From contig CAVRYU010000006.1 in NCBI GenBank assembly GCA_963725585.1, forward strand, positions 20,540 through 84,539: a stretch of DNA of 64,000 bases, given 5' to 3'. Within the stretch, counting starts at the first letter, position 1, and every line of letters starts with the position of its first letter. The position numbers and the translations under genes were made by a program. Below the pieces are notes generated by a model. It worked only from the letters and a program-made list of their open reading frames with translations. It searched no databases and was not told the DNA's origin. Shown here in pieces: positions 1 to 64,000 of the stretch. The DNA comes from an uncultured Bacteroidales bacterium (lineage in GTDB: Bacteria > Bacteroidota > Bacteroidia > Bacteroidales > VadinHA17).

Positions 1-1
1 C

Positions 2-1075
2 CTTACACCTGAGGCTGTAAATCTCCTTGTCGAAAATGGCAATGAGGTTATCCTTCAGAAGGGAGCCGGTACAGGCGCCAATTATTCCGATAAGGATTAT
101 GCCGAAAACGGTGCGGTCATAACTGAATCACCTGCCAGGGTTTTCAGTGCCGATGCAGTTATCAAGGTTGCCCCGTTTACATTGCAGGAAGTCGATTACC
201 TTAAAGGTAACCAGATAGTTATGTCTTTTTTGAATGTCCTCCAGCTAAGCGAGGAGACCCTGGGTAAACTTATAAGGAAAAAGGTGACTGCAATTGCACT
301 CGAAAAGATACGTGATATTAATGGCGTTATGCCAGTTATGGAATCGATGAGTGAAATAAGCGGGGTTACATCTATCCTTGTTGCATCCGATTATCTGAGC
401 AATCATCATGGCGGGAAAGGTGTCCTGCTGGGCGGAATTACCGGTGTTACACCTACGGAGGTAGTGATAATAGGGGCCAACACTGCAGGTGAATATGCTG
501 CACGTGCAGCCCTGGGCCTGGGTTCGCAGGTTAAAATATTTGATCAGTCGCTTCATAATCTCAGGAGATTCCAGAACCTTATAAACCAGCGTCTTCAGAC
601 ATCCGTTTTTCATCCCCAGGTTTTGAAGAAAGCCCTTAAATCAGCCGATGTTCTTATCGGGGCCATTGAGCTTGAGGATCTTCGCCCCTGGTACTACATT
701 ACTGAGGAGATGGTAAAAACTATGAAAAAAGGGTCAGTTATTATTGATCTGAGCATCGACCGCGGCGGATGTATTGAGACAACCGAATGTCGCGCACTCA
801 GGGATCCTGTTTATGAAAAGCATGGTGTTATACATTTCTCGGCATGGAATCTTCCGTCGCGAATGGCTCGCACTGCTTCAATAGCTCTCAGCAATATCTT
901 TAATCCTCTTTTCCAGGAGATTGCAGAGGCAGGAGGAATAATCCATTTGCTTAAGAATGACCGGGGAATGCGAAACGGTGTTTATCTGTTTAACGGAATC
1001 CTGACAAATGAGACATTAGCCCAGAAATTCGGAGCGATTTCAAAAGATCTGGATCTCCTTATTTCCGCTTTCTGA
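2..1075 (+). CDS. ald: Alanine dehydrogenase / AlaDH-PNT family protein, 5'-partial (runs off the window start)
   Basis: The frame is open from position 2 (LTPEAVNLLVENGNEVILQKGAG). It contains MSEISG, GKGVLLGGITGV and DLSIDRGGCIETT, typical of AlaDH. The Rossmann Gly motif is degenerate (GANTAG). Confidence 0.8.
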   Translation, partial: LTPEAVNLLVENGNEVILQKGAGTGANYSDKDYAENGAVITESPARVFSADAVIKVAPFTLQEVDYLKGNQIVMSFLNVLQLSEETLGKLIRKKVTAIALEKIRDINGVMPVMESMSEISGVTSILVASDYLSNHHGGKGVLLGGITGVTPTEVVIIGANTAGEYAARAALGLGSQVKIFDQSLHNLRRFQNLINQRLQTSVFHPQVLKKALKSADVLIGAIELEDLRPWYYITEEMVKTMKKGSVIIDLSIDRGGCIETTECRALRDPVYEKHGVIHFSAWNLPSRMARTASIALSNIFNPLFQEIAEAGGIIHLLKNDRGMRNGVYLFNGILTNETLAQKFGAISKDLDLLISAF

Positions 1076-1086
1076 ATCTTAAATCC

Positions 1087-1204
1087 GGTTCCTGGTTGCT
1101 GGTTACTGAGGAATCCCCCTTTGAAGGGGGTAGGGGGATGTAAAACCATCTGTTTACATGTACTCACCCCTAAATCCCCTCTCTACTTCGTAAAGAGGGG
1201 ACTT
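1087..1204. repeat. Intergenic G/C-tract palindromic element (REP-like) between convergent genes
   Basis: Hairpin CCCCCTT-TG-AAGGGGG followed by TAGGGGGATGT (1115-1141), then an inverted partner CACCCCTAAATCCCCTCT...AGAGGGGA (1163-1203). The first arm recurs at 45250-45277. Confidence 0.7.
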
Positions 1205-1226
1205 TCCAAAAGATACCTCTTGCCAG

Positions 1227-2142
1227 CTAGATGTAAGTTAGTACAGCCTCTTCCCCCTTTAAAGTGATTTTTGCAATTCTTGCCAATATAAAAAGCCCTG
1301 TTGTCATCAATATGCCCAGCAGGAAAATCAAACAAAACAGGGTATTTATAATCCGACACTGCTTCAACAATAGTCGTTTCAGCACTTTTCCCCCAGGGAA
1401 TTTTTGTGTTCTCCATTTTAGTCAGCCCACCGACAACCAGACCCGAGAGTCCTTTCAGCTTTCCGGCGAGTCTGAGTGAATTCATCATCCTGTCGAGATG
1501 ATAGTAGTATTCCCCCACCTCTTCAATAAACAGGATCTTTCCACGTGTTTCGGGTTCAGCTTTTGTTCCGATCAGGCTATAAATCAACGACAGATTTCCA
1601 CCGGTAACCTCTCCCGTGAAATTACCGGGACGGATGAAAGTTCCTTTCCAGGAAAGAGGCTTGTACCCTCCGAACAATGCATCATGGAGAGTACTGAAGG
1701 TTGCAGGTGTTTTGTCCTTGTCTGAATAATTCAGCGGCATTTCGCCATGTATCGAAGCTATTCCGGTGACTTCGTTAAGCCACAGATGCAGTACGGTTAT
1801 ATCGCTGAAACCTACAAACCATTTCGGACTTTTTTTCAGCGCTGAAAACTTCATCCTGCTTATTATCCGGAGTATACCATATCCACCTCTTGAGCAGAAC
1901 ACTGCTTTTATATCCCGGTCATTTGTCATTTTCTGAAGATCGTAAAGACGCTCATCATCATTCCCGGCAAAAGGTCCTGAGCATTTCAATATATTTTTAC
2001 CGGTTCTAACCTTTAATCCCCAGCTTTCAAGAAAAACGATGGCAGAATTAATTTTATCTTCATCAATTGACCATGAAGGAGAAACAATTGCAACCTGATC
2101 GCCCCGACTGAGAAACGGAGGCTGGATTTTTTTCACAGACAT
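1227..2142 (-). CDS. LD-carboxypeptidase (peptidase S66); probable single-base indel near the 3' end
   Basis: Motifs [25 protein letters not shown] and PAGH are present. A frame change near 1278 gives ...[16 protein letters not shown]-stop at 1227; the ORF track instead reads on into the repeat to 1183. Confidence 0.88.
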
Positions 2143-2207
2143 TTTACAGCTTATATCCTGTAAAAATAATCCTTATTGGCAATCCATCCAACTGCATGAA
2201 TAAACAT

Positions 2208-2215
2208 TATCTTTG
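2208..2215 (+). promoter_or_regulatory. Bacteroidota sigma-A -7 box (TATCTTTG) for metG
   Basis: Matches the TAnnTTTG consensus about 40 bp upstream of ATG 2254. Confidence 0.6.
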
Positions 2216-2253
2216 TGCGATTTCAGAAATAGGTGACCATTCTTAATAGAATT

Positions 2254-4287
2254 ATGAAGAATTTCAAACGATATCTTATTACTTCCGCCCTGCCCTATGC
2301 CAATGGCCCATTGCATATTGGCCATCTTGCCGGTGTTTATGTCCCGTCGGATATTTACACGCGTTATCTCCGGATGAAAGGGGCAGATGTAATATCAATC
2401 TGCGGATCGGATGAACATGGAGTACCCATAACACTAAAAGCACGCAAGGAGGGAATTACTCCTCAGGAAGTCGTTGACAGGTATCATACATTGAACAAAA
2501 AAGCATTTGAAGATTTCGGTATTGCTTTTGACATTTACTCACGGACCTCAAATAAGGTTCATTATGAAACAGCATCGGATTTCTTCCTGAAACTTTACAA
2601 CAAGGGTGAATTCATTGAAAAAACATCGGAACAATATTATGATGAAGAGGCCGGATGTTTTCTGGCCGACAGGTATATAACCGGAACGTGCCCGCATTGC
2701 GGAAATGAAAATGCATACGGGGACCAGTGTGAAAAATGCGGTACATCATTAAGTCCGAATGACCTGATAAATCCCCACTCGACAATCAGCGGAAGCAAGC
2801 CCGTTCTCAGAGACACACTTCACTGGTACCTGCCTCTTGACAAATACGAGAGCTGGCTGAAAAAGTGGATCCTCGAGGATCATAAGGAATGGAAAACAAA
2901 CGTTTACGGGCAATGCAAATCATGGATCGATCAGGGACTTCAGCCAAGGGCTGTAAGCCGCGATCTTGACTGGGGTGTACCAGTTCCTGTTGACGGGGCA
3001 AAGGGAAAAGTCCTTTACGTATGGTTCGATGCACCAATAGGATATATATCAGCAACAAAAGAATTAACGCCCGACTGGGAAAAATACTGGAAGGATCCGG
3101 AGACAAAAATGGTTCACTTCATCGGGAAGGATAATATCGTTTTCCATTGTATAATTTTCCCGGTAATGTTAAAGGCTGAAGGTTCATTCATACTCCCTGA
3201 GAATGTTCCGGCCAATGAGTTTCTCAATCTCGAGAATGACAAGATCTCTACATCACGCAACTGGGCTGTGTGGCTGCATGAGTACCTTGAAGAATTCCCT
3301 GGCAAGCAGGATGTTCTGAGGTACACCCTCTGTTCCAATGCACCTGAAACAAAGGACAATGACTTCACCTGGAAAGATTTCCAGGCCCGCAATAACAATG
3401 AACTTGTTGCCATTCTTGGAAATTTCGTTAACCGAACACTGGTTCTCACCGGCAAATATTACGACGGCAGGGTACCGGAAAGAGGGAAAGCTGATGAAAA
3501 TGATACTTCAGTCCTGAAAGAGATTTCAAAGATCCGGGAGAATGTTGAAACCAGCATCGAAACTTACAGGTTCCGGGAAGCTCTCAGGGAAGCAATGAAC
3601 CTTGCAAGGCTTGGCAATAAATATCTGGCTGATGCTGAACCCTGGAAAATAGATAAAACTGATCCGGAAAGAGTAAAAACAATAATGAATATTGCTCTTC
3701 AGATAACAGCAAATCTTACAATAGTTCTTGAACCATTTCTCCCTTTCTCAATGAACAAGCTGAGAAAATGGATAAATATCGATCTTAAAAAATGGGACGA
3801 GGCAGGAAATGATGATCTTCTTAAGCCGGGTCATTTTATTAATAAGCCCGGACTTCTGTTTGAAAAGATTGAGGATGAAGCGATCCAGAGGCAGATAAAC
3901 AAGCTGGAATCCACCAAAAAGGTTAATGAGTCTGAATCTGCAAAAATATTACCTTCCAAGGACCCGGTTACATTCGACGACTTTACAAAGGTCGATATCA
4001 GGACGGCGACCATACTTGAAGCAGAAAAAGTACCTAAAACCACCAAGCTCCTAAAGCTGAAGATCGACACAGGTCTTGATGTCAGAACAATAGTATCAGG
4101 AATTGCAGAGTATTATGAGCCTCAGTCGATAATCGGAAGGCAGATCTCAATTGTCGCTAATCTTGAACCAAGAAAAATAAAGGGGATTGAGTCAAAAGGG
4201 ATGATCCTGATGGCCGAAGACAAAGACGGAAAACTTGTAATAGTTACGCCTGCTGATAAAGTAAGCAACGGTAGTGCGATAAAATAG
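2254..4287 (+). CDS. metG: Methionine--tRNA ligase with C-terminal tRNA-binding domain
   Basis: [16 protein letters not shown], Zn knuckle CPHC..CEKC, YVWFDA, KISTS and a C-terminal Trbp111-like domain ([14 protein letters not shown]). Confidence 0.98.
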
Positions 4288-4288
4288 A

Positions 4289-5218
4289 TTATTTTTTCGA
4301 GATCCAGGTTCCCGGGAATTTCTTTGAGATGCTGTCCCTTGTTGAAAGGGCTGTTTCTTTACTGGTGCATGTCATGGCTGTGACTCTGTAAAAACCATTT
4401 GAAGCCTGATGTACTTCTGGTTCATATCCGTCGGCTTTAAGGATTTCGACATGCGAAAGGGCATTCCCCTCCGATTTAAAGCTTCCTGTAATTATTGTAT
4501 ATAGAACTTCTTCAACTGGTTCAGGGGGTGTTTCTGGCTTTACAGGAATACTGGTGTCGGGGACAATGATAGCAGCCTCATCAATGGCTTTTTTATTATT
4601 TTCAAATTCCGCAGTGACAAGGGGATTAAGTGAAGTTGCTTCGACCCTTGTTTTAAAAAGATCAGTTTTCAGTGGAACAGCTATAAGCAGTGCAAGAACA
4701 GGAATCAGAACAGCCGCTCTCCACAGGTTCTTCCTGGAAGCGATGACCTTTATCGGTTCTCTGCTGATATGCCTGGTCACTCTTCTACGAACATCATACT
4801 CCCTCGCTGGCTGCCACTGAAATGATTCAAGCCCATATGAACCTGCATGATAATTAATATTCGGCTCAGGTTCAAACAGGATATTGTTTTCCCTGTTATA
4901 AACAAAGGTCCCGATATGGTCAAACTCAACCATTTCACCTTTCTCAAGTCTTCTTTTGATCTCTTTTACAAACTCTTCGACCATATTGCGGGAATCTCCG
5001 TAATTGACCCCTGAAGCCTGGGAAATTTTGCCAAACAGAAGTCCGTCATTGTGACTGAGGTTGCTGTTGAAGGAGATCTTTCTGACGGGAGGATAAAAAG
5101 TTCCGGAGCTTTCATCAGCATGAGCCGGCGAGAAGTTTCCTATAAACCCTCCAAAGCCAGGTACAATGACGCAGTCGTGTACAAATAAGAGTTCCCTTAT
5201 GAAAGCTTTTATATCCAC
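4289..5218 (-). CDS. HU-like (CCDC81-type) domain + transmembrane helix + SPOR domain protein
   Basis: N-terminal HDCVIVPGFGGF...NDGLL, a single hydrophobic helix (AAVLIPVLALLIAV) and a C-terminal SPOR-like YTIITGSFKSEGNA...WI. Confidence 0.8.
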   Translation of the reverse strand: MDIKAFIRELLFVHDCVIVPGFGGFIGNFSPAHADESSGTFYPPVRKISFNSNLSHNDGLLFGKISQASGVNYGDSRNMVEEFVKEIKRRLEKGEMVEFDHIGTFVYNRENNILFEPEPNINYHAGSYGLESFQWQPAREYDVRRRVTRHISREPIKVIASRKNLWRAAVLIPVLALLIAVPLKTDLFKTRVEATSLNPLVTAEFENNKKAIDEAAIIVPDTSIPVKPETPPEPVEEVLYTIITGSFKSEGNALSHVEILKADGYEPEVHQASNGFYRVTAMTCTSKETALSTRDSISKKFPGTWISKK

Positions 5219-5415
5219 AAAAATAATGGTTTTCCGGCAAGCAAAATAAGATCAAACGGGAGGCTTTCCCTAAAAAAACAGGTCGATGTTATTAACATTT
5301 TAACAACATGTTGTCACCACCCATGGGGTTAGAATTATAAATGAAATGAGCCCTTTCAGTTAAAAATATTCCGGCTGAAAAATATTATCTTCGTAACTTT
5401 AATAAATTCTTTCGA

Positions 5416-6552
5416 ATGAGAGATATCCAGATGGTTGACCTGAAGACACAGTATGAAAGAATCAGGTCCGAAATTGATGATGCAATTTTTTCTGTTATAA
5501 ATTCAACTGCCTTTATTAAGGGACCGGGAGTAAAACTCTTCGAGGAGGAATTACAGGCTTATCTTGGTGTAAAGCATGTTATTTCATGTGCCAACGGTAC
5601 AGATGCTCTTCAGATCGCAATTATGTCGCTTGGACTGAAACCCGGAGATGAGGTCATCACCACCAATTTTACTTTTATCGCCACAGTCGAAGCAGTTGCT
5701 CTGTTAGGTCTGAAACCTGTTATTGCCGATCCGGAACCCGGAAACTTCAATTTATCAGTCAGAGAAATAAGGAATGCAATAACCCGGAAGACAAGGGCTA
5801 TAGTCCCCGTTCACCTTTTCGGGCAATGTTCTGATATGGATGGAATAATGAAGCTTGCCCGGGAACATGATCTTCTCGTTATAGAAGATGCCGCGCAGGC
5901 TACCGGAACCGATTATATCTTTCCCGACGGCACAATCAGAAAAGCAGGTACGATAGGGAACGCTGGCACTACATCATTTTTCCCTTCCAAGAACCTTGGA
6001 TGCTACGGCGACGGCGGAGCAGTATATACAAATGACGATGAACTCGCAATAAAGCTTAGAAGCATTGCAAATCACGGAATGAAAGTGCGTTATCATTACA
6101 ATGATATTGGTGTCAATTCAAGGCTCGACACAATCCAGGCAGAAATATTAAGAGTCAAGCTTAAATATCTCAATCAGTTCAATAATGCCAGAAGAGCAGT
6201 TGCTGATTTTTATGATAAAGCTTTTGCAGGTTGTACCGGGATAGAAGTTCCTGTAAGGGAAAGCTATTCATCCCATATTTTTCATCAATATACAATCAGG
6301 GTTAAAAACGGGAAGAGGGATGATCTGAAGAGGTATCTTGAAGAGAATAAAATACCTTCAATGATCTATTATCCGGGTCCGCTCCATATGCAGGAAGCTT
6401 ATCGCTATCTCGGGTATAAAGAATCTGATTTCCCCGTTACAAACAACCTGTGCAAAGAGGTGCTCTCATTGCCTGTGCACACTGAAATGGAACAGGATCA
6501 GCTGGATTTCATCTCCAGGAAAATTCTATACTTTTTTGAAAGAAATCAATAA
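5416..6552 (+). CDS. DegT/DnrJ/EryC1/StrS PLP aminotransferase (WbpE/PorR-like)
   Basis: CANGTDAL, IEDAAQA, SFFPSKNLGCYGDGG and NSRLD motifs. Confidence 0.92.
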   Translation: MRDIQMVDLKTQYERIRSEIDDAIFSVINSTAFIKGPGVKLFEEELQAYLGVKHVISCANGTDALQIAIMSLGLKPGDEVITTNFTFIATVEAVALLGLKPVIADPEPGNFNLSVREIRNAITRKTRAIVPVHLFGQCSDMDGIMKLAREHDLLVIEDAAQATGTDYIFPDGTIRKAGTIGNAGTTSFFPSKNLGCYGDGGAVYTNDDELAIKLRSIANHGMKVRYHYNDIGVNSRLDTIQAEILRVKLKYLNQFNNARRAVADFYDKAFAGCTGIEVPVRESYSSHIFHQYTIRVKNGKRDDLKRYLEENKIPSMIYYPGPLHMQEAYRYLGYKESDFPVTNNLCKEVLSLPVHTEMEQDQLDFISRKILYFFERNQ

Positions 6553-7133
6553 TGGAAAGAGAATACTTTGCCCATGAAACTTCGGTTATAGACGAAGGCA
6601 CAAGAATAGGAAAAGGAACCAAAATCTGGCATTTCAGTCACATAATGACAGGTTCCGAAATAGGCGAGAATTGCAACATTGGTCAGAATGTAGTTATCTC
6701 ACCCGGTGTAAAGCTCGGAAAAAATGTGAAAGTTCAGAATAATGTATCTATTTATACGGGTGTTGTATGCGAAGATGATGTCTTTCTTGGCCCATCGATG
6801 GTTTTTACAAACATAGTCAATCCAAGAAGTGCAATTATCAGAAAGGACAGTTATGTTTCAACACTGGTTGAGAAAGGGGCATCTATCGGAGCCAATTCAA
6901 CTATCGTATGCGGAAACAGGATAGGCAAATATTCCTTTATCGGAGCAGGAGCTGTTGTTACAAAGGATGTTAAGCCTTATGCCCTCGTTGTGGGGAATCC
7001 TGCAAGGCAGACCGGCTGGATGAGCGAGTACGGGCACAAGCTTCAATTCGACGATAAAGGTTATGCCATCTGCCCTGAAAGCGGAGAGAAATACAGAATT
7101 CAGGATGGGAATGTCATTAAAGTCGATAAGTAG
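6552..7133 (+). CDS. Hexapeptide-repeat N-acetyltransferase (WbpD-like)
   Basis: IWHFSH, IGQNV, VKVQNNVSIY, GPSMVFTN and VGNPAR; translationally coupled (TAATG) to the aminotransferase. Confidence 0.9.
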   Translation: MEREYFAHETSVIDEGTRIGKGTKIWHFSHIMTGSEIGENCNIGQNVVISPGVKLGKNVKVQNNVSIYTGVVCEDDVFLGPSMVFTNIVNPRSAIIRKDSYVSTLVEKGASIGANSTIVCGNRIGKYSFIGAGAVVTKDVKPYALVVGNPARQTGWMSEYGHKLQFDDKGYAICPESGEKYRIQDGNVIKVDK

Positions 7134-7211
7134 TTAAATACTTTTTAATGAGTATCAGGTATCATGCTTGAATCCATTTTTTATTGTCCATTAGTTCAAT
7201 CTCTTTTGTCG

Positions 7212-7361
7212 GAGATTCCGAATCCCGAGTCCTCGGGATTCGGAATGACATTCCATTTTTGTTCAGGAGAGGGAAGAGTTGGCGATTCGTTGAGCGAATC
7301 GCCAACTCTTCCCTTAATTCTATCTAAAGCTCTGTCATTCCGAGCGTTAGAGAGGAATCTC
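7212..7361. repeat. 150-bp nested palindromic element (MITE/REPIN-like) inside the wbp operon
   Basis: 15-bp stem 7215-7246 and perfect 20-bp stem 7270-7314. Outer pairings are GAGATTCC/GGAATCTC and CGGAATGACA/TGTCATTCCG. Confidence 0.85.
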
Positions 7362-7374
7362 TCACCTTTTTTAA

Positions 7375-8391
<1,017 letters not shown>

Positions 8392-8414
8392 AAAATATTT
8401 ACCGGAACATGTAG

Positions 8415-9447
8415 ATGAAAAAGAAAATAATTGTGACAGGAGGGACAGGATACATCGGTTCCCATACAACTGTTGAGCTTATTGAAGATGGATTTGATGT
8501 AGTTATTATCGATAATCTTTACAATTCGGAAGCCGAAGTTGCCGACCGCATTTTCCAGATAACCGGAATAAAGCCACAACTTGCAGTTTTTGATATATGT
8601 GACAGGGAAAAACTGAATTCCTTCCTGATGAAGCAGGAAAATGTTGAAGGCATAATACATTTTGCTGCTTATAAGGCTGTTGGAGAGTCAGTTAACAAAC
8701 CGCTTGAATATTACAGAAACAATCTCCTGTCGTTGATCAACCTCCTGGAAGCCATGAAAACCTTTGGCATTCCGAATCTTGTTTTTTCTTCATCATGCAC
8801 AGTTTACGGACAGCCTGAAAAGCTTCCGGTGGCAGAAGATGCACCCATTCAGCCCGCAATGTCGCCTTATGGCAATACAAAGCAGATCTGTGAAGAGATA
8901 ATAAGAGATACCGCTGCTGCAACTGAAAAAATAAAAGCAATCGCATTAAGATATTTTAATCCTATAGGAGCTCATCCCTCAGCCCTCATCGGTGAGCTTC
9001 CAAGAGGAGTCCCCGAGAATCTGGTTCCTTATATAACCCAGACCGCTTATGGCCTGCAGGAAAGAACTGAAGGTTTTCGGTAATGATTACAATACTCCCG
9101 ACGGCTCGTGTATAAGGGATTACCTGCATGTAGTTGATCTGGCCAAAGCTCATGTGACAGCTGTAAAAAGACTTGTTGAAAGCAGAAACAAATCAAATTA
9201 TGAGGTATTTAATCTCGGAACCGGCATTGGGGTATCGGTACTTGAAGCAATTAAATCATTTGAACAGGTTACGGGGATCAGTCTGAATTATCAGATTACC
9301 GGACGCAGGGCCGGAGATATTGAAAAGATATGGGCCGATCCGTCACTCGCGAACAGGGAACTTGGATGGAGGACCGTCAGCACTCTTGATGAATCGATGA
9401 AAACAGCCTGGGAATGGGAAAAATATATAAGAAAGGATAAAAAATAA
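8415..9447 (+). CDS. galE: UDP-glucose 4-epimerase, split by one indel near 9058
   Basis: GGTGYIGSHT, FAAYKAVGES, YGNTK and LRYFNP, then in the next frame DGSCIRDYLHVVDLA. Confidence 0.92.
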
Positions 9448-10509
9448 TGACATCTGAAAAAACTATACTGGTAACCGGCGGTGCCGGATTCATAGGATCA
9501 CATGTAGTAAGGAGGTTTGTTACCAAATATCCCGGATACATGATAATAAATGCAGACAAGCTTACTTATGCAGGAAATCTGGAGAACCTGACGGATATCG
9601 AGAAAAAGAGTAATTACCTTTTCGAGAAAACCGATATTGTCAACAAACAGGCAGTATTAGATCTTTTCAGTAAATATCGCTTTGACGGGATAATCCATCT
9701 GGCAGCAGAATCGCATGTTGACAGGTCAATCACGGCACCCGATGAATTTGTTCATACAAACATAGTAGGAACCGTAAACCTGCTTAATGCTGCCCTTAGC
9801 ATATGGAAGGACAATAATGAGGGCAGGTTATTTTATCATATTTCGACCGATGAAGTTTACGGATCGCTTGGAAAAGATGGACTGTTCACTGAGGAAACAG
9901 CATATGATCCGAAAAGTCCCTATTCTGCTTCCAAGGCCAGCTCCGACCATATGGTAAGGGCATATGGACACACATTCGGCCTCCCTGTCATAATCTCCAA
10001 CTGTTCAAATAATTACGGTCCGAACCAGTTCCCGGAGAAACTGATCCCACTGGCAATAAACAATATTAAGAACAACAGGCCTATTCCTGTTTACGGAAAG
10101 GGAGAAAATATCCGCGACTGGCTGTATGTTGAAGATCATGCCTCAGCAATTGATCTGATATTTCATAAAGGGAAAGACCGGGGAAACATATAATATTGGC
10201 GGCAATAACGAATGGAAAAACATTGACCTTATAAAGCTTCTCTGCAAAATTATGGACAGGAAGCTTGGCCGTCCTGCCGGTACTTCAGAGGAGCTGATTA
10301 CATATGTTAAGGACAGGCCGGGGCATGATCTGCGCTATGCAATAGATTCGTCAAAGCTTCAGCATGGATTTGGATGGGCTCCGATACCTGAATTTGCTGC
10401 CGGACTTGAAAAGACAGTCGACTGGTACCTTTCCAACAGTAAATGGCTCGAAAGAATTATTTCGGGTGATTATGAGAAATATTACGATAAGATGTACTCG
10501 GGAAGATAA
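9447..10509 (+). CDS. rfbB: dTDP-glucose 4,6-dehydratase, split by one indel near 10178
   Basis: GGAGFIGS, DKLTYAGN, HLAAESHVDRS, STDEVYG and YSASK, then DRPGHDLRYAID in the next frame. Confidence 0.93.
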
Positions 10510-10514
10510 AAGCG

Positions 10515-12515
10515 TCAGTTTTTAAACCTGTTCATCCGTTCAATGAGTTCATCCCCCAGGGCACTCTTCTGCCTGATGTGCTCCTGTATTGCAGCAACAA
10601 CACTGTTTGAATGAAAATCGCCTCTGACCTCTTCAAAATCAAGCTTTTTAATCTCATCTCCGCCATCAATTCCAAATCCGGTCATCGAGGAAAGATTGAA
10701 CTCCTTCCTGGCATCATCGTATAGCATTTTATCAAGGTCAATAACGCTTTTTTTCCATTTTTCGACTATCCCGATTACATCGGCAGCTGTGAAATCTTTA
10801 ACAGGCTTCCCTGTCTCCTCCTCAATTCTTTCACATGCCCATGTCCACTCCCATTTATAATAAGATCCGTGCATCTTCCTGAATGCTTCAGTAACCCCCT
10901 CAATAGTATTTATTTTATCCGATTCGATATCATCAAGTAGCTTGCTTACAGCCTGTTTTGGTGCAATCAATCCTGCAATGTCAACCCATTCCCCTTTCCC
11001 CATCGACTGATCAGGAGCGAGTCTTTTCTGCAATTCGCCGTCCGATTTGAAATTGATGTTCTCAAGTCTTTTAATAAGTGAGTTGCCAAGGAATTTATTT
11101 ATCCCGGTCTGGTAAAGTTCAATCCCCTTTTCAAGCGAACTGCCTTTGATCTTCATATTATTGTAAGAATAGGATCCGGAACCTGTTCCTGACACCGATT
11201 TCAGCTTGCGGAGAAGTTCCCTGCCTTCAAACATTTTGCGGATAGTATATGGGCTAAGAAGATTGAAATTAACCTGATCGTGCTTGACCGGATCTTTTCT
11301 CCTGTCACGGACAGGCCACTTCTGGGCATCCCTTATTGTACCAACACTTCTCAGGTTTATACCCGGAACGAGTATGCTTTCATCGTTGCTTTCAATAAGG
11401 TAGGAGAAAGGAAGGGATGAAGTATCCATATTCTTGTAATGGCGTCCCATAACAAGGGTATATGGGCCAATACGGGCGGGCCAGAGCACATATGAATCAC
11501 TGGTTGTTTTGGATCCCCGTTCCATTATACCCTGATGTATCGGACCAAGCTTGTACATGTGATTGCTCTGGTTCGATCCGCTTCCTGCATTCATGAATGA
11601 AAAAATACCCGCAATAAGGAGAGTCGATTTATGGTGGGTCACGGTATATGGTCCTGCAAATATTGAACAAGCTTCACCGTGATAGCCCCCGCAGTTTGCA
11701 AAAAAGAGTGAATTCTCAGCTGAGTAGTGCTTGCCCAGAACGCACCCCTGACCAATAAAGCATTTGTCGATGAGGGTCGATTCAGTAACAATTGAACCGG
11801 AGCAGACAATGAAATGCTCCATAATGACTCCCGGCCCAATGAAGACAGGATCTTCCCTGCAGCTGTTAACCGATCCTTCATCAAGCTTTATGCTCTCCTC
11901 AATGCGGCTGAAGGGGCCAATTCTGACATTTCTGATCTGTCTGCAACTCATTATGCGGGATCCTGTTCCGATAGTCCCTGTATCAGAACTTTTTGATTTT
12001 GAATATTCGCGAATCATAAGCTCCATCTTCTTAATAGCTTTTACACGGTGACGGTAAAGAGCTATAATATAAGCCTGATGGGCCGAAAGCTGGTCCCAGA
12101 TCAGAACTGACCTGCCGCCTGTTTCGTTCAGCACAGCAACTTCTGTTCCGTTGCCGAAGGAAGAGACACCCTGCATACTTATTTTTCCGCAGTTTGAAAT
12201 TATCACATCATCTTCAATCCGGTAATTTGCAATATAATCCCCTATATTTTTGATCAGGACATCTGAACCGATATCGCAGTTGTGAATGTGAGCATTGTTA
12301 ATGCCGCACATTACACTTACTCCTGATTCGTCGGTATATGACTTACTGAAGTTCCCAAGCTTTATATCGCCCGAAAAAGTAACATTTATGCACCTTGAGG
12401 GATCAAATCCTTCTGTCACATGAACCCTGCTCCAGTCATCACAACTGCATCTATTGGACATCAGTTCTTTAATCTCCGCTGTAGTAAGTTTTCTGAATTT
12501 TTTTGTGGATTTCAT
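10515..12515 (-). CDS. DUF4954-family protein (hexapeptide/beta-helix-like repeats), function unknown
   Basis: 666 aa with VLNETGGR, GEACSIFAGPYTVTHHKSTLLIAG and GSGSNQSNHMYKLGPIHQG, recognised as the DUF4954 signature; repeated IGxG units. Confidence 0.8.
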   Translation of the reverse strand: MKSTKKFRKLTTAEIKELMSNRCSCDDWSRVHVTEGFDPSRCINVTFSGDIKLGNFSKSYTDESGVSVMCGINNAHIHNCDIGSDVLIKNIGDYIANYRIEDDVIISNCGKISMQGVSSFGNGTEVAVLNETGGRSVLIWDQLSAHQAYIIALYRHRVKAIKKMELMIREYSKSKSSDTGTIGTGSRIMSCRQIRNVRIGPFSRIEESIKLDEGSVNSCREDPVFIGPGVIMEHFIVCSGSIVTESTLIDKCFIGQGCVLGKHYSAENSLFFANCGGYHGEACSIFAGPYTVTHHKSTLLIAGIFSFMNAGSGSNQSNHMYKLGPIHQGIMERGSKTTSDSYVLWPARIGPYTLVMGRHYKNMDTSSLPFSYLIESNDESILVPGINLRSVGTIRDAQKWPVRDRRKDPVKHDQVNFNLLSPYTIRKMFEGRELLRKLKSVSGTGSGSYSYNNMKIKGSSLEKGIELYQTGINKFLGNSLIKRLENINFKSDGELQKRLAPDQSMGKGEWVDIAGLIAPKQAVSKLLDDIESDKINTIEGVTEAFRKMHGSYYKWEWTWACERIEEETGKPVKDFTAADVIGIVEKWKKSVIDLDKMLYDDARKEFNLSSMTGFGIDGGDEIKKLDFEEVRGDFHSNSVVAAIQEHIRQKSALGDELIERMNRFKN

Positions 12516-12536
12516 TTCAGAAGGATTTATATTTTT

Positions 12537-14373
12537 CTATTCAACAGTAACGGATTTGGCAAGATTTCTTGGCTGATCGACATTGCATCCTCTCAGTACT
12601 GCAATGTGGTACGATAACAGCTGAAGGGGTATAACTGCCAGTATTCCTGAAAATGCAGGAAGTGTCTCCGGAACCTCAAGGACATAATCAGCCATCTTTC
12701 GTATCAATTCATCTCCTTCGGTAACAATGGCTATTACATTTCCCTTTCTTGCCTTTATTTCCTGGATATTGCTTACAATTTTATCGTAAATATCGTCTTT
12801 TGTGGCGACCACTACGACAGGCATGTTTTCATCAATAAGTGCAATAGGACCATGTTTCATTTCAGCTGCCGGGTAACCTTCGGCATGGATGTATGATATC
12901 TCCTTAAGCTTTAGTGCTCCTTCGAGGGCAACAGGGAAGAGATATCCCCTGCCAAGGTAAAGTGCATTTTTGGTTTGCTGATATTTTTTTGCCAGCTCAA
13001 GTGCCTGGTCATTTACCTTGAGTGTCTTTTCAATTTTCGTCCGGGATAGATACCAGCTCATCAATTAGCTGCTTATAGGTTTCTGCTGTGATCACACCTT
13101 TCAGAAAGCCAATTTCAAATGCCATCATTGCAAGGACCGTAACCTGGGTAGTAAAAGCCTTGGTAGAGGCAACCCCAATTTCGGGACCTGCGTGGGTATA
13201 GACCCCGGCATCTGTTTCGCGCGGGATGCTTGAGCCGACGACATTACATATACCAATTACTTTTGCCCCCCGTTCCCTGGCTATTTTTACTGCGGCCAGA
13301 GTATCTGCAGTCTCTCCACTCTGGCTTATTGCAATTACTATATCGCCTTTTTTTATTATCGGATCTCTGTAACGGAATTCCGAAGCATATTCCACCTCAA
13401 CAGGTATTCTTGTAAATTCTTCAAAAAGATATTCACCAAGTAAACCTGCATGCCATGATGTGCCGCAAGCCACAATAATTATCTTTTCCGACTGTGAGAT
13501 TGTTTCGAGAACATCATGTAGTCCGCCCAGCATTATTCCGCTATGATCGGGCAGCACTCTTCCCCTGAATGTGTCGTGTATTGCTCTTGGTTGTTCAAAT
13601 ATCTCCTTAAGCATGAAGTGAGCAAAACCTTCCTTATCTATTTCCCCAATCTTCAGGTCAACTTCCTTTACTTCAGGTTCAATATTTTTCGGACGTATCG
13701 ATTTAAGGACAAGTTCATCCCTCTTTATTATTGCTATGTCATCATCCTTCAGATAGATTACCCTCTGTGTGTATTCAACTATCGGGGTGGCATCGGAAGC
13801 AATGAAGTTTTCTCCCTCTCCAACCCCGATCACCAGAGGACTTCCTTTTCTGGCAGCATAAAGCCTGTCGGTCTCCTTTGTACAGATAATTACGAGTCCA
13901 TAGGCTCCCTCAACCCTGTTAAGTGCAAGCGTGATTGCCTGTTCTGCGGTAAGATCGCCCTCAAGATAGAGGTGTTCGATCAGGTTGGCAAGCACTTCTG
14001 TGTCGGTCTGGCTGTTGAACTGTATTCCACGGCTTTGCAAATGTTTTTTGATAAGGGCGTAATTTTCAATTATCCCGTTATGGACAACAATAAAATTACC
14101 CTTATATGAAACCTGTGGGTGTGCATTTAATTCATTGGGTTCACCATGTGTTGCCCATCTTGTATGACCCATCCCCACAGTTCCGTTAAAATCAGTGCCA
14201 TTAACCATTTTCTCCAGATCCTCGACCCTTCCCTTGCATTTGAAAATCTTTGTTTCCCCATTGATAATTGCAAGTCCGGCGGAATCATATCCCCGGTATT
14301 CAAGCCGTTTAAGTCCTTTAATTATAATTTCCCTTGCGGGTTTTGATCCGATATACCCAACTATTCCGCACAT
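12537..14373 (-). CDS. glmS: Glutamine--fructose-6-phosphate aminotransferase, split by one indel near 13033
   Basis: N-terminal [24 protein letters not shown] and VASTKAFT; the C-terminal part carries [14 protein letters not shown] and [11 protein letters not shown]. Confidence 0.96.
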
Positions 14374-14481
14374 AAGCGATTATTTTTATAAATGAAAAAT
14401 CACGGACTGAAAATCAGTTCGTATTAGCTGAAAAAACGGTCGAATGAATTCAATTATTGCAGAAGTATATAAAGAAGGTGA

Positions 14482-15288
14482 TCAGGAGAGTAACTTGTCA
14501 TAAAAATCGTTATAGGCATCTATGTATTTTTCCTCATCCTGGAAAGAAAGAACCGGTTTGTTGATGGTTTTAAGATATTTCGACAATTCAGCATTAATAT
14601 CTTCGCTTCCGACAATTACTGCATCGGAGTATTTAATAGCAAGCTTGGAAACACTGATAAAATCAGGATTCTTTACCAGCTTGAGGTTTTCACCGTCAAT
14701 TCCGTCGTATCTTAACTTGTCGGCGAATGTGGATCTGAAAGGAGTGACGAAATCATTGCTATAGACTGAATAGACTATTTTATAATTATGAAACAGTGGA
14801 TCATCGTTATAAATACTTCGCAGATATACAGGAACCAGAGATGCCATCCAGCCATGACAATGAACAATGTCAGGAGCCCATCTCAGTTTCTTTACAGTCT
14901 CAATAACACCCCGGGCAAAGAACAGAGCCCGCTCATCATTATCTTCAAACTCCTTGCCTGACGAATCGGAAACAGTATGCTTCCTCTGGAAATAATCATC
15001 ATTGTCAATAAAGTAAACCTGCATACGGGCCGACTGTATCGAAGCAACCTTAATGATAAGAGGATGATCGGTGTCGTCAATTATAAGATTCATTCCCGAG
15101 AGCCTTATAACCTCATGCAGCTGGTTTCTTCTTTCATTGATGCTTCCATACCGAGGCATAAAGGTTCTTATTTCCTTACCCCTTTCCTGAATTCCCTGCG
15201 GGAGATATCTGCCTATCTTTGATAACTTGGTTTCGCCTAAATATGGAGTGATCTCCTGAGAAATAAACAATACTTTCTTGCTTTCCAT
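14482..15288 (-). CDS. Glycogen/starch synthase N-terminal (GT5) domain protein, Bacteroidota short form
   Basis: RTFMPRYGSINERRNQLHEVIRLSGMN, DNDER and WAPDIVHCHGW; only 268 aa. Confidence 0.85.
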   Translation of the reverse strand: MESKKVLFISQEITPYLGETKLSKIGRYLPQGIQERGKEIRTFMPRYGSINERRNQLHEVIRLSGMNLIIDDTDHPLIIKVASIQSARMQVYFIDNDDYFQRKHTVSDSSGKEFEDNDERALFFARGVIETVKKLRWAPDIVHCHGWMASLVPVYLRSIYNDDPLFHNYKIVYSVYSNDFVTPFRSTFADKLRYDGIDGENLKLVKNPDFISVSKLAIKYSDAVIVGSEDINAELSKYLKTINKPVLSFQDEEKYIDAYNDFYDKLLS

Positions 15289-15323
15289 TTATATGCCTGG
15301 ATATACCATTCCGTAACAACTTG

Positions 15324-15331
15324 CAAAGATA
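15324..15331 (-). promoter_or_regulatory. -7 box TATCTTTG for the GT5-glmS-DUF4954 transcript
   Basis: TAnnTTTG on the minus strand about 35 bp upstream of ATG 15288. Confidence 0.55.
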
Positions 15332-15437
15332 ATAATAAAAAATGACAATATTATCAATACATTGTTATTGGTATTTCTGTTTAACCGGTAGTTTATTTTA
15401 TTCCTTTAAGTTCAGGATCAAATACTTTTATTTCATT

Positions 15438-15445
15438 TAGGTTTG
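15438..15445 (+). promoter_or_regulatory. -7 box TAGGTTTG for panC
   Basis: TAnnTTTG about 18 bp upstream of ATG 15463. Confidence 0.5.
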
Positions 15446-15462
15446 CATAAAAATCAGGAATT

Positions 15463-16317
15463 ATGAAAGTAGTAAGTACTGTCAAAGAGCTTCAGAAAGC
15501 AACTAAAGGACCGGATTCTTCACCTCTTGGATTTGTACCGACAATGGGAGCACTTCATCGCGGTCACATCACACTTGTACAAAATGCTAAAGATCTCTGC
15601 CGTATGGTTGTTGTAAGCATTTATGTCAACCCCACTCAATTTAACGATAAAAACGACCTGAGGAATTATCCAAGGACTCTTGACGATGACCTGGCACTGC
15701 TTCAGTCAGTTCTCAGGGAAAATGATATTGTATTTACACCCGATGATAAAGAGATTTACCCGGTTGAGGACCGGAGGATCTTTCATTTTGGAAATCTTGA
15801 TAATGTGATGGAGGCTTTGCACAGGCCCGGTCATTTTAACGGTGTTGCACAGGTGGTCAGCAGGCTGTTCGAAATTGTGAAACCGGATATTGCAATTTTC
15901 GGACAGAAGGATTTTCAACAGCTGGCTGTAATCAAAGAACTTGTCAGACAGATGGGAAACAAGGTAAAAATTATAGGCAACCCCATAATAAGGGAGGATG
16001 ACGGGTTGGCCATGAGCAGCAGAAACCGTCTTCTCGATCAGGCTATAAGGAAAAAAGCAGGCATAATATATTCAACAATTTCTGCAGCTGCCAGCATGAT
16101 AAATGACCATGACATCCCTTATCTGATTACTTATGTCAAGAGGACCATTGAAAGAGCAGAAGGGTTCAGCGTGGAGTATTTCGAAATTGTTGACGATAAA
16201 GAATTAAAACCGGTTGCTGCACGGTGTGAAATGAAAAAAGGTAAGAACTATTTTGGATGCATCGCAGTCAGGGCAGGAAATATAAGGCTGATAGATAATA
16301 TCGAAATTCCCTTGTAA
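15463..16317 (+). CDS. panC: Pantoate--beta-alanine ligase
   Basis: GFVPTMGALHRGH, VNPTQF, RPGHFNGV, FGQKDFQQ, GLAMSSRN and RLIDN. Confidence 0.97.
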   Translation: MKVVSTVKELQKATKGPDSSPLGFVPTMGALHRGHITLVQNAKDLCRMVVVSIYVNPTQFNDKNDLRNYPRTLDDDLALLQSVLRENDIVFTPDDKEIYPVEDRRIFHFGNLDNVMEALHRPGHFNGVAQVVSRLFEIVKPDIAIFGQKDFQQLAVIKELVRQMGNKVKIIGNPIIREDDGLAMSSRNRLLDQAIRKKAGIIYSTISAAASMINDHDIPYLITYVKRTIERAEGFSVEYFEIVDDKELKPVAARCEMKKGKNYFGCIAVRAGNIRLIDNIEIPL

Positions 16318-16368
16318 TCAATTAAAAGGATACTTAAATTTGCCCCATAAAAATTTCATTTGCCAAAA

Positions 16369-16719
16369 ATGTTTATAGAAATATTAAAATCAAAAATACA
16401 TAAGGTTACCGTAACTGAAGCAAATATTCAGTATGTCGGAAGTGTTTCTATTGATGAAGATCTGATGGATGCTTCCAATATAATTGAAAATGAAAAGGTA
16501 CAGGTCCTCGACGTAAATAATGGTGAGCGTATCGAGACTTATGTGATTAAGGCTGAAAGAGGATCAGGAAAGATCTGTATGAATGGCCCTGCAGCCAGAA
16601 AAGTGGCAGTGGGCGATGTTATAATAATCATGTCGTTTGCAACCATCGATTTCCAGGAAGCAAAATCCTTCAGGCCGTCTGTTATTTTTCCCGATACAAA
16701 CACAAACAAACTGATCTGA
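16369..16719 (+). CDS. panD: Aspartate 1-decarboxylase
   Basis: KSKIHK, YVGS autocleavage site, NGERIETY and NGPAAR; preceded by TAAATTTG at 16335. Confidence 0.97.
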
Positions 16720-16721
16720 AT

Positions 16722-17739
16722 TTGAGAAAAGGTTTAATACAGGCCGGAAAGTTTACTGCTTTTCTAGCTGTTGGGATCCTGCTGCTGTGGATTGCTTTCA
16801 GGACCGTTAATTTTAAAGCACTGGCCGACGATCTTAAAGGGGCAAATTATTATTGGCTGATTTTATCAACACTATTCGGCCTTTTCGGCTATCTAAGCCG
16901 TGCCCGGAGATGGATAATCCTTATAAATCCACTGGGGTATAACCCCGGATACTGGAACACTTTCCATTCAATGATGTCAGGGTATCTTGCCAATCTGGCT
17001 CTTCCCAGGATCGGAGAAATAACCAGGTGCGTTGCACTGGGTAAAAAAGAGAAGATCCCGGTCGATCAGCTTATCGGAACTGTGGTAATTGAACGTACTA
17101 TTGATTTCATATCAATTCTGATTATTATGTTAGGGCTCTTTTTTACAAGCGGTTCCAGAATCAGGGAGTATCTGAATGCAAGCATTATCGTACCATTCAG
17201 GGAAAAAGTGCTTTCGGTTTTTGGTGCAGCCTGGATCCTTTGGGCTATCGTTATAGGTTTATCAGTCATTTCCCTGTACATGCTTATTCATTACAAAAAG
17301 GAGCTCCGGAAGATAAAATTCTTTTCAAAAATATTCGATCTCGCACATGGTGTGATAAACGGTCTTAAAACAATATCAAAGCTTAAAAGGAACTGGGAAT
17401 TCATCTTTCATACAATATTCATCTGGCTTAATTATGCACTGATGACGTGGATTGTTCTTCTTCTGCATTGAGAGTACATCCCAGCTGTCGTTTGCCAGTT
17501 CGATCTTTATTCTTGTAATTGGCGGCCTCGCAATGTCAGCCCCGGTCCAGGGAGGAATCGGTGCTTACCACTATTTTGTTTCAAGGGGGATAGCATTCCT
17601 GGCCGGGGTAAGTATTGAAGATGGTTCCGCATATGCAATACTTACTCACGAATCGCAACTGATCCTTGTATTAATACTTGGGGCAGTAGCGTTTTATGTG
17701 CTATCAAGGAAGAATCAAAAAAATGGTAATAATGCCTAA
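16722..17739 (+). CDS. Lysylphosphatidylglycerol synthase TM-region / flippase-like membrane protein, indel near 17455
   Basis: RARRW, GYLANLALPRIGEITRC and GTVVIER..D, then PVQGGIGAYH in the next frame. Confidence 0.82.
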
Positions 17740-19093
17740 ATCGAAAACAGTTTTCGTTTGCCAGAATTGCGGGGTAGAATCTGCAAAATGGATTGGAAGG
17801 TGCCCTTCGTGCAAGGAATGGAATACTTACCATGAAGAGATCATCGCCCCTTCATCGCCCCATGAAAGATCTTATTCTACAGGTCAGGAAAAGAGGAAGC
17901 CTGAGCTCCTGGATAGTATAATCTCTGATGAACACCACCGCCTCAAGACAGGCATCACCGAACTTGACAGGATTCTTGGCGGCGGAATGGTACCTGGCTC
18001 CCTGATCTTGCTGGGTGGCGAACCAGGTGTCGGAAAATCGACTCTTGCTTTGCAGCTCGCACTTGCCCTCAGCGGGAAAAGCGTTCTTTATGTTTCAGGG
18101 GAAGAAAGTGAAGAACAGATAAGCCTCAGGGCCAAAAGGCTCAAAAAATCTAATCCTGCATGCTTTATCTACTCTGAAACTGATCTTGAAAATATTCTTA
18201 TCCAGGCTGAAAACATTAAGCCCGGTTTGATAATAATCGACTCCATTCAGACAATTCACACAGGTATCCTTGAGTCTTCAGCCGGTTCAGTTTCACAGGT
18301 CAGAGAATGTGCGGCTCAGCTTCTGAAGTTTTCAAAAATAACCGGCATACCTGTTTTCCTGATCGGACATATTACAAAGGACGGTACTCTGGCCGGACCC
18401 AAGGTGCTTGAGCATATTGTCGACATTGTACTGTATTTCGAAGGTGACAATAATTACATATACCGTTTGCTCAGATCGGTAAAGAACAGGTTTGGATCGA
18501 CTTCAGAACTTGCAATATTTGAAATGGTAGAAAGCGGCTTGAGGGAAGTTGCAAATCCTTCAGCAATGTTTATAAACCAGCACGATGAACCCATAAGCGG
18601 AATTTCAATAGCCGCAACAGTCGATGGGCTCAGACCATTTCTCATTGAGACCCAGGCTCTTGTAAGCAGTGCTGTTTACGGCAACCCTCAACGAAGCTCA
18701 ACCGGGTTTGATATCCGGAGGCTGAATATGCTTCTGGCAGTTCTTGAAAAAAGAGCCGGCTTCCGGCTTGGTGTCAAAGATGTTTTCCTGAACATTGCAG
18801 GTGGAATTAAAGTAGACGATCCTGCAATTGATCTGGCAATTATTACATCAGTCCTGTCTTCAAATCTGGATATTCCTGTCGGAAGGGATGTTTGTTGTTC
18901 CGGTGAAGTTGGCCTATCGGGCGAAATAAGACCTGTCTCGCGTATTGAACAACGCATCAAAGAAGCTGCAAAAATGGGTTTTCGAAAAATTTATATCTCA
19001 AAATTCCACAGGAACATTTCGATTACGGGATCTGAAATTGAAGTGATTTCTGTCGGTAAAGTTGAAGCTCTTGTACGTTCTATGTTTAGCTAA
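17732..19093 (+). CDS. radA: DNA repair protein RadA/Sms
   Basis: C4 zinc finger CQNCG..CPSC, Walker A GEPGVGKS, KNRFG motif and a Lon-like C-terminus. Confidence 0.97.
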   Translation: MPKSKTVFVCQNCGVESAKWIGRCPSCKEWNTYHEEIIAPSSPHERSYSTGQEKRKPELLDSIISDEHHRLKTGITELDRILGGGMVPGSLILLGGEPGVGKSTLALQLALALSGKSVLYVSGEESEEQISLRAKRLKKSNPACFIYSETDLENILIQAENIKPGLIIIDSIQTIHTGILESSAGSVSQVRECAAQLLKFSKITGIPVFLIGHITKDGTLAGPKVLEHIVDIVLYFEGDNNYIYRLLRSVKNRFGSTSELAIFEMVESGLREVANPSAMFINQHDEPISGISIAATVDGLRPFLIETQALVSSAVYGNPQRSSTGFDIRRLNMLLAVLEKRAGFRLGVKDVFLNIAGGIKVDDPAIDLAIITSVLSSNLDIPVGRDVCCSGEVGLSGEIRPVSRIEQRIKEAAKMGFRKIYISKFHRNISITGSEIEVISVGKVEALVRSMFS

Positions 19094-19215
19094 AAAAATC
19101 TTGCGGTCCTATTGTTTTGCAGTCTTATGGTCTGAACAATTATTATGCTTGCCATAGTCTTTGGCGACGGCCCGCTGGCGGAGAAGCAATCCTTCTCCCA
19201 AAAACAGAATAGCTT

Positions 19216-21576
19216 TTAGTATTTCTCCCTAATATATCCTCCTCTCCTCGAACTTTCTCTTTTTGCTTTATCGCAATCTGTTTCGATGCTGAAATTTGAG
19301 GGACGTTCAAATTCATCCGATTCCATTATTCCGAACTGAGGATCGTTATAAACTTTTCTCATGAAGAGCCCGAACACCGGAAGAGCCATCTGGGCCCCCT
19401 GACCTTCAGTGAGAGTTTCGAAATGTATAGCCTGATCCTCCCATCCGCTCCATACACCACCAACAAGGTTGGGTGTCACACCCATAAACCATCCATTCGA
19501 ATTATTCTGAGTGGTCCCGGTTTTGCCTCCAATCTGGTTCAGGAGCATATAAGGTTCTCTTCTTAACCTGTTACCAGATCCAATGAGCACGACTCCCTGA
19601 AGAAGGTCAAGCATAAGATAGGCCTGCTCCTCACTCAGTACCTCCTCAATCTGCTGGGTGAACTTAGTAATTAAATTGCCATTCTTATCATCAATACGCG
19701 TAACATACATTGGTCTTGTATAGACTCCCCTGTTTGCATAAGTCGAATAAGCCCCTACCATTTCTTCAAGCTTTATATCTGATGTACCAAGGAATATTGA
19801 AGGCACTGGATCTATAAAACTTCTTACCCCCATCCTCTTCATCAGTTCTGTTACTGCAGAGGGTCGGAACTGCTGCATTAGCCAGGCTGAAATATAGTTT
19901 TCTGATTGTGCCAGACCCCACTTGAGGGTAACCATTTTCCCGTGATACTCCTTCGGTCCTGAGCTTCTTGGTATCCACGGAACCGAATCGCCCGGAAGAT
20001 CAAACGACCTTGGGATATTCTCAACTTCGGTGCATGGAGTATATCCGTTCTGCATTGCAACAGTGTAAAGGAATGGTTTGATTGTGCTTCCGACCTGTTT
20101 TCTCTGTTGTGTAACCGCATCCCACTTGAAGTATCTGAAATCGGGACCTCCCACATAAGCTTTCACATATCCCAGGTGAGGGTCCTCAACAAGAAATGCC
20201 GAACGGACAAAATACTTATAATATCTTACGGAATCATAAGGTGTCATAATTGTATCAATTTCCCTGTTCTCTCCCTTCCAGGAAAAGACTTTCATTGGTA
20301 CCTTTGTATTGAACGCAAGCATTATGGAATCCATCGAAACTCCCCTGGCTTTCATCATTATATATCTTTCGCTGTCCTTTATTGATCTGAATATCAGATC
20401 TTCAACCTCCTTTTTGGTAAGATCATTAGAATAGGGAGGATTCCTGAATCCTTTTGCACGCTTGTAAAAATCGGGCTGAACCTCTTTTGAAAGATGTTCT
20501 GCGAGAGCTTCCTCAGCATATTGCTGCATCCTGGAGTTTATGGTGGTATAGATTTTAAGCCCGTCCTTATAAACATCATAATTGGATCCGTCAGGTTTTT
20601 TATTCTTGTTGCACCAGCCGTAAAGAGGATTATTATCCCATTCCCATTGGGCTTCCTCATATGATGATTCCCTTTCATACCTGCTCCTGACGGGTTCCGG
20701 TTTTCTCATAATATTCCTCAGGTATTCCCGCAGATATGTGGCCCGCCCTGTATTATGGTCCTCCAATCTGAAATCAAGTGCAAGAGACAGCTGCTTAAGT
20801 GAATCTGCCATCTCAGGGTGGATGTATCCGTACTTTGCCATTTGTGAAAGTACAGTATTTCTCCTCTGAAGCATTCTCTCGGGATATTTCCTGGGATTAT
20901 AAGCACTGGAATTCTTTAACATCCCGACGAGGACGGCAGCCTCTTCAATTTTAAGTGAATCGGGAGTTGTATTGAAATAAACTCTCGCTGCCGATCTTAT
21001 TCCAATTGCCTGATAAAGGAAATCATATTTATTAAGGTACATTGCTATGATCTCCTCCTTTGTATAACTCTTCTCGAGCTTTACGGCAGTCTGCCATTCC
21101 TTGAATTTTGTGACACCAAGCCTGAGTTTCCTTGTAAAAGCAGAGACATGAGCAGTATCCCTCGGATATAATTGTTTTGCAAGCTGCTGTGTTATAGTAC
21201 TTCCTCCTCCTGTTTTTTGTCCAAGAACGATTGTGCGGACTATTGCTCTGCCCAGGCCCCGGATATCGATTCCTGAGTGCCTGTGATACCTGATATCCTC
21301 CGTTGCTATAAGAGCGTTGATAAGATAAGGAGAGAGATCATTGTAATCGGTCCAGGTGCGGTTTTCAATGCTTATCTTTCCAAGGAGCACACCATCTTCG
21401 GAATAGACTTCAGCAGCAAGGTTGTATTCAGGATTTTCAAGTTCTCTGAATGATGGCATTGGTCCAAGCTTTCCATATGATATCAGTATGAAAATAATCA
21501 GAACTACCACGAACGGAATGATGAACAATGTCCAGAACCAGATAAGGTATTTCCTGTTTGATGAATCGCCTTTCAT
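19216..21576 (-). CDS. Penicillin-binding protein 1A (transglycosylase + transpeptidase)
   Basis: N-terminal TM helix, ATEDIRY..HSGID and GGSTITQQLAK; transpeptidase motifs STIK, SEN and KTGT; TATTTTTG -7 box at 21596-21603. Confidence 0.93.
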   Translation of the reverse strand: MKGDSSNRKYLIWFWTLFIIPFVVVLIIFILISYGKLGPMPSFRELENPEYNLAAEVYSEDGVLLGKISIENRTWTDYNDLSPYLINALIATEDIRYHRHSGIDIRGLGRAIVRTIVLGQKTGGGSTITQQLAKQLYPRDTAHVSAFTRKLRLGVTKFKEWQTAVKLEKSYTKEEIIAMYLNKYDFLYQAIGIRSAARVYFNTTPDSLKIEEAAVLVGMLKNSSAYNPRKYPERMLQRRNTVLSQMAKYGYIHPEMADSLKQLSLALDFRLEDHNTGRATYLREYLRNIMRKPEPVRSRYERESSYEEAQWEWDNNPLYGWCNKNKKPDGSNYDVYKDGLKIYTTINSRMQQYAEEALAEHLSKEVQPDFYKRAKGFRNPPYSNDLTKKEVEDLIFRSIKDSERYIMMKARGVSMDSIMLAFNTKVPMKVFSWKGENREIDTIMTPYDSVRYYKYFVRSAFLVEDPHLGYVKAYVGGPDFRYFKWDAVTQQRKQVGSTIKPFLYTVAMQNGYTPCTEVENIPRSFDLPGDSVPWIPRSSGPKEYHGKMVTLKWGLAQSENYISAWLMQQFRPSAVTELMKRMGVRSFIDPVPSIFLGTSDIKLEEMVGAYSTYANRGVYTRPMYVTRIDDKNGNLITKFTQQIEEVLSEEQAYLMLDLLQGVVLIGSGNRLRREPYMLLNQIGGKTGTTQNNSNGWFMGVTPNLVGGVWSGWEDQAIHFETLTEGQGAQMALPVFGLFMRKVYNDPQFGIMESDEFERPSNFSIETDCDKAKRESSRRGGYIREKY

Positions 21577-21696
21577 TAGCTTCGCGAGTTTGGCTCAAAA
21601 ATAGTAATTAATAAAGAATCTTAACCGTTTATTTTGAAGTTTGGAACCTAAATGACTTACTTTGTCGTGTTTTTAAAAGAGTTAAATCCTTCTGAT

Positions 21697-24003
21697 ATGA
21701 TCGAAAATCTTGTAATTGTTGAGTCACCTGCAAAAGCTAAAACCATTGAGAAGTACCTTGGAAAAGATTTCCGTGTTGTATCCAGTTTCGGGCACATCCG
21801 CGATCTGAAGAAAAAGAATCTTGGAATCGATATTGAGAACAATTTCTCGCCTGAATACGAAATCCCTAAAGAAAAAGCAAAAGTTGTAGGAGAGCTCAGA
21901 AAAGCTGCTGCTGAATCTAAAAATATCTGGATAGCCTCTGACGAGGACCGCGAGGGAGAGGCTATTGCATGGCATCTTGCAAGTGTTTTGAACCTCGATC
22001 TGGAAACCACAAAAAGGATTGTATTTCATGAGATCACCAAAGAAGCAATCTCCGATGCTATTCAGTCTCCCCGACGGGTCGATATGAATCTTGTCAATTC
22101 CCAGCAGGCGCGGCGTATTCTTGACAGGATTGTCGGGTTTGAAATTTCTCCTGTATTATGGAAAAAAGTACAACCTGCTCTCTCGGCGGGAAGGGTTCAG
22201 TCGGTTGCAGTCCGGCTGATTGTGGAACGGGAACGCGAGATCATCACTTTCAAAACTGAATCGTCGTTCCGCATAACCGGTATATTTAAGGCGGACCATT
22301 CTGATGCAGAGAACAATGTTATCAGGGCCGAAGCCGGCAAAAGATTTCCTGATGAAAAAGAGGCACAAAAGTTCCTTGAGATCTGCAATGCTTCACAATT
22401 CAGTATATCCGGCGTCACTGTCAAACCCGGCACCAGGTCGCCTGCTCCTCCGTTCACAACCTCCACCCTCCAGCAGGAAGCATACCGGAAGCTGGGCTTC
22501 TCGGTGTCGCAGACAATGGCTGTTGCACAGAAGCTTTATGAATCGGGGAAAATTACTTATATGAGAACTGACTCGACCAATCTGTCAAAGCTCGCTCTGG
22601 CAAAATCGAGAGAGGTAATTATTTCAGAGTATGGTGAGAAATATTCAAAAACCCGTCAGTTCAAGACAAAATCCAAGGGAGCTCAGGAAGCCCACGAAGC
22701 TATCAGGCCTGCTTATCCCGACACAGTGACAATTACCGGCAATCAGAATGAGAAAAAGCTTTATGAGCTGATCTGGAAAAGGACCATAGCTTCACAGATG
22801 GCCGATGCCGAAGTTGAAAGAACGACAATATCAATAGGAATGAACAATTCTGCTGTTGTTTTCACGGCAACAGGGGAAGTAATTAAATTCGACGGATTCC
22901 TTAGAGTCTACACTGAATCGACTGACACTGAGAACGGCGACGATGAGAAAACCATTATTCCTCCAGTAAAGAAAGGAATGCCTCTTTATTATGACACTAT
23001 ATCAGCCACGCAGAAATTCACGTCCCCTCTTCCCCGCTATACCGAAGCCAGTCTTGTCAAGAAGCTTGAAGAACTTGGCATCGGAAGACCATCGACATAT
23101 GCTCCCACAATTTCAACGATACAGAACAGGGGTTATGTCTTAAGGGAAGACAGGCCGGGGGAAAAACGGCAGCTGAAAATTATAACACTCTCCAAAGGAA
23201 AATATTCGACAACATCAAAGACTGAAGCTGCAGGAAAAGAAAAATCCAAGTTGTTTCCGCAGGACATAGGAATGATAGTGAATGATTTCCTTATGGAAAA
23301 CTTCTCTGAAATTGTCGATTATAATTTTACCGCCGATGTTGAAGAGCAGTTTGATAAGATTGCAGAAGGCAAACTGAAATGGACAGGGATGATTGGTAAG
23401 TTTTATACAACATTTCATAAGACAGTTGAAGATTCACTGGAGAAAACAACCAGGAAAACAACTACCAGGGTACTCGGCACTCATCCCGAAACCGGGGAAC
23501 AGGTTTCTGTAAGAATGGGAAGATTCGGACCCGTGGCACAGATAGAGGATAAAGCAAACGGAGGGAAGCCACGTTTTGCAAGTCTTACAAGAAACCAGCT
23601 CCTCGAAACCATTACCCTCCCCGAAGCACTTAAGCTCTTTCGCCTTCCCCGGTCGCTCGGTATGCTCGAAGGAGATGAAATGGTAGTAGGTATCGGGAAA
23701 TTCGGACCCTATGTAAGATACAAAACCAAGTTCTATTCACTGAAAAAAGGTGTTGATGATCCTTATTCAGTAACAATTGAAAGAGCCTCCGAAATAATCA
23801 GGGAAAAGGGTGAAAGCGATAAGAAAAAGGTAATAAAGGACTTCGGTGATATCCGCCTTCTGAACGGAAGATACGGACCTTACCTTGCACAGGATAAGAA
23901 AAACTACAGGCTGCCGAAAGGCACCGATGTCGAAAAACTTACAAAAGAAGATTGTATTGTGATCATTGAAAAAAGTGAAAAAACCAAAAAAAGTTCTGAA
24001 TAA
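21697..24003 (+). CDS. topA: DNA topoisomerase I
   Basis: LVIVESPAKAKTI, DEDREGEAI, SAGRVQS, ITYMRTDS and GIGRPSTYA, with C-terminal GRFGP/GKFGP/GRYGP repeats. Confidence 0.98.
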   Translation: MIENLVIVESPAKAKTIEKYLGKDFRVVSSFGHIRDLKKKNLGIDIENNFSPEYEIPKEKAKVVGELRKAAAESKNIWIASDEDREGEAIAWHLASVLNLDLETTKRIVFHEITKEAISDAIQSPRRVDMNLVNSQQARRILDRIVGFEISPVLWKKVQPALSAGRVQSVAVRLIVEREREIITFKTESSFRITGIFKADHSDAENNVIRAEAGKRFPDEKEAQKFLEICNASQFSISGVTVKPGTRSPAPPFTTSTLQQEAYRKLGFSVSQTMAVAQKLYESGKITYMRTDSTNLSKLALAKSREVIISEYGEKYSKTRQFKTKSKGAQEAHEAIRPAYPDTVTITGNQNEKKLYELIWKRTIASQMADAEVERTTISIGMNNSAVVFTATGEVIKFDGFLRVYTESTDTENGDDEKTIIPPVKKGMPLYYDTISATQKFTSPLPRYTEASLVKKLEELGIGRPSTYAPTISTIQNRGYVLREDRPGEKRQLKIITLSKGKYSTTSKTEAAGKEKSKLFPQDIGMIVNDFLMENFSEIVDYNFTADVEEQFDKIAEGKLKWTGMIGKFYTTFHKTVEDSLEKTTRKTTTRVLGTHPETGEQVSVRMGRFGPVAQIEDKANGGKPRFASLTRNQLLETITLPEALKLFRLPRSLGMLEGDEMVVGIGKFGPYVRYKTKFYSLKKGVDDPYSVTIERASEIIREKGESDKKKVIKDFGDIRLLNGRYGPYLAQDKKNYRLPKGTDVEKLTKEDCIVIIEKSEKTKKSSE

Positions 24004-24006
24004 ATT

Positions 24007-25176
24007 ATGCTGGACCTAAATGATTATTTCAATCCGGTAAGTATTGAGAAGCAGGGTTTTGAAAACCTGACCGGGAATGCCGGCTTTCCTCATAACGTTG
24101 TTATTAATACTGAAAATAATCAGGTAAAGGATATCAGGGATTTTAAGGTTGCCATTCTTGGAGTGCCTGACGGAAGAAACTCAGCAAGTCAGGGCTCGTC
24201 TGATGCTCCGGATGCAATAAGACAGCAGCTTTACAGCCTGGCAAGGATACCGGGAAAGTCAAAGATCATTGATCTGGGTAATATGAAACAGGGGGTAACT
24301 TTCAGCGATACCCTGGCCGGACTTACAGATATCCTCTGCGCCCTTCTGAAAGAGAATATCCTTCCTGTGATCATTGGCGGAAGCAGCGCTCTTGTTACTG
24401 CAATCGACCGTTCATTCACTCAGTTAAAAACCAGGTATACTCTCGTTTCCGTTGATCCAAGAGTTGATTACAGCAATAATCCTGATGCGCCTGATTCATT
24501 CAGTTACCTGAACAAAATAACCGGTAACCATAAGAGTACCTTCAGCCAGTATATTAATATAGGGTATCAGACCTATCTTAACGATCAGCAGGTATTGAAC
24601 CGTTTTGTCAGGCGCCATTCGGAACTGCTAAGAATCGGCGATGTCAGACAGGCTATATATCTCACAGAGCCGCTCTTCAGGGATTCAGATGCAGCCATTT
24701 TCGATATCTCAGCTGTCAGGCAGTCAGATGCTCCCGGTACAGATGTACCTTCACCAAATGGTTTCTATGGCGAGGAGATATGTCTTCTTTCGAGATATGC
24801 AGGAATTTCAGATAACCTTAAGGTCTTCGGACTTTTTGATGTCAATCCCAGGCTGGATATCCGTTATCAGACAACGGGTCTTGCTGCCCAGATAATCTGG
24901 TTCTTTCTTGAAGGTTTTTCACAGAAGCAGTATGAGACACCGGTTTTAAGCAACAGTAATGCAGGTCGTTTTATTAAATATCATGTAAGGGTTACTGATC
25001 TTGAGGATGATCTTATATTCGTTAAAAGCAACCTTACTGAAAGATGGTGGATTGAGCTTACCGATGAGAATAATGCAAATATTTATGTTGCATGTTCACA
25101 TGACGATTATCTTAAGGCAAACCGGAATGAAGTTCCCGACAAATGGGTTAAAGCTTCAAACAGATTAAAGTCCTGA
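24007..25176 (+). CDS. Arginase/formimidoylglutamase-family protein with degenerate metal motifs
   Basis: VAILGVP, IDLGN, PVIIGG, NIGYQTY and SPNGFYGEEIC match the Bacteroidota arginase-like family; the DxHxD motif reads DPRVD. Confidence 0.8.
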   Translation: MLDLNDYFNPVSIEKQGFENLTGNAGFPHNVVINTENNQVKDIRDFKVAILGVPDGRNSASQGSSDAPDAIRQQLYSLARIPGKSKIIDLGNMKQGVTFSDTLAGLTDILCALLKENILPVIIGGSSALVTAIDRSFTQLKTRYTLVSVDPRVDYSNNPDAPDSFSYLNKITGNHKSTFSQYINIGYQTYLNDQQVLNRFVRRHSELLRIGDVRQAIYLTEPLFRDSDAAIFDISAVRQSDAPGTDVPSPNGFYGEEICLLSRYAGISDNLKVFGLFDVNPRLDIRYQTTGLAAQIIWFFLEGFSQKQYETPVLSNSNAGRFIKYHVRVTDLEDDLIFVKSNLTERWWIELTDENNANIYVACSHDDYLKANRNEVPDKWVKASNRLKS

Positions 25177-25354
25177 TCCTTCAAATATTTTAAATTCTTT
25201 CCCGTTTAATTGAATGTTTGGAATATTCTTTGTGGATAATTGAACAGGAATGTTTAAAAGTTTTAACCAACTGAATACCGGTTTGCATACTTTTAATTTT
25301 TTTACTTTACTTTAGAAGTTCGATAAATGGGCTTATTCCTAATTATTTAAAGAA

Positions 25355-26299
25355 GTGAAAAAAATTTATACTGCATATTTATTTATGCTCCTGTCGGTTA
25401 CCTTCTGCTTCTCCCAGCAGGATCCAATCACAAGCAATTATATGTTCAACACCCTGACTTTTAATCCCGGATATGCGGGTACGTCGGGGATGATATGTGC
25501 AACTGCAATAAACAGGCAGCAATGGGTCGGGTTCAAGGGAGCCCCGTCGACGACAATATTCAATATCAGTGCTCCTGTTACACCTTTTAAAATAAACAGC
25601 GGGGTAGGTCTGATGGTCGAAAACGACAATGTAGGCTTCGACAAGGATATAAACCTTAATCTTATGTATTCATATATTGCCGATTTAGGACAGGGCAAGC
25701 TGGGCATAGGAGTCAGTGCCGGAATGTATAACATGACACTTGATCCTGAATGGGTAATCCCAAATGGCGATATCTTTACCCCTCCCTCCGGCGATCCTCT
25801 GATCCCTGAAAGCAAAGAGAGTTCGGTAACCTTCGATGCCGGTCTGGGTGCCTATTATACTACCGATAAATATTATGCTGGTCTTTCAGTTACTCATATC
25901 AATCAGCCGAAAATAAAATTTACAAAAGGTGTCACCTACATAAGCCGTCATTATTATATAACTGCAGGGTATATTCTTCAGCTGCCAAACCCATCGCTTG
26001 AGTTACTGCCTTCCCTTTATGCGCTTAGCGACGGTAAGGCAATACAATTTTCTGCAACTTCTTTATTAAGATACAATAAAAAGGCATGGGGGGGCGTTTC
26101 TTACAGACCCGGTGATGCACTGGTAGGGATTGTTGGGATAGAGTTGTTTAATGGTATCAGGGTCGGATACGCTTACGATTTCCCGATCTCAGATATCAGA
26201 AAGAGCACAAGCGGGTCGCACGAATTCATGGTAAATTATTGTTTCAGTCTCAGTATGGGCAAGAGTCCCATGAGATACAAAAGCATACGGTTTTTATGA
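25355..26299 (+). CDS. porP: Type IX secretion system PorP/SprF beta-barrel
   Basis: Signal peptide then QQDP..YMFN..NPGYAG, RQQWVG, GYAYD and SGSHE; directly upstream of gldK. Confidence 0.92.
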   Translation: MKKIYTAYLFMLLSVTFCFSQQDPITSNYMFNTLTFNPGYAGTSGMICATAINRQQWVGFKGAPSTTIFNISAPVTPFKINSGVGLMVENDNVGFDKDINLNLMYSYIADLGQGKLGIGVSAGMYNMTLDPEWVIPNGDIFTPPSGDPLIPESKESSVTFDAGLGAYYTTDKYYAGLSVTHINQPKIKFTKGVTYISRHYYITAGYILQLPNPSLELLPSLYALSDGKAIQFSATSLLRYNKKAWGGVSYRPGDALVGIVGIELFNGIRVGYAYDFPISDIRKSTSGSHEFMVNYCFSLSMGKSPMRYKSIRFL

Positions 26300-26342
26300 T
26301 TTTTAAAAATAAAATTACTTGCAATACAAAATTCTAAAGAAT

Positions 26343-27690
26343 ATGAAAAAGGAAATCCTTTCAGCTCTGATAATTATAATTTTCTTAGGTGGTTGTAAGT
26401 CTTCCGATAACGGAGAACTGACAGGAGTCGCTGGGAGAAAAAATTTCTTTGAGCCTGAACCATTCGAAATGGCGTTCATCCCTGCCGGTAGCTTCACCAT
26501 GGGACCAAGTGACCAGGATGCTGTATTCGCACAGAACAGCATCTCAAAGGTAGTTACTGTTGAAGCATTCTGGATGGACCAGACTGAAATAACAAATAAT
26601 AAGTATCGTCAGTTTGTATATTATGTCAGGGATTCCATTCTAAGAACAAAGCTCGGTGAGGCCCAGGTTCCCGACCGTGAGTATTTTGTCACCGACAAGG
26701 AAGGTAATCCTGTCGAACCTCCTGTTATCAACTGGCAGGAAAAGATTGATCCTGAAGAAGAGACGACAGCTGCTGTCCTTGAAGAGATGTTCTACCCTCC
26801 CGAAGAGAGATTCAACGGCAAAAAGCAAATTGATGTCAGGAAACTTAATTATACCTATTTCTGGGTTGATTATCAGCAGGCTGCAAAAGCAAAATATGTA
26901 AATGACTATGCAAACAACACCTGGAAATATGTAGGGCAGGTAATAGACCGAAACGGAAATGTAACACCGGTTAAGGATCGTTCATCTTTCATAAGACATG
27001 ATACAATTAATATATATCCTGATACTCTGTGCTGGATAAGGGACTTTACCTATTCATTCAATGATCCGCAGGCAGACCTTTATTTCTGGCATCCGTCATT
27101 CGACGACTATCCGGTTGTGGGGGTTTCATGGCCGCAGGCGACAGCTTTCAGCAGGTGGAGAACTGACTTATATGAATACTGCCCTCAGGAAAAATGGTAT
27201 TGCCGATGTACAAGCCTACAGGCTTCCTCTCGAAACTGAATGGGAATATGCTTCAAGAGGCGGACTTGACCTTTCGATGTATCCCTGGGGCGGCCCTTAT
27301 ACCCGGAACTACCAGGGCTGTTTCCTTGCCAACTTTAAACCTTTACGAGGGAACTATATCGACGACGGTACAGTCTACAGCGCAAAAGTAGGATCGTACG
27401 AACCCAATGAATATGGTTTATTTGACATGTCGGGGAACGTTGCCGAGTGGACTCTCTGTGCCTATCACCCATCGGCATATATCTTCCAGCACGACCTGAA
27501 TCCAAATTATGAATATAATGCACGTCCGCAGGATCCTCCGGTACTTAAACGCAAAGTTATCAGGGGTGGTTCATGGAAGGATATAGCTTATTTCCTTCAG
27601 ACCAGCGCAAGAGATTATGAATATCAGGATTCAACAAAATCTTACATCGGGTTCCGAAATGTAAGATCTTATATCGGAGTAAATCAATAA
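26343..27690 (+). CDS. gldK: T9SS/gliding lipoprotein GldK/PorK (FGE-sulfatase fold), indel near 27170
   Basis: Lipobox LGGC, GELTG, IPAGSFTMG and YPVVGVSW; the next frame has RLPLETEWEYASRGG, DMSGNVAEW and RGGSWKD. Confidence 0.93.
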
Positions 27691-27723
27691 AAAATTAATA
27701 TAACCTTTTAAAAAACCAGGTAT

Positions 27724-28614
27724 ATGAGCCTAGCAGAAATAGTACAGTCAAGCGGATGGAAGAACTTCATGTCCAAATTATATGGTATTGGTGCTTCTGT
27801 CGTAATCATTGGAGCATTATTTAAAATACAGCACTGGAATGGTGCAGGATTAATGCTTACTATTGGTCTGTTCACAGAAGCAGTTATCTTCTTCTTTTCA
27901 GCATTCGAACCCCTTCATGAAGAGGTTGACTGGACACTTGTTTATCCTGAGCTTGCCGGCGTCCCGGAGGAAGAACCAGGAATGCAGGCAAGAGGTGTTG
28001 GCGGTGGCGGATATGCGGGTGCTATTGGTGGCAGCAGTGGCGGAGGTGCCGGAAGCGGTTCTTATGCACTTTCAAAATTCGATGAGATGCTGCAAAGTGC
28101 TGATATTACACCTGAACTATTTCAGAAACTTGGCGTCGGAATGAAAAAATTCAGCGAATCAACCACCAATCTTAGCCTTATGGGCGATATCTCAGCCACA
28201 TCTTCAAAATACATGAATACGATTCAGTCTGCCAATGATGCTCTCGGACGTTTGACAGATACATATCAGTCGACTGCCAAAATAATAAATGATTCTAACT
28301 CCAATTATGGTAAACTGGCTGAGTCATATTCGGTAATCGAATCAGGTGGAAAATCATATAAGCAGCAGCTGGAAGCACTCAATAAGAACCTTTCGGCTCT
28401 TAATACAGTCTATGAACTTCAGCGTAAAGGAGTTGATGAACATATAAAGGATTCTGATTCCCTGCATAAAAACATCCAGGGCCTGATGAAGGATCTTTCT
28501 GAATCAGCAGGTGATTCTAAAAAATATCGTGAACAGATCACTAAACTCAACGATAATCTGGCAGCATTGAATAATGTCTATGGAAACATGCTTGCTGCAA
28601 TGAATGTTAAATAG
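27724..28614 (+). CDS. gldL: T9SS/gliding motor subunit GldL/PorL
   Basis: YGIGASVVIIGALFKIQHW, TEAVIF, DWTLVYPEL and C-terminal LNNVYGNMLAAM. Confidence 0.95.
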   Translation: MSLAEIVQSSGWKNFMSKLYGIGASVVIIGALFKIQHWNGAGLMLTIGLFTEAVIFFFSAFEPLHEEVDWTLVYPELAGVPEEEPGMQARGVGGGGYAGAIGGSSGGGAGSGSYALSKFDEMLQSADITPELFQKLGVGMKKFSESTTNLSLMGDISATSSKYMNTIQSANDALGRLTDTYQSTAKIINDSNSNYGKLAESYSVIESGGKSYKQQLEALNKNLSALNTVYELQRKGVDEHIKDSDSLHKNIQGLMKDLSESAGDSKKYREQITKLNDNLAALNNVYGNMLAAMNVK

Positions 28615-28650
28615 CGTGACATTTTAATCTATAACTAAACAACCCTAAAA

Positions 28651-30249
28651 ATGGCTCACGAGAGGCTATCACCACGGCAAAAGATGATCGGTATGATGTA
28701 CCTGATACTTACCGCCATGCTTGCACTTAACGTATCAAAGGAAGCCGTTGAAGCATTTAAAAAAGTTGATAAGAGTCTTACTAACACACTGGCAAACTAC
28801 GTTATCAAGAATAATCTTATTTACGAGGAATTCGACAAGGCAGCATCAGAAAATCCCACAAAAGCAGGGAAATACAGAGACGACTGCTATGGAAGTAAAA
28901 AGCCGTTCCGACGAAATATCCAATTTATTCAGGATCTTAAAGTTGAGATTATTGCGGAGGCGGAGGGCACTGAATCTAAGGCAATTGCTGGCAATGTGAT
29001 TGATATTGAAAAGGTAAAGAGATTTGATGACAACAATGTCCCCTCCCAGATTCTAATCGGAGCCAATGAAAATGGCAAAGCAAGTACTCTGAAAGCTCTG
29101 ATGAACGATTATCGTGAATTCCTTATCTCGACACTTGACGGGAAGAATCCCAGTGCTGAAGATGCTCTCCGTAAAAGTCTTAATACCGACGACGGACATG
29201 ATCCGGACGGGCAGCCTTCAAAGTGGGAAAATGTTACCTTCCAGCTCCTTCCACTGGTAGCTGTCGAAACCATCCTTTCAAAAATGCAGGTTGATGTCAG
29301 AAACGCAGAGACAGAGGTATTGAATCATCTTTATACTCAGATTGATGCCGGCTCATTCAAGGTGAACAAAATAGTTGCAAACGTCGTTCCGGTATCCAGC
29401 TATGTGACACAGGGAGGCGATTACGAAGCAAGAGTATTTATCTCTGCAATCGATTCAACGCAGAAACCTGTGGTTAAAGTAAGTGGTTCAGAACTTCCGG
29501 TTGATGAATCAGGCAAAGGAGTTTACAAGGTACGTGCTTCTTCAACAGGGCCGAAAAATTGGGGTGGTGTTATCTCCCTCAGGAACCCGTCTGGTGCTAT
29601 GGTAGATTATCCTTTTGAATCATCATACTATGTTGGTGAACCCAATGTGGTTGTTTCTCCGACAGCAATGAACGTAATGTACAAGGGAATTCAGAATCCA
29701 ATCGATGTTTCTGTTCCTGGTGTAAGCCCCGATAAAATAAGGGTCAGAGTGGTTAACGGTACAGTCACTACCCAGAAGGTTAAGAACTCCAAAGGAGACA
29801 ATTTCAGGGGAAACTGGGCAGTAAATCCGACAACTGTCGGTCAGAATGTCCAGGTTATTGTGTCAGTAACTGATGAATCCAACAAAGGGACAACATATGC
29901 ACCGATCGAGTTCAGGGTTAAACCTGTCCCCGCCCCTATAGCTTCATTTGGAGGAAAAAGCACGGGTAACATTGCTAAAAACACCGCAGCAGCTCAGACG
30001 GGAGTTTATGCTTCCCTTCCTGATTTCGAATTTGACCTTGTATATAAGATCACCTCTTTTACAGTCCTTTACACTGACAGTCGTGGTGACTTTGAGGAAC
30101 CAAGCTCAAGCAATGCACTTACCCAGAAACAGAGGGATATTATTACCAAACTTGTACGAGGTAAGAACCTTTTCTTAAAGGATATTAAATGTCTGGCTCC
30201 CGATGGCAGAACATTGGATCTGAGCCCCATAATATTAAAGATAGATTAG
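28651..30249 (+). CDS. gldM: T9SS/gliding motor subunit GldM/PorM; probable compensated indel pair at about 28880-28925
   Basis: SPRQKMIGMMYLILTAMLALNVS and MNVMYKGIQNP. The segment CYGSKKPFRRN reads TAMEVKSRSDEISN in the alternative frame, which looks more GldM-like. Confidence 0.95.
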   Translation: MAHERLSPRQKMIGMMYLILTAMLALNVSKEAVEAFKKVDKSLTNTLANYVIKNNLIYEEFDKAASENPTKAGKYRDDCYGSKKPFRRNIQFIQDLKVEIIAEAEGTESKAIAGNVIDIEKVKRFDDNNVPSQILIGANENGKASTLKALMNDYREFLISTLDGKNPSAEDALRKSLNTDDGHDPDGQPSKWENVTFQLLPLVAVETILSKMQVDVRNAETEVLNHLYTQIDAGSFKVNKIVANVVPVSSYVTQGGDYEARVFISAIDSTQKPVVKVSGSELPVDESGKGVYKVRASSTGPKNWGGVISLRNPSGAMVDYPFESSYYVGEPNVVVSPTAMNVMYKGIQNPIDVSVPGVSPDKIRVRVVNGTVTTQKVKNSKGDNFRGNWAVNPTTVGQNVQVIVSVTDESNKGTTYAPIEFRVKPVPAPIASFGGKSTGNIAKNTAAAQTGVYASLPDFEFDLVYKITSFTVLYTDSRGDFEEPSSSNALTQKQRDIITKLVRGKNLFLKDIKCLAPDGRTLDLSPIILKID

Positions 30250-30267
30250 TAAATAAATTATAGTAAA

Positions 30268-31092
30268 ATGAATAAGAAAATTCTTTTTGGAATTATCGTC
30301 CTTGCAATCGGCACTATGGCTAATGCTCAGTCATTTGGCGATATATACCAGAAATCAATAACGGATAACAAGAAGATCAACTACCCCTTCCTCAGGGAAG
30401 CTGATGTGATCTGGTCAAAGAAAATATGGCGTCTTATCGATCTCAGGGAGAAGATAAACCAGCCATTGTATTATCCCTTAAAAACAACTCAGGACGGCAG
30501 AAAAAGCCTTATCACTGTAATACTTGAAGAGATACGTGCAGGACGCCTCGAAGCATTTTCAGCGTTGGACTCCAATCTGCCAACCACATATGACGATATT
30601 GAAATAAATATGGGGGCTAAAACCAAAACCGAGTCAATTCAGATAAATGCGGAAGGCCAGACCAGGGATACGACAATAACTGCACAGTCAAAACCTGAAG
30701 AGGTTAAGCAACTTCTTGTTTATGAAGAATGGTATTTCGATAAAAAACTTTCGAAGCTCGACGTAAGGATTATAGGCTTTATGCCCTATTGGATGGGTTA
30801 TGATAATGATGCCGGGCGGGCTTTGAGGAAACCTTTGTTCTGGGTCAAATATGACGACTTAAGGGATGCACTTGCAAAACAGGAAGCTTTCCTTGCCAGC
30901 AATGACGCTCAAAGGATCTCATTTGATGATCTCTTTATGCAGAGAAGATTCGGAAGCGTAATTTTCGGTGAATCCAACGTTTTTGACGACAGACAGATCA
31001 ATGAGTACACTGTTGGTAAATCCACACTATTTGAAGCTGAACGTATTAAAAACGAACTGTTCAACTTTGAACACGACCTATGGGAGTTTTAA
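30268..31092 (+). CDS. gldN: T9SS/gliding protein GldN/PorN
   Basis: [36 protein letters not shown] and C-terminal FEHDLWEF. Confidence 0.95.
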
Positions 31093-31101
31093 ACCTTCGA
31101 C

Positions 31102-31133
31102 ATAAAAAAGGCTGCCTCGGCAGCCTTTTTTAT
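31102..31133. terminator. Bidirectional intrinsic terminator between gldN and manC
   Basis: AAAAAAGGCTGCC-TC-GGCAGCCTTTTTT between convergent genes. Confidence 0.88.
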
Positions 31134-31149
31134 TTGGGAAGGTTGGGGG

Positions 31150-32241
31150 TTATTGAAATTTTTCACCTGTTGCGTTTTTCACATCCTCCAGGTAGTTTTT
31201 GATACTCTGCTCCTCTTCCTTTTTTACAATAAGAAGAACATCACCTGAATCAACAACGATATAGTCCTTTAAACCCTGTACAACGGCAATCTTGCCGGGG
31301 GCAATGTTAAAAATATTTCCCCTGCTGTCGTACGAGAATACTTCTCCGCTTACCTTGGAGTTTCCTTTTTTGTCGACTTTTGAATGCTCATGAAGGGAGC
31401 TCCATGTCCCGAGATCCGACCAGCCGATATCGGTACACATTACATATACATTATCAGCCTTTTCCATTATCCCGTAGTCGATCGAAATACTACGGCACTG
31501 TGCATAAGTATTGCCAATGAATTTTTTTTCCAGCTTAGTCCCAAAACTCTCCCTGCCTTCTTCGAAAGCAGAGAACATCTCTGGAAGGTGCTTTTCAAAA
31601 GCACTCAGTATCGATTTGATATTCCAGATGAATATACCTGAGTTCCAGTAAAAATCACCGCTTTCAAGAAACACTTTCGCCAGCTCAATACCCGGTTTTT
31701 CAGTAAATGTTTTAACCTTCATGAGGTTATTTAAGCCAGCGACACTTTTTTTACGGTCAGCCTGAATATATCCGTATCCGGTTTCAGGCCTGTCAGGCTT
31801 TATTCCAAGGGTCAGGAGAGCATTGTTCTTTTCAGCAAATTCAAAGCTCTTCTTTATTACTTCAACAAATTTGTCTTCTTTAATAATCAGATGATCAGCC
31901 GGTGTAACAGCTATCACAGCATCGGGATTCTCTTTTAGTATCCTGAATGTGCCATAAGCCAGACATGGAGCTGTATTTCGTCTGAAAGGCTCACCAAGTA
32001 TGTTGGCCACATCTATTTCAAGCTGTTCAGCCACAATATCCTTATGTTCTGCACTGGTTACAATATAGATATTCTCTTTCCTGCAGATAGATCTGAATCT
32101 TCTGAAGGTCTGCTGCAGTAAAGTCTCCCCGTTTCCGAGTATATCAAGGAACTGCTTAGGCTTTACAAGGCGGCTCATGGGCCAGAACCGGCTTCCCACT
32201 CCACCGGCCATGATTATTACATACCTGTTGTCCATTGGCAT
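31150..32241 (-). CDS. manC: Mannose-1-phosphate guanylyltransferase
   Basis: IMAGGVGSRFWP, PKQF, RNTAP, ETGYGYI, WNSGIF, SIDYGIME and WSDLGTW; TATCTTTG -7 box at 32267-32274. Confidence 0.94.
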   Translation of the reverse strand: MPMDNRYVIIMAGGVGSRFWPMSRLVKPKQFLDILGNGETLLQQTFRRFRSICRKENIYIVTSAEHKDIVAEQLEIDVANILGEPFRRNTAPCLAYGTFRILKENPDAVIAVTPADHLIIKEDKFVEVIKKSFEFAEKNNALLTLGIKPDRPETGYGYIQADRKKSVAGLNNLMKVKTFTEKPGIELAKVFLESGDFYWNSGIFIWNIKSILSAFEKHLPEMFSAFEEGRESFGTKLEKKFIGNTYAQCRSISIDYGIMEKADNVYVMCTDIGWSDLGTWSSLHEHSKVDKKGNSKVSGEVFSYDSRGNIFNIAPGKIAVVQGLKDYIVVDSGDVLLIVKKEEEQSIKNYLEDVKNATGEKFQ

Positions 32242-32361
32242 TTAAGAATTTCTTGTAATTTTTATGCAAAGATATAATTATTTTGACCAATCCCGATTTA
32301 AAGACCCGGCACCGGAATTACCATAAATATTTGTAATTTTACCCATCATTATAAGTAGACA

Positions 32362-33106
32362 ATGTTTAAGTTTCTAGAGCAGTTTGGCAGTTATTTTCTG
32401 CTTCTCAAAAAAGTTTTTTCCAAACCCGAAAAGCCTTTTGTCTATTATAAGCAGACAATGCACGAGATGGTTTTTCTCGGACTCAATTCTGTTGGAATAG
32501 TATCAGTAATATCATTCTTTATGGGCGCTGTTATTACCCTGCAAACTGCTTATAATACCGAAAACCCAATTTATCCTACCTACCTTATTGGACTTGGTTG
32601 CCGCGACTGCAATACTTCTCGAGTTCTCGTCAACAATCGCGGCTCTTATTCTTGCGGGTAAAGTCGGATCCAGTATTGCATCAGAAATAGGTACAATGAG
32701 GGTAACCGAACAGATCGATGCACTCGAGATTATGGGAGTCAACTCAGCATCTTACCTTATTCTTCCCAAGATAATTGCAACTCTTGTATTTAACCCCTTT
32801 CTCACCCTTATAAGCATTTCTGTCGGTATTGTCGGAGGATGGATTGCCGGTACCACTGCAGGGGTTATAACATCTGAAGATTATATTTATGGCATCCAGT
32901 ATGCATTTATCCCTTATTATGTAACTTATGCCATAATTAAAACACTATTCTTCGCTTTCATAATTACTACAGTTTCTGCTTATCATGGTTATAAGATCGA
33001 GGGCGGATCTCTTGAAGTCGGTCAGGCAAGTACAAAGGCGGTTGTTCACAGCAGCATTATTATTCTGTTTTTCAATGTTATTTTAACACAACTTCTGCTG
33101 TCATGA
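32362..33106 (+). CDS. mlaE: MlaE-family ABC permease, indel near 32603
   Basis: ISFFMGAVITLQ, then AGKVGSSIASEIGTMRVTEQIDALEIMG and VGQASTKAVV. Confidence 0.9.
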
Positions 33107-33861
33107 TCAGGGTAATAGATCTCAATAAATCGTTTAACGACAAACCCATTCTGAGTGATATCTCTGTTTCATTTGAACCTGGGAAAACTAACCTTATTAT
33201 CGGCCGGAGCGGTTCCGGGAAAACTGTCCTTCTAAAATCAATTGTCGGCCTCCATGATATTGACAACGGAGAGATCTGGTATGATGATGTACTTTTCAAT
33301 AAACTTGATTTTAAGGGGAAGAAAGAGATAAGGAAGGAGATCGGGATGCTGTTTCAGGGAAGTGCATTGTTCGATTCACTAACGGTGGAACAGAATGTTA
33401 GGTTCCCCCTTGATATGTTTACAGAAAAGAGCGTTGAAGAAAAAACCGATCGCGTTAATTTCTGCCTCGAGAGGGTAAATATAATCAACTCAAATAAACT
33501 GCTCCCCTCTGAGCTGTCGGGCGGAATGAAGAAAAGGGTGGCTATCGCCAGGGCAATTTCACTGAACCCTAAGTTTCTGTTCTGCGATGAACCCAATTCG
33601 GGCCTCGATCCAATAACTGCTATACTAATAGATGAACTTATTAAGGAACTCACCAAGGAGTATTCAATGACAACAATTGTAAATACTCATGATATGAATT
33701 CCGTGATGAAGATCGGTGAGAAGATAATCTTCTTAAGTGATGGGGTAAAATGCTGGGAAGGAAGCAATAAGGAGATCCTGGATTCCGATTGCGACACTCT
33801 TAATGATTTTGTATTTGCAAATGCCCTGGCAAAACAATTGAGATCTTCCTTAAAAAAATAG
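33103..33861 (+). CDS. mlaF: MlaF-family ABC ATPase
   Basis: GRSGSGKT, FQGSALFDS, LSGGMKKRVAIAR and CDEPNSGLD; overlaps the mlaE stop codon. Confidence 0.9.
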   Translation: MIRVIDLNKSFNDKPILSDISVSFEPGKTNLIIGRSGSGKTVLLKSIVGLHDIDNGEIWYDDVLFNKLDFKGKKEIRKEIGMLFQGSALFDSLTVEQNVRFPLDMFTEKSVEEKTDRVNFCLERVNIINSNKLLPSELSGGMKKRVAIARAISLNPKFLFCDEPNSGLDPITAILIDELIKELTKEYSMTTIVNTHDMNSVMKIGEKIIFLSDGVKCWEGSNKEILDSDCDTLNDFVFANALAKQLRSSLKK

Positions 33862-33862
33862 T

Positions 33863-34048
33863 TTAATCTACCTCTTCGTAATCAGTATATTCTCCTATCT
33901 CCTTCGATACTCCTTTTGATTTTGATGTGTTTTCCTGTTTCTGTCCCCTTTCCCGGTCTCTGGCCATTTCTTCAAAATACCTGTTAACCGACCTGATTAT
34001 GAGGTAGATTATGATACTTATTAAAACAAACCTGATAAGTATTGTCAT
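33863..34048 (-). CDS. Small membrane protein (DUF4834-like)
   Basis: 61 aa with an N-terminal TM helix and C-terminal GEYTDYEEVD, typical of this Bacteroidota family. Confidence 0.7.
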   Translation of the reverse strand: MTILIRFVLISIIIYLIIRSVNRYFEEMARDRERGQKQENTSKSKGVSKEIGEYTDYEEVD

Positions 34049-34113
34049 AGCTATTTCACGATTATTCAGATTTTTTTATCCCGCTCCTGTTATTTCTACG
34101 GGTCGATTCTTCT

Positions 34114-36789
34114 TCATTTTTGAGACATTTCGAGCTTGTAATTATAAAGGAATCTATCGGCCCCGCCTACAATAAGATTCCAGACATCAGAGGACGAAAG
34201 CTTTCCGATCGAAAACATTGATGCTCCCCTTAATGGAAACCCATCCATTATTTTTCCATTGCTGTCAACAAGGTAAATAAGGTTCCCTATCGCATCAAAA
34301 ACCCCTATTTTCCTGTTGGCTGATGAAAAGGTAAAATTAATGGGTCCGTCAAGCTTCCGTGAACCGAAATCTTTGGTAAACATCTCTTTACCGTTGTGAT
34401 CATAAAGATAAAGGATACCGCTGTCAATAAAAACATATTCGCCAAAACCATCACCATCCACATCAAAAAAATCGAATGAATGGTCAGACGAGAATTTCCT
34501 GAAGCTTAATTTCTTAACATCACCATTAAAATTGACGTTCTGGATTGTCCCGTCAGGGGAGGTAAATACAAGAGTCGCTTCTGAGCCGGGTGTCATCCTG
34601 AGTGCCGATCTCTTTGCCCTGGTAACAGCATCATTCAGCCTGAGTCGTACCTTACCTGAACGATCGAGAAAATACACTGATGATTCATCAGTCACAACAA
34701 TAAAGTCCTTCCCCGAGACTTTGTAAAAACCTGCCTCAGCTGTTACATATCCGGCGGTTCTGAAAGGCTCCCAACCCTTTGCAACATTGCCTGACTTGTC
34801 GTACGTGTAAACAAGCTTATCCTCTCCTGCAATAACCAGTCTGTATGTATTGTTGATCTCATAATCAAAAAGTGCGAGCGAATTTGTAGCAGGCGATCTT
34901 AATCTTACAGGATACCTTTCAACATAATTCCCGTTACGGTCGATCAGGTGAAGGTTATTCCTGCCTGAGAAGAGTAACTGGTATTTACCGTTCCTGTAAT
35001 AATCTATCACGTAAACCGATCCGTTTATCCTCTCTTTAAGTGGGACCTTCCACAAAACCCTTCCTGCTGCATTAATAAGATAGGCATTATTTTTTGTGTC
35101 CTGAATGAAAATTTCCTTCGCCCCGGTATTGTGATTTGTGAAAAAGAAGGGTTTAATCGCGGCGGTTGTATCAAGCAGTGTCTCCCATTCGGTTGTCGAC
35201 TCTTCCCTGACCAGATCCTTGTAGTTCACCGATAAGCTGTTATAAATCATTCCGTTAATGGGTGCCAGCTGAAAACCTATCGATTGAATTTTATTGAGCG
35301 AATTTTTGTTCGACCTCAGCCCGGCGGCTATTTCCGGGTTAAAATAAGCTGAGAAATATTCTATGCAGTGCGCCGGAACACAATAAAACAGGTATCCCGC
35401 CCGGCTGGTAACCATTTTCTCAAAGTCGCGGTACTGGACATCGTTTGCAAGAGTTTTATTAAGTAAATTATCATATAAAAGCCTCGAAATTGTAACATAT
35501 GAATTCCCCGTTATCATAAAGTTGTCGTAAAAAGCATTGTATGAATCATCGAATCCGGGTGCAAAACCAGGTAGTAAAGCAGAAACCAGTCCGGCAGTAC
35601 CGTTGTGATAAACAGGTATTCTTGTCTGATCGTCAGGTCTGAAATAAGTTGTTTCCGGCCTTCCTCCTGTATGTTCAAGAAAAATATTCTCACACTGTAC
35701 ACGGTTTTGTAATTTATAGATAATCACCGAGTTCTGGCTCACCGGATTATTTCTAATATCAATGTAAGCACGGGTAATCTCATCCCCGAGAAAAGGTTTA
35801 AGCTTTCCTGCCAGACTTATTATCTGATCCGGGACAGAGCCGGAGATTTCTGTTTTTTCCTGTGGCATCAGTACCATCGATTCAAACATGGCAGTTGCTG
35901 AGGGAAGGATCTTATAAGTCTTAAATTCAACCGGCTTAACAGCTTTGAACCTGAACAGTAATTCTGACGGTTCACTGCTTTCACTGTACCCGCTTATTGA
36001 AACGCCCCCTTCATCAATAAAGATGTCTCCTCCGGCGCTCCCTCCAAGCCTGGCTATCTTATCTACCGGCGATAGTCCACCCTGTGCAAATATTTTTCCG
36101 GCTGTATTTTTAAGATTCCCGAAAACCACAAATATTTTGTCCTCATTTTTCCCTGAGGAAAGAAGTATCCTGGAAAATCCGGCGGCATTTCGTATATCTG
36201 TACCAGGCACATCCTGAGAAACAGATTTTCCTATAAGATCAGCTGAAGTGCTGCAGATCAGTAACCCGGAATTTATCATGACAAACACTGTGTCTTTCTG
36301 TCCGTCCATGTTATAGGGAAGTCCTATAATCCTCTTTCCTGCTCTCTTTTGTTCCAGCACCTCCCTTATCCCCGATGCCTGAAGTGCTTCCTTCAGCTGC
36401 CTGTATCCTGTCTCACCAGGAATGGTTTTTGAAAGAAATGGTGTCATATCTCCCTTTTCGGAGGGATGAAAAGAAATTATTGCGGTTCCTTCCTGCAGTA
36501 TTTTTTTAAATCCCGACTTGTTTATCTGGTCCGCAATGAATTTCAGCTTTGTGCTGAAGATGCTTAGCTCTTTTATATTCGTGATCTCCGAAAACAGACC
36601 CCTGCCGGTGGTTACTGAGTTTATAAGATTGCGGAAATCGATGGTTTCTATAACAATACAGGCATCCATGCCTATAACTTTATAAGGATCAGTAAACAGA
36701 TTCTTCCTGCTTTGTTGAAGAAAATATCCGGCTAAAGCTACAGCTGATATGAGAACGACAAGGGAAAAAATTGCAATACGTTTTGACAC
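34114..36789 (-). CDS. Large membrane-anchored hypothetical protein (DUF3352-like) with a C-terminal beta-propeller-like region
   Basis: 891 aa with an N-terminal anchor, NHNTGAKEIFIQD, DYYRNGKYQLLF, a DVDGDG repeat and GFP; TAATTTTG -7 box at 36815-36822. Confidence 0.7.
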   Translation of the reverse strand: MSKRIAIFSLVVLISAVALAGYFLQQSRKNLFTDPYKVIGMDACIVIETIDFRNLINSVTTGRGLFSEITNIKELSIFSTKLKFIADQINKSGFKKILQEGTAIISFHPSEKGDMTPFLSKTIPGETGYRQLKEALQASGIREVLEQKRAGKRIIGLPYNMDGQKDTVFVMINSGLLICSTSADLIGKSVSQDVPGTDIRNAAGFSRILLSSGKNEDKIFVVFGNLKNTAGKIFAQGGLSPVDKIARLGGSAGGDIFIDEGGVSISGYSESSEPSELLFRFKAVKPVEFKTYKILPSATAMFESMVLMPQEKTEISGSVPDQIISLAGKLKPFLGDEITRAYIDIRNNPVSQNSVIIYKLQNRVQCENIFLEHTGGRPETTYFRPDDQTRIPVYHNGTAGLVSALLPGFAPGFDDSYNAFYDNFMITGNSYVTISRLLYDNLLNKTLANDVQYRDFEKMVTSRAGYLFYCVPAHCIEYFSAYFNPEIAAGLRSNKNSLNKIQSIGFQLAPINGMIYNSLSVNYKDLVREESTTEWETLLDTTAAIKPFFFTNHNTGAKEIFIQDTKNNAYLINAAGRVLWKVPLKERINGSVYVIDYYRNGKYQLLFSGRNNLHLIDRNGNYVERYPVRLRSPATNSLALFDYEINNTYRLVIAGEDKLVYTYDKSGNVAKGWEPFRTAGYVTAEAGFYKVSGKDFIVVTDESSVYFLDRSGKVRLRLNDAVTRAKRSALRMTPGSEATLVFTSPDGTIQNVNFNGDVKKLSFRKFSSDHSFDFFDVDGDGFGEYVFIDSGILYLYDHNGKEMFTKDFGSRKLDGPINFTFSSANRKIGVFDAIGNLIYLVDSNGKIMDGFPLRGASMFSIGKLSSSDVWNLIVGGADRFLYNYKLEMSQK

Positions 36790-36900
36790 CTTAAATCAAT
36801 ATTATTCTGATTCTCAAAATTAAGAATATTATGCCATCAAAAACCCAGCAGGAAATACATATATATTTTCTCTTAGTGTGATTTGTAATTATTCTGTCCC

Positions 36901-37204
36901 TTATTATTCCGTCCCTACGGGACTTGGTTTCATTTGCGCTCTAATCGGGACGGGCTTTGCCCATCCCTAAAAATATTTATGGCCTACGGCCTTATAATTT
37001 ATCATTAATGTGCTTACAGCTAATCCCTATAAATATTTAAGGCCTACGGCCTTATAAAAATCATGTTTGTTTCTGCAGTCCCATAGGGACGAAATATTTA
37101 TAGAATAATCCAGGTATTTGAGATATAGAGTTCCGTAGGAACGATATATTTATGCAAAATGTTTGAATACGAATGTGTAAGTCCCGTAGGGACGAAATGT
37201 TTTT
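36901..37204. repeat. Array of six hairpin repeats (three direct, three inverted), consensus about CTATAAATATTTC-GTCCC-TAC-GGGAC, with unique spacers
   Basis: Cores at 36911 (GTCCCTACGGGAC), 36981 and 37041 (GGCCTACGGCC), then inverted at 37078 (GTCCCATAGGGAC), 37130 (GTTCCGTAGGAAC) and 37181 (GTCCCGTAGGGAC). Confidence 0.85.
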
Positions 37205-37286
37205 GGCCCTTAATTTGAGGACATTTATCTCAGTGTTCCTTAACTGAAATATTTATCTATTTTTATAATCAGTTTAGCCGTCCCCG

Positions 37287-39695
37287 ATGAGATCCGTTAT
37301 TTTATCAGCTTTTCTGGCTTTTGTATTTTGTACCGGAAGCTTTTCCCAGATTGTCACTGTGGTTGATAATGAGGACTCAAAACCCATTTCTGATGTAGCG
37401 GTGCTGAATGAGCCTGCTACCCGGTTCACCTATACAAACAGGTCGGGAAAATCTGACATCTCATCATTTGAAAAAGAACCTGCAGTCTGCTTTCAGCATT
37501 TTACATATGAAAGAGTCTGCCTGAGCTATGATGAGATCAGAAAGAACGGTTTTCAGATCAGGCTCAACAAAAAGATTTTTGCATTTGAAGAGTTCGTTGT
37601 TTCTGCCAACAGGTGGGAACAGAACAGGAATGAGGTTCCGAACAAGATATCAATTGTGACAAGACAGGAGACTCAGCTTCAGAATCCACAGACAACAGCT
37701 GATCTTCTTGGTATTTCCGACGAAATTTTTATCCAGAAGAGCCAGCTTGGCGGCGGCAGTCCGATGATACGGGGATTTGCCACCAACCGTATTCTGATAG
37801 TGGTGGATGGTGTAAGGATGAACAATGCCATTTACAGGGAAGGAAATATTCAGAATGTTATCTCGCTCGATCCTGCCCTGCTCGAATCAACCGAAATAAT
37901 ATTCGGTCCGGGTGCATCAGTTTACGGAAGTGATGCAATTGGAGGGGTAATGGACTTCCATACAAAGAATGCATTGTTTTCGACCGGAAAGAAGATATAT
38001 GTCAAAGCTGATGCCTATTCCCGGTATTCAACTGCTAACAGTGAGAAAACATTTCATCTCGATTTTAATCTTGGCGGGAAAAGGATAGCATTCTTTTCCG
38101 GTATCACCTGGTCAGATTACGGGGATCTTAAAATGGGTTCCTTTAAAAACGACAGTTACCTTCGGAAGGAGTATGTTCAGAGGATCAACGGCATAGATTC
38201 TGTTTTTCTGAACAGCGATCCGCGGGTCCAGAAATTTTCGGGATACAGGCAGCTGAATCTGCTGAATAAATTCAGGTACAGGATTTCCGATAATATTGAC
38301 CTTCTTCTTTCAAGTCATTATTCAGGATTATCCGATGTACCCCGTTACGACAGGCTTATCCAGTACAAATCGGGAAAACTGCGTTATGCTCAATGGTATT
38401 ATGGACCGCAGATATGGGCCATGAACAGCCTTCAGCTGAATTTTTCAGGAAAGAATAAGCTTTATGATAAGGCAAAACTGATTGCAGCATATCAGAATTA
38501 CAGTGAAAGCCGTCACGACAGAAGTCTCGGAAATATATCAATGAATGAACAGTTTGAAAAAGTGGATATATACTCTGTAAATGTCGATTTCGATAAGTCC
38601 ATTAAAAAAGAAGAACAGTTTCTGTATTACGGATTTGAATTTGTCAGGAACAACATAACTTCTGAAGCTCAGACGAAGGATATTATTACAGGTTTGGCAG
38701 TTCCGGCTGGTTCGAGGTATCCGAACGGAAGCAACAGGTACTCAACCTTTGCAATTTATTCAGGTTACAAGAATAACCTGTCGGATGCAGTTACTATAAT
38801 AACCGGCTTAAGATATAACTATGTCGGGCTCTCCTCAACAATTGCTGACAATTCATTTTATAATTTCCCGTTCAGGACAATTTCAATAAAGAATTCAGCT
38901 CTCACCGGATCAGCCGGATTAGTAGTCAGATTTAAGAACAGTTTACAGGTGAACCTCAATGCCGCGACCGGTTTCAGAGCTCCGAACCTTGATGATGCCG
39001 GTAAAATATTTGATTCCGCTCCCGGAGTTGTGGTAGTGCCGAACCCGGATCTAAAACCCGAGTATGCATACAATATCGATCTTGGGATCTCAAAGAGTTT
39101 CGGTGAGATTTTTCATCTTGACATCACAGGGTTCCACACCTGGCTCACCAACGCAATGATCCGCCATGATTTTCTCTTCAATGGACAGGCTTTAATGGCA
39201 TACAATAACCAGCTGAGTAAGGTTGAGGCTGTCACAAATGCCGGATCGGCCCGTGCTTACGGAGTGCATTTCAGCTTCCAGTCAAAAATGACAGGTCATA
39301 TATTGCTTAAATCCTCCCTGAATATAACAGAAGGGAAAGAAGAGGGCGGTACACCTTTAAGGCATGCAGCACCTGTATTCGGAGCCTTTCACATTCTGGC
39401 CGAATATCCAAAGTTCAGGGCTGATCTCTATTCAAATTATAACGGAGCCAGGCGATTCAGCAAAATGCCTCCTTCAGAAATCGAGAAACCATACCTCTAT
39501 GCAACAGATAGTAATGGCAACCCATGGTCACCGGGATGGTTCACCCTGAATATCAAGCTTTCCTATACTTTTGCCGAAAGATACATCATAAACGGAGGCA
39601 TTGAAAACATCCTCGATCACCGTTACAGACCATACTCATCAGGTATTGCAGCACCCGGAAGGAATTTAATCATCTCTGCAAGGATTATTATTTGA
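37287..39695 (+). CDS. TonB-dependent outer membrane receptor
   Basis: Signal peptide, VVSANRWEQ, plug QKSQLGGGSPMIRG, YGSDAIGG, GFRAPN, LKPE, ENILD and PGRN. Confidence 0.92.
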   Translation: MRSVILSAFLAFVFCTGSFSQIVTVVDNEDSKPISDVAVLNEPATRFTYTNRSGKSDISSFEKEPAVCFQHFTYERVCLSYDEIRKNGFQIRLNKKIFAFEEFVVSANRWEQNRNEVPNKISIVTRQETQLQNPQTTADLLGISDEIFIQKSQLGGGSPMIRGFATNRILIVVDGVRMNNAIYREGNIQNVISLDPALLESTEIIFGPGASVYGSDAIGGVMDFHTKNALFSTGKKIYVKADAYSRYSTANSEKTFHLDFNLGGKRIAFFSGITWSDYGDLKMGSFKNDSYLRKEYVQRINGIDSVFLNSDPRVQKFSGYRQLNLLNKFRYRISDNIDLLLSSHYSGLSDVPRYDRLIQYKSGKLRYAQWYYGPQIWAMNSLQLNFSGKNKLYDKAKLIAAYQNYSESRHDRSLGNISMNEQFEKVDIYSVNVDFDKSIKKEEQFLYYGFEFVRNNITSEAQTKDIITGLAVPAGSRYPNGSNRYSTFAIYSGYKNNLSDAVTIITGLRYNYVGLSSTIADNSFYNFPFRTISIKNSALTGSAGLVVRFKNSLQVNLNAATGFRAPNLDDAGKIFDSAPGVVVVPNPDLKPEYAYNIDLGISKSFGEIFHLDITGFHTWLTNAMIRHDFLFNGQALMAYNNQLSKVEAVTNAGSARAYGVHFSFQSKMTGHILLKSSLNITEGKEEGGTPLRHAAPVFGAFHILAEYPKFRADLYSNYNGARRFSKMPPSEIEKPYLYATDSNGNPWSPGWFTLNIKLSYTFAERYIINGGIENILDHRYRPYSSGIAAPGRNLIISARIII

Positions 39696-39776
39696 TCTAC
39701 GGAGTGAGTTTGGCACGTATTTTGAAATTACTTTGTTACACAGGCAATCTCAAAATATACTTGATTCTTCAAGGTC

Positions 39777-39807
39777 AGCCAGGTCAAAAGCCTGGCTTTT
39801 ATTTTTT
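39777..39807 (+). terminator. Intrinsic terminator after the TonB-dependent receptor
   Basis: AGCCAGG-TCAAAAG-CCTGGCT followed by TTTATTTTTT. Confidence 0.7.
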
Positions 39808-39808
39808 A

Positions 39809-40798
39809 TCAGAATGATCTGTATCCGATTATTTCACGGACCTCCCTCACGGTCCTGGACGCGCTTACCCTTGCCTTTTCACAACCCTCTCTGACAACTT
39901 TTGCAAGATATTTGTCATCAGCAAGTATACTATCAATCCTTTCCCTGACAGGAGTGGTGGCTTTTATAATATCCTCTGCAAGTTGCTTTTTAAGATCCCC
40001 GTAACGGATTTCACAGGAGGCATGCTTATCTGTGAAATATTTAACAACCGACGGATCTGAAACTACATTCATAATTGTGAAGAGATTCCTTACAGGTTCC
40101 GACATTGCCTGCCCCGGTTCAGAAGGTCCGGCATCCGTCACAGCACTCATCACCTTTTTTCTTATCACCTGGGGAGTATCCGAAAGGAAAATTCCGTTTC
40201 CCTCGCTTTTTCCCATTTTGCCTGTGCCGTCGAGTCCCGGGATCTTTATAAGCTCATGCCCGAAATTATATGCGTCGGGCTCGGGAAAGTAATTTACACC
40301 ATAAATCATGTTGAACCTCCTGGCAAACCTTCGGGTCATCTCAAGGTGCTGTTCCTGATCCTTTCCAACCGGCACCTTACTGGCTCTATGGATAATAATA
40401 TCGGCAGCCATCAGAACAGGATAAGTGAGAAGTCCGGCGTTGATGTTATCAGGATGTTTTCTGATCTTCTCCTTAAATGATGCAGTCCTTTCAAGTTCGC
40501 CTACATAGGCATTCATATTCATAAGAAGGTATAATTCAGATACCTCAGGAACGTCGCTCTGAATAAAAACCGTTGCGATCTCAGGATCTATTCCGCATGC
40601 AAGATATTCGGCAAGAACCTGTTTTATGTTACCATGAAGGTCATCAGGCTTTGGATGTGTTGTAAGCGCATGATAATCGGCAATAAAGAAGAAGCAATTG
40701 TTCTCTTTCTGCATTTTCAGGAAGTTTATGATCGCCCCATAATAATTCCCAAGATGAAGGTTTCCCGTCGATCTTATTCCGCTCACTACAGTTTCCAT
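39809..40798 (-). CDS. trpS: Tryptophan--tRNA ligase
   Basis: METVVSGIRSTGNLHLGNY, YPVLMAADI, VPVGKDQ.QH and KMGKS. Start ATG 40798 is supported by a TAATTTTG box at 40823-40830. Confidence 0.97.
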   Translation of the reverse strand: METVVSGIRSTGNLHLGNYYGAIINFLKMQKENNCFFFIADYHALTTHPKPDDLHGNIKQVLAEYLACGIDPEIATVFIQSDVPEVSELYLLMNMNAYVGELERTASFKEKIRKHPDNINAGLLTYPVLMAADIIIHRASKVPVGKDQEQHLEMTRRFARRFNMIYGVNYFPEPDAYNFGHELIKIPGLDGTGKMGKSEGNGIFLSDTPQVIRKKVMSAVTDAGPSEPGQAMSEPVRNLFTIMNVVSDPSVVKYFTDKHASCEIRYGDLKKQLAEDIIKATTPVRERIDSILADDKYLAKVVREGCEKARVSASRTVREVREIIGYRSF

Positions 40799-40822
40799 TG
40801 TAATCTTTAATAAAAGTCCCCG

Positions 40823-40857
40823 CAAAATTAATTCTTTTTCCGAAAATCGTACCTTTG
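40823..40857. promoter_or_regulatory. Back-to-back -7 boxes for trpS (TAATTTTG, minus) and rbfA (TACCTTTG, plus)
   Basis: Two TAnnTTTG motifs on opposite strands in an 81-bp divergent gap. Confidence 0.6.
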
Positions 40858-40879
40858 CCTGTTCACAATACAAAAGGCC

Positions 40880-41218
40880 ATGGAATCAACACGACAGAAA
40901 AAAGTATCAAGACTTGTACAGAAAGAGATGGCCGACATCTTTCTGAGAAAGGGCAGTGAGCTGGCACATGGGAAAATGGTATCTGTGACAAAAGTAAGAG
41001 TCAGCCCCGATCTTTCATTTGCCAAAATCTATATCAGCATCTACCCCTCAGAGGGGCAGGATGCTGTCCTTACGGCCATACAGGTCCATTCTCCGAAAAT
41101 AAGATTTGAGATGGGTCAGAAGGTAAGAAAACAACTAAGGATAGTACCTGAAATAGCTTTTTTTATCGACGACAGCCTTGATTATATTGAAAATATCGAC
41201 AAACTGCTGAAGTCCTGA
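40880..41218 (+). CDS. rbfA: Ribosome-binding factor A
   Basis: RQKKV, VSVTKVRVSPDLSFAKIYIS and LRIVPEIAFFIDDSLD. Confidence 0.96.
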   Translation: MESTRQKKVSRLVQKEMADIFLRKGSELAHGKMVSVTKVRVSPDLSFAKIYISIYPSEGQDAVLTAIQVHSPKIRFEMGQKVRKQLRIVPEIAFFIDDSLDYIENIDKLLKS

Positions 41219-41223
41219 CTCTT

Positions 41224-42033
41224 ATGCAGTACGACCCCATCAAAAAAACATTGGGCCGGTTTTTTTCAGGGCCTCTCTTTATGAGAAAAATCTTCTATTT
41301 TTTTCTCGACGCCCTTCTTCTGCGGTCATGGCATGTCAGAAAGGCTCTGAGAGGAATAGTCCGTAAATACCCGGGTGAGGCATCAGTGCTTGATGCAGGT
41401 GCCGGCTTCGGACAATATACATGGAGAATGAGCAGGATGAACAGAGGATGGAAAATAAAGGCAGTGGATATTGATCGGGAACACATTAATGATAATAACA
41501 TATTTTTCAGCAGGGCCGGCCTGTCGGGAAGAGTAACCTGCGAGACCATTGACCTCACCTGTCTGAATGAAACTGGATCCTTCGATTTTATACTATCAGT
41601 CGATGTAATGGAGCACATTCAGGAGGATGAACTTGTCTTCAGAAATTTCTACCGGGCACTAAATCCGGGGGGTTCATTACTTATATCAACCCCATCTGAT
41701 AAAGGGGGTTCTGATGTCCACGGCAAAGAGGAAAAATCGTTTATCGACGAACATGTAAGGGACGGCTACGGGATCGGAGAGATATCCCAAAAACTCGGAA
41801 GAGCAGGGTTTAATAATATCAAAGCATCATATACTTATGGAAAACCGGGCGCTCTCTCATGGCGCCTGTCAATGAAATATCCGGTCAGGATGCTTAACAT
41901 CTCAAAATTGTTCTTCATTATTCTTCCGCTCTATTACATGATATTCTTCCCTTTTGCAGTATTACTGAATATTTTTGATATCTCTTCAATTCATAAATCA
42001 GGAACCGGTTTGCTGGTTTCAGCAAGTAAATAG
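41224..42033 (+). CDS. Class I SAM-dependent methyltransferase
   Basis: VLDAGAGFG, FDFILSVDVMEHI and LNPGG. Confidence 0.85.
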   Translation: MQYDPIKKTLGRFFSGPLFMRKIFYFFLDALLLRSWHVRKALRGIVRKYPGEASVLDAGAGFGQYTWRMSRMNRGWKIKAVDIDREHINDNNIFFSRAGLSGRVTCETIDLTCLNETGSFDFILSVDVMEHIQEDELVFRNFYRALNPGGSLLISTPSDKGGSDVHGKEEKSFIDEHVRDGYGIGEISQKLGRAGFNNIKASYTYGKPGALSWRLSMKYPVRMLNISKLFFIILPLYYMIFFPFAVLLNIFDISSIHKSGTGLLVSASK

Positions 42034-42035
42034 AA

Positions 42036-43256
42036 GTGAAATTATCCCTCTATATAGCAAAAAGGTATCTCTTCGCGAAAAAATCGAGAAATGCAATAAA
42101 TGTTATCTCTTCGATCTCTGTTGCAGGCGTTACAGTCGGAACTATGGCCCTTATTATTGTTCTTTCGGTGTTTAACGGGCTGGAAAGCCTTGTCCGCTCT
42201 ATTTTCAACACCTTTGATCCTGATCTTAAAATTACTCCGGCTGAAGGCAAAACATTCATCCCCGACAGCAGTGCCCTTAAACTTCTTTCTGATATAAACG
42301 GGGTTGCCTGTTATTCACTTTGTGTGGAAGAAAATGCTCTTCTCCGATATGGTGAGAAACAATATGTTGCAACAATAAAAGGAGTGGATGAAAACTATGC
42401 CCAGGTCACCGGAATCGACAGCTCAATGTGGGATGGAGGATTCGTATTGCGTTCGGAACAGGGCAGACCATATGCAATACCGGGTATAGGAATAGCCAAT
42501 TACCTTGGAATGAGAATCAATTTTATAACACCTCTTAATATCTATGTACCCAAAAGAACCGGTACCGCCGATCTTAATCCTGAAGATGCTTTCATAAGAA
42601 ACTATATTTTCCCTTCAGGCATTTACCAGGTGGAGCAGGAATACGATTCAAAATATGTCTTTATACCTATTGATTTTGCACGCGAACTGCTTGAATATAA
42701 ATCAGAAGTCTCGTCTCTTGAAATTAAGTTTAAACAAGACGCCAAAGAATCTGCCGTGCAGAAAGATGTAATAAGATTATTCGGAAAAGGCTTTATTGTC
42801 CGGAATAAATATGAACAGCAGGAGATCTTCTACAAAGTGATGAAATCCGAGCGTATTGCCATCTTTTTTATACTTACGCTTATACTCATTATTGCCTCTT
42901 TCAGCATTATAGGTTCACTTACAATGCTCATCATTGAAAAGGAAAGGGATATCGGGATACTCAGAAGCCTTGGGGCTGATAACACCCTGATAAGGAAGAT
43001 TTTCATCTTCGAAGGATGGCTGATCTCCATAATTGGGGCTTTTGCGGGAATTCTGCTTGGGTTCGCTGTTTGCTGGATCCAGCAAAAATATGGAATAGTA
43101 AGGCTTCAGAGCGATTCCCTGATCGTGAATGCTTATCCGGTTGTAATGAAGATCAAGGATTTTATAATAGTCCCGGCTACAGTCCTTGTGATTGGATTCT
43201 GGGCCGCATGGTATCCTGTAAGATTTCTCACTAAAAAGTATCTGACCAGAAATTAA
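42036..43256 (+). CDS. LolC/E (FtsX/MacB-type) ABC permease
   Basis: IAKRYL, IIVLSVFNG, EKERDIGILRSLGA and IFIFEG; four-TM topology. Confidence 0.88.
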   Translation: MKLSLYIAKRYLFAKKSRNAINVISSISVAGVTVGTMALIIVLSVFNGLESLVRSIFNTFDPDLKITPAEGKTFIPDSSALKLLSDINGVACYSLCVEENALLRYGEKQYVATIKGVDENYAQVTGIDSSMWDGGFVLRSEQGRPYAIPGIGIANYLGMRINFITPLNIYVPKRTGTADLNPEDAFIRNYIFPSGIYQVEQEYDSKYVFIPIDFARELLEYKSEVSSLEIKFKQDAKESAVQKDVIRLFGKGFIVRNKYEQQEIFYKVMKSERIAIFFILTLILIIASFSIIGSLTMLIIEKERDIGILRSLGADNTLIRKIFIFEGWLISIIGAFAGILLGFAVCWIQQKYGIVRLQSDSLIVNAYPVVMKIKDFIIVPATVLVIGFWAAWYPVRFLTKKYLTRN

Positions 43257-43272
43257 ATATAATCTGAGCTCC

Positions 43273-44044
43273 ATGAACCGGTATATATTTATTGTACTTA
43301 TTGCTTTATCTGTAGTGACAGCAACATGTACAGGCAGGAGGAATAAAGCAGAACACAAAGGCATAATTCCGGAGAAAGATCTTACATCAATCCTGACAGA
43401 GGTACATATTGCTGACGGACTTCTGTCACTTCCTGAAATCAAATATAAATTTGTAAAAGGTGACACCCTGGAATCATATATCGACATTTTCGAAAAATAC
43501 GGTTACACAAAACCGCAGATGGACAGGACAATGAGATACTATTTTGTAAAAAAGCCAAAAAAGCTCATTAAAATCTATGACAGGGTGCTTGGAAGACTCA
43601 GTGAAATGGAGTCAAGGGTCGATAAGGAGTTGCTGGTTTTCAAGGCCGGGCAGACTAATTTATGGCCGGGAGAATTATTTTATTCTCTCCCTGATCCCGA
43701 CTCCAACGACACAGCCCTCATTGATTTTTCTTCCGGTTTCTACGGAACATTATACCTGAGATTTACGCTTACAATCTATCCCGATGACCAGTCAACTGAT
43801 CCTGTTATGGGATTATATTTCTCGAAGACAGATTCATCAGGAAATGAAACCAGGGTCCGCTTTTCACCTGTCCGTTTTATAAAGGACGGGCATTCTCACA
43901 ATTACAGGTTTACCCTGGTGCAGAATCTTACAGGGACAGTAAAGCTTCAGGGATGGTTCATTGACAAGCAGGGTGTTCTCCCCCGAAAGGGTGTATCATC
44001 ACAGGGTTGAAAACATTATCCTGACACGCAATCTTATTGAATAA
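43273..44044 (+). CDS. DUF4296-domain exported protein; probable indel near 43982
   Basis: IIPEKDL..IL.EVHIADG, IFEKYG..MRYY. Correcting the indel extends the frame to TAA at 44042-44044, overlapping the next ATG. Confidence 0.7.
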
Positions 44045-45219
44045 TGAAGCATTTTTCAGCTCAGTATATCTTTACAAATGAAGGGCCACCGCTGAAAAGA
44101 GGGATTGTGACAGTTGAAAACGATGGTACAATAACCGGAGTTGAGGATAGCGGAGGGAACCTTTCTGAAAAAGAATCAGTCGAGTTCCACAACGGGATAA
44201 TAGTACCCGGATTCGTGAACTGCCATTGTCACCTTGAATTGTCTCACATGAAGGACCTGATTCCTCCCAAAAAAGGTCTGGCTGAATTCCTGAAAAACTT
44301 CAAAATAAGAAGGGAAGAAGGCGGCGAAAACATAACGGCATCTGTTTCAAGGGCTGATAATGAGATGTACAGGGATGGTGTTGTCGTGTGTGCCGATATC
44401 TGCAATACAAGAATAACATTTGACATAAAGAAGAAAAGCAGGATAAAATATATTAACCTGCTCGAGGTCTTTGGCATTGATCCTGGAAAAGCTGATCGCA
44501 GGATGGATGAAATAAAACAACTCTTAAACATAGCCCGCGATTACAGAATACCTTCCTGGTTAGTTCCCCATTCTGCATATTCGCTTTCATTGACACTCTT
44601 CAGTTTATTGAGAGCTGAAACAGAATTGAATAAAATTACCTCCGTCCATTTTATGGAAACCGATTGTGAAAAATCATTTCTTAAGTATAACGACGGACCT
44701 ATTTTTGAGTCTTTTAAAGAATCGGGACTTGAAGTTGATGGACTTGAAACAGTTGAAGATCTTGAAACTGCAATACTGGATGAAATAACTCCTTCAGGCA
44801 ATCTGATCCTGGTCCACAATACCTTTGCTGACCGGACTACAATAAAGAAGATTAAAAAGAGGGAGAACCTTTACTGGTGCCTTTGCCCGAATGCAAATCT
44901 TTACATCGAAGATAAGGTGCCTCCGGTTGATCTGCTTATTGAAGAAGACTGCCTGATAGTGACGGGCACTGACAGCCTTGCATCAAACAGCCGTTTAAGC
45001 ATTCTTGAAGAACTGAAAACGCTGCACGGATATTATCCATGGGTACCGCTTCAGGACCTTATCGGGTGGGCAACTATTAACGGGGCCATGGCTCTTGGCG
45101 AAGAGGCGGAATACGGAAGCATTAAGCCGGGGAAAAAACCCGGGTTGCTTCTTCTTCAGGATATTGATCTTAATAAAATGCAATTGCTTCCCGAAAGTAA
45201 TATCATAAGATTGATCTGA
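44044..45219 (+). CDS. Amidohydrolase-family metal-dependent deaminase
   Basis: PGFVNCHCHLELSH, VPHSAYS, CLCPNAN, GTDSLASN and ATINGA. Confidence 0.88.
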   Translation: MKHFSAQYIFTNEGPPLKRGIVTVENDGTITGVEDSGGNLSEKESVEFHNGIIVPGFVNCHCHLELSHMKDLIPPKKGLAEFLKNFKIRREEGGENITASVSRADNEMYRDGVVVCADICNTRITFDIKKKSRIKYINLLEVFGIDPGKADRRMDEIKQLLNIARDYRIPSWLVPHSAYSLSLTLFSLLRAETELNKITSVHFMETDCEKSFLKYNDGPIFESFKESGLEVDGLETVEDLETAILDEITPSGNLILVHNTFADRTTIKKIKKRENLYWCLCPNANLYIEDKVPPVDLLIEEDCLIVTGTDSLASNSRLSILEELKTLHGYYPWVPLQDLIGWATINGAMALGEEAEYGSIKPGKKPGLLLLQDIDLNKMQLLPESNIIRLI

Positions 45220-45230
45220 GGAATAATTAA

Positions 45231-45337
45231 GGTTCTTGGTTTCTAAATTCCCCCTTTTAAGGGGGCGAGGGGGATGTTTCTTGATCTTGAATAATACCTG
45301 TCCGCTGGCAAGTATCCAACAACAAGCAACAAGCAAC
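45231..45337. repeat. Second copy of the CCCCCTT..AAGGGGG hairpin arm, flanked by 7-mer repeats
   Basis: CCCCCTTTTAAGGGGGCGAGGGGGATGT (45250-45277) versus 1115-1141; both are preceded by GGTTC(C/T)TGGTT; CAACAAG repeats at 45317-45337. Confidence 0.65.
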
Positions 45338-45384
45338 TTAGGTTTTTTTATGCTAATTTTGCTCAGTTTCTGACAAATTAGGAA

Positions 45385-46167
45385 ATGCCAACATTTTTGT
45401 TCGACAGAATAATTTTCGGGCCGGTGAAAAGCAGGAGGCTTGGTGTATCTCTTGGGATCAACCTTTTACCGGCCAGCCGGAAAGTATGCAATTTCAACTG
45501 TATTTATTGCGAATGCGGCTGGACAAACGATTCATCAAAGGATAAAAACCCTCTTCCGAAACGTGCTGAGATATATAAAGCTCTTGATCAGAAGCTTTCA
45601 GAAATGAAGATGAAAAACACTTCTCCTGATGTGATAACATTTGCAGGAAACGGTGAACCAACACTGCATCCTGAATTCCCTGATATAGTTGATGATTGCA
45701 TTGAACTGAGAAACAAATACTTTCCGGAGGCAAGGATTGCCGTGTTATCAAATTCGACGACAATCACAATCCCTTCCATAAGGGAGGCATTGCTGAAAGT
45801 CGATCAGAACATACTCAAACTTGATTCCGGCTTCGATCTTACTGTAAGGGTCCATAACCAGCCGAAGGTAAATGTTAAGGTCGCTGAACTTATTGAAAAC
45901 CTCAGGAGTTTTAACGGTCAGCTGATAATACAGACACTTTTCCTTCGCGGATCAAATAACGGAAAATCAATTGACAATACAACACCTGAGGAGATCGAAG
46001 CATGGCTTAAAGCAATCGAAATGATAAAGCCTTATGAAGTCATGATCTACACTATCTCAAGAGATACCCCCGATGGCAACCGGCTTGAGAAAGTATCTGC
46101 AACAGAACTTAAGCGGATTGCTAAAATGGTTAACAGGCTGGGAATCAGGACAAGTGTATCAGGCTGA
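45385..46167 (+). CDS. Radical SAM protein (TYW1-like subgroup), function unknown
   Basis: FGPVKSRRLGVSLGINL, CNFNCIYCEC and GNGEPTLHP; TAATTTTG -7 box at 45354-45361. Confidence 0.88.
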   Translation: MPTFLFDRIIFGPVKSRRLGVSLGINLLPASRKVCNFNCIYCECGWTNDSSKDKNPLPKRAEIYKALDQKLSEMKMKNTSPDVITFAGNGEPTLHPEFPDIVDDCIELRNKYFPEARIAVLSNSTTITIPSIREALLKVDQNILKLDSGFDLTVRVHNQPKVNVKVAELIENLRSFNGQLIIQTLFLRGSNNGKSIDNTTPEEIEAWLKAIEMIKPYEVMIYTISRDTPDGNRLEKVSATELKRIAKMVNRLGIRTSVSG

Positions 46168-46169
46168 TT

Positions 46170-47263
46170 TTGAATAAGAATTGTAATATACTTATCTGTC
46201 CCCTCGAGTGGGGTCTTGGTCATGCGGGACGAATGATTCCGCTCGCCAGAAAGCTTCAGGAGCGTAATTACAATGTAATTATTGGTTCCGGTAAAACACA
46301 TCAGGCGATATTCAGGAATGAATTGCCGGGATTGACATATATTGATTTCCCGGGCTTCAATCCGGGTTATAGCAGATTCTTACCTCAGTATATTACCCTT
46401 TTACTGAAAACACCTCTTCTTTTATATCATATACTGGCTGAACACAGAAGGGTAAAACGAATAATCATTGAAAATAAAATCGACATTATTATTAGTGATA
46501 ACCGTTTCGGCCTCTGGAACAAGAGGATTAAAAGCGTTTATGTAACTCATCAGATCGTTATACCATTTCCGGGAAAATTCAAATTTCTTGAATGGGCCGG
46601 TATTTTGTTTCATCGTTTTTTTATTAAGAAATATTCTTTCTGCTTTATTCCTGATCTGCCCGGGGACTATAAATTTATCAGGCCGTCTGACACACGGAGT
46701 AAGAGTTCCGGGAAATTCAAGATATATAGGTTTATTGTCGAGATTTTCCGGCAGGTCCCAATCCGGTGAAAACAGATTCCGGTTTCCTCATAATACAGTG
46801 ATCCTGTCAGGGCCAGAGCCACAGAGAGGGATACTCAGACGAGAAGCTTATTGAGATCTTGAATAACATGGAGCCTCCTGCTGTTTTCCTTGAGGGGAAA
46901 CCAGGAAATTCGATTGAAATCTCAAAATCGGAAAATATTACTTCATATAATCACCTGCCGGCTGATGAAATGCAGGATATGATCACAGGAAGCACATGCA
47001 TTGTCGCCCGTTCGGGATATACATCAGTCATGGAACTTATAAGCCTGAATTGCAGCGCTTTGCTTATACCAACACCGGGCCAGCCGGAACAGGAGTATCT
47101 TGCAGAGCATCTTTCCGCAAAAGGATGGTTCAGTACAGTATCTCAAAGCAGACTTAATGAAAATACAATTCTGTCTTCGGGAAAAGCACTATGGACCCCG
47201 GAAATAATTGATGAAAGCAGGGAACTTCTTGAAAAAGCCCTTGATGAGCTCCTAAATAAATAA
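46170..47263 (+). CDS. GT-B glycosyltransferase (MurG/GT28-like), split by two indels
   Basis: CPLEWGLGHAGR and IISDNRFG, then LSGPEPQR, then RSGYTSVMEL..LIPTPGQPEQEYLA across three frames. Confidence 0.82.
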
Positions 47264-47893
47264 AATGAAAAGGCTTATTCCCATGAAGCCGGTCAGGAAG
47301 CCCACCCAGACCTGGGATGGATTATGGGCATTAAGCCGTAACCGGGATGAAAGTATAAGTCCACTTGCAAGTATTATCGCCAGCAGGTACCAGGTAAGCG
47401 GTGTATGCATCTTCAATGACAGGGAAAAAACTGTTGCCGTGAGCGCCCCGGCACCGACTGCATGTATTGATATCTTCCACCAGAAATTTATCATCGACAC
47501 AACGATTGCCACTACGGATGTGGCAAAAATGAATGATTTCAGGAAAAAAGGTATCTGATACCTGAAAACTATGAATGATGTTGTGCAATAAAGAATTGAA
47601 GTTATAAGCAGAGGAATAATCCGTTCCTTCCTGTCGTCGATATGGAATGAACTTATTAAATTCCTGTACCTTAAAAAAGGAAGCAAAGCAAGAGGAAGTA
47701 AAACATTGTCAATGACCACAACTATAAAAAGAACCCTTTTAGCTTCTGCCGGAAGATATTTAAGAAATGTGGGAGCCGACAACAAAATCGCAAGTCCGTA
47801 CAAAGGCATGAAAAGAGGATGAAAAACTATCGAAACAATTTTTGCAAGATTATCAGGAAGATTTGATTGTTGTCCGGTGTTCATTTCTTTCAT
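47252..47893 (-). CDS. Integral membrane protein with a PAP2-like C-terminus
   Basis: Multiple TM helices; SIVFHP, KISIHA and SRLRLNAHNPSQVWVG. Confidence 0.7.
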   Translation of the reverse strand: MKEMNTGQQSNLPDNLAKIVSIVFHPLFMPLYGLAILLSAPTFLKYLPAEAKRVLFIVVVIDNVLLPLALLPFLRYRNLISSFHIDDRKERIIPLLITSILYCTTSFIVFRYQIPFFLKSFIFATSVVAIVVSMINFWWKISIHAVGAGALTATVFSLSLKMHTPLTWYLLAIILASGLILSSRLRLNAHNPSQVWVGFLTGFMGISLFILFI

Positions 47894-47902
47894 ATTACAC
47901 TC

Positions 47903-49363
47903 CTAAATCTCCCTTCTTAATCTGGCAACCGGAATATTAAGCTGTTCGCGGTATTTTGCAACTGTCCGGCGGGCAATCTGATATCCCTTTTCCTGGAGAA
48001 TATCTGTAAGCCGTTCATCAGTGAGAGGTCTTCTTTTTTCTTCATTCTCAATGCAGTCCTGCAGGATTCTTTTAATCTCCCTGGTTGAAACCTCTTCACC
48101 GCTGTCGGTCTGAAGTCCTTCGGAAAAGAAGAATTTAAGCGGGAAGATACCGAAATGTGTCTGGATGTATTTGCTGTTTGCAACTCTTGACACTGTTGAA
48201 ATATCAAGCCCGGTCATTTCAGCAACATCTTTCAGAATCATTGGTTTAAGCTTTGTCTCATCACCGTCGATAAAATATTCCTCCTGGTACTCAAGTATTG
48301 CGTTCATTGTCAGGAGAAGTGTGTTTTGCCGTTGCCTTATTGCATCGATGAACCATTTGGCGGAATCGATCTTTTGCTTCACAAACATTATGGCCTCCTT
48401 CATCTCTTTCTTCTGACCCTTATCCTTAATATAGGAGCGAAGCATCTCATTGTAGGATGAACTCAGTCTGAGTTCAGGAAGATTCCGTGAATTGAGGTGC
48501 AGATCAAATCCATCCTCAGAAAGCTCAAGAATGAAATCGGGGATTATAGGCTGGGATGTCCTTGTAAAGGAATCACTGAAAAGGCTTCCCGGTTTTGGAT
48601 TCAGCTTCAGGATTTCATCTATGACAAGTTTAAGATCATGCTCAGAAATCCCCATCCTGGCGGTTATTTTATCATAATGCCTTTTGCTGAATTCCTCAAA
48701 ATATTGATCGAGAACAGTATATGCTGTTTTCAGTGCCGGTTGTGTGCGCTCCTTTATTGCCAGCTGAATTAAAAGTGACTCCCTGAGAGTTCTTGCACCG
48801 ACACCGGGAGGATCAAGATCCTGAATTATTTCAAGAACATCCTCAAGTTCCTTTTCAGTTGTTGTGACATTCTGAAGAAATGCAAGATCATCGACTATGT
48901 TAGCCAGTTCCCGTCTGAGATAACCGTCTTCGTCAATATTTCCCAGAATATATTCTCCGAGGATTTTTTGCTTTTCATCAAGATCCCTGAGGCTGAGCTG
49001 CGATTCAAGATGCTCCTGGAATGAAGAGCCGACTGAAAACGGAATTTCGTTTCTCTTTTCATCCTCCTTGCTGTAATTGTTTGTCTGAAGACGGTACTCG
49101 GGAATCTCCTCATCTTCAATATAATCATCAATTGTAAATTCCTCCTGGTCCTTATCCTTTTCATCAAACTGTTCTTCATCGGTTTCTTCATTACCGATCT
49201 CTTCATCCTCCTCGGATCCCTCTTCGAGCGCCGGATTCTCCTCAAGTTCTTTTTTAATACGTTGCTCAATCTGCAATGTAGGCACCTCCAGCAGCTTGAT
49301 CATCTGGATCTGCTGAGGGGAAAGTTTCTGAAGCAGTTTCTGCTGTAACTTTTGCTTTAGCAT
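47903..49363 (-). CDS. rpoN: RNA polymerase sigma-54 factor
   Basis: Q/L-rich region I, DPPGVGAR, HTH DISTVSR and the RpoN box ARRTVAKYRE. Confidence 0.98.
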   Translation of the reverse strand: MLKQKLQQKLLQKLSPQQIQMIKLLEVPTLQIEQRIKKELEENPALEEGSEEDEEIGNEETDEEQFDEKDKDQEEFTIDDYIEDEEIPEYRLQTNNYSKEDEKRNEIPFSVGSSFQEHLESQLSLRDLDEKQKILGEYILGNIDEDGYLRRELANIVDDLAFLQNVTTTEKELEDVLEIIQDLDPPGVGARTLRESLLIQLAIKERTQPALKTAYTVLDQYFEEFSKRHYDKITARMGISEHDLKLVIDEILKLNPKPGSLFSDSFTRTSQPIIPDFILELSEDGFDLHLNSRNLPELRLSSSYNEMLRSYIKDKGQKKEMKEAIMFVKQKIDSAKWFIDAIRQRQNTLLLTMNAILEYQEEYFIDGDETKLKPMILKDVAEMTGLDISTVSRVANSKYIQTHFGIFPLKFFFSEGLQTDSGEEVSTREIKRILQDCIENEEKRRPLTDERLTDILQEKGYQIARRTVAKYREQLNIPVARLRREI

Positions 49364-49397
49364 ACTTTGCAGTTATGAAAAATAAAAAATTTAATTT

Positions 49398-50789
49398 CTA
49401 AAATTCGGCGTTTTTAGGTGTCCTTGGAAACGGGATTACATCTCTTATATTTGACATTCCGGTCATAAATAATATCAGTCGCTCGAATCCAAGGCCGAAT
49501 CCGCTGTGAGGAGCAGTGCCGTATTTTCTTGTTTCGAGGTACCACCAAAGCTCCTTTTCAGGAAGCTTCAGCTCCCGGATCCTGTTCATCAGTTTATCAT
49601 AAATCTCTTCTCTTTGCGATCCGCCGATAATCTCACCAATCCCGGGGAAAAGCACATCCATGGCTTTTACAGTTTTTCCATCATCGTTCTGCTTCATGTA
49701 AAATGCCTTGATCTCCTTTGGATAGTCAATAAGGATTACAGGACGCTTAAAGTGCTCTTCAACAAGGTATCGTTCGTGCTCAGCCTGAAGGTCCCTTCCC
49801 CATCCAACAGGATATTCCCACTTCCTGTCCGCTGCAGTCAGGATTTCTACCGCTTCAGTATACGGGAGCCTCACAAATTTGTTCGAAACCACGAATTTCA
49901 GTCTTTCAAGGAGTCCCTTGTCGATCATGCTGTTCAGGAAATCAAGGTCCTCCCTGCAGTTGTCGAGTGCATATTTTATAAGGTACTTCAGAAAATCCTC
50001 CGCAAGATCCATATTGTCATTCAGATCGTAGAAAGCCATTTCCGGTTCAATCATCCAGAACTCTGCCAGGTGCCTGGGTGTATTTGAATTTTCAGCCCTG
50101 AATGTCGGACCAAAAGTGTAAATTTCACCAAGGGCCAGGGCACCCAGCTCACCTTCAAGCTGTCCGGAAACAGTCAGGTTCGTCTCCTTCCCGAAGAAAT
50201 CGTTCCTGTAATCAACAGTTCCCTGCTCATTGAAAGGAAGGTTTTTGAGATCAAGTGTTGTAACATGGAACATTTCCCCGGCTCCTTCAGCATCACTTCC
50301 CGTAATTACAGGTGTATGTAAATAATAGAATCCATTGTCGTTAAAGTACTTGTGAATCGCAAAGGCCATCGAATGCCTGATCCGGAAAACCGCTCCGAAA
50401 GTATTTGTCCTGAAGCGCAGATGGGCATGCTCCCTGAGAAACTCCATTGAATGACCTTTCTTCTGAAGAGGATAGGTTTCTGCATCACTTTTGCCATACA
50501 GTTCTATCATTTCAGCATTTATCTCGACACTCTGTCCCTGTCCCTGCGATTCAACCAGCTTCCCGGTAACGGCTATGCATGCTCCCGTTGAGATATCCTT
50601 TAAAAGATCCTCATCAAATAATGCAGTATCGGCAACAATCTGGATATTATTTATCGTTGAACCGTCATTCAGAGCTATGAAGGCAATGTTCTTGTTTCCC
50701 CTTTTCGTTCTTACCCATCCCTTTACCACAACATCAATTCCCGTAACGGGATTGGCTAATAGCTCTTTAACCTTTTTCCTTTTCATCAT
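49398..50789 (-). CDS. asnS: Asparagine--tRNA ligase
   Basis: [35 protein letters not shown] and GFGLGFER; TACTTTTG -7 box at 50819-50826. Confidence 0.97.
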
Positions 50790-51017
50790 AAAATATAATT
50801 GTCACAAATTTCCCCCCGCAAAAGTAATAAAATGTTAATCTTGATACCGCATATAATTGCTATTATTTTTGTAAGTGACTACCAATTAATCAGTAATTTA
50901 TACCGATAATATATTCTTCATAAAATATAGTTTTACTATCAACGTCGTCCATAAATTTTTATGGTCACTGAACGATCATACGCTTATACTTCAAGTCAGG
51001 GGATAGGGGCATACCGA

Positions 51018-51048
51018 TTTGACAATTAGGAAAATCTGCATAACTTTG
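51018..51048 (+). promoter_or_regulatory. Bacteroidota promoter TTTG-N19-TAACTTTG for the universal stress protein
   Basis: Both -33 and -7 elements are present with 19-nt spacing. Confidence 0.65.
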
Positions 51049-51076
51049 GATATATAACAATAAACAGATAACCAAT

Positions 51077-51934
51077 ATGGAAGAAATCAAGAAACTTATA
51101 ATCGTGCCATGGGATTTTACAAATGTTGCCGAATCAGCTTTGGCACATGCTGTTAAGATCGGACGCATGGTTAATAATGATATTTGCCTTTTGCATATAG
51201 TCGATCCTGCCGTCACGGTCAAAGCGGAAGGAGAGAAAAGGGCCCTTCTGAAACATATTGCTGAAGATAACAGCAGGAAGTACAATATAAACATAATCGC
51301 AAATGTTGTAAAGGGCAGTATTTTCACTTCCATAGCTGAATTTGCAAATTCAAGGGATAAAGAGGCAAACCTTGTGGTTATGGGAACTCACGGAATGAAG
51401 GGGATGCAAAAACTTACCGGAAGCTGGGCGCTTAAAGTAATTGTTAAATCCAAAATCCCATTTATAGTTGTACAGGAGCCTCCGGCCGACCAGAACAGAT
51501 ACCATAATATTGTTTTCCCTATTGATTTCAGGGTTGAAAACAAGGAAAAAATGGGAATGGCTATTTTTATGGGAAAATACTTTGATTCAAAAGTTCACAT
51601 TCTAAAGACAGTTACCACTGATAAAGGACTTACGGCAAAGGTAAACAAAAGCCTGAATTTTGCGGTCAAATACCTGATCCAGAACAATGTGGAATATGAA
51701 ATTCACGATGTTCCGAACGGAAAGTTTGCTCAACAAACAATTAATTTTGCACAAAAGATAAATGCTGACCTGATCCTTATTGTAACAACCAAGAACATTA
51801 CATTTGCTGATTATGTGGTTGGAGCGTCAGAGCAGTACATTATTGCAAACAGTTCCAAAATACCTGTTTGCTGTGTAAATCCTAAAGCGTCATTTGCAAA
51901 CACTTCTCAGTTTATGGGCGGTTGGGGAGCATAA
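51077..51934 (+). CDS. Universal stress protein (tandem USP domains)
   Basis: IIVPWDF, LVVMGTHG..GS, a second domain IVFPIDF and ADLILI. Confidence 0.9.
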   Translation: MEEIKKLIIVPWDFTNVAESALAHAVKIGRMVNNDICLLHIVDPAVTVKAEGEKRALLKHIAEDNSRKYNINIIANVVKGSIFTSIAEFANSRDKEANLVVMGTHGMKGMQKLTGSWALKVIVKSKIPFIVVQEPPADQNRYHNIVFPIDFRVENKEKMGMAIFMGKYFDSKVHILKTVTTDKGLTAKVNKSLNFAVKYLIQNNVEYEIHDVPNGKFAQQTINFAQKINADLILIVTTKNITFADYVVGASEQYIIANSSKIPVCCVNPKASFANTSQFMGGWGA

Positions 51935-51963
51935 AAAAATCCGGGGAATACCCGGATTTTTTT
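51933..51963. terminator. Bidirectional intrinsic terminator
   Basis: AAAAAAATCCGGG-GAATA-CCCGGATTTTTTT between convergent genes. Confidence 0.88.
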
Positions 51964-51975
51964 ATAAATGGATTA

Positions 51976-52431
51976 TTAGGTTTCCGAGGATTTCTTTGTA
52001 GGTATATTATCCTTGGCAAGAGAAGCGAGTCCTCCGATTACTCCCAGATTCATCGAGTCCAGTGCAGAACTGGGAACGATAACCATTGAACCTTTTTCTT
52101 TTAATCCTTCATAAAGCATATTCATGCCACGTAAATGCAGTGCTATAGGATTATCAGCATATTGCAGGCTTGCTTTGGCAAATTTTTCCGCAATTTCGGT
52201 TTCTGCGGTTCCAAGAATAACCCTGGCTTTTCTTTCTCTTTCAGCCTGTGCCTGTTTGCTCATGGCATCTGCAAGAGCCTGTGGTATTATAATATCCCTG
52301 ATACCTACTGTCTGGCAGGTTATTCCCCACGGATTTGTGTTTGCATCAAGGGTTTTCTGAAGATCTTCTGCTATTTTTTCTCTGTCCTGGAGCAGATCGG
52401 CCAGCTCGTGCTTCCCGATAATATCCCTGAG
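51976..52431 (-). pseudogene. SPFH/band-7 (slipin) gene, 5' half missing
   Basis: Open frame LRDIIGKHELADLLQDREKI...WGI..V.IRDI..P..L..AM..QAQAERE. Upstream of 52431 there is no start codon, an in-frame stop follows within six codons, and gldA starts at 52444. Confidence 0.8.
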
Positions 52432-52443
52432 AGGAATTGATTT

Positions 52444-53359
52444 ATGTCAATTGTAGTTCAGGGTGTTACAAAGTTTTACGGTGAACAGAAGGCTCTTGAT
52501 AATGTCTCTTTTGAAATAAAGACCGGCGAGATTGTCGGATTCCTCGGTCCGAATGGCGCAGGCAAGTCAACAATGATGAAGATCATTACCGGCTTTATCC
52601 CCCCTTCTTCCGGAAATGTACTTGTGAATGGCATTGAAACAAGTGACGGCTCACTCGAAATCAAGAAAAAAGATCGGTTATCTGCCTGAAAATAATCCTT
52701 TGTACCCCGAAATGTACATAAGGGAATATCTTCAGTTTGCAGCATCATTATACAAATCCGATATCCCTGTTAAAAAGCAGATTGACAATATTATTGAAGT
52801 TACCGGCCTGGCACCGGAACAGAAAAAAAAGATCGGCTCGCTCTCAAAAGGCTACAGACAGAGAGTTGGTCTCGCACAGGCTCTGATCCATAATCCTGAT
52901 GTACTGATACTTGATGAGGCAACTACAGGACTCGATCCCAACCAGATAGTTGAGATAAGAAATCTTATCCGCGATGCCGGAAAGCAAAAAACTGTGATGC
53001 TTTCAACACATATCATGCAGGAAGTTGAAGCAATATGCAACAGGGTTATTATCATCGATAAGGGCGTAATTGTCGCTGATGAGGAAAAAAAGGATATCTA
53101 TTCAAAAATACACCAGGCTAAGCAGGTCATTTTTGTCGAGTTCGGGAGTGACATTGATGAGACATCGCTCAAGGCAATACCCATGGTTGATTCCGTAAAA
53201 AAATCAAAAGGCAACACCTGGCTTATCGAATCTTCAGGTGACCAGGATATCCGTCCTGCAATTTTCGCTTTTGCTGTAAGCAATAACCTTACTGTTCTCT
53301 CACTTCAGAAGAAAGAGAATAATCTGGAGGAAGTATTCAGGATTCTGACAAATGGGTAG
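52444..53359 (+). CDS. gldA: Gliding-associated ABC ATPase GldA-like, indel near 52668
   Basis: GFLGPNGAGKSTMMKI, then IGYLPENNPLY, LSKGYRQRVGLAQA, DEATTGLDPNQ and STHIMQEVEA. Confidence 0.8.
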
Positions 53360-53368
53360 ATGCATTAA

Positions 53369-53500
53369 AACCACCCCGTCCTGACCCTTTGGGCATGACA
53401 CCCCTCCTTGCAAAGGAGAGGAAAGTATTGATATACAACACCATATATTTCTCCTCCTTTTTAAGGAGGAGTATCCCGCCGCTGGCGGGAGGAGGTGGTT
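53369..53500. repeat. Branched palindromic element (REP-like) downstream of gldA
   Basis: Terminal AACCACC/GGTGGTT enclosing hairpins CTCCTT-GCA-AAGGAG, CTCCTCCTT-TTT-AAGGAGGAG and TCCCGCC-GCT-GGCGGGA. Confidence 0.75.
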
Positions 53501-53571
53501 GTCGTTTTAACTCCCCAATATGATTTTCTTTGTATTTCTTATTATTTCTTGCTTTCTTTGCATGTCAAAAT

Positions 53572-53626
53572 CTGGTGGAGAAATTTGAGCTGATTGCAAC
53601 CACAGGAAAAAATGCTAAAATGCCAT
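53572..53626 (+). ncRNA. SAM-II-type riboswitch upstream of metK
   Basis: GTGG-AGAAATTTGAGCTGA-TTGCAA-CCAC...GCTAAAATGC matches the SAM-II pattern (GTGG..ATTTG..TTGC..CCAC..GCTAAA), and it lies in the 5' leader of SAM synthetase. Confidence 0.75.
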
Positions 53627-53668
53627 AATCCCTGTTTTCCAGTCAACCAAACTTCCCAGCATTTGTTC

Positions 53669-53746
53669 AAGTACTTAAAGTGAGCTAAAGTTTAAGATTT
53701 AATTTAAAACTTTAAGTACTCTAAGTACTTTAGTCACTCTAAACTT
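53669..53746. repeat. Inverted array of 9-mer repeats (ACTTTAAGT-like) in the metK leader
   Basis: Left: AAGT-ACTTAAAGT-GAGCTAAAGT. Right: ACTTTAAGT-ACTCTAAGT-ACTTTAGTC-ACTCTAAAC, in reverse-complement orientation. Confidence 0.65.
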
Positions 53747-53753
53747 AATTATT

Positions 53754-55094
53754 ATGGGCTATTTATTCACTTCCGAATCAGTTTCAGAAGGCCACCCCGA
53801 TAAGGTTGCCGATCAGATATCAGATGCCTTGCTTGACGAATTCCTCAAATGGGATCCGGAGTCAAGAGTTGCATGCGAGACTTTTGTAACCACAGGACTT
53901 GTCCTTTGCGGCGGAGAAGTTCGAACCGATGGCTGGGTGGATGTCCAGGAGACAGCCCGGCGGGTGATCAGGAAGATAGGCTATACAAAAGCCGAATACC
54001 GATTCGACTGCGACTCCTGCGGTGTTATTTCAACGATTCATGAGCAATCGAGCGATATAAGCCAGGGTGTGGTTCGCGAAAAACCCGAGGAACAGGGAGC
54101 CGGCGACCAGGGAATGATGTTCGGCTATGCATGTCGCGAAATGGATAACTTCATGCCTGTCAGCATCGAGCTCGCCCACATCCTTCTGCAGGAACTTGCC
54201 GCAATAAGGCACGAAGGGAAACAGATGAAATACCTCAGGCCCGACAGCAAATCGCAGGTTACAATAGAATATGATGACAATAACAAACCTGTCAGGATAG
54301 ATACAATTGTAATCAGCACCCAGCATGATGAGTTTGTCCTTCCAAAAGACAGATCTCAGAAGGCTGAGAAAGCCGCTGAGAGAGAGATGCAGAAAAAAAT
54401 TGCTGAGGACCTGAATAAATATCTAATCCCAAAAGTAAAGAAGACTCTTCCGGCAGAAATCAGGAAACTCTTTAAAAGCGACATTAAACTTCTTGTCAAT
54501 CCGACAGGTAAATTCGTAATAGGAGGACCCCACGGAGATACAGGTCTGACAGGCCGAAAAATCATAGTTGATACATATGGCGGTCATGGAGCTCACGGCG
54601 GAGGAGCATTTTCCGGGAAAGACTCATCAAAGGTTGACAGGTCGGCAGCCTATGCAGCTCGTCATATTGCCAAGAACCTTGTTGCTTCAGGAGTATGCGA
54701 CCAGGCGCTGATACAAATAGCTTATGCAATAGGCGTGGCGCAACCTGTCGGCTTATTCGTCAATACATATGGCACTGCAAAAGTAAAAGACAAAAAGGGA
54801 AATATTCTTCACGACAGTGAGATCCATCAAAACTGAAAGATCTTTTTGATCTGCGTCCATATTCAATTGTAAAGAATTCGGACTGAAAAATCCTATATTC
54901 TCACCGACCACTACATATGGTCATTTCGGACGCGACTATGAGGTAAAGGAAGTGGAAGTCTATTACGAAGTGCCTGGCTCCAGGCCTAAAACAGTAAACG
55001 GCAACGGTAAAAAAGTCTATACCAAAAAGGTCGAATTCTTTGCCTGGGAAAAGCTGGATTATGTCGACAAGATCAGGAAAGCATTCAATTGTAA
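53754..55094 (+). CDS. metK: S-adenosylmethionine synthetase; 3' end broken by about three indels
   Basis: [34 protein letters not shown] and GGGAFSGKD; downstream frames continue FDLRPY, YGHFGR and WEKLDYVD. Confidence 0.96.
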
Positions 55095-55124
55095 TTGGCT
55101 CAGCCCACTGACTTTAATATTCTT

Positions 55125-55265
55125 AACCCTTCCTCCATCTCCTTCCCTTAAGACAACCGGAAGGGAAGGAGGAAAGCACAAAAAATTAAGATCTCTCTTC
55201 TCCCTTACCGCCGAACCGGGAAGAGGCCCGGACCATGGTTAAGCAAAATCAGAGCCGGGTGGGTT
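55125..55265. repeat. Branched palindromic element between convergent metK and metF
   Basis: CTCCTTCCCTT/AAGGGAAGGAG stem, CTCTTC/GAAGAG and CCCGG/CCGGG stems, with AACCC/GGGTT ends. Confidence 0.6.
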
Positions 55266-55268
55266 TTT

Positions 55269-56222
55269 TCAGAATGCCTCCTTCACAATCCTCGCCACAT
55301 TATCGGACCTCCCAAGGGTATAGTAATGTATCCCCGGCACTCCCTCTTTTATAAGCTCTTTCGACTGCATTGCCGCCCATTCGATGCCAACCTCCCTGGC
55401 TTCTTTGTCGCTCTGGCATTTCTGAAGCGCAAGAACCAGATCATGAGGCATATCAATGTGGAAGGTCTGAGGAAGCAGATTAATGTCGTTCAACGCTGAG
55501 ATCGGCTTTATGCCGGCAATTATCGGGACATCTATTCCGATACACCTGCATTCATCCCGGAATCTGAAGAACTTTCTGTTATCGAAGAACATCTGGGTTA
55601 CAATGTAGGCGGCGCCCGAATCGACTTTGTGCTTAAGGTTTTCAAGATCAACCTGTCTGTTGGGAGCCTCAAAATGCTTTTCAGGATATCCTGCCACACC
55701 AATGCAGAATGATGTAGGTGCAGTATCTTCAAGAGATTCCTCCAGATACCTTCCGTTATTCATGTTGACAATCTGCTTCACAAGTTCAAACGTATGGGTG
55801 TGGCCCTCTTTCTCCGGAATAAATGTACGGCTCCCCTTCTGCGGATCACCCCTCAGGGCAAGTACATCATCGATTCCGAGGAAGTTCATCTCAATGAGCA
55901 CATTTTCCGTTTCTTCTTTGGTGAAACCTCCGCACAGCAGATGCGGTACAACCGGGATATTATATTTGTATTTTACAGCTGCTGCAAGGGCGATCGTCCC
56001 GGGTCTTTTTCTTACAACTCTCTTTTCAAGCAGTCCGTCAGGCCTTTCCCGGAATGTAGTCTCATTCCTGTGAGATGTAAAATTTATATAGGCCGGACTG
56101 AACTCGACAAGTCTGTCAATCGTGGAATAGACTCTTTCGATGCTGTGACCTTTCAGCGGCGGCAGTAATTCGAATGTAAACAAAGTGCCTTTCGCGTTCC
56201 TGATTTTATCAATAACACTCAT
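55269..56222 (-). CDS. metF: 5,10-methylenetetrahydrofolate reductase
   Basis: TFELLPP, VPHLLC, LALRGDP, VAGYPEKH, VTQMFFD and GIHYYT. Confidence 0.95.
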   Translation of the reverse strand: MSVIDKIRNAKGTLFTFELLPPLKGHSIERVYSTIDRLVEFSPAYINFTSHRNETTFRERPDGLLEKRVVRKRPGTIALAAAVKYKYNIPVVPHLLCGGFTKEETENVLIEMNFLGIDDVLALRGDPQKGSRTFIPEKEGHTHTFELVKQIVNMNNGRYLEESLEDTAPTSFCIGVAGYPEKHFEAPNRQVDLENLKHKVDSGAAYIVTQMFFDNRKFFRFRDECRCIGIDVPIIAGIKPISALNDINLLPQTFHIDMPHDLVLALQKCQSDKEAREVGIEWAAMQSKELIKEGVPGIHYYTLGRSDNVARIVKEAF

Positions 56223-56232
56223 ATATTCTCTT

Positions 56233-59200
56233 TCATAAATTCGGAGCAAGCCATCTGGCTGTCTCTTCAACACTCATTTTTTTCCGTGATGCATAATCCT
56301 TCAGCTGGTCCTCTCCTATCTTCCCGATATTGAAATAGACTGATCCGGGATGAGAGAAGATATAACCGCTTACCGCCGCAGGAGGTGTCATAGCGAAATT
56401 CTCAGTCAGCCCTGCACCAGTCAGCCTTTCTGCATCAAGAAGGTCAAAGATAGTGCGTTTTTCTGTATGATCAGGACAGGCAGGGTATCCGGGCGCAGGC
56501 CTGATCCCCCTGTATTTTATTTTTAAAAGATCTTCGATGCTCAGATCCTCATCGGCAGAATAACCCCAGTATTTCTTCCGGACCAGTTCGTGAAGATACT
56601 CGGCAGCTGCTTCAGCAATACGGTCGCTGAGGATCCTTATCATGATCAGGGCATAATCATCATCCTTGTAATTCCTGAGTGCTTCATTATCGAGTGTTGC
56701 AGTTACAACAAACGCCCCGATGTAGTCTGTAATCCCTGTAGATTCGGGAGCGATAAAATCAGAAAGCGAAAGATTGGGAATTCCTTTTTCCTTCGGTTCC
56801 TGGTTTCTCAGGAACCTGAAGGTTGTTTTAACTTCATTCTTATTCTTACCGTTAAGAACTCTTACATCATCGCCAGAGGAAACAGCCTTAAATAATCCAA
56901 AAATTCCATTGGCCTTCAGAAGTTTTCTGTCAATAATCTCCTGAAAATAGGTTTGCCCGTCATTAAAAAGCTTTTTAGCTTCTTCCCCCTTAACAGGATC
57001 CCCGAAGATTGCAGGGTATTTTCCCGACAACTTCCAGGCAAAGAAAAAGTAAGTCCAGTCGATATATTTTGCAAGTATATTGAGATCAAATTCTTCAATT
57101 AAATGAAGTCCGGGCTTTAATGGCGGATGTATCCTTGCTGATTTCCAGTTGGTAAACAGCCGGTTCTTCCGTGCCTCCTCCAGGGTGAGCAGCTTTTTAT
57201 CTGACTTTCGTGAATTGTGGTCATCAAGCATCTTTTTATATTTCTCCCTGATCGCATTGACATAATCAGAATTGTTTTCCCGGAGAAGTGAAGAGAGTAC
57301 CCCTGCCGCTTTTGAAGCATCCTTCACATGAACCACGGTTTTTGAATATGCAGGTGCGATTTTGACTGCCGCATGGATCTCGGAAGTCGTTGCCCCTCCA
57401 ATAAGAAGAGGCACCTCAATTTTTCTCCTCTGCATCTCGGATGCCACCAGAACCATCTCTTCAAGCGATGGGGTAATTAGTCCGCTGAGCCCTATGAAAT
57501 CAGCCTTTTCTTTGATTGCAGTATCGATAATTTTGTCAGCGGGTACCATTACACCAAGATCGATTACCTGGTAGTTATTACACGACAGAACTACTCCTAC
57601 AATATTCTTGCCTATATCATGAACATCTCCCTTAACTGTTGCAAGAAGTATTTTTCCTGCTGTTTTCTTTTCCTCCCCTTCGCTCTCTTTTTCAATATAC
57701 GGAGCCAGAACTGCCACTGCTTTTTTCATCACCCTGGCACTCTTCACTACCTGCGGAAGGAACATCTTTCCTGATCCGAACAGGTCGCCAACTTCATTCA
57801 TACCTCCCATCAGAGGACCTTCGATAACTTCAATCGAACGGCTGAATAACGGACGGGCTTCTTCAATATCACTTTCAATGAACTCATCAAGTCCCCGTTT
57901 GAGGGAATGCCTGATACGTTCCAGAACGGGAAGTGACCGCCATTCATCTGCTTTCTCTTCCTTTTTGCCTTCATTCTTTAATCCTTCGGCAAATTTTACA
58001 AGCCTTTCGGTGGCGTCTTTACGGCGGTTCAGTACAACATCTTCAGTAAGCTGAAGAAGATCAGGGGAGATTTCACTGTAAACCTGAAGCATGCCCGGAT
58101 TGACAATACCCATATCGAGACCTGCCTTTATAGCATGATAAAGGAACACCGAATGCATTGCTTCACGCACTTTGTCAATACCGCGGAATGAGAATGAGAG
58201 GTTGCTTATGCCACCACTGATCTTTGCATGGGGAAGGTTCTGCTTGATCCATTCTGCAGCTCTTAAGAAATTAACCGCATAGTTATTATGCTCCTCAATG
58301 CCTGTCGCAATGGCAAGCACATTGGGATCAAATATTATATCTTCAGGAGGAAAGCCTGCTTTTTCACAAAGAAGATTGTACGATCTTCCGGCTACCTCAA
58401 TTCTTTTTTCGAAGGTATCCGCCTGACCCTTTTCATCAAATAGCATCACAACAGCAGCAGCCCCGTATTTTCTTATTTTACGGGCATGATCGAGGAATAC
58501 CTTTTCTCCCTCTTTCAGGCTTATCGAATTGACAACCGATTTACCCTGAATGCACTTCAGTGCCGCCTCAATAACGCTCCATCTTGATGAGTCGATCATC
58601 AGAGGCAGCTTTGCAATATCGGGTTCTGACATTATAAGGTTGACGAATTTAACCATTGCCTTCTCCGAATCAAGCATTGCTTCATCCATGCAGATGTCGA
58701 TTATCTGGGCTCCACCCTCAACCTGTGTCCTTGCTATTGCAAGAGCCTCATCATATTTTTCTTCTTTTATAAGACGTGCAAATTTGATCGACCCCGAAAC
58801 ATTTGTACGTTCACCTATATTGACAAAATTCGTCCGGGGAGTAATTGTCAGAGCTTCAAGCCCGCTGAGTCTCGTATACTTTTCTATTTCCGGTTTTATC
58901 CGCGGTTTAAATTGTTTTGCTTTTTCTGCAATTTTTCGGATATGTTCCGGGGTTGTGCCGCAGCAGCCACCAATTATATTCACCCACCCTTCCTTCATGA
59001 AATCCTCAGCAACTGAAGCCATAAATTCAGCAGTCTGGTCATATTCACCGAACTGGTTCGGCAGTCCCGCATTCGGATGAGCTGAAACATAAAATCCTGC
59101 TTTTGCAGAGAGTTCCTGAATGTAGGGTCTCAGCTGTTCAGCTCCAAGGGCGCAGTTCAATCCGACACTGAACAGGGGAAAATGTGAAACAGATATCAGG

Positions 59201-59883
59201 AATGCTTCAAGGGTCTGGCCTGTCAGCGTCCTGCCGCTTGCATCAGTAATAGTACCGGATACCATTACGGGGAGGCGGATCGCTCTTTCCTCAAAAACCG
59301 TTTCAATTGCAAAAAGTGCTGCTTTGCAGTTCAGGACATCAAATATAGTTTCCACGAGCAGGATATCCGTTCCTCCGTCAATAAGTCCCCTGGCCTGTTC
59401 CGAATAAGCCTCCACCAGCTGATCAAACGTTACAGACCTGGCACCGGGATCATTTACGTCGGACGACATTGAAGCGGTCCGGTTTGTCGGTCCAAGAGTT
59501 CCAACTATAAAGTGACTTTCAGGTTTTGCTGAATTTTCAAATTGAGTGATTGCCTTTTCAACAAGCTTTGCCGACTGAAAATTCATCTCATAAACCAGGT
59601 CTTCCATGCCATAATCAGCCATCGAGATCCTGTTTGAATTGAAAGTATTTGTTGTTATCAGGTCTGCTCCTGCCTCGAGATACTCTTTATGAATATTCAG
59701 GATTATCTCCGGCTTTGTTAAAGACAGAATATCATTATTCCCTTTAAGAGGCTTTGGATGATCCCTGAATTGTTCACCGCGAAAATCAGCTTCCTGAAGC
59801 TTATGCTTCTGGATCATTGTCCCCATTGCACCATCGAGGATCAGGATGCGGTGTTGGATAATGTCTTCCAAATTATTTCTCAT
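56233..59883 (-). CDS. metH: Cobalamin-dependent methionine synthase (full-length)
   Basis: LDGAMGT, GGCCGT, IGERTNV, the B12 motif [13 protein letters not shown] and [12 protein letters not shown]. Confidence 0.98.
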
Positions 59884-59912
59884 CGGATTAAATCTGTTTC
59901 ATTTAGTTTTCA

Positions 59913-59988
59913 GGTTTGAGGTGTGTGGTATGAGGTGCGTGGAAGAACTCCAAATCATTGGCTTTCCTCATACCCCATACCCCGTACC

Positions 59989-59995
<7 letters not shown>
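59913..59995. repeat. Inverted 7-mer arrays (GGTATGA-like x4 / TCATACC-like x4) between hom and metH
   Basis: GGTTTGA GGTGTGT GGTATGA GGTGCGT ... TCATACC CCATACC CCGTACC TCATACC; the last unit contains the hom stop codon. Confidence 0.75.
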
Positions 59996-62514
<2,519 letters not shown>

Positions 62515-62534
62515 TTAATATTTTAAAATCGTTC

Positions 62535-62614
62535 CTACCCCCTTTCATTTTCCCCCAAGGGGGAAATGTAAAACTAACTCCGTCCCCTGTGGGGGAAGGT
62601 TGGGGAAGGGGGTA
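62535..62614. repeat. G/C-tract palindromic element in the met operon leader
   Basis: TACCCCCTT/AAGGGGGTA ends enclosing TTTCCCCC-AA-GGGGGAAA and CCCC-TGT-GGGG hairpins. Confidence 0.72.
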
Positions 62615-62667
62615 AACCCAAATGATCTGAATGATTAATGAAACCTGATTCCTTCCAGATCAACCCT

Positions 62668-62736
62668 TTACCATTCCATGCACATAGGCATAAGCGGCAG
62701 AAAGTGGCTTTTTTGAATCGAATGAAATGTTTTCAT
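62668..62736 (-). CDS. Putative Met/Cys-rich leader peptide MKTFHSIQKSHFLPLMPMCMEW
   Basis: 22-codon ORF with an A-rich Bacteroidota-type initiation region (AAATAAACACAAGAACA-ATG), located between the SAM-I aptamer and metY. The last seven codons hold three Met and one Cys. Confidence 0.65.
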   Translation of the reverse strand: MKTFHSIQKSHFLPLMPMCMEW

Positions 62737-62744
62737 TGTTCTTG

Positions 62745-62879
62745 TGTTTATTTTTATCATCTCCCGTTTTTCCGGGATTAGGTTTTGGCACCTTTCTCCG
62801 TCTGTCAGCTGACTGATGGATTGGTTGCCAGGGTTTCACAGAGCCTAATCTCTTCGCCCTTCTTAATAAAAATCAAACA
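62745..62879 (-). ncRNA. SAM-I (S-box) riboswitch controlling metY-hom-metH-metF
   Basis: The minus strand reads TTATTAAGAAGGGCGAAGAGATTAGGCTCTGTGAAACCCTGGCAACC...AAGGTGCCAAAACCTAATCCCG-GAAAAA-CGGGAGATGATAA, with the GCAACC/GGTGC core and P1, P2 and P4. Confidence 0.92.
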
Positions 62880-62913
62880 ACCTTAAATGGAAGGAATATT
62901 TGATTTGTGACTG

Positions 62914-62944
62914 CAAATGTATGAATGATTTTGAAAAATGCAAA
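62914..62944 (-). promoter_or_regulatory. Promoter TTTG-N19-TACATTTG driving the SAM-I leader
   Basis: -33 and -7 elements with 19-nt spacing about 35 bp upstream of the aptamer. Confidence 0.65.
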
Positions 62945-62973
62945 AAAATGATTACCCACTTTACCTTTTTTTA

Positions 62974-63074
62974 CCTTTCCCCAAACCCCTCCCCCAGGAG
63001 GGAGGGGCTTAAACTATTGTTAATCTGAATTATAGCCCCCTTCTCTCCTGGGAGAAGGGGGTTGGGGGATGAGG
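62974..63074. repeat. G/C-tract palindromic element (two inverted hairpin arms)
   Basis: CCTTTCCCCAAACCCCTCCC-CCAGGA-GGGAGGGGCT ... AGCCCCCTTCTC-TCCTGG-GAGAAGGGGGTTGGGGGATGAGG. Confidence 0.78.
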
Positions 63075-63119
63075 CCGACTTAGCACCAGAGAGTGGTTTG
63101 AAGGAGTTTTTGTCCTCTA

Positions 63120-63219
63120 ACCACGGCTTTAAACGGAGTTTAACACAGAGTTGCACGGATTTACTTCAATTCTCAAAAAAACAGTGCGACTCCGTATTGA
63201 CTCCGTGAGACTCTGTGGT
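63120..63219. repeat. Imperfect inverted repeat built from CAC(A/G)GAG units
   Basis: ACCACGGCTTTAAACGGAGTTTAACACAGAGTTGCACGG versus the reverse complement of the right arm, ACCACAGAGTCTCACGGAGTCAATACGGAGTCGCACTG. Confidence 0.7.
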
Positions 63220-63326
63220 AAAAACGTAGTTAGTATGAAATCCAGGTGGTTTATCCCTAAAGAAAACTCCGTCGTGGTGAGATTCTATTTTTTACTTTAC
63301 TTTTGTATCAAATCAATGTTTGGCAA

Positions 63327-64000
63327 ATGCAGAATAACTTTACAATCTATAACAGTCTTTCAAGACAGAAAGAATTATTCAAACCCCTTCATCCGCCATT
63401 CGTAGGGCTTTATGTTTGCGGTCCGACAGTTTACAGTAATGCTCATCTGGGCCATGCAAGACCGGCAATTACGTTCGACCTTCTTTACAGGTATCTTATG
63501 CATATCGGATATAAAGTCAGGTATGTACGTAATATTACCGATGTCGGTCATCTCGAGAATGATGCTGATGAGGGTGAGGATAAGATTGAAAAGACTGCCC
63601 GCATTGAACATCTTGAACCCATGGAGGTTGTTCAGAATTACATGAACACCTTCCACAGGAATATGGATCAGCTGAATACTCTTAAACCTTCGATTGAACC
63701 ACGGGCCTCCGGACATATAATAGAACAACAGGAATTTATAAAGCATCTGCTTGATAAAGGTTATGCGTATGAGGTAAATGGTTCAGTCTATTTTGACGTA
63801 TTTAAGTATAACAAGAAGTATAAATACGGAAAACTCTCAGGCCGTGTTCTTGAGGATCTTCAGGCAAATACAAGGGTTCTTGAAGGTCAGGATGAAAAAC
63901 ATAATCCGTTTGATTTTGCGCTCTGGAAAAAGGCGACACCCGAACACCTTATGAAATGGTCATCGCAATGGAGCAATGGATATCCCGGATGGCATCTCGA
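63327..64000 (+). CDS. cysS: Cysteine--tRNA ligase, 3'-partial (runs off the window end)
   Basis: [47 protein letters not shown] and GYPGWHLE; TACTTTTG -7 box at 63298-63305. Confidence 0.96.

Follow-up and report, generated by a model that had tools for sequence, protein, structure and literature searches.

A SAM-I riboswitch combined with a methionine- and cysteine-rich leader ORF ahead of metY in Bacteroidia: a putative two-input attenuator

In an uncultured Bacteroidales bacterium, the metY-hom-metH-metF operon is preceded by a SAM-I riboswitch aptamer and, just past it, by a conserved protein-coding leader ORF of 22 codons that ends in a cluster of Met and Cys codons. The locus lies in a 64,000-nucleotide stretch of contig CAVRYU010000006.1, hereafter called the window. 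The same arrangement of riboswitch and Met/Cys leader stands ahead of metY in many Bacteroidia and is apparently undescribed; it joins a riboswitch to what is probably an amino-acid-sensing leader peptide, each of a kind already known. In the main text of openly readable papers, no description was found of a SAM riboswitch followed by a Met/Cys leader peptide. The reading preferred here, with a probability of about 0.6, is that the leader serves as a composite two-input attenuator of the operon, in which the aptamer would gate the leader, the leader would read Met/Cys-tRNA, and Rho would execute the decision. The features of the window on which the argument is built are as follows.

62914..62921, minus strand: promoter-like -7 box TACATTTG, with TTTG ~20 nt upstream (read from the sequence)
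62873..62903, minus strand: 5' leader hairpin UCAAAUA..CCUU..AAGG..UGUUUGA (MFE fold of the full leader)
62751..62872, minus strand: SAM-I riboswitch aptamer (RF00162) with an all-A/U P1 (cmscan)
62745..62758, minus strand: P1 3' strand with its extension, GAUAAAAAU-AAACA; the partner strand is 62879-62865
62721..62737, minus strand: predicted hairpin AAUGAAA-ACA-UUUCAUU enclosing the leader start codon (folding)
62668..62736, minus strand: leader ORF MKTFHSIQKSHFLPLMPMCMEW, 22 codons and stop (coding signature in the genus alignment)
62677..62691, minus strand: candidate sensor codons M16-P-M-C-M20, overlapping a CAUGCC..GCAUG hairpin
62623..62662, minus strand: predicted post-ORF hairpin UGAUCUG...CAGAUCA around UGGAAGGAAU (62657-62648) (folding)
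62534..62612, minus strand: G/C-rich C5/G5 palindromic block between the leader and metY
61192..62496, minus strand: metY-like O-acetylhomoserine sulfhydrylase gene, the first gene of the operon (Pfam Cys_Met_Meta_PP, E 9.3e-130)
55269..61195, minus strand: hom (two frames), metH and metF, the downstream genes of the operon (Pfam)

On the minus strand the aptamer is followed by the leader ORF and then by metY-hom-metH-metF, and all the elements named by an earlier sequence-only reading of the window were found where it had placed them. The homoserine dehydrogenase is present as two pieces (Pfam Homoserine_dh), metH occupies 59883-56233 (Pfam Met_synt_B12/S-methyl_trans/Pterin_bind/B12-binding), and the MTHFR gene, metF, is located at 56273-55269 (Pfam). 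The promoter consensus of Bacteroidota is TAnnTTTG, and a sigma-70 promoter scan is ill-suited to this phylum; the promoter-like stretch upstream of the aptamer is common to the window and to two relatives that have no aptamer (L033 and L036). The C5/G5 block is the source of the extra length of the window leader, which measures 254 nt compared with ~190 nt in most members of the genus, and blocks of the C5/G5 type are found at the same place in six of the seven leaders of the window's subclade.

The aptamer (62872-62751, minus strand) scores 68.3 bits in a cmscan with Rfam RF00162 (gathering score 44.4; E 8.1e-14), the match covering model positions 1-108 of 108, and it is the sole SAM-I of this genome in an assembly that is 86.7% complete. 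In other Bacteroidia, SAM-I precedes metY in 45 of 80 metY loci. The usual SAM-I expression platform, an intrinsic terminator/antiterminator or sequestration of a Shine-Dalgarno sequence, was not found at the window aptamer, past which the AUG of the short ORF occurs instead at a distance of 14 nt; plain terminators are present behind other SAM-I aptamers of Bacteroidia, such as L137, L148 and L153. The P1 helices of leader-type aptamers end in A/U only, with 1.36 G+C of 16 nt on average compared with 4.81 in the other SAM-I aptamers of Bacteroidia, and this shared weakness suggests that P1 is tuned to something local.

The leader ORF occupies 62736 to 62671 and is closed by a stop codon at 62670-62668; an automatic ORF listing gives 30 amino acids because a further ATG in the same frame, at 62760, falls within the aptamer's 3' strand. 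The claim that a short ORF lies past the aptamer was borne out within the genus, where the ORF is conserved with a protein-coding substitution pattern. It is free of indels in 29 genus leaders, both flanks of which contain indels, and the entropy at codon positions 1, 2 and 3 is 0.43, 0.47 and 1.04 (codons 2-12, genus alignment A1). The pN/pS ratio is 0.285 in the ORF frame against 1.04-1.59 in the other frames, and TAA, TAG and TGA all occur at one identical stop position. His5 is invariant, Leu6 is retained via five different codons, and Asn10 and Phe11 are conserved, so far as can be judged from peptide conservation measured within one genus. With this substitution pattern the leader ORF behaves as a gene. 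Selection at the amino acid level acts on the N-terminal half of the peptide, which a pure codon-counting sensor would not need. In the tail, Pro17 (always CCT), Met18 and Met20 are invariant in 28 genus sequences, and RNAalifold draws the CAUG hairpin there without any covariation; the CAUG palindromes and the fixed CCT codon indicate that an RNA-level constraint also acts on the Met-codon stretch. Of the words sampled from the region, public RNA runs contained small shares only. Two metatranscriptome contigs of close relatives, from two studies, cover 62647-62816 and 62647-62798, namely the 3' part of the aptamer and the leader ORF; the contigs are silent on transcription, ends and levels.

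The Met/Cys tail extends far beyond the genus. In other Bacteroidia, 45 metY loci have a SAM-I aptamer upstream, and every one of these aptamers is followed within 20 nt by an ORF of 12-70 codons, and the last 10 codons hold at least two Met/Cys in 43 and at least four in 36 of these metY-associated ORFs. Over all 112 SAM-I loci of Bacteroidia, 75 show such an ORF starting from an ATG no more than 20 nt away from the aptamer; when 31 cluster representatives were shuffled, such an ORF appeared in a mean of 5.3 of 31. Across the 31 sequence clusters, Met and Cys account for 121 of 310 codons (39%) in the last 10 codons and for 43 of 778 (5.5%) in the remainder of the ORFs. This corresponds to 3.9 Met+Cys per 10 codons in frame, compared with 0.92 out of frame and a shuffle mean of 0.58, and a tail with at least four Met/Cys is found in 19 of 31 clusters against at most one in 1000 shuffles. 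In other classes of the phylum, 14 of 28 loci have an ORF, and all 14 score 0-1 Met/Cys. The enrichment at the C-terminus of the ORF, which the sequence-only reading had proposed as a test, is thus far above that of controls that were shuffled, read out of frame or taken from other classes. In all 25 Met/Cys-tailed clusters the AUG comes 2-14 nt past the aptamer, and the last Met/Cys codon is 0-5 codons ahead of the stop. Outside the genus the tails contain runs such as CCCCC and CCCCCC, or M-x-M; the peptides of different lineages, from 13 to 59 residues long, are alike in nothing but this Met/Cys-rich end.

The leader module is autonomous, since three species keep it without any aptamer. In two of them, L033 and L036, which belong to the same genus as the window, the whole aptamer is absent while the promoter, the leader ORF and metY are retained, and in the third, L104, a stand-alone leader ends in ..FMMMGMMCSMMMSC. 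Judging from this distribution, the riboswitch supplies an additional input and is not itself the primary switch.

An extension of P1 connects the aptamer with the start region of the leader. The pairing proposed for it was recovered: UGUUU-G-AUUUUUAUU (62879-62865) is complementary to GAUAAAAAU-AAACA (62758-62745), which corresponds to positions -22 to -9 of the AUG. The extension is kept in relatives of the genus as GUGUUU/AAACAC, and the pairing survives changes on both strands in two variants (L015; L029/L045). Over all clusters it amounts to 3.39 pairs compared with 2.56 in mismatched flanks, a value reached in 22 of 2000 permutations; the cross-cluster excess is modest. When P1 is enforced or opened in folding, the predicted access to -22..-9 changes from 0 to 0.95. 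The helix of P1 and its extension stops 8 nt short of the leader AUG, and the AUG itself is predicted to be unpaired with a probability of only 0.01 in both P1 states. The hairpin that encloses it is also found in the aptamer-less L033 and L036, and is therefore not specific to the riboswitch; the AUG being held in a local hairpin in either state and also without an aptamer, P1 may not be what limits initiation. At the other end, the 5' leader hairpin hardly varies in sequence among 40 genus leaders, L014 having the one compensatory variant (UCUU/AAGA), and its 3' arm is the 5' strand of the P1 extension, for which it would presumably compete. In its predicted geometry the leader resembles the composite mgtA leader, where an RNA that senses a ligand and a uORF that senses codons are placed so that the conformation of the RNA can affect the uORF, and this geometry is consistent with gating of leader translation by SAM.

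How the leader would be read out is suggested mainly by what follows it. The absence of a U-tailed terminator, noted from the sequence earlier, holds under a scan of 62300-63400, which gave no terminator-like site on the minus strand and one site on the plus strand against 0.9 expected. An intrinsic terminator as the read-out was also rejected across species: when 33 leaders were scanned permissively for hairpins with a T-run behind them, 15 gave nothing and 18 gave scattered, non-conserved matches, some of them inside the leader ORF. RNAalifold on 29 genus leaders found no pair of antiterminator and U-tailed terminator; it drew two short helices alone, namely AGAUGA at the aptamer 3' end with UCAUCU of codons 5-6, and the CAUG hairpin. 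A sequestor/anti-sequestor built on these helices was set aside, neither of them showing two-sided change, and is a lead at most. The predicted pairing of UGAUCUG with CAGAUCA after the stop was likewise recovered by folding at 62662-62623, with -8.4 kcal/mol as the predicted energy. In the window, UGGAAGGAAU (62657-62648) is also a perfect 10-nt complement of AUUCCUUCCA (62897-62888) in the 5' leader, and this long-range pairing was discarded as a general feature, with 9 of 40 genus leaders at z < -1.64. In the 80 nt past the leader stop, C exceeds G in 25 of 31 clusters (C/G 1.43, as counted on this leader class alone); the window has C23 and G14 there, with a reversal at 80-160 nt (G22, C9). 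Rho (PF07497) is encoded in 28 of the 30 genomes of the genus, among them all 19 of high quality. No RNA-binding domain of Rho turned up in the assembly that contains the window, which at 86.7% completeness is uninformative. These signs of Rho involvement in read-through are weakly suggestive.

The following course of events is proposed. The leader would be translated, and its last codons (M-P-M-C-M in the window) would tie ribosome transit to charged Met- and Cys-tRNA, by the same logic as in the classical leader-peptide attenuators. Ribosomes of this phylum start without Shine-Dalgarno pairing and depend on accessible, A-rich RNA ahead of the start codon, and a P1 stabilized by SAM would therefore hide the landing site and veto translation of the leader. 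Bacteroidetes mRNAs lack Shine-Dalgarno sequences and structure tunes initiation on them, according to one study (PMC6847099). A ribosome stalled at the leader end would allow transcription, or the transcript, to continue into metY, and a leader that is left untranslated or finished quickly would not. Rho acting on the C-rich spacer would be the most likely executor because a conserved intrinsic terminator is absent. A bolder version, to which we give somewhat less than even odds, would have the metY-type SAM-I of Bacteroidia possess no expression platform of its own and act solely by closing the Shine-Dalgarno-less ribosome landing site on the leader ORF. The ORF would then be the first known attenuator peptide reading both Met-tRNA and Cys-tRNA, the stalled ribosome would block Rho, and the operon would be on only when SAM is low and charging with sulfur amino acids is low; the leader would be the older, autonomous core to which the aptamer has repeatedly been gained or from which it has been lost.

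Other explanations differ from the two-input attenuator in the role that they give to the aptamer or to the peptide. The aptamer and the leader might be two independent regulators in series, the leader sensing Met/Cys-tRNA and SAM-I acting otherwise than via leader initiation, for example by folding in response to SAM so that Rho or an RNase gains access to the RNA, or by changing the pausing of RNA polymerase. This is unlikely but deserves some weight: leaders exist without an aptamer in L033, L036 and L104, the AUG hairpin is identical with or without the aptamer, and the signal of the P1 extension across clusters is modest. Still, the gap of 2-14 nt between aptamer and AUG is too small for a separate expression platform and contains no terminator, P1 necessarily overlaps the zone that the ribosome must occupy, and the unusually weak A/U P1 is common to the leader-type aptamers. 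It is improbable that the ORF is a riboswitch-controlled uORF whose translation as such counts, by protecting the transcript or opening a structure, with Met/Cys codons that are incidental to hairpins of the CAUG type. In the genus the Met codons do match a CAUG..CAUG hairpin, and codons 17-20 show no nucleotide variation; the B12 switches of M. tuberculosis with their translated leaders provide a precedent (PMC11260477). Nevertheless, the TGT/TGC Cys runs (CCCCC, CCCCCC) are non-palindromic and yet recur in unrelated lineages, Met/Cys enrichment is confined to the frame (3.9 vs 0.92 per 10 codons), riboswitch-less leaders retain the Met/Cys tail, and the leader stop is 100-250 nt from metY, beyond the reach of reinitiation.

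An arrest peptide in the manner of TnaC or SpeFL, in which the nascent chain together with methionine, homocysteine or SAM in the exit tunnel would stall the ribosome and a free metabolite would be sensed, is a little more improbable again. It would explain the purifying selection on the whole 22-residue peptide, including residues distant from the tail (H5, L6, N10, F11; pN/pS 0.29), and the Pro-Met motifs close to the stop, and precedents have been reviewed (PMC12360218). Such conservation is known from one genus, however; between lineages the Met/Cys-rich end is the sole likeness among peptides of 13 to 59 residues, and uninterrupted runs of Cys classically mark a sensor of tRNA charging. 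Lastly, two conserved helices drawn by RNAalifold inside the region could belong to an RNA-only expression platform with an accidental ORF and no peptide. Third-position bias, synonymous codon turnover, interchangeable stops, the lack of indels, a pN/pS of 0.29 confined to one frame and the phylum-wide recurrence of unrelated ORFs with the same kind of tail make this extremely improbable.

To our knowledge, control of genes by riboswitches in a phylum without Shine-Dalgarno sequences is poorly understood, and the two-input attenuator would give a concrete answer for one widespread class, in which the riboswitch would control a leader ORF and not the gene itself. If the reading is true, methionine joins the amino acids sensed by leader peptides. 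Such sensing is not obvious because methionine is also required for initiation; starvation for methionine impairs initiation too, which is a complication for a sensor made of Met codons. It would also be the second natural switch that combines an RNA sensor with a ribosome sensor as two inputs, after the enterobacterial Mg2+/proline leaders. The element is present in the cultivable genera Pedobacter, Pontibacter, Hymenobacter and Marivirga, and the natural aptamer-less variants are ready-made controls. For annotation, genes of ~20-60 codons directly past SAM-I aptamers upstream of metY should be called in Bacteroidia.

The nearest known systems are the leaders of Salmonella mgtA (a Mg2+-sensing RNA with the Pro-codon uORF mgtL, Rho-dependent) and corA/corL, which likewise carry a ligand-sensing RNA and a short ORF in one 5' leader; in these, according to a review, the leader is remodelled as certain codons of the uORF are translated, and this determines read-through in a Rho-dependent way, by which two signals are integrated (PMC12360218). 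In the present leader, by contrast with mgtA, the ligand would be SAM, sensed through a canonical SAM-I aptamer, the putative sensor codons are those for Met and Cys, products of the regulated pathway, and the ORF begins just past the aptamer and not inside it. The host phylum initiates without Shine-Dalgarno sequences, and the element is known from sequence alone.

Attenuators of the trpL and hisL type likewise have a short leader ORF with codons for the end product clustered near its 3' end, ahead of a biosynthetic operon. Unlike in those leaders, no conserved pairing of a U-tailed terminator with an antiterminator was found here, a riboswitch is fused upstream, and the amino acids are Met and Cys; no leader peptide with Met codons was found in the literature searched. 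Closer in composition are the actinobacterial Cys leaders (the Mycobacterium cys operon and Bifidobacterium cbs), in which Cys runs also occur near the stop with no conserved terminator hairpin and for which a tna-like, Rho-dependent mechanism has been proposed (PMC1262725). These belong to another phylum and precede other target genes, and they have neither a riboswitch nor Met codons.

In the B12 switches of M. tuberculosis (metE and ppe2), the riboswitch likewise controls a translated short ORF that modulates the downstream gene (PMC11260477); no sensing of amino acids is reported for these uORFs, and ppe2 employs termination-reinitiation. The leader described here differs from them in the distance of its stop from metY, 100-250 nt, and in its Met/Cys-rich tail. 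Attenuation by Rho that depends on a uORF has been reviewed, and the ribosome held at the end of the tnaC or speFL uORF shields adjacent RNA from Rho (PMC12360218); the Met/Cys codons of the present leaders are likewise placed 0-5 codons from the stop. In tnaC and speFL a free ligand and a specific nascent peptide jointly cause the stalling, whereas the codon runs of the Bacteroidia leaders point to tRNA charging.

The element at the head of the metY operon was confirmed as a whole, and the descriptive claims of the sequence-only reading on the aptamer, the short ORF, the extension of P1 (the closing helix of the aptamer), the absence of a terminator and the downstream genes were all correct in position. 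The region contains:

62872-62751, minus strand: complete SAM-I aptamer (Rfam covariance model, 68.3 bits, gathering score 44.4)
62865-62872 / 62751-62758, minus strand: ends of P1, almost all A/U
62879-62865 pairing with 62758-62745, minus strand: P1 and its extension, the latter stretch being -22 to -9 of the leader AUG
ATG 62736, stop 62670-62668, minus strand: leader ORF of 22 codons (MKTFHSIQKSHFLPLMPMCMEW), beginning 14 nt past the aptamer end
62662-62623, minus strand: post-ORF hairpin, UGAUCUG...CAGAUCA
62612-62534, minus strand: G/C-rich palindromic block between the post-ORF hairpin and the operon
62496-61192, minus strand: gene for a metY-like PLP enzyme, followed by homoserine dehydrogenase, metH and MTHFR (all by Pfam)

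A consensus scan found no terminator-like site on the minus strand at the leader. The aptamer is the single SAM-I copy in the window's genome, which is 86.7% complete. An ORF listing extends the leader ORF to 30 codons via an in-frame ATG at 62760, which falls within the 3′ strand of the aptamer; because the counterpart of this ATG is out of frame with the conserved ORF, or separated from it by a stop, in about one-third of the relatives' loci, the start was taken as 62736. In the window, homoserine dehydrogenase is spread over two ORFs that overlap (60386-61195 and 59989-60516, minus strand, spanning 59989-61195), each matching a portion of Pfam Homoserine_dh. The closest relative (L031) has this gene as a single uninterrupted frame of 400 codons or more; the split reflects either a frameshift in the window or a fault of the assembly. 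A SAM-II long-loop aptamer (RF01726; 53569-53628, plus strand; 49.5 bits, gathering score 44) lies about 125 nt upstream of metK (SAM synthetase; 53754-54836, plus strand; ORF of 360 aa), and thus, with SAM-I before the metY operon, two SAM riboswitch classes occur in one genome.

Leaders from the window's genus were gathered by an RF00162 search of relatives' genomes and from loci around metY relatives, and 29 of ordinary length were aligned. The 66-nt ORF contains no indels, while many occur in the stretches on both sides. Column entropy in codons 2-12 is 0.43, 0.47 and 1.04 at the first, second and third codon positions, five different codons are used for the conserved Leu6, and synonymous switching is seen at Asn10, Phe11, Ile12, Pro14 and Leu15. 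TAA, TAG or TGA stands at the identical stop position in 26 of 28 sequences, and a Nei-Gojobori count puts pN/pS at 0.285 for the ORF frame, compared with 1.59 and 1.04 for the two alternative frames. The lack of indels, the third-position variation and the low pN/pS together bear the signature of a peptide that is translated and selected. Constraint at the RNA level is present too, since Pro17 is always CCT and Met18 and Met20 are invariant, and the codons from Pro17 to Met20 form a CAUG..CAUG hairpin. That the downstream region acts as an RNA-only platform is, in this genus, effectively excluded by the coding signature.

Among 80 fetched loci around metY relatives, which include Pedobacter, Pontibacter, Hymenobacter, Adhaeribacter, Spirosoma, Marivirga, Algoriphagus, Saprospiraceae and Lentimicrobiaceae, 45 have a SAM-I aptamer upstream and 35 do not. 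All 45 SAM-I-bearing loci have an ORF of 12-70 codons opening with an ATG at most 20 nt past the aptamer, with at least two Met/Cys in the last 10 codons in 43 and at least four in 36. The peptides share no sequence between lineages except at their ends (for example, ..FMRMQTCCCCC, ..GCCCCCNFSG, ..NSCCCCCCFN, ..YMRMCMCCCC, ..NMQLMMCMCIRMY and ..KRMRMRTCGACCC). When Bacteroidia SAM-I loci were pooled, 75 of 112 had such an ORF; these form 31 sequence clusters, drawn without regard to Met/Cys content and each represented once in the statistics, although the lineages that are independent effectively number fewer than 31 because some clusters are related (e.g., several Pedobacter-like and Pontibacter ones; L007 is of the window's genus). 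Met and Cys make up 121 of 310 codons (39%) in the last 10 positions and 43 of 778 (5.5%) in the remainder of the ORFs. Out-of-frame translation of the 30 tail nt gives 0.92 Met+Cys per 10 codons, and 1000 dinucleotide shuffles give a mean of 0.58; tails with at least four occur in 19 of the 31 clusters, the largest count in any shuffle being 1. In other classes of the phylum, an ORF stands at that position in 14 of 28 SAM-I loci, none of the 14 being conserved and all having 0-1 Met/Cys in the tail. The sequence-only reading had proposed testing relatives for a conserved short ORF behind the aptamer, enriched in Met/Cys at its C-terminus over shuffled controls; both features were found, and there is strong support for the leader peptide as real, conserved and of Met/Cys character. 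Loci of family f40, from another class of the phylum (L111-L121, L129-L136, L138, L140), served as a negative control; they carry a conserved segment UAUGCAUGCC...UUCAUACCUCUCUU after SAM-I, in which ORFs vary in length and stop early, and this segment looks like an RNA-only platform.

The arrangement is limited to part of the SAM-I loci. In an unbiased sample of Bacteroidia genomes, from which 40 SAM-I loci were fetched, only 7 have a rightly placed ORF and only 4 a Met/Cys tail; the following gene is metY in at least three of these four (L160, L165, L180), the fourth being L176. One relative (L030) has the leader type before a metA-like gene. SAM-I aptamers before metH directly adjoin the gene, and plain U-tailed terminators follow SAM-I ahead of cystathionine-type genes and, in family f28, also ahead of metY. 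The P1 ends of leader-type aptamers have 1.36 G+C among the 16 outermost nt, against 4.81 in other Bacteroidia SAM-I including the terminator type, and are near-pure A/U, typically GAUUUAUAAAG...UAUAAAUU (e.g., L078, L088, L160, L165, L180). By gene association and A/U-rich P1, leader-type aptamers therefore form a SAM-I riboswitch class of their own, linked chiefly to metY operons.

The leader is also found without the riboswitch. Among the 35 metY loci lacking SAM-I, those of L033 and L036, two species of the window's genus (metY 86% identical), belong here: the promoter region, the start of the 5′ leader and the leader ORF (MK[T/K]FHLINNNFIMPLMPMCMCR) are kept, and the entire aptamer is absent, leaving a gap of about 126 alignment columns. 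L104 (Marinilabiliaceae) has a stand-alone leader before metY, ending ..SLFMMMGMMCSMMMSC / ..FMMMGMMCSMMMSC, with no Rfam element within 1200 nt upstream. The peptide module evidently works, or at least is maintained, without a riboswitch, which argues for the leader peptide as the core attenuator and the aptamer as an added input. A Met/Cys-tailed leader ending ..GFIMPPCFMSML precedes metY without a riboswitch in L057 (Prolixibacteraceae) as well, and most metY loci of Prolixibacteraceae and Draconibacterium have neither aptamer nor such an ORF. The aptamer-less leaders lie at about 925-1085 in L033 and L036, 980-1100 in L104 and 915-1015 in L057.

The distance from aptamer end to AUG is 2-14 nt (median 9) in 25 Met/Cys-tailed clusters, leaving no room for a separate expression platform between them. 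In the window's genus, GUGUUU pairs with AAACAC to lengthen P1 past a small bulge. The proposed extension over -22 to -9 of the AUG held at 62879-62865/62758-62745, and in the genus its pairing survives two-sided changes in L015 (U-A) and L029/L045 (C-G); over all clusters the excess is modest (3.39 pairs against 2.56 ± 0.35 for mismatched 5′ and 3′ flanks, the observed value being reached in 22 of 2000 permutations). In partition-function folding of the window's leader, the unpaired probability of -22 to -9 is 0 when P1 and its extension are enforced and 0.95 when the 5′ strand is held open. The AUG remains within a local AAUGAAA/UUUCAUU hairpin in both modelled states, and this hairpin is also present in aptamer-less species, which weakens the case for it as the riboswitch's sequestor. 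The mRNAs of Bacteroidetes are without Shine-Dalgarno sequences, and mRNA structure tunes their initiation (PMC6847099); on this basis, SAM-bound P1 would plausibly deprive the ribosome of its landing site, the unpaired A-rich stretch ahead of the AUG. A 5′ hairpin (62903-62873, minus strand) has its 3′ arm in common with the P1 extension and could, as a lead only, compete with it. Coupling between leader and riboswitch is plausible. Near the 5′ end of the leader, AUUCCUUCCA (62888-62897) can pair over its full 10 nt, without mismatch, with UGGAAGGAAU directly past the stop (62648-62657, minus strand); this long-range pairing would loop aptamer and ORF together. It is strong in the window's subclade and in a handful of further leaders, 9 out of 40 in the genus.

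As for the read-out, no conserved intrinsic terminator was found after the leaders by the consensus scan in the window or the leader scan, and RNAalifold drew no terminator/antiterminator pair for the 29 genus leaders. The Met/Cys codons end within 0-5 codons of the stop, an arrangement also seen in tna-type and actinobacterial Cys leaders. In 25 of the 31 clusters, C is more frequent than G over the first 80 nt past the stop (C/G 1.43, a raw value without baseline); in the window, the G/C-rich repeat block reverses this bias further on. Of 30 genus genomes, 28 encode a long-form Rho of about 600-650 residues; no Rho was found in the window's own, incomplete genome. A ribosome held on the terminal Met/Cys codons would shield the following RNA from Rho, which would terminate before metY either when bound SAM leaves the leader untranslated or when plentiful Met and Cys let it be finished quickly; such logic would amount to a starvation sensor with a SAM veto. 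Termination by Rho is a plausible mechanism, although this step on its own is tentative, somewhat short of an even chance, and the weakest part of the explanation.

Several further structures were seen after the leaders. In Pedobacter-like leaders (L078, L084, L093, L098, L101), a conserved AAUCUUCC...GGAAGG stem about 20-80 nt past the stop is followed by a hairpin with varied yet complementary arms (UCCCG/CGGGA, UCUCGA/UCGAGA, CCCUAA/UUAGGG, CCUCUU/AAGAGG) and then by UACGC without a U tract, all by eye; it may decide read-through in that lineage. A small hairpin CAGG-(N)-UAUACCUG lies between leader ORF and metY in Pontibacter (L088, L110, L108) and in the genus (L019, L021, L046), similar by eye across lineages with otherwise unlike leaders. 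G/C-rich palindromes of the form C5-loop-G5 recur in intergenic DNA of the window (62534-62612, 62979-63066, 1115-1130, 45250-45265; three strict matches, where 0.22 would be expected), ahead of the promoter as well as within the metY leader. Such blocks occupy a matching position in six of the seven leaders from the window's subclade and may represent REP-like repeats or belong to the regulatory structure.

The element is widespread, occurs in cultivable bacteria, is directly testable, and speaks to riboswitch action in a phylum without Shine-Dalgarno initiation. In a full-text literature search, with subscription journals outside its scope, no account was found of a Met/Cys leader following a SAM riboswitch or of a Met-codon leader peptide. 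A survey of 2004 reportedly listed candidates in Bacteroidetes/Chlorobi. By its aptamer the element belongs to the SAM-I family, although it is without the family's usual expression platforms, and it resembles a classical leader-peptide attenuator but lacks the terminator/antiterminator pair. For B. thetaiotaomicron, a transcriptome study refers in general terms only to sORFs "reminiscent of leader peptides" (PMC7366714). The closest systems are the Salmonella mgtA and corA leaders, in which an RNA sensor and a sensor uORF are combined with Rho, and tnaC and speFL, in both of which a ribosome that stalls covers a Rut site (PMC12360218), together with the actinobacterial Cys-run leaders, which have no terminators and for which Rho has been suggested (PMC1262725), and the riboswitch-controlled uORFs of the M. 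tuberculosis B12 switches (PMC11260477).
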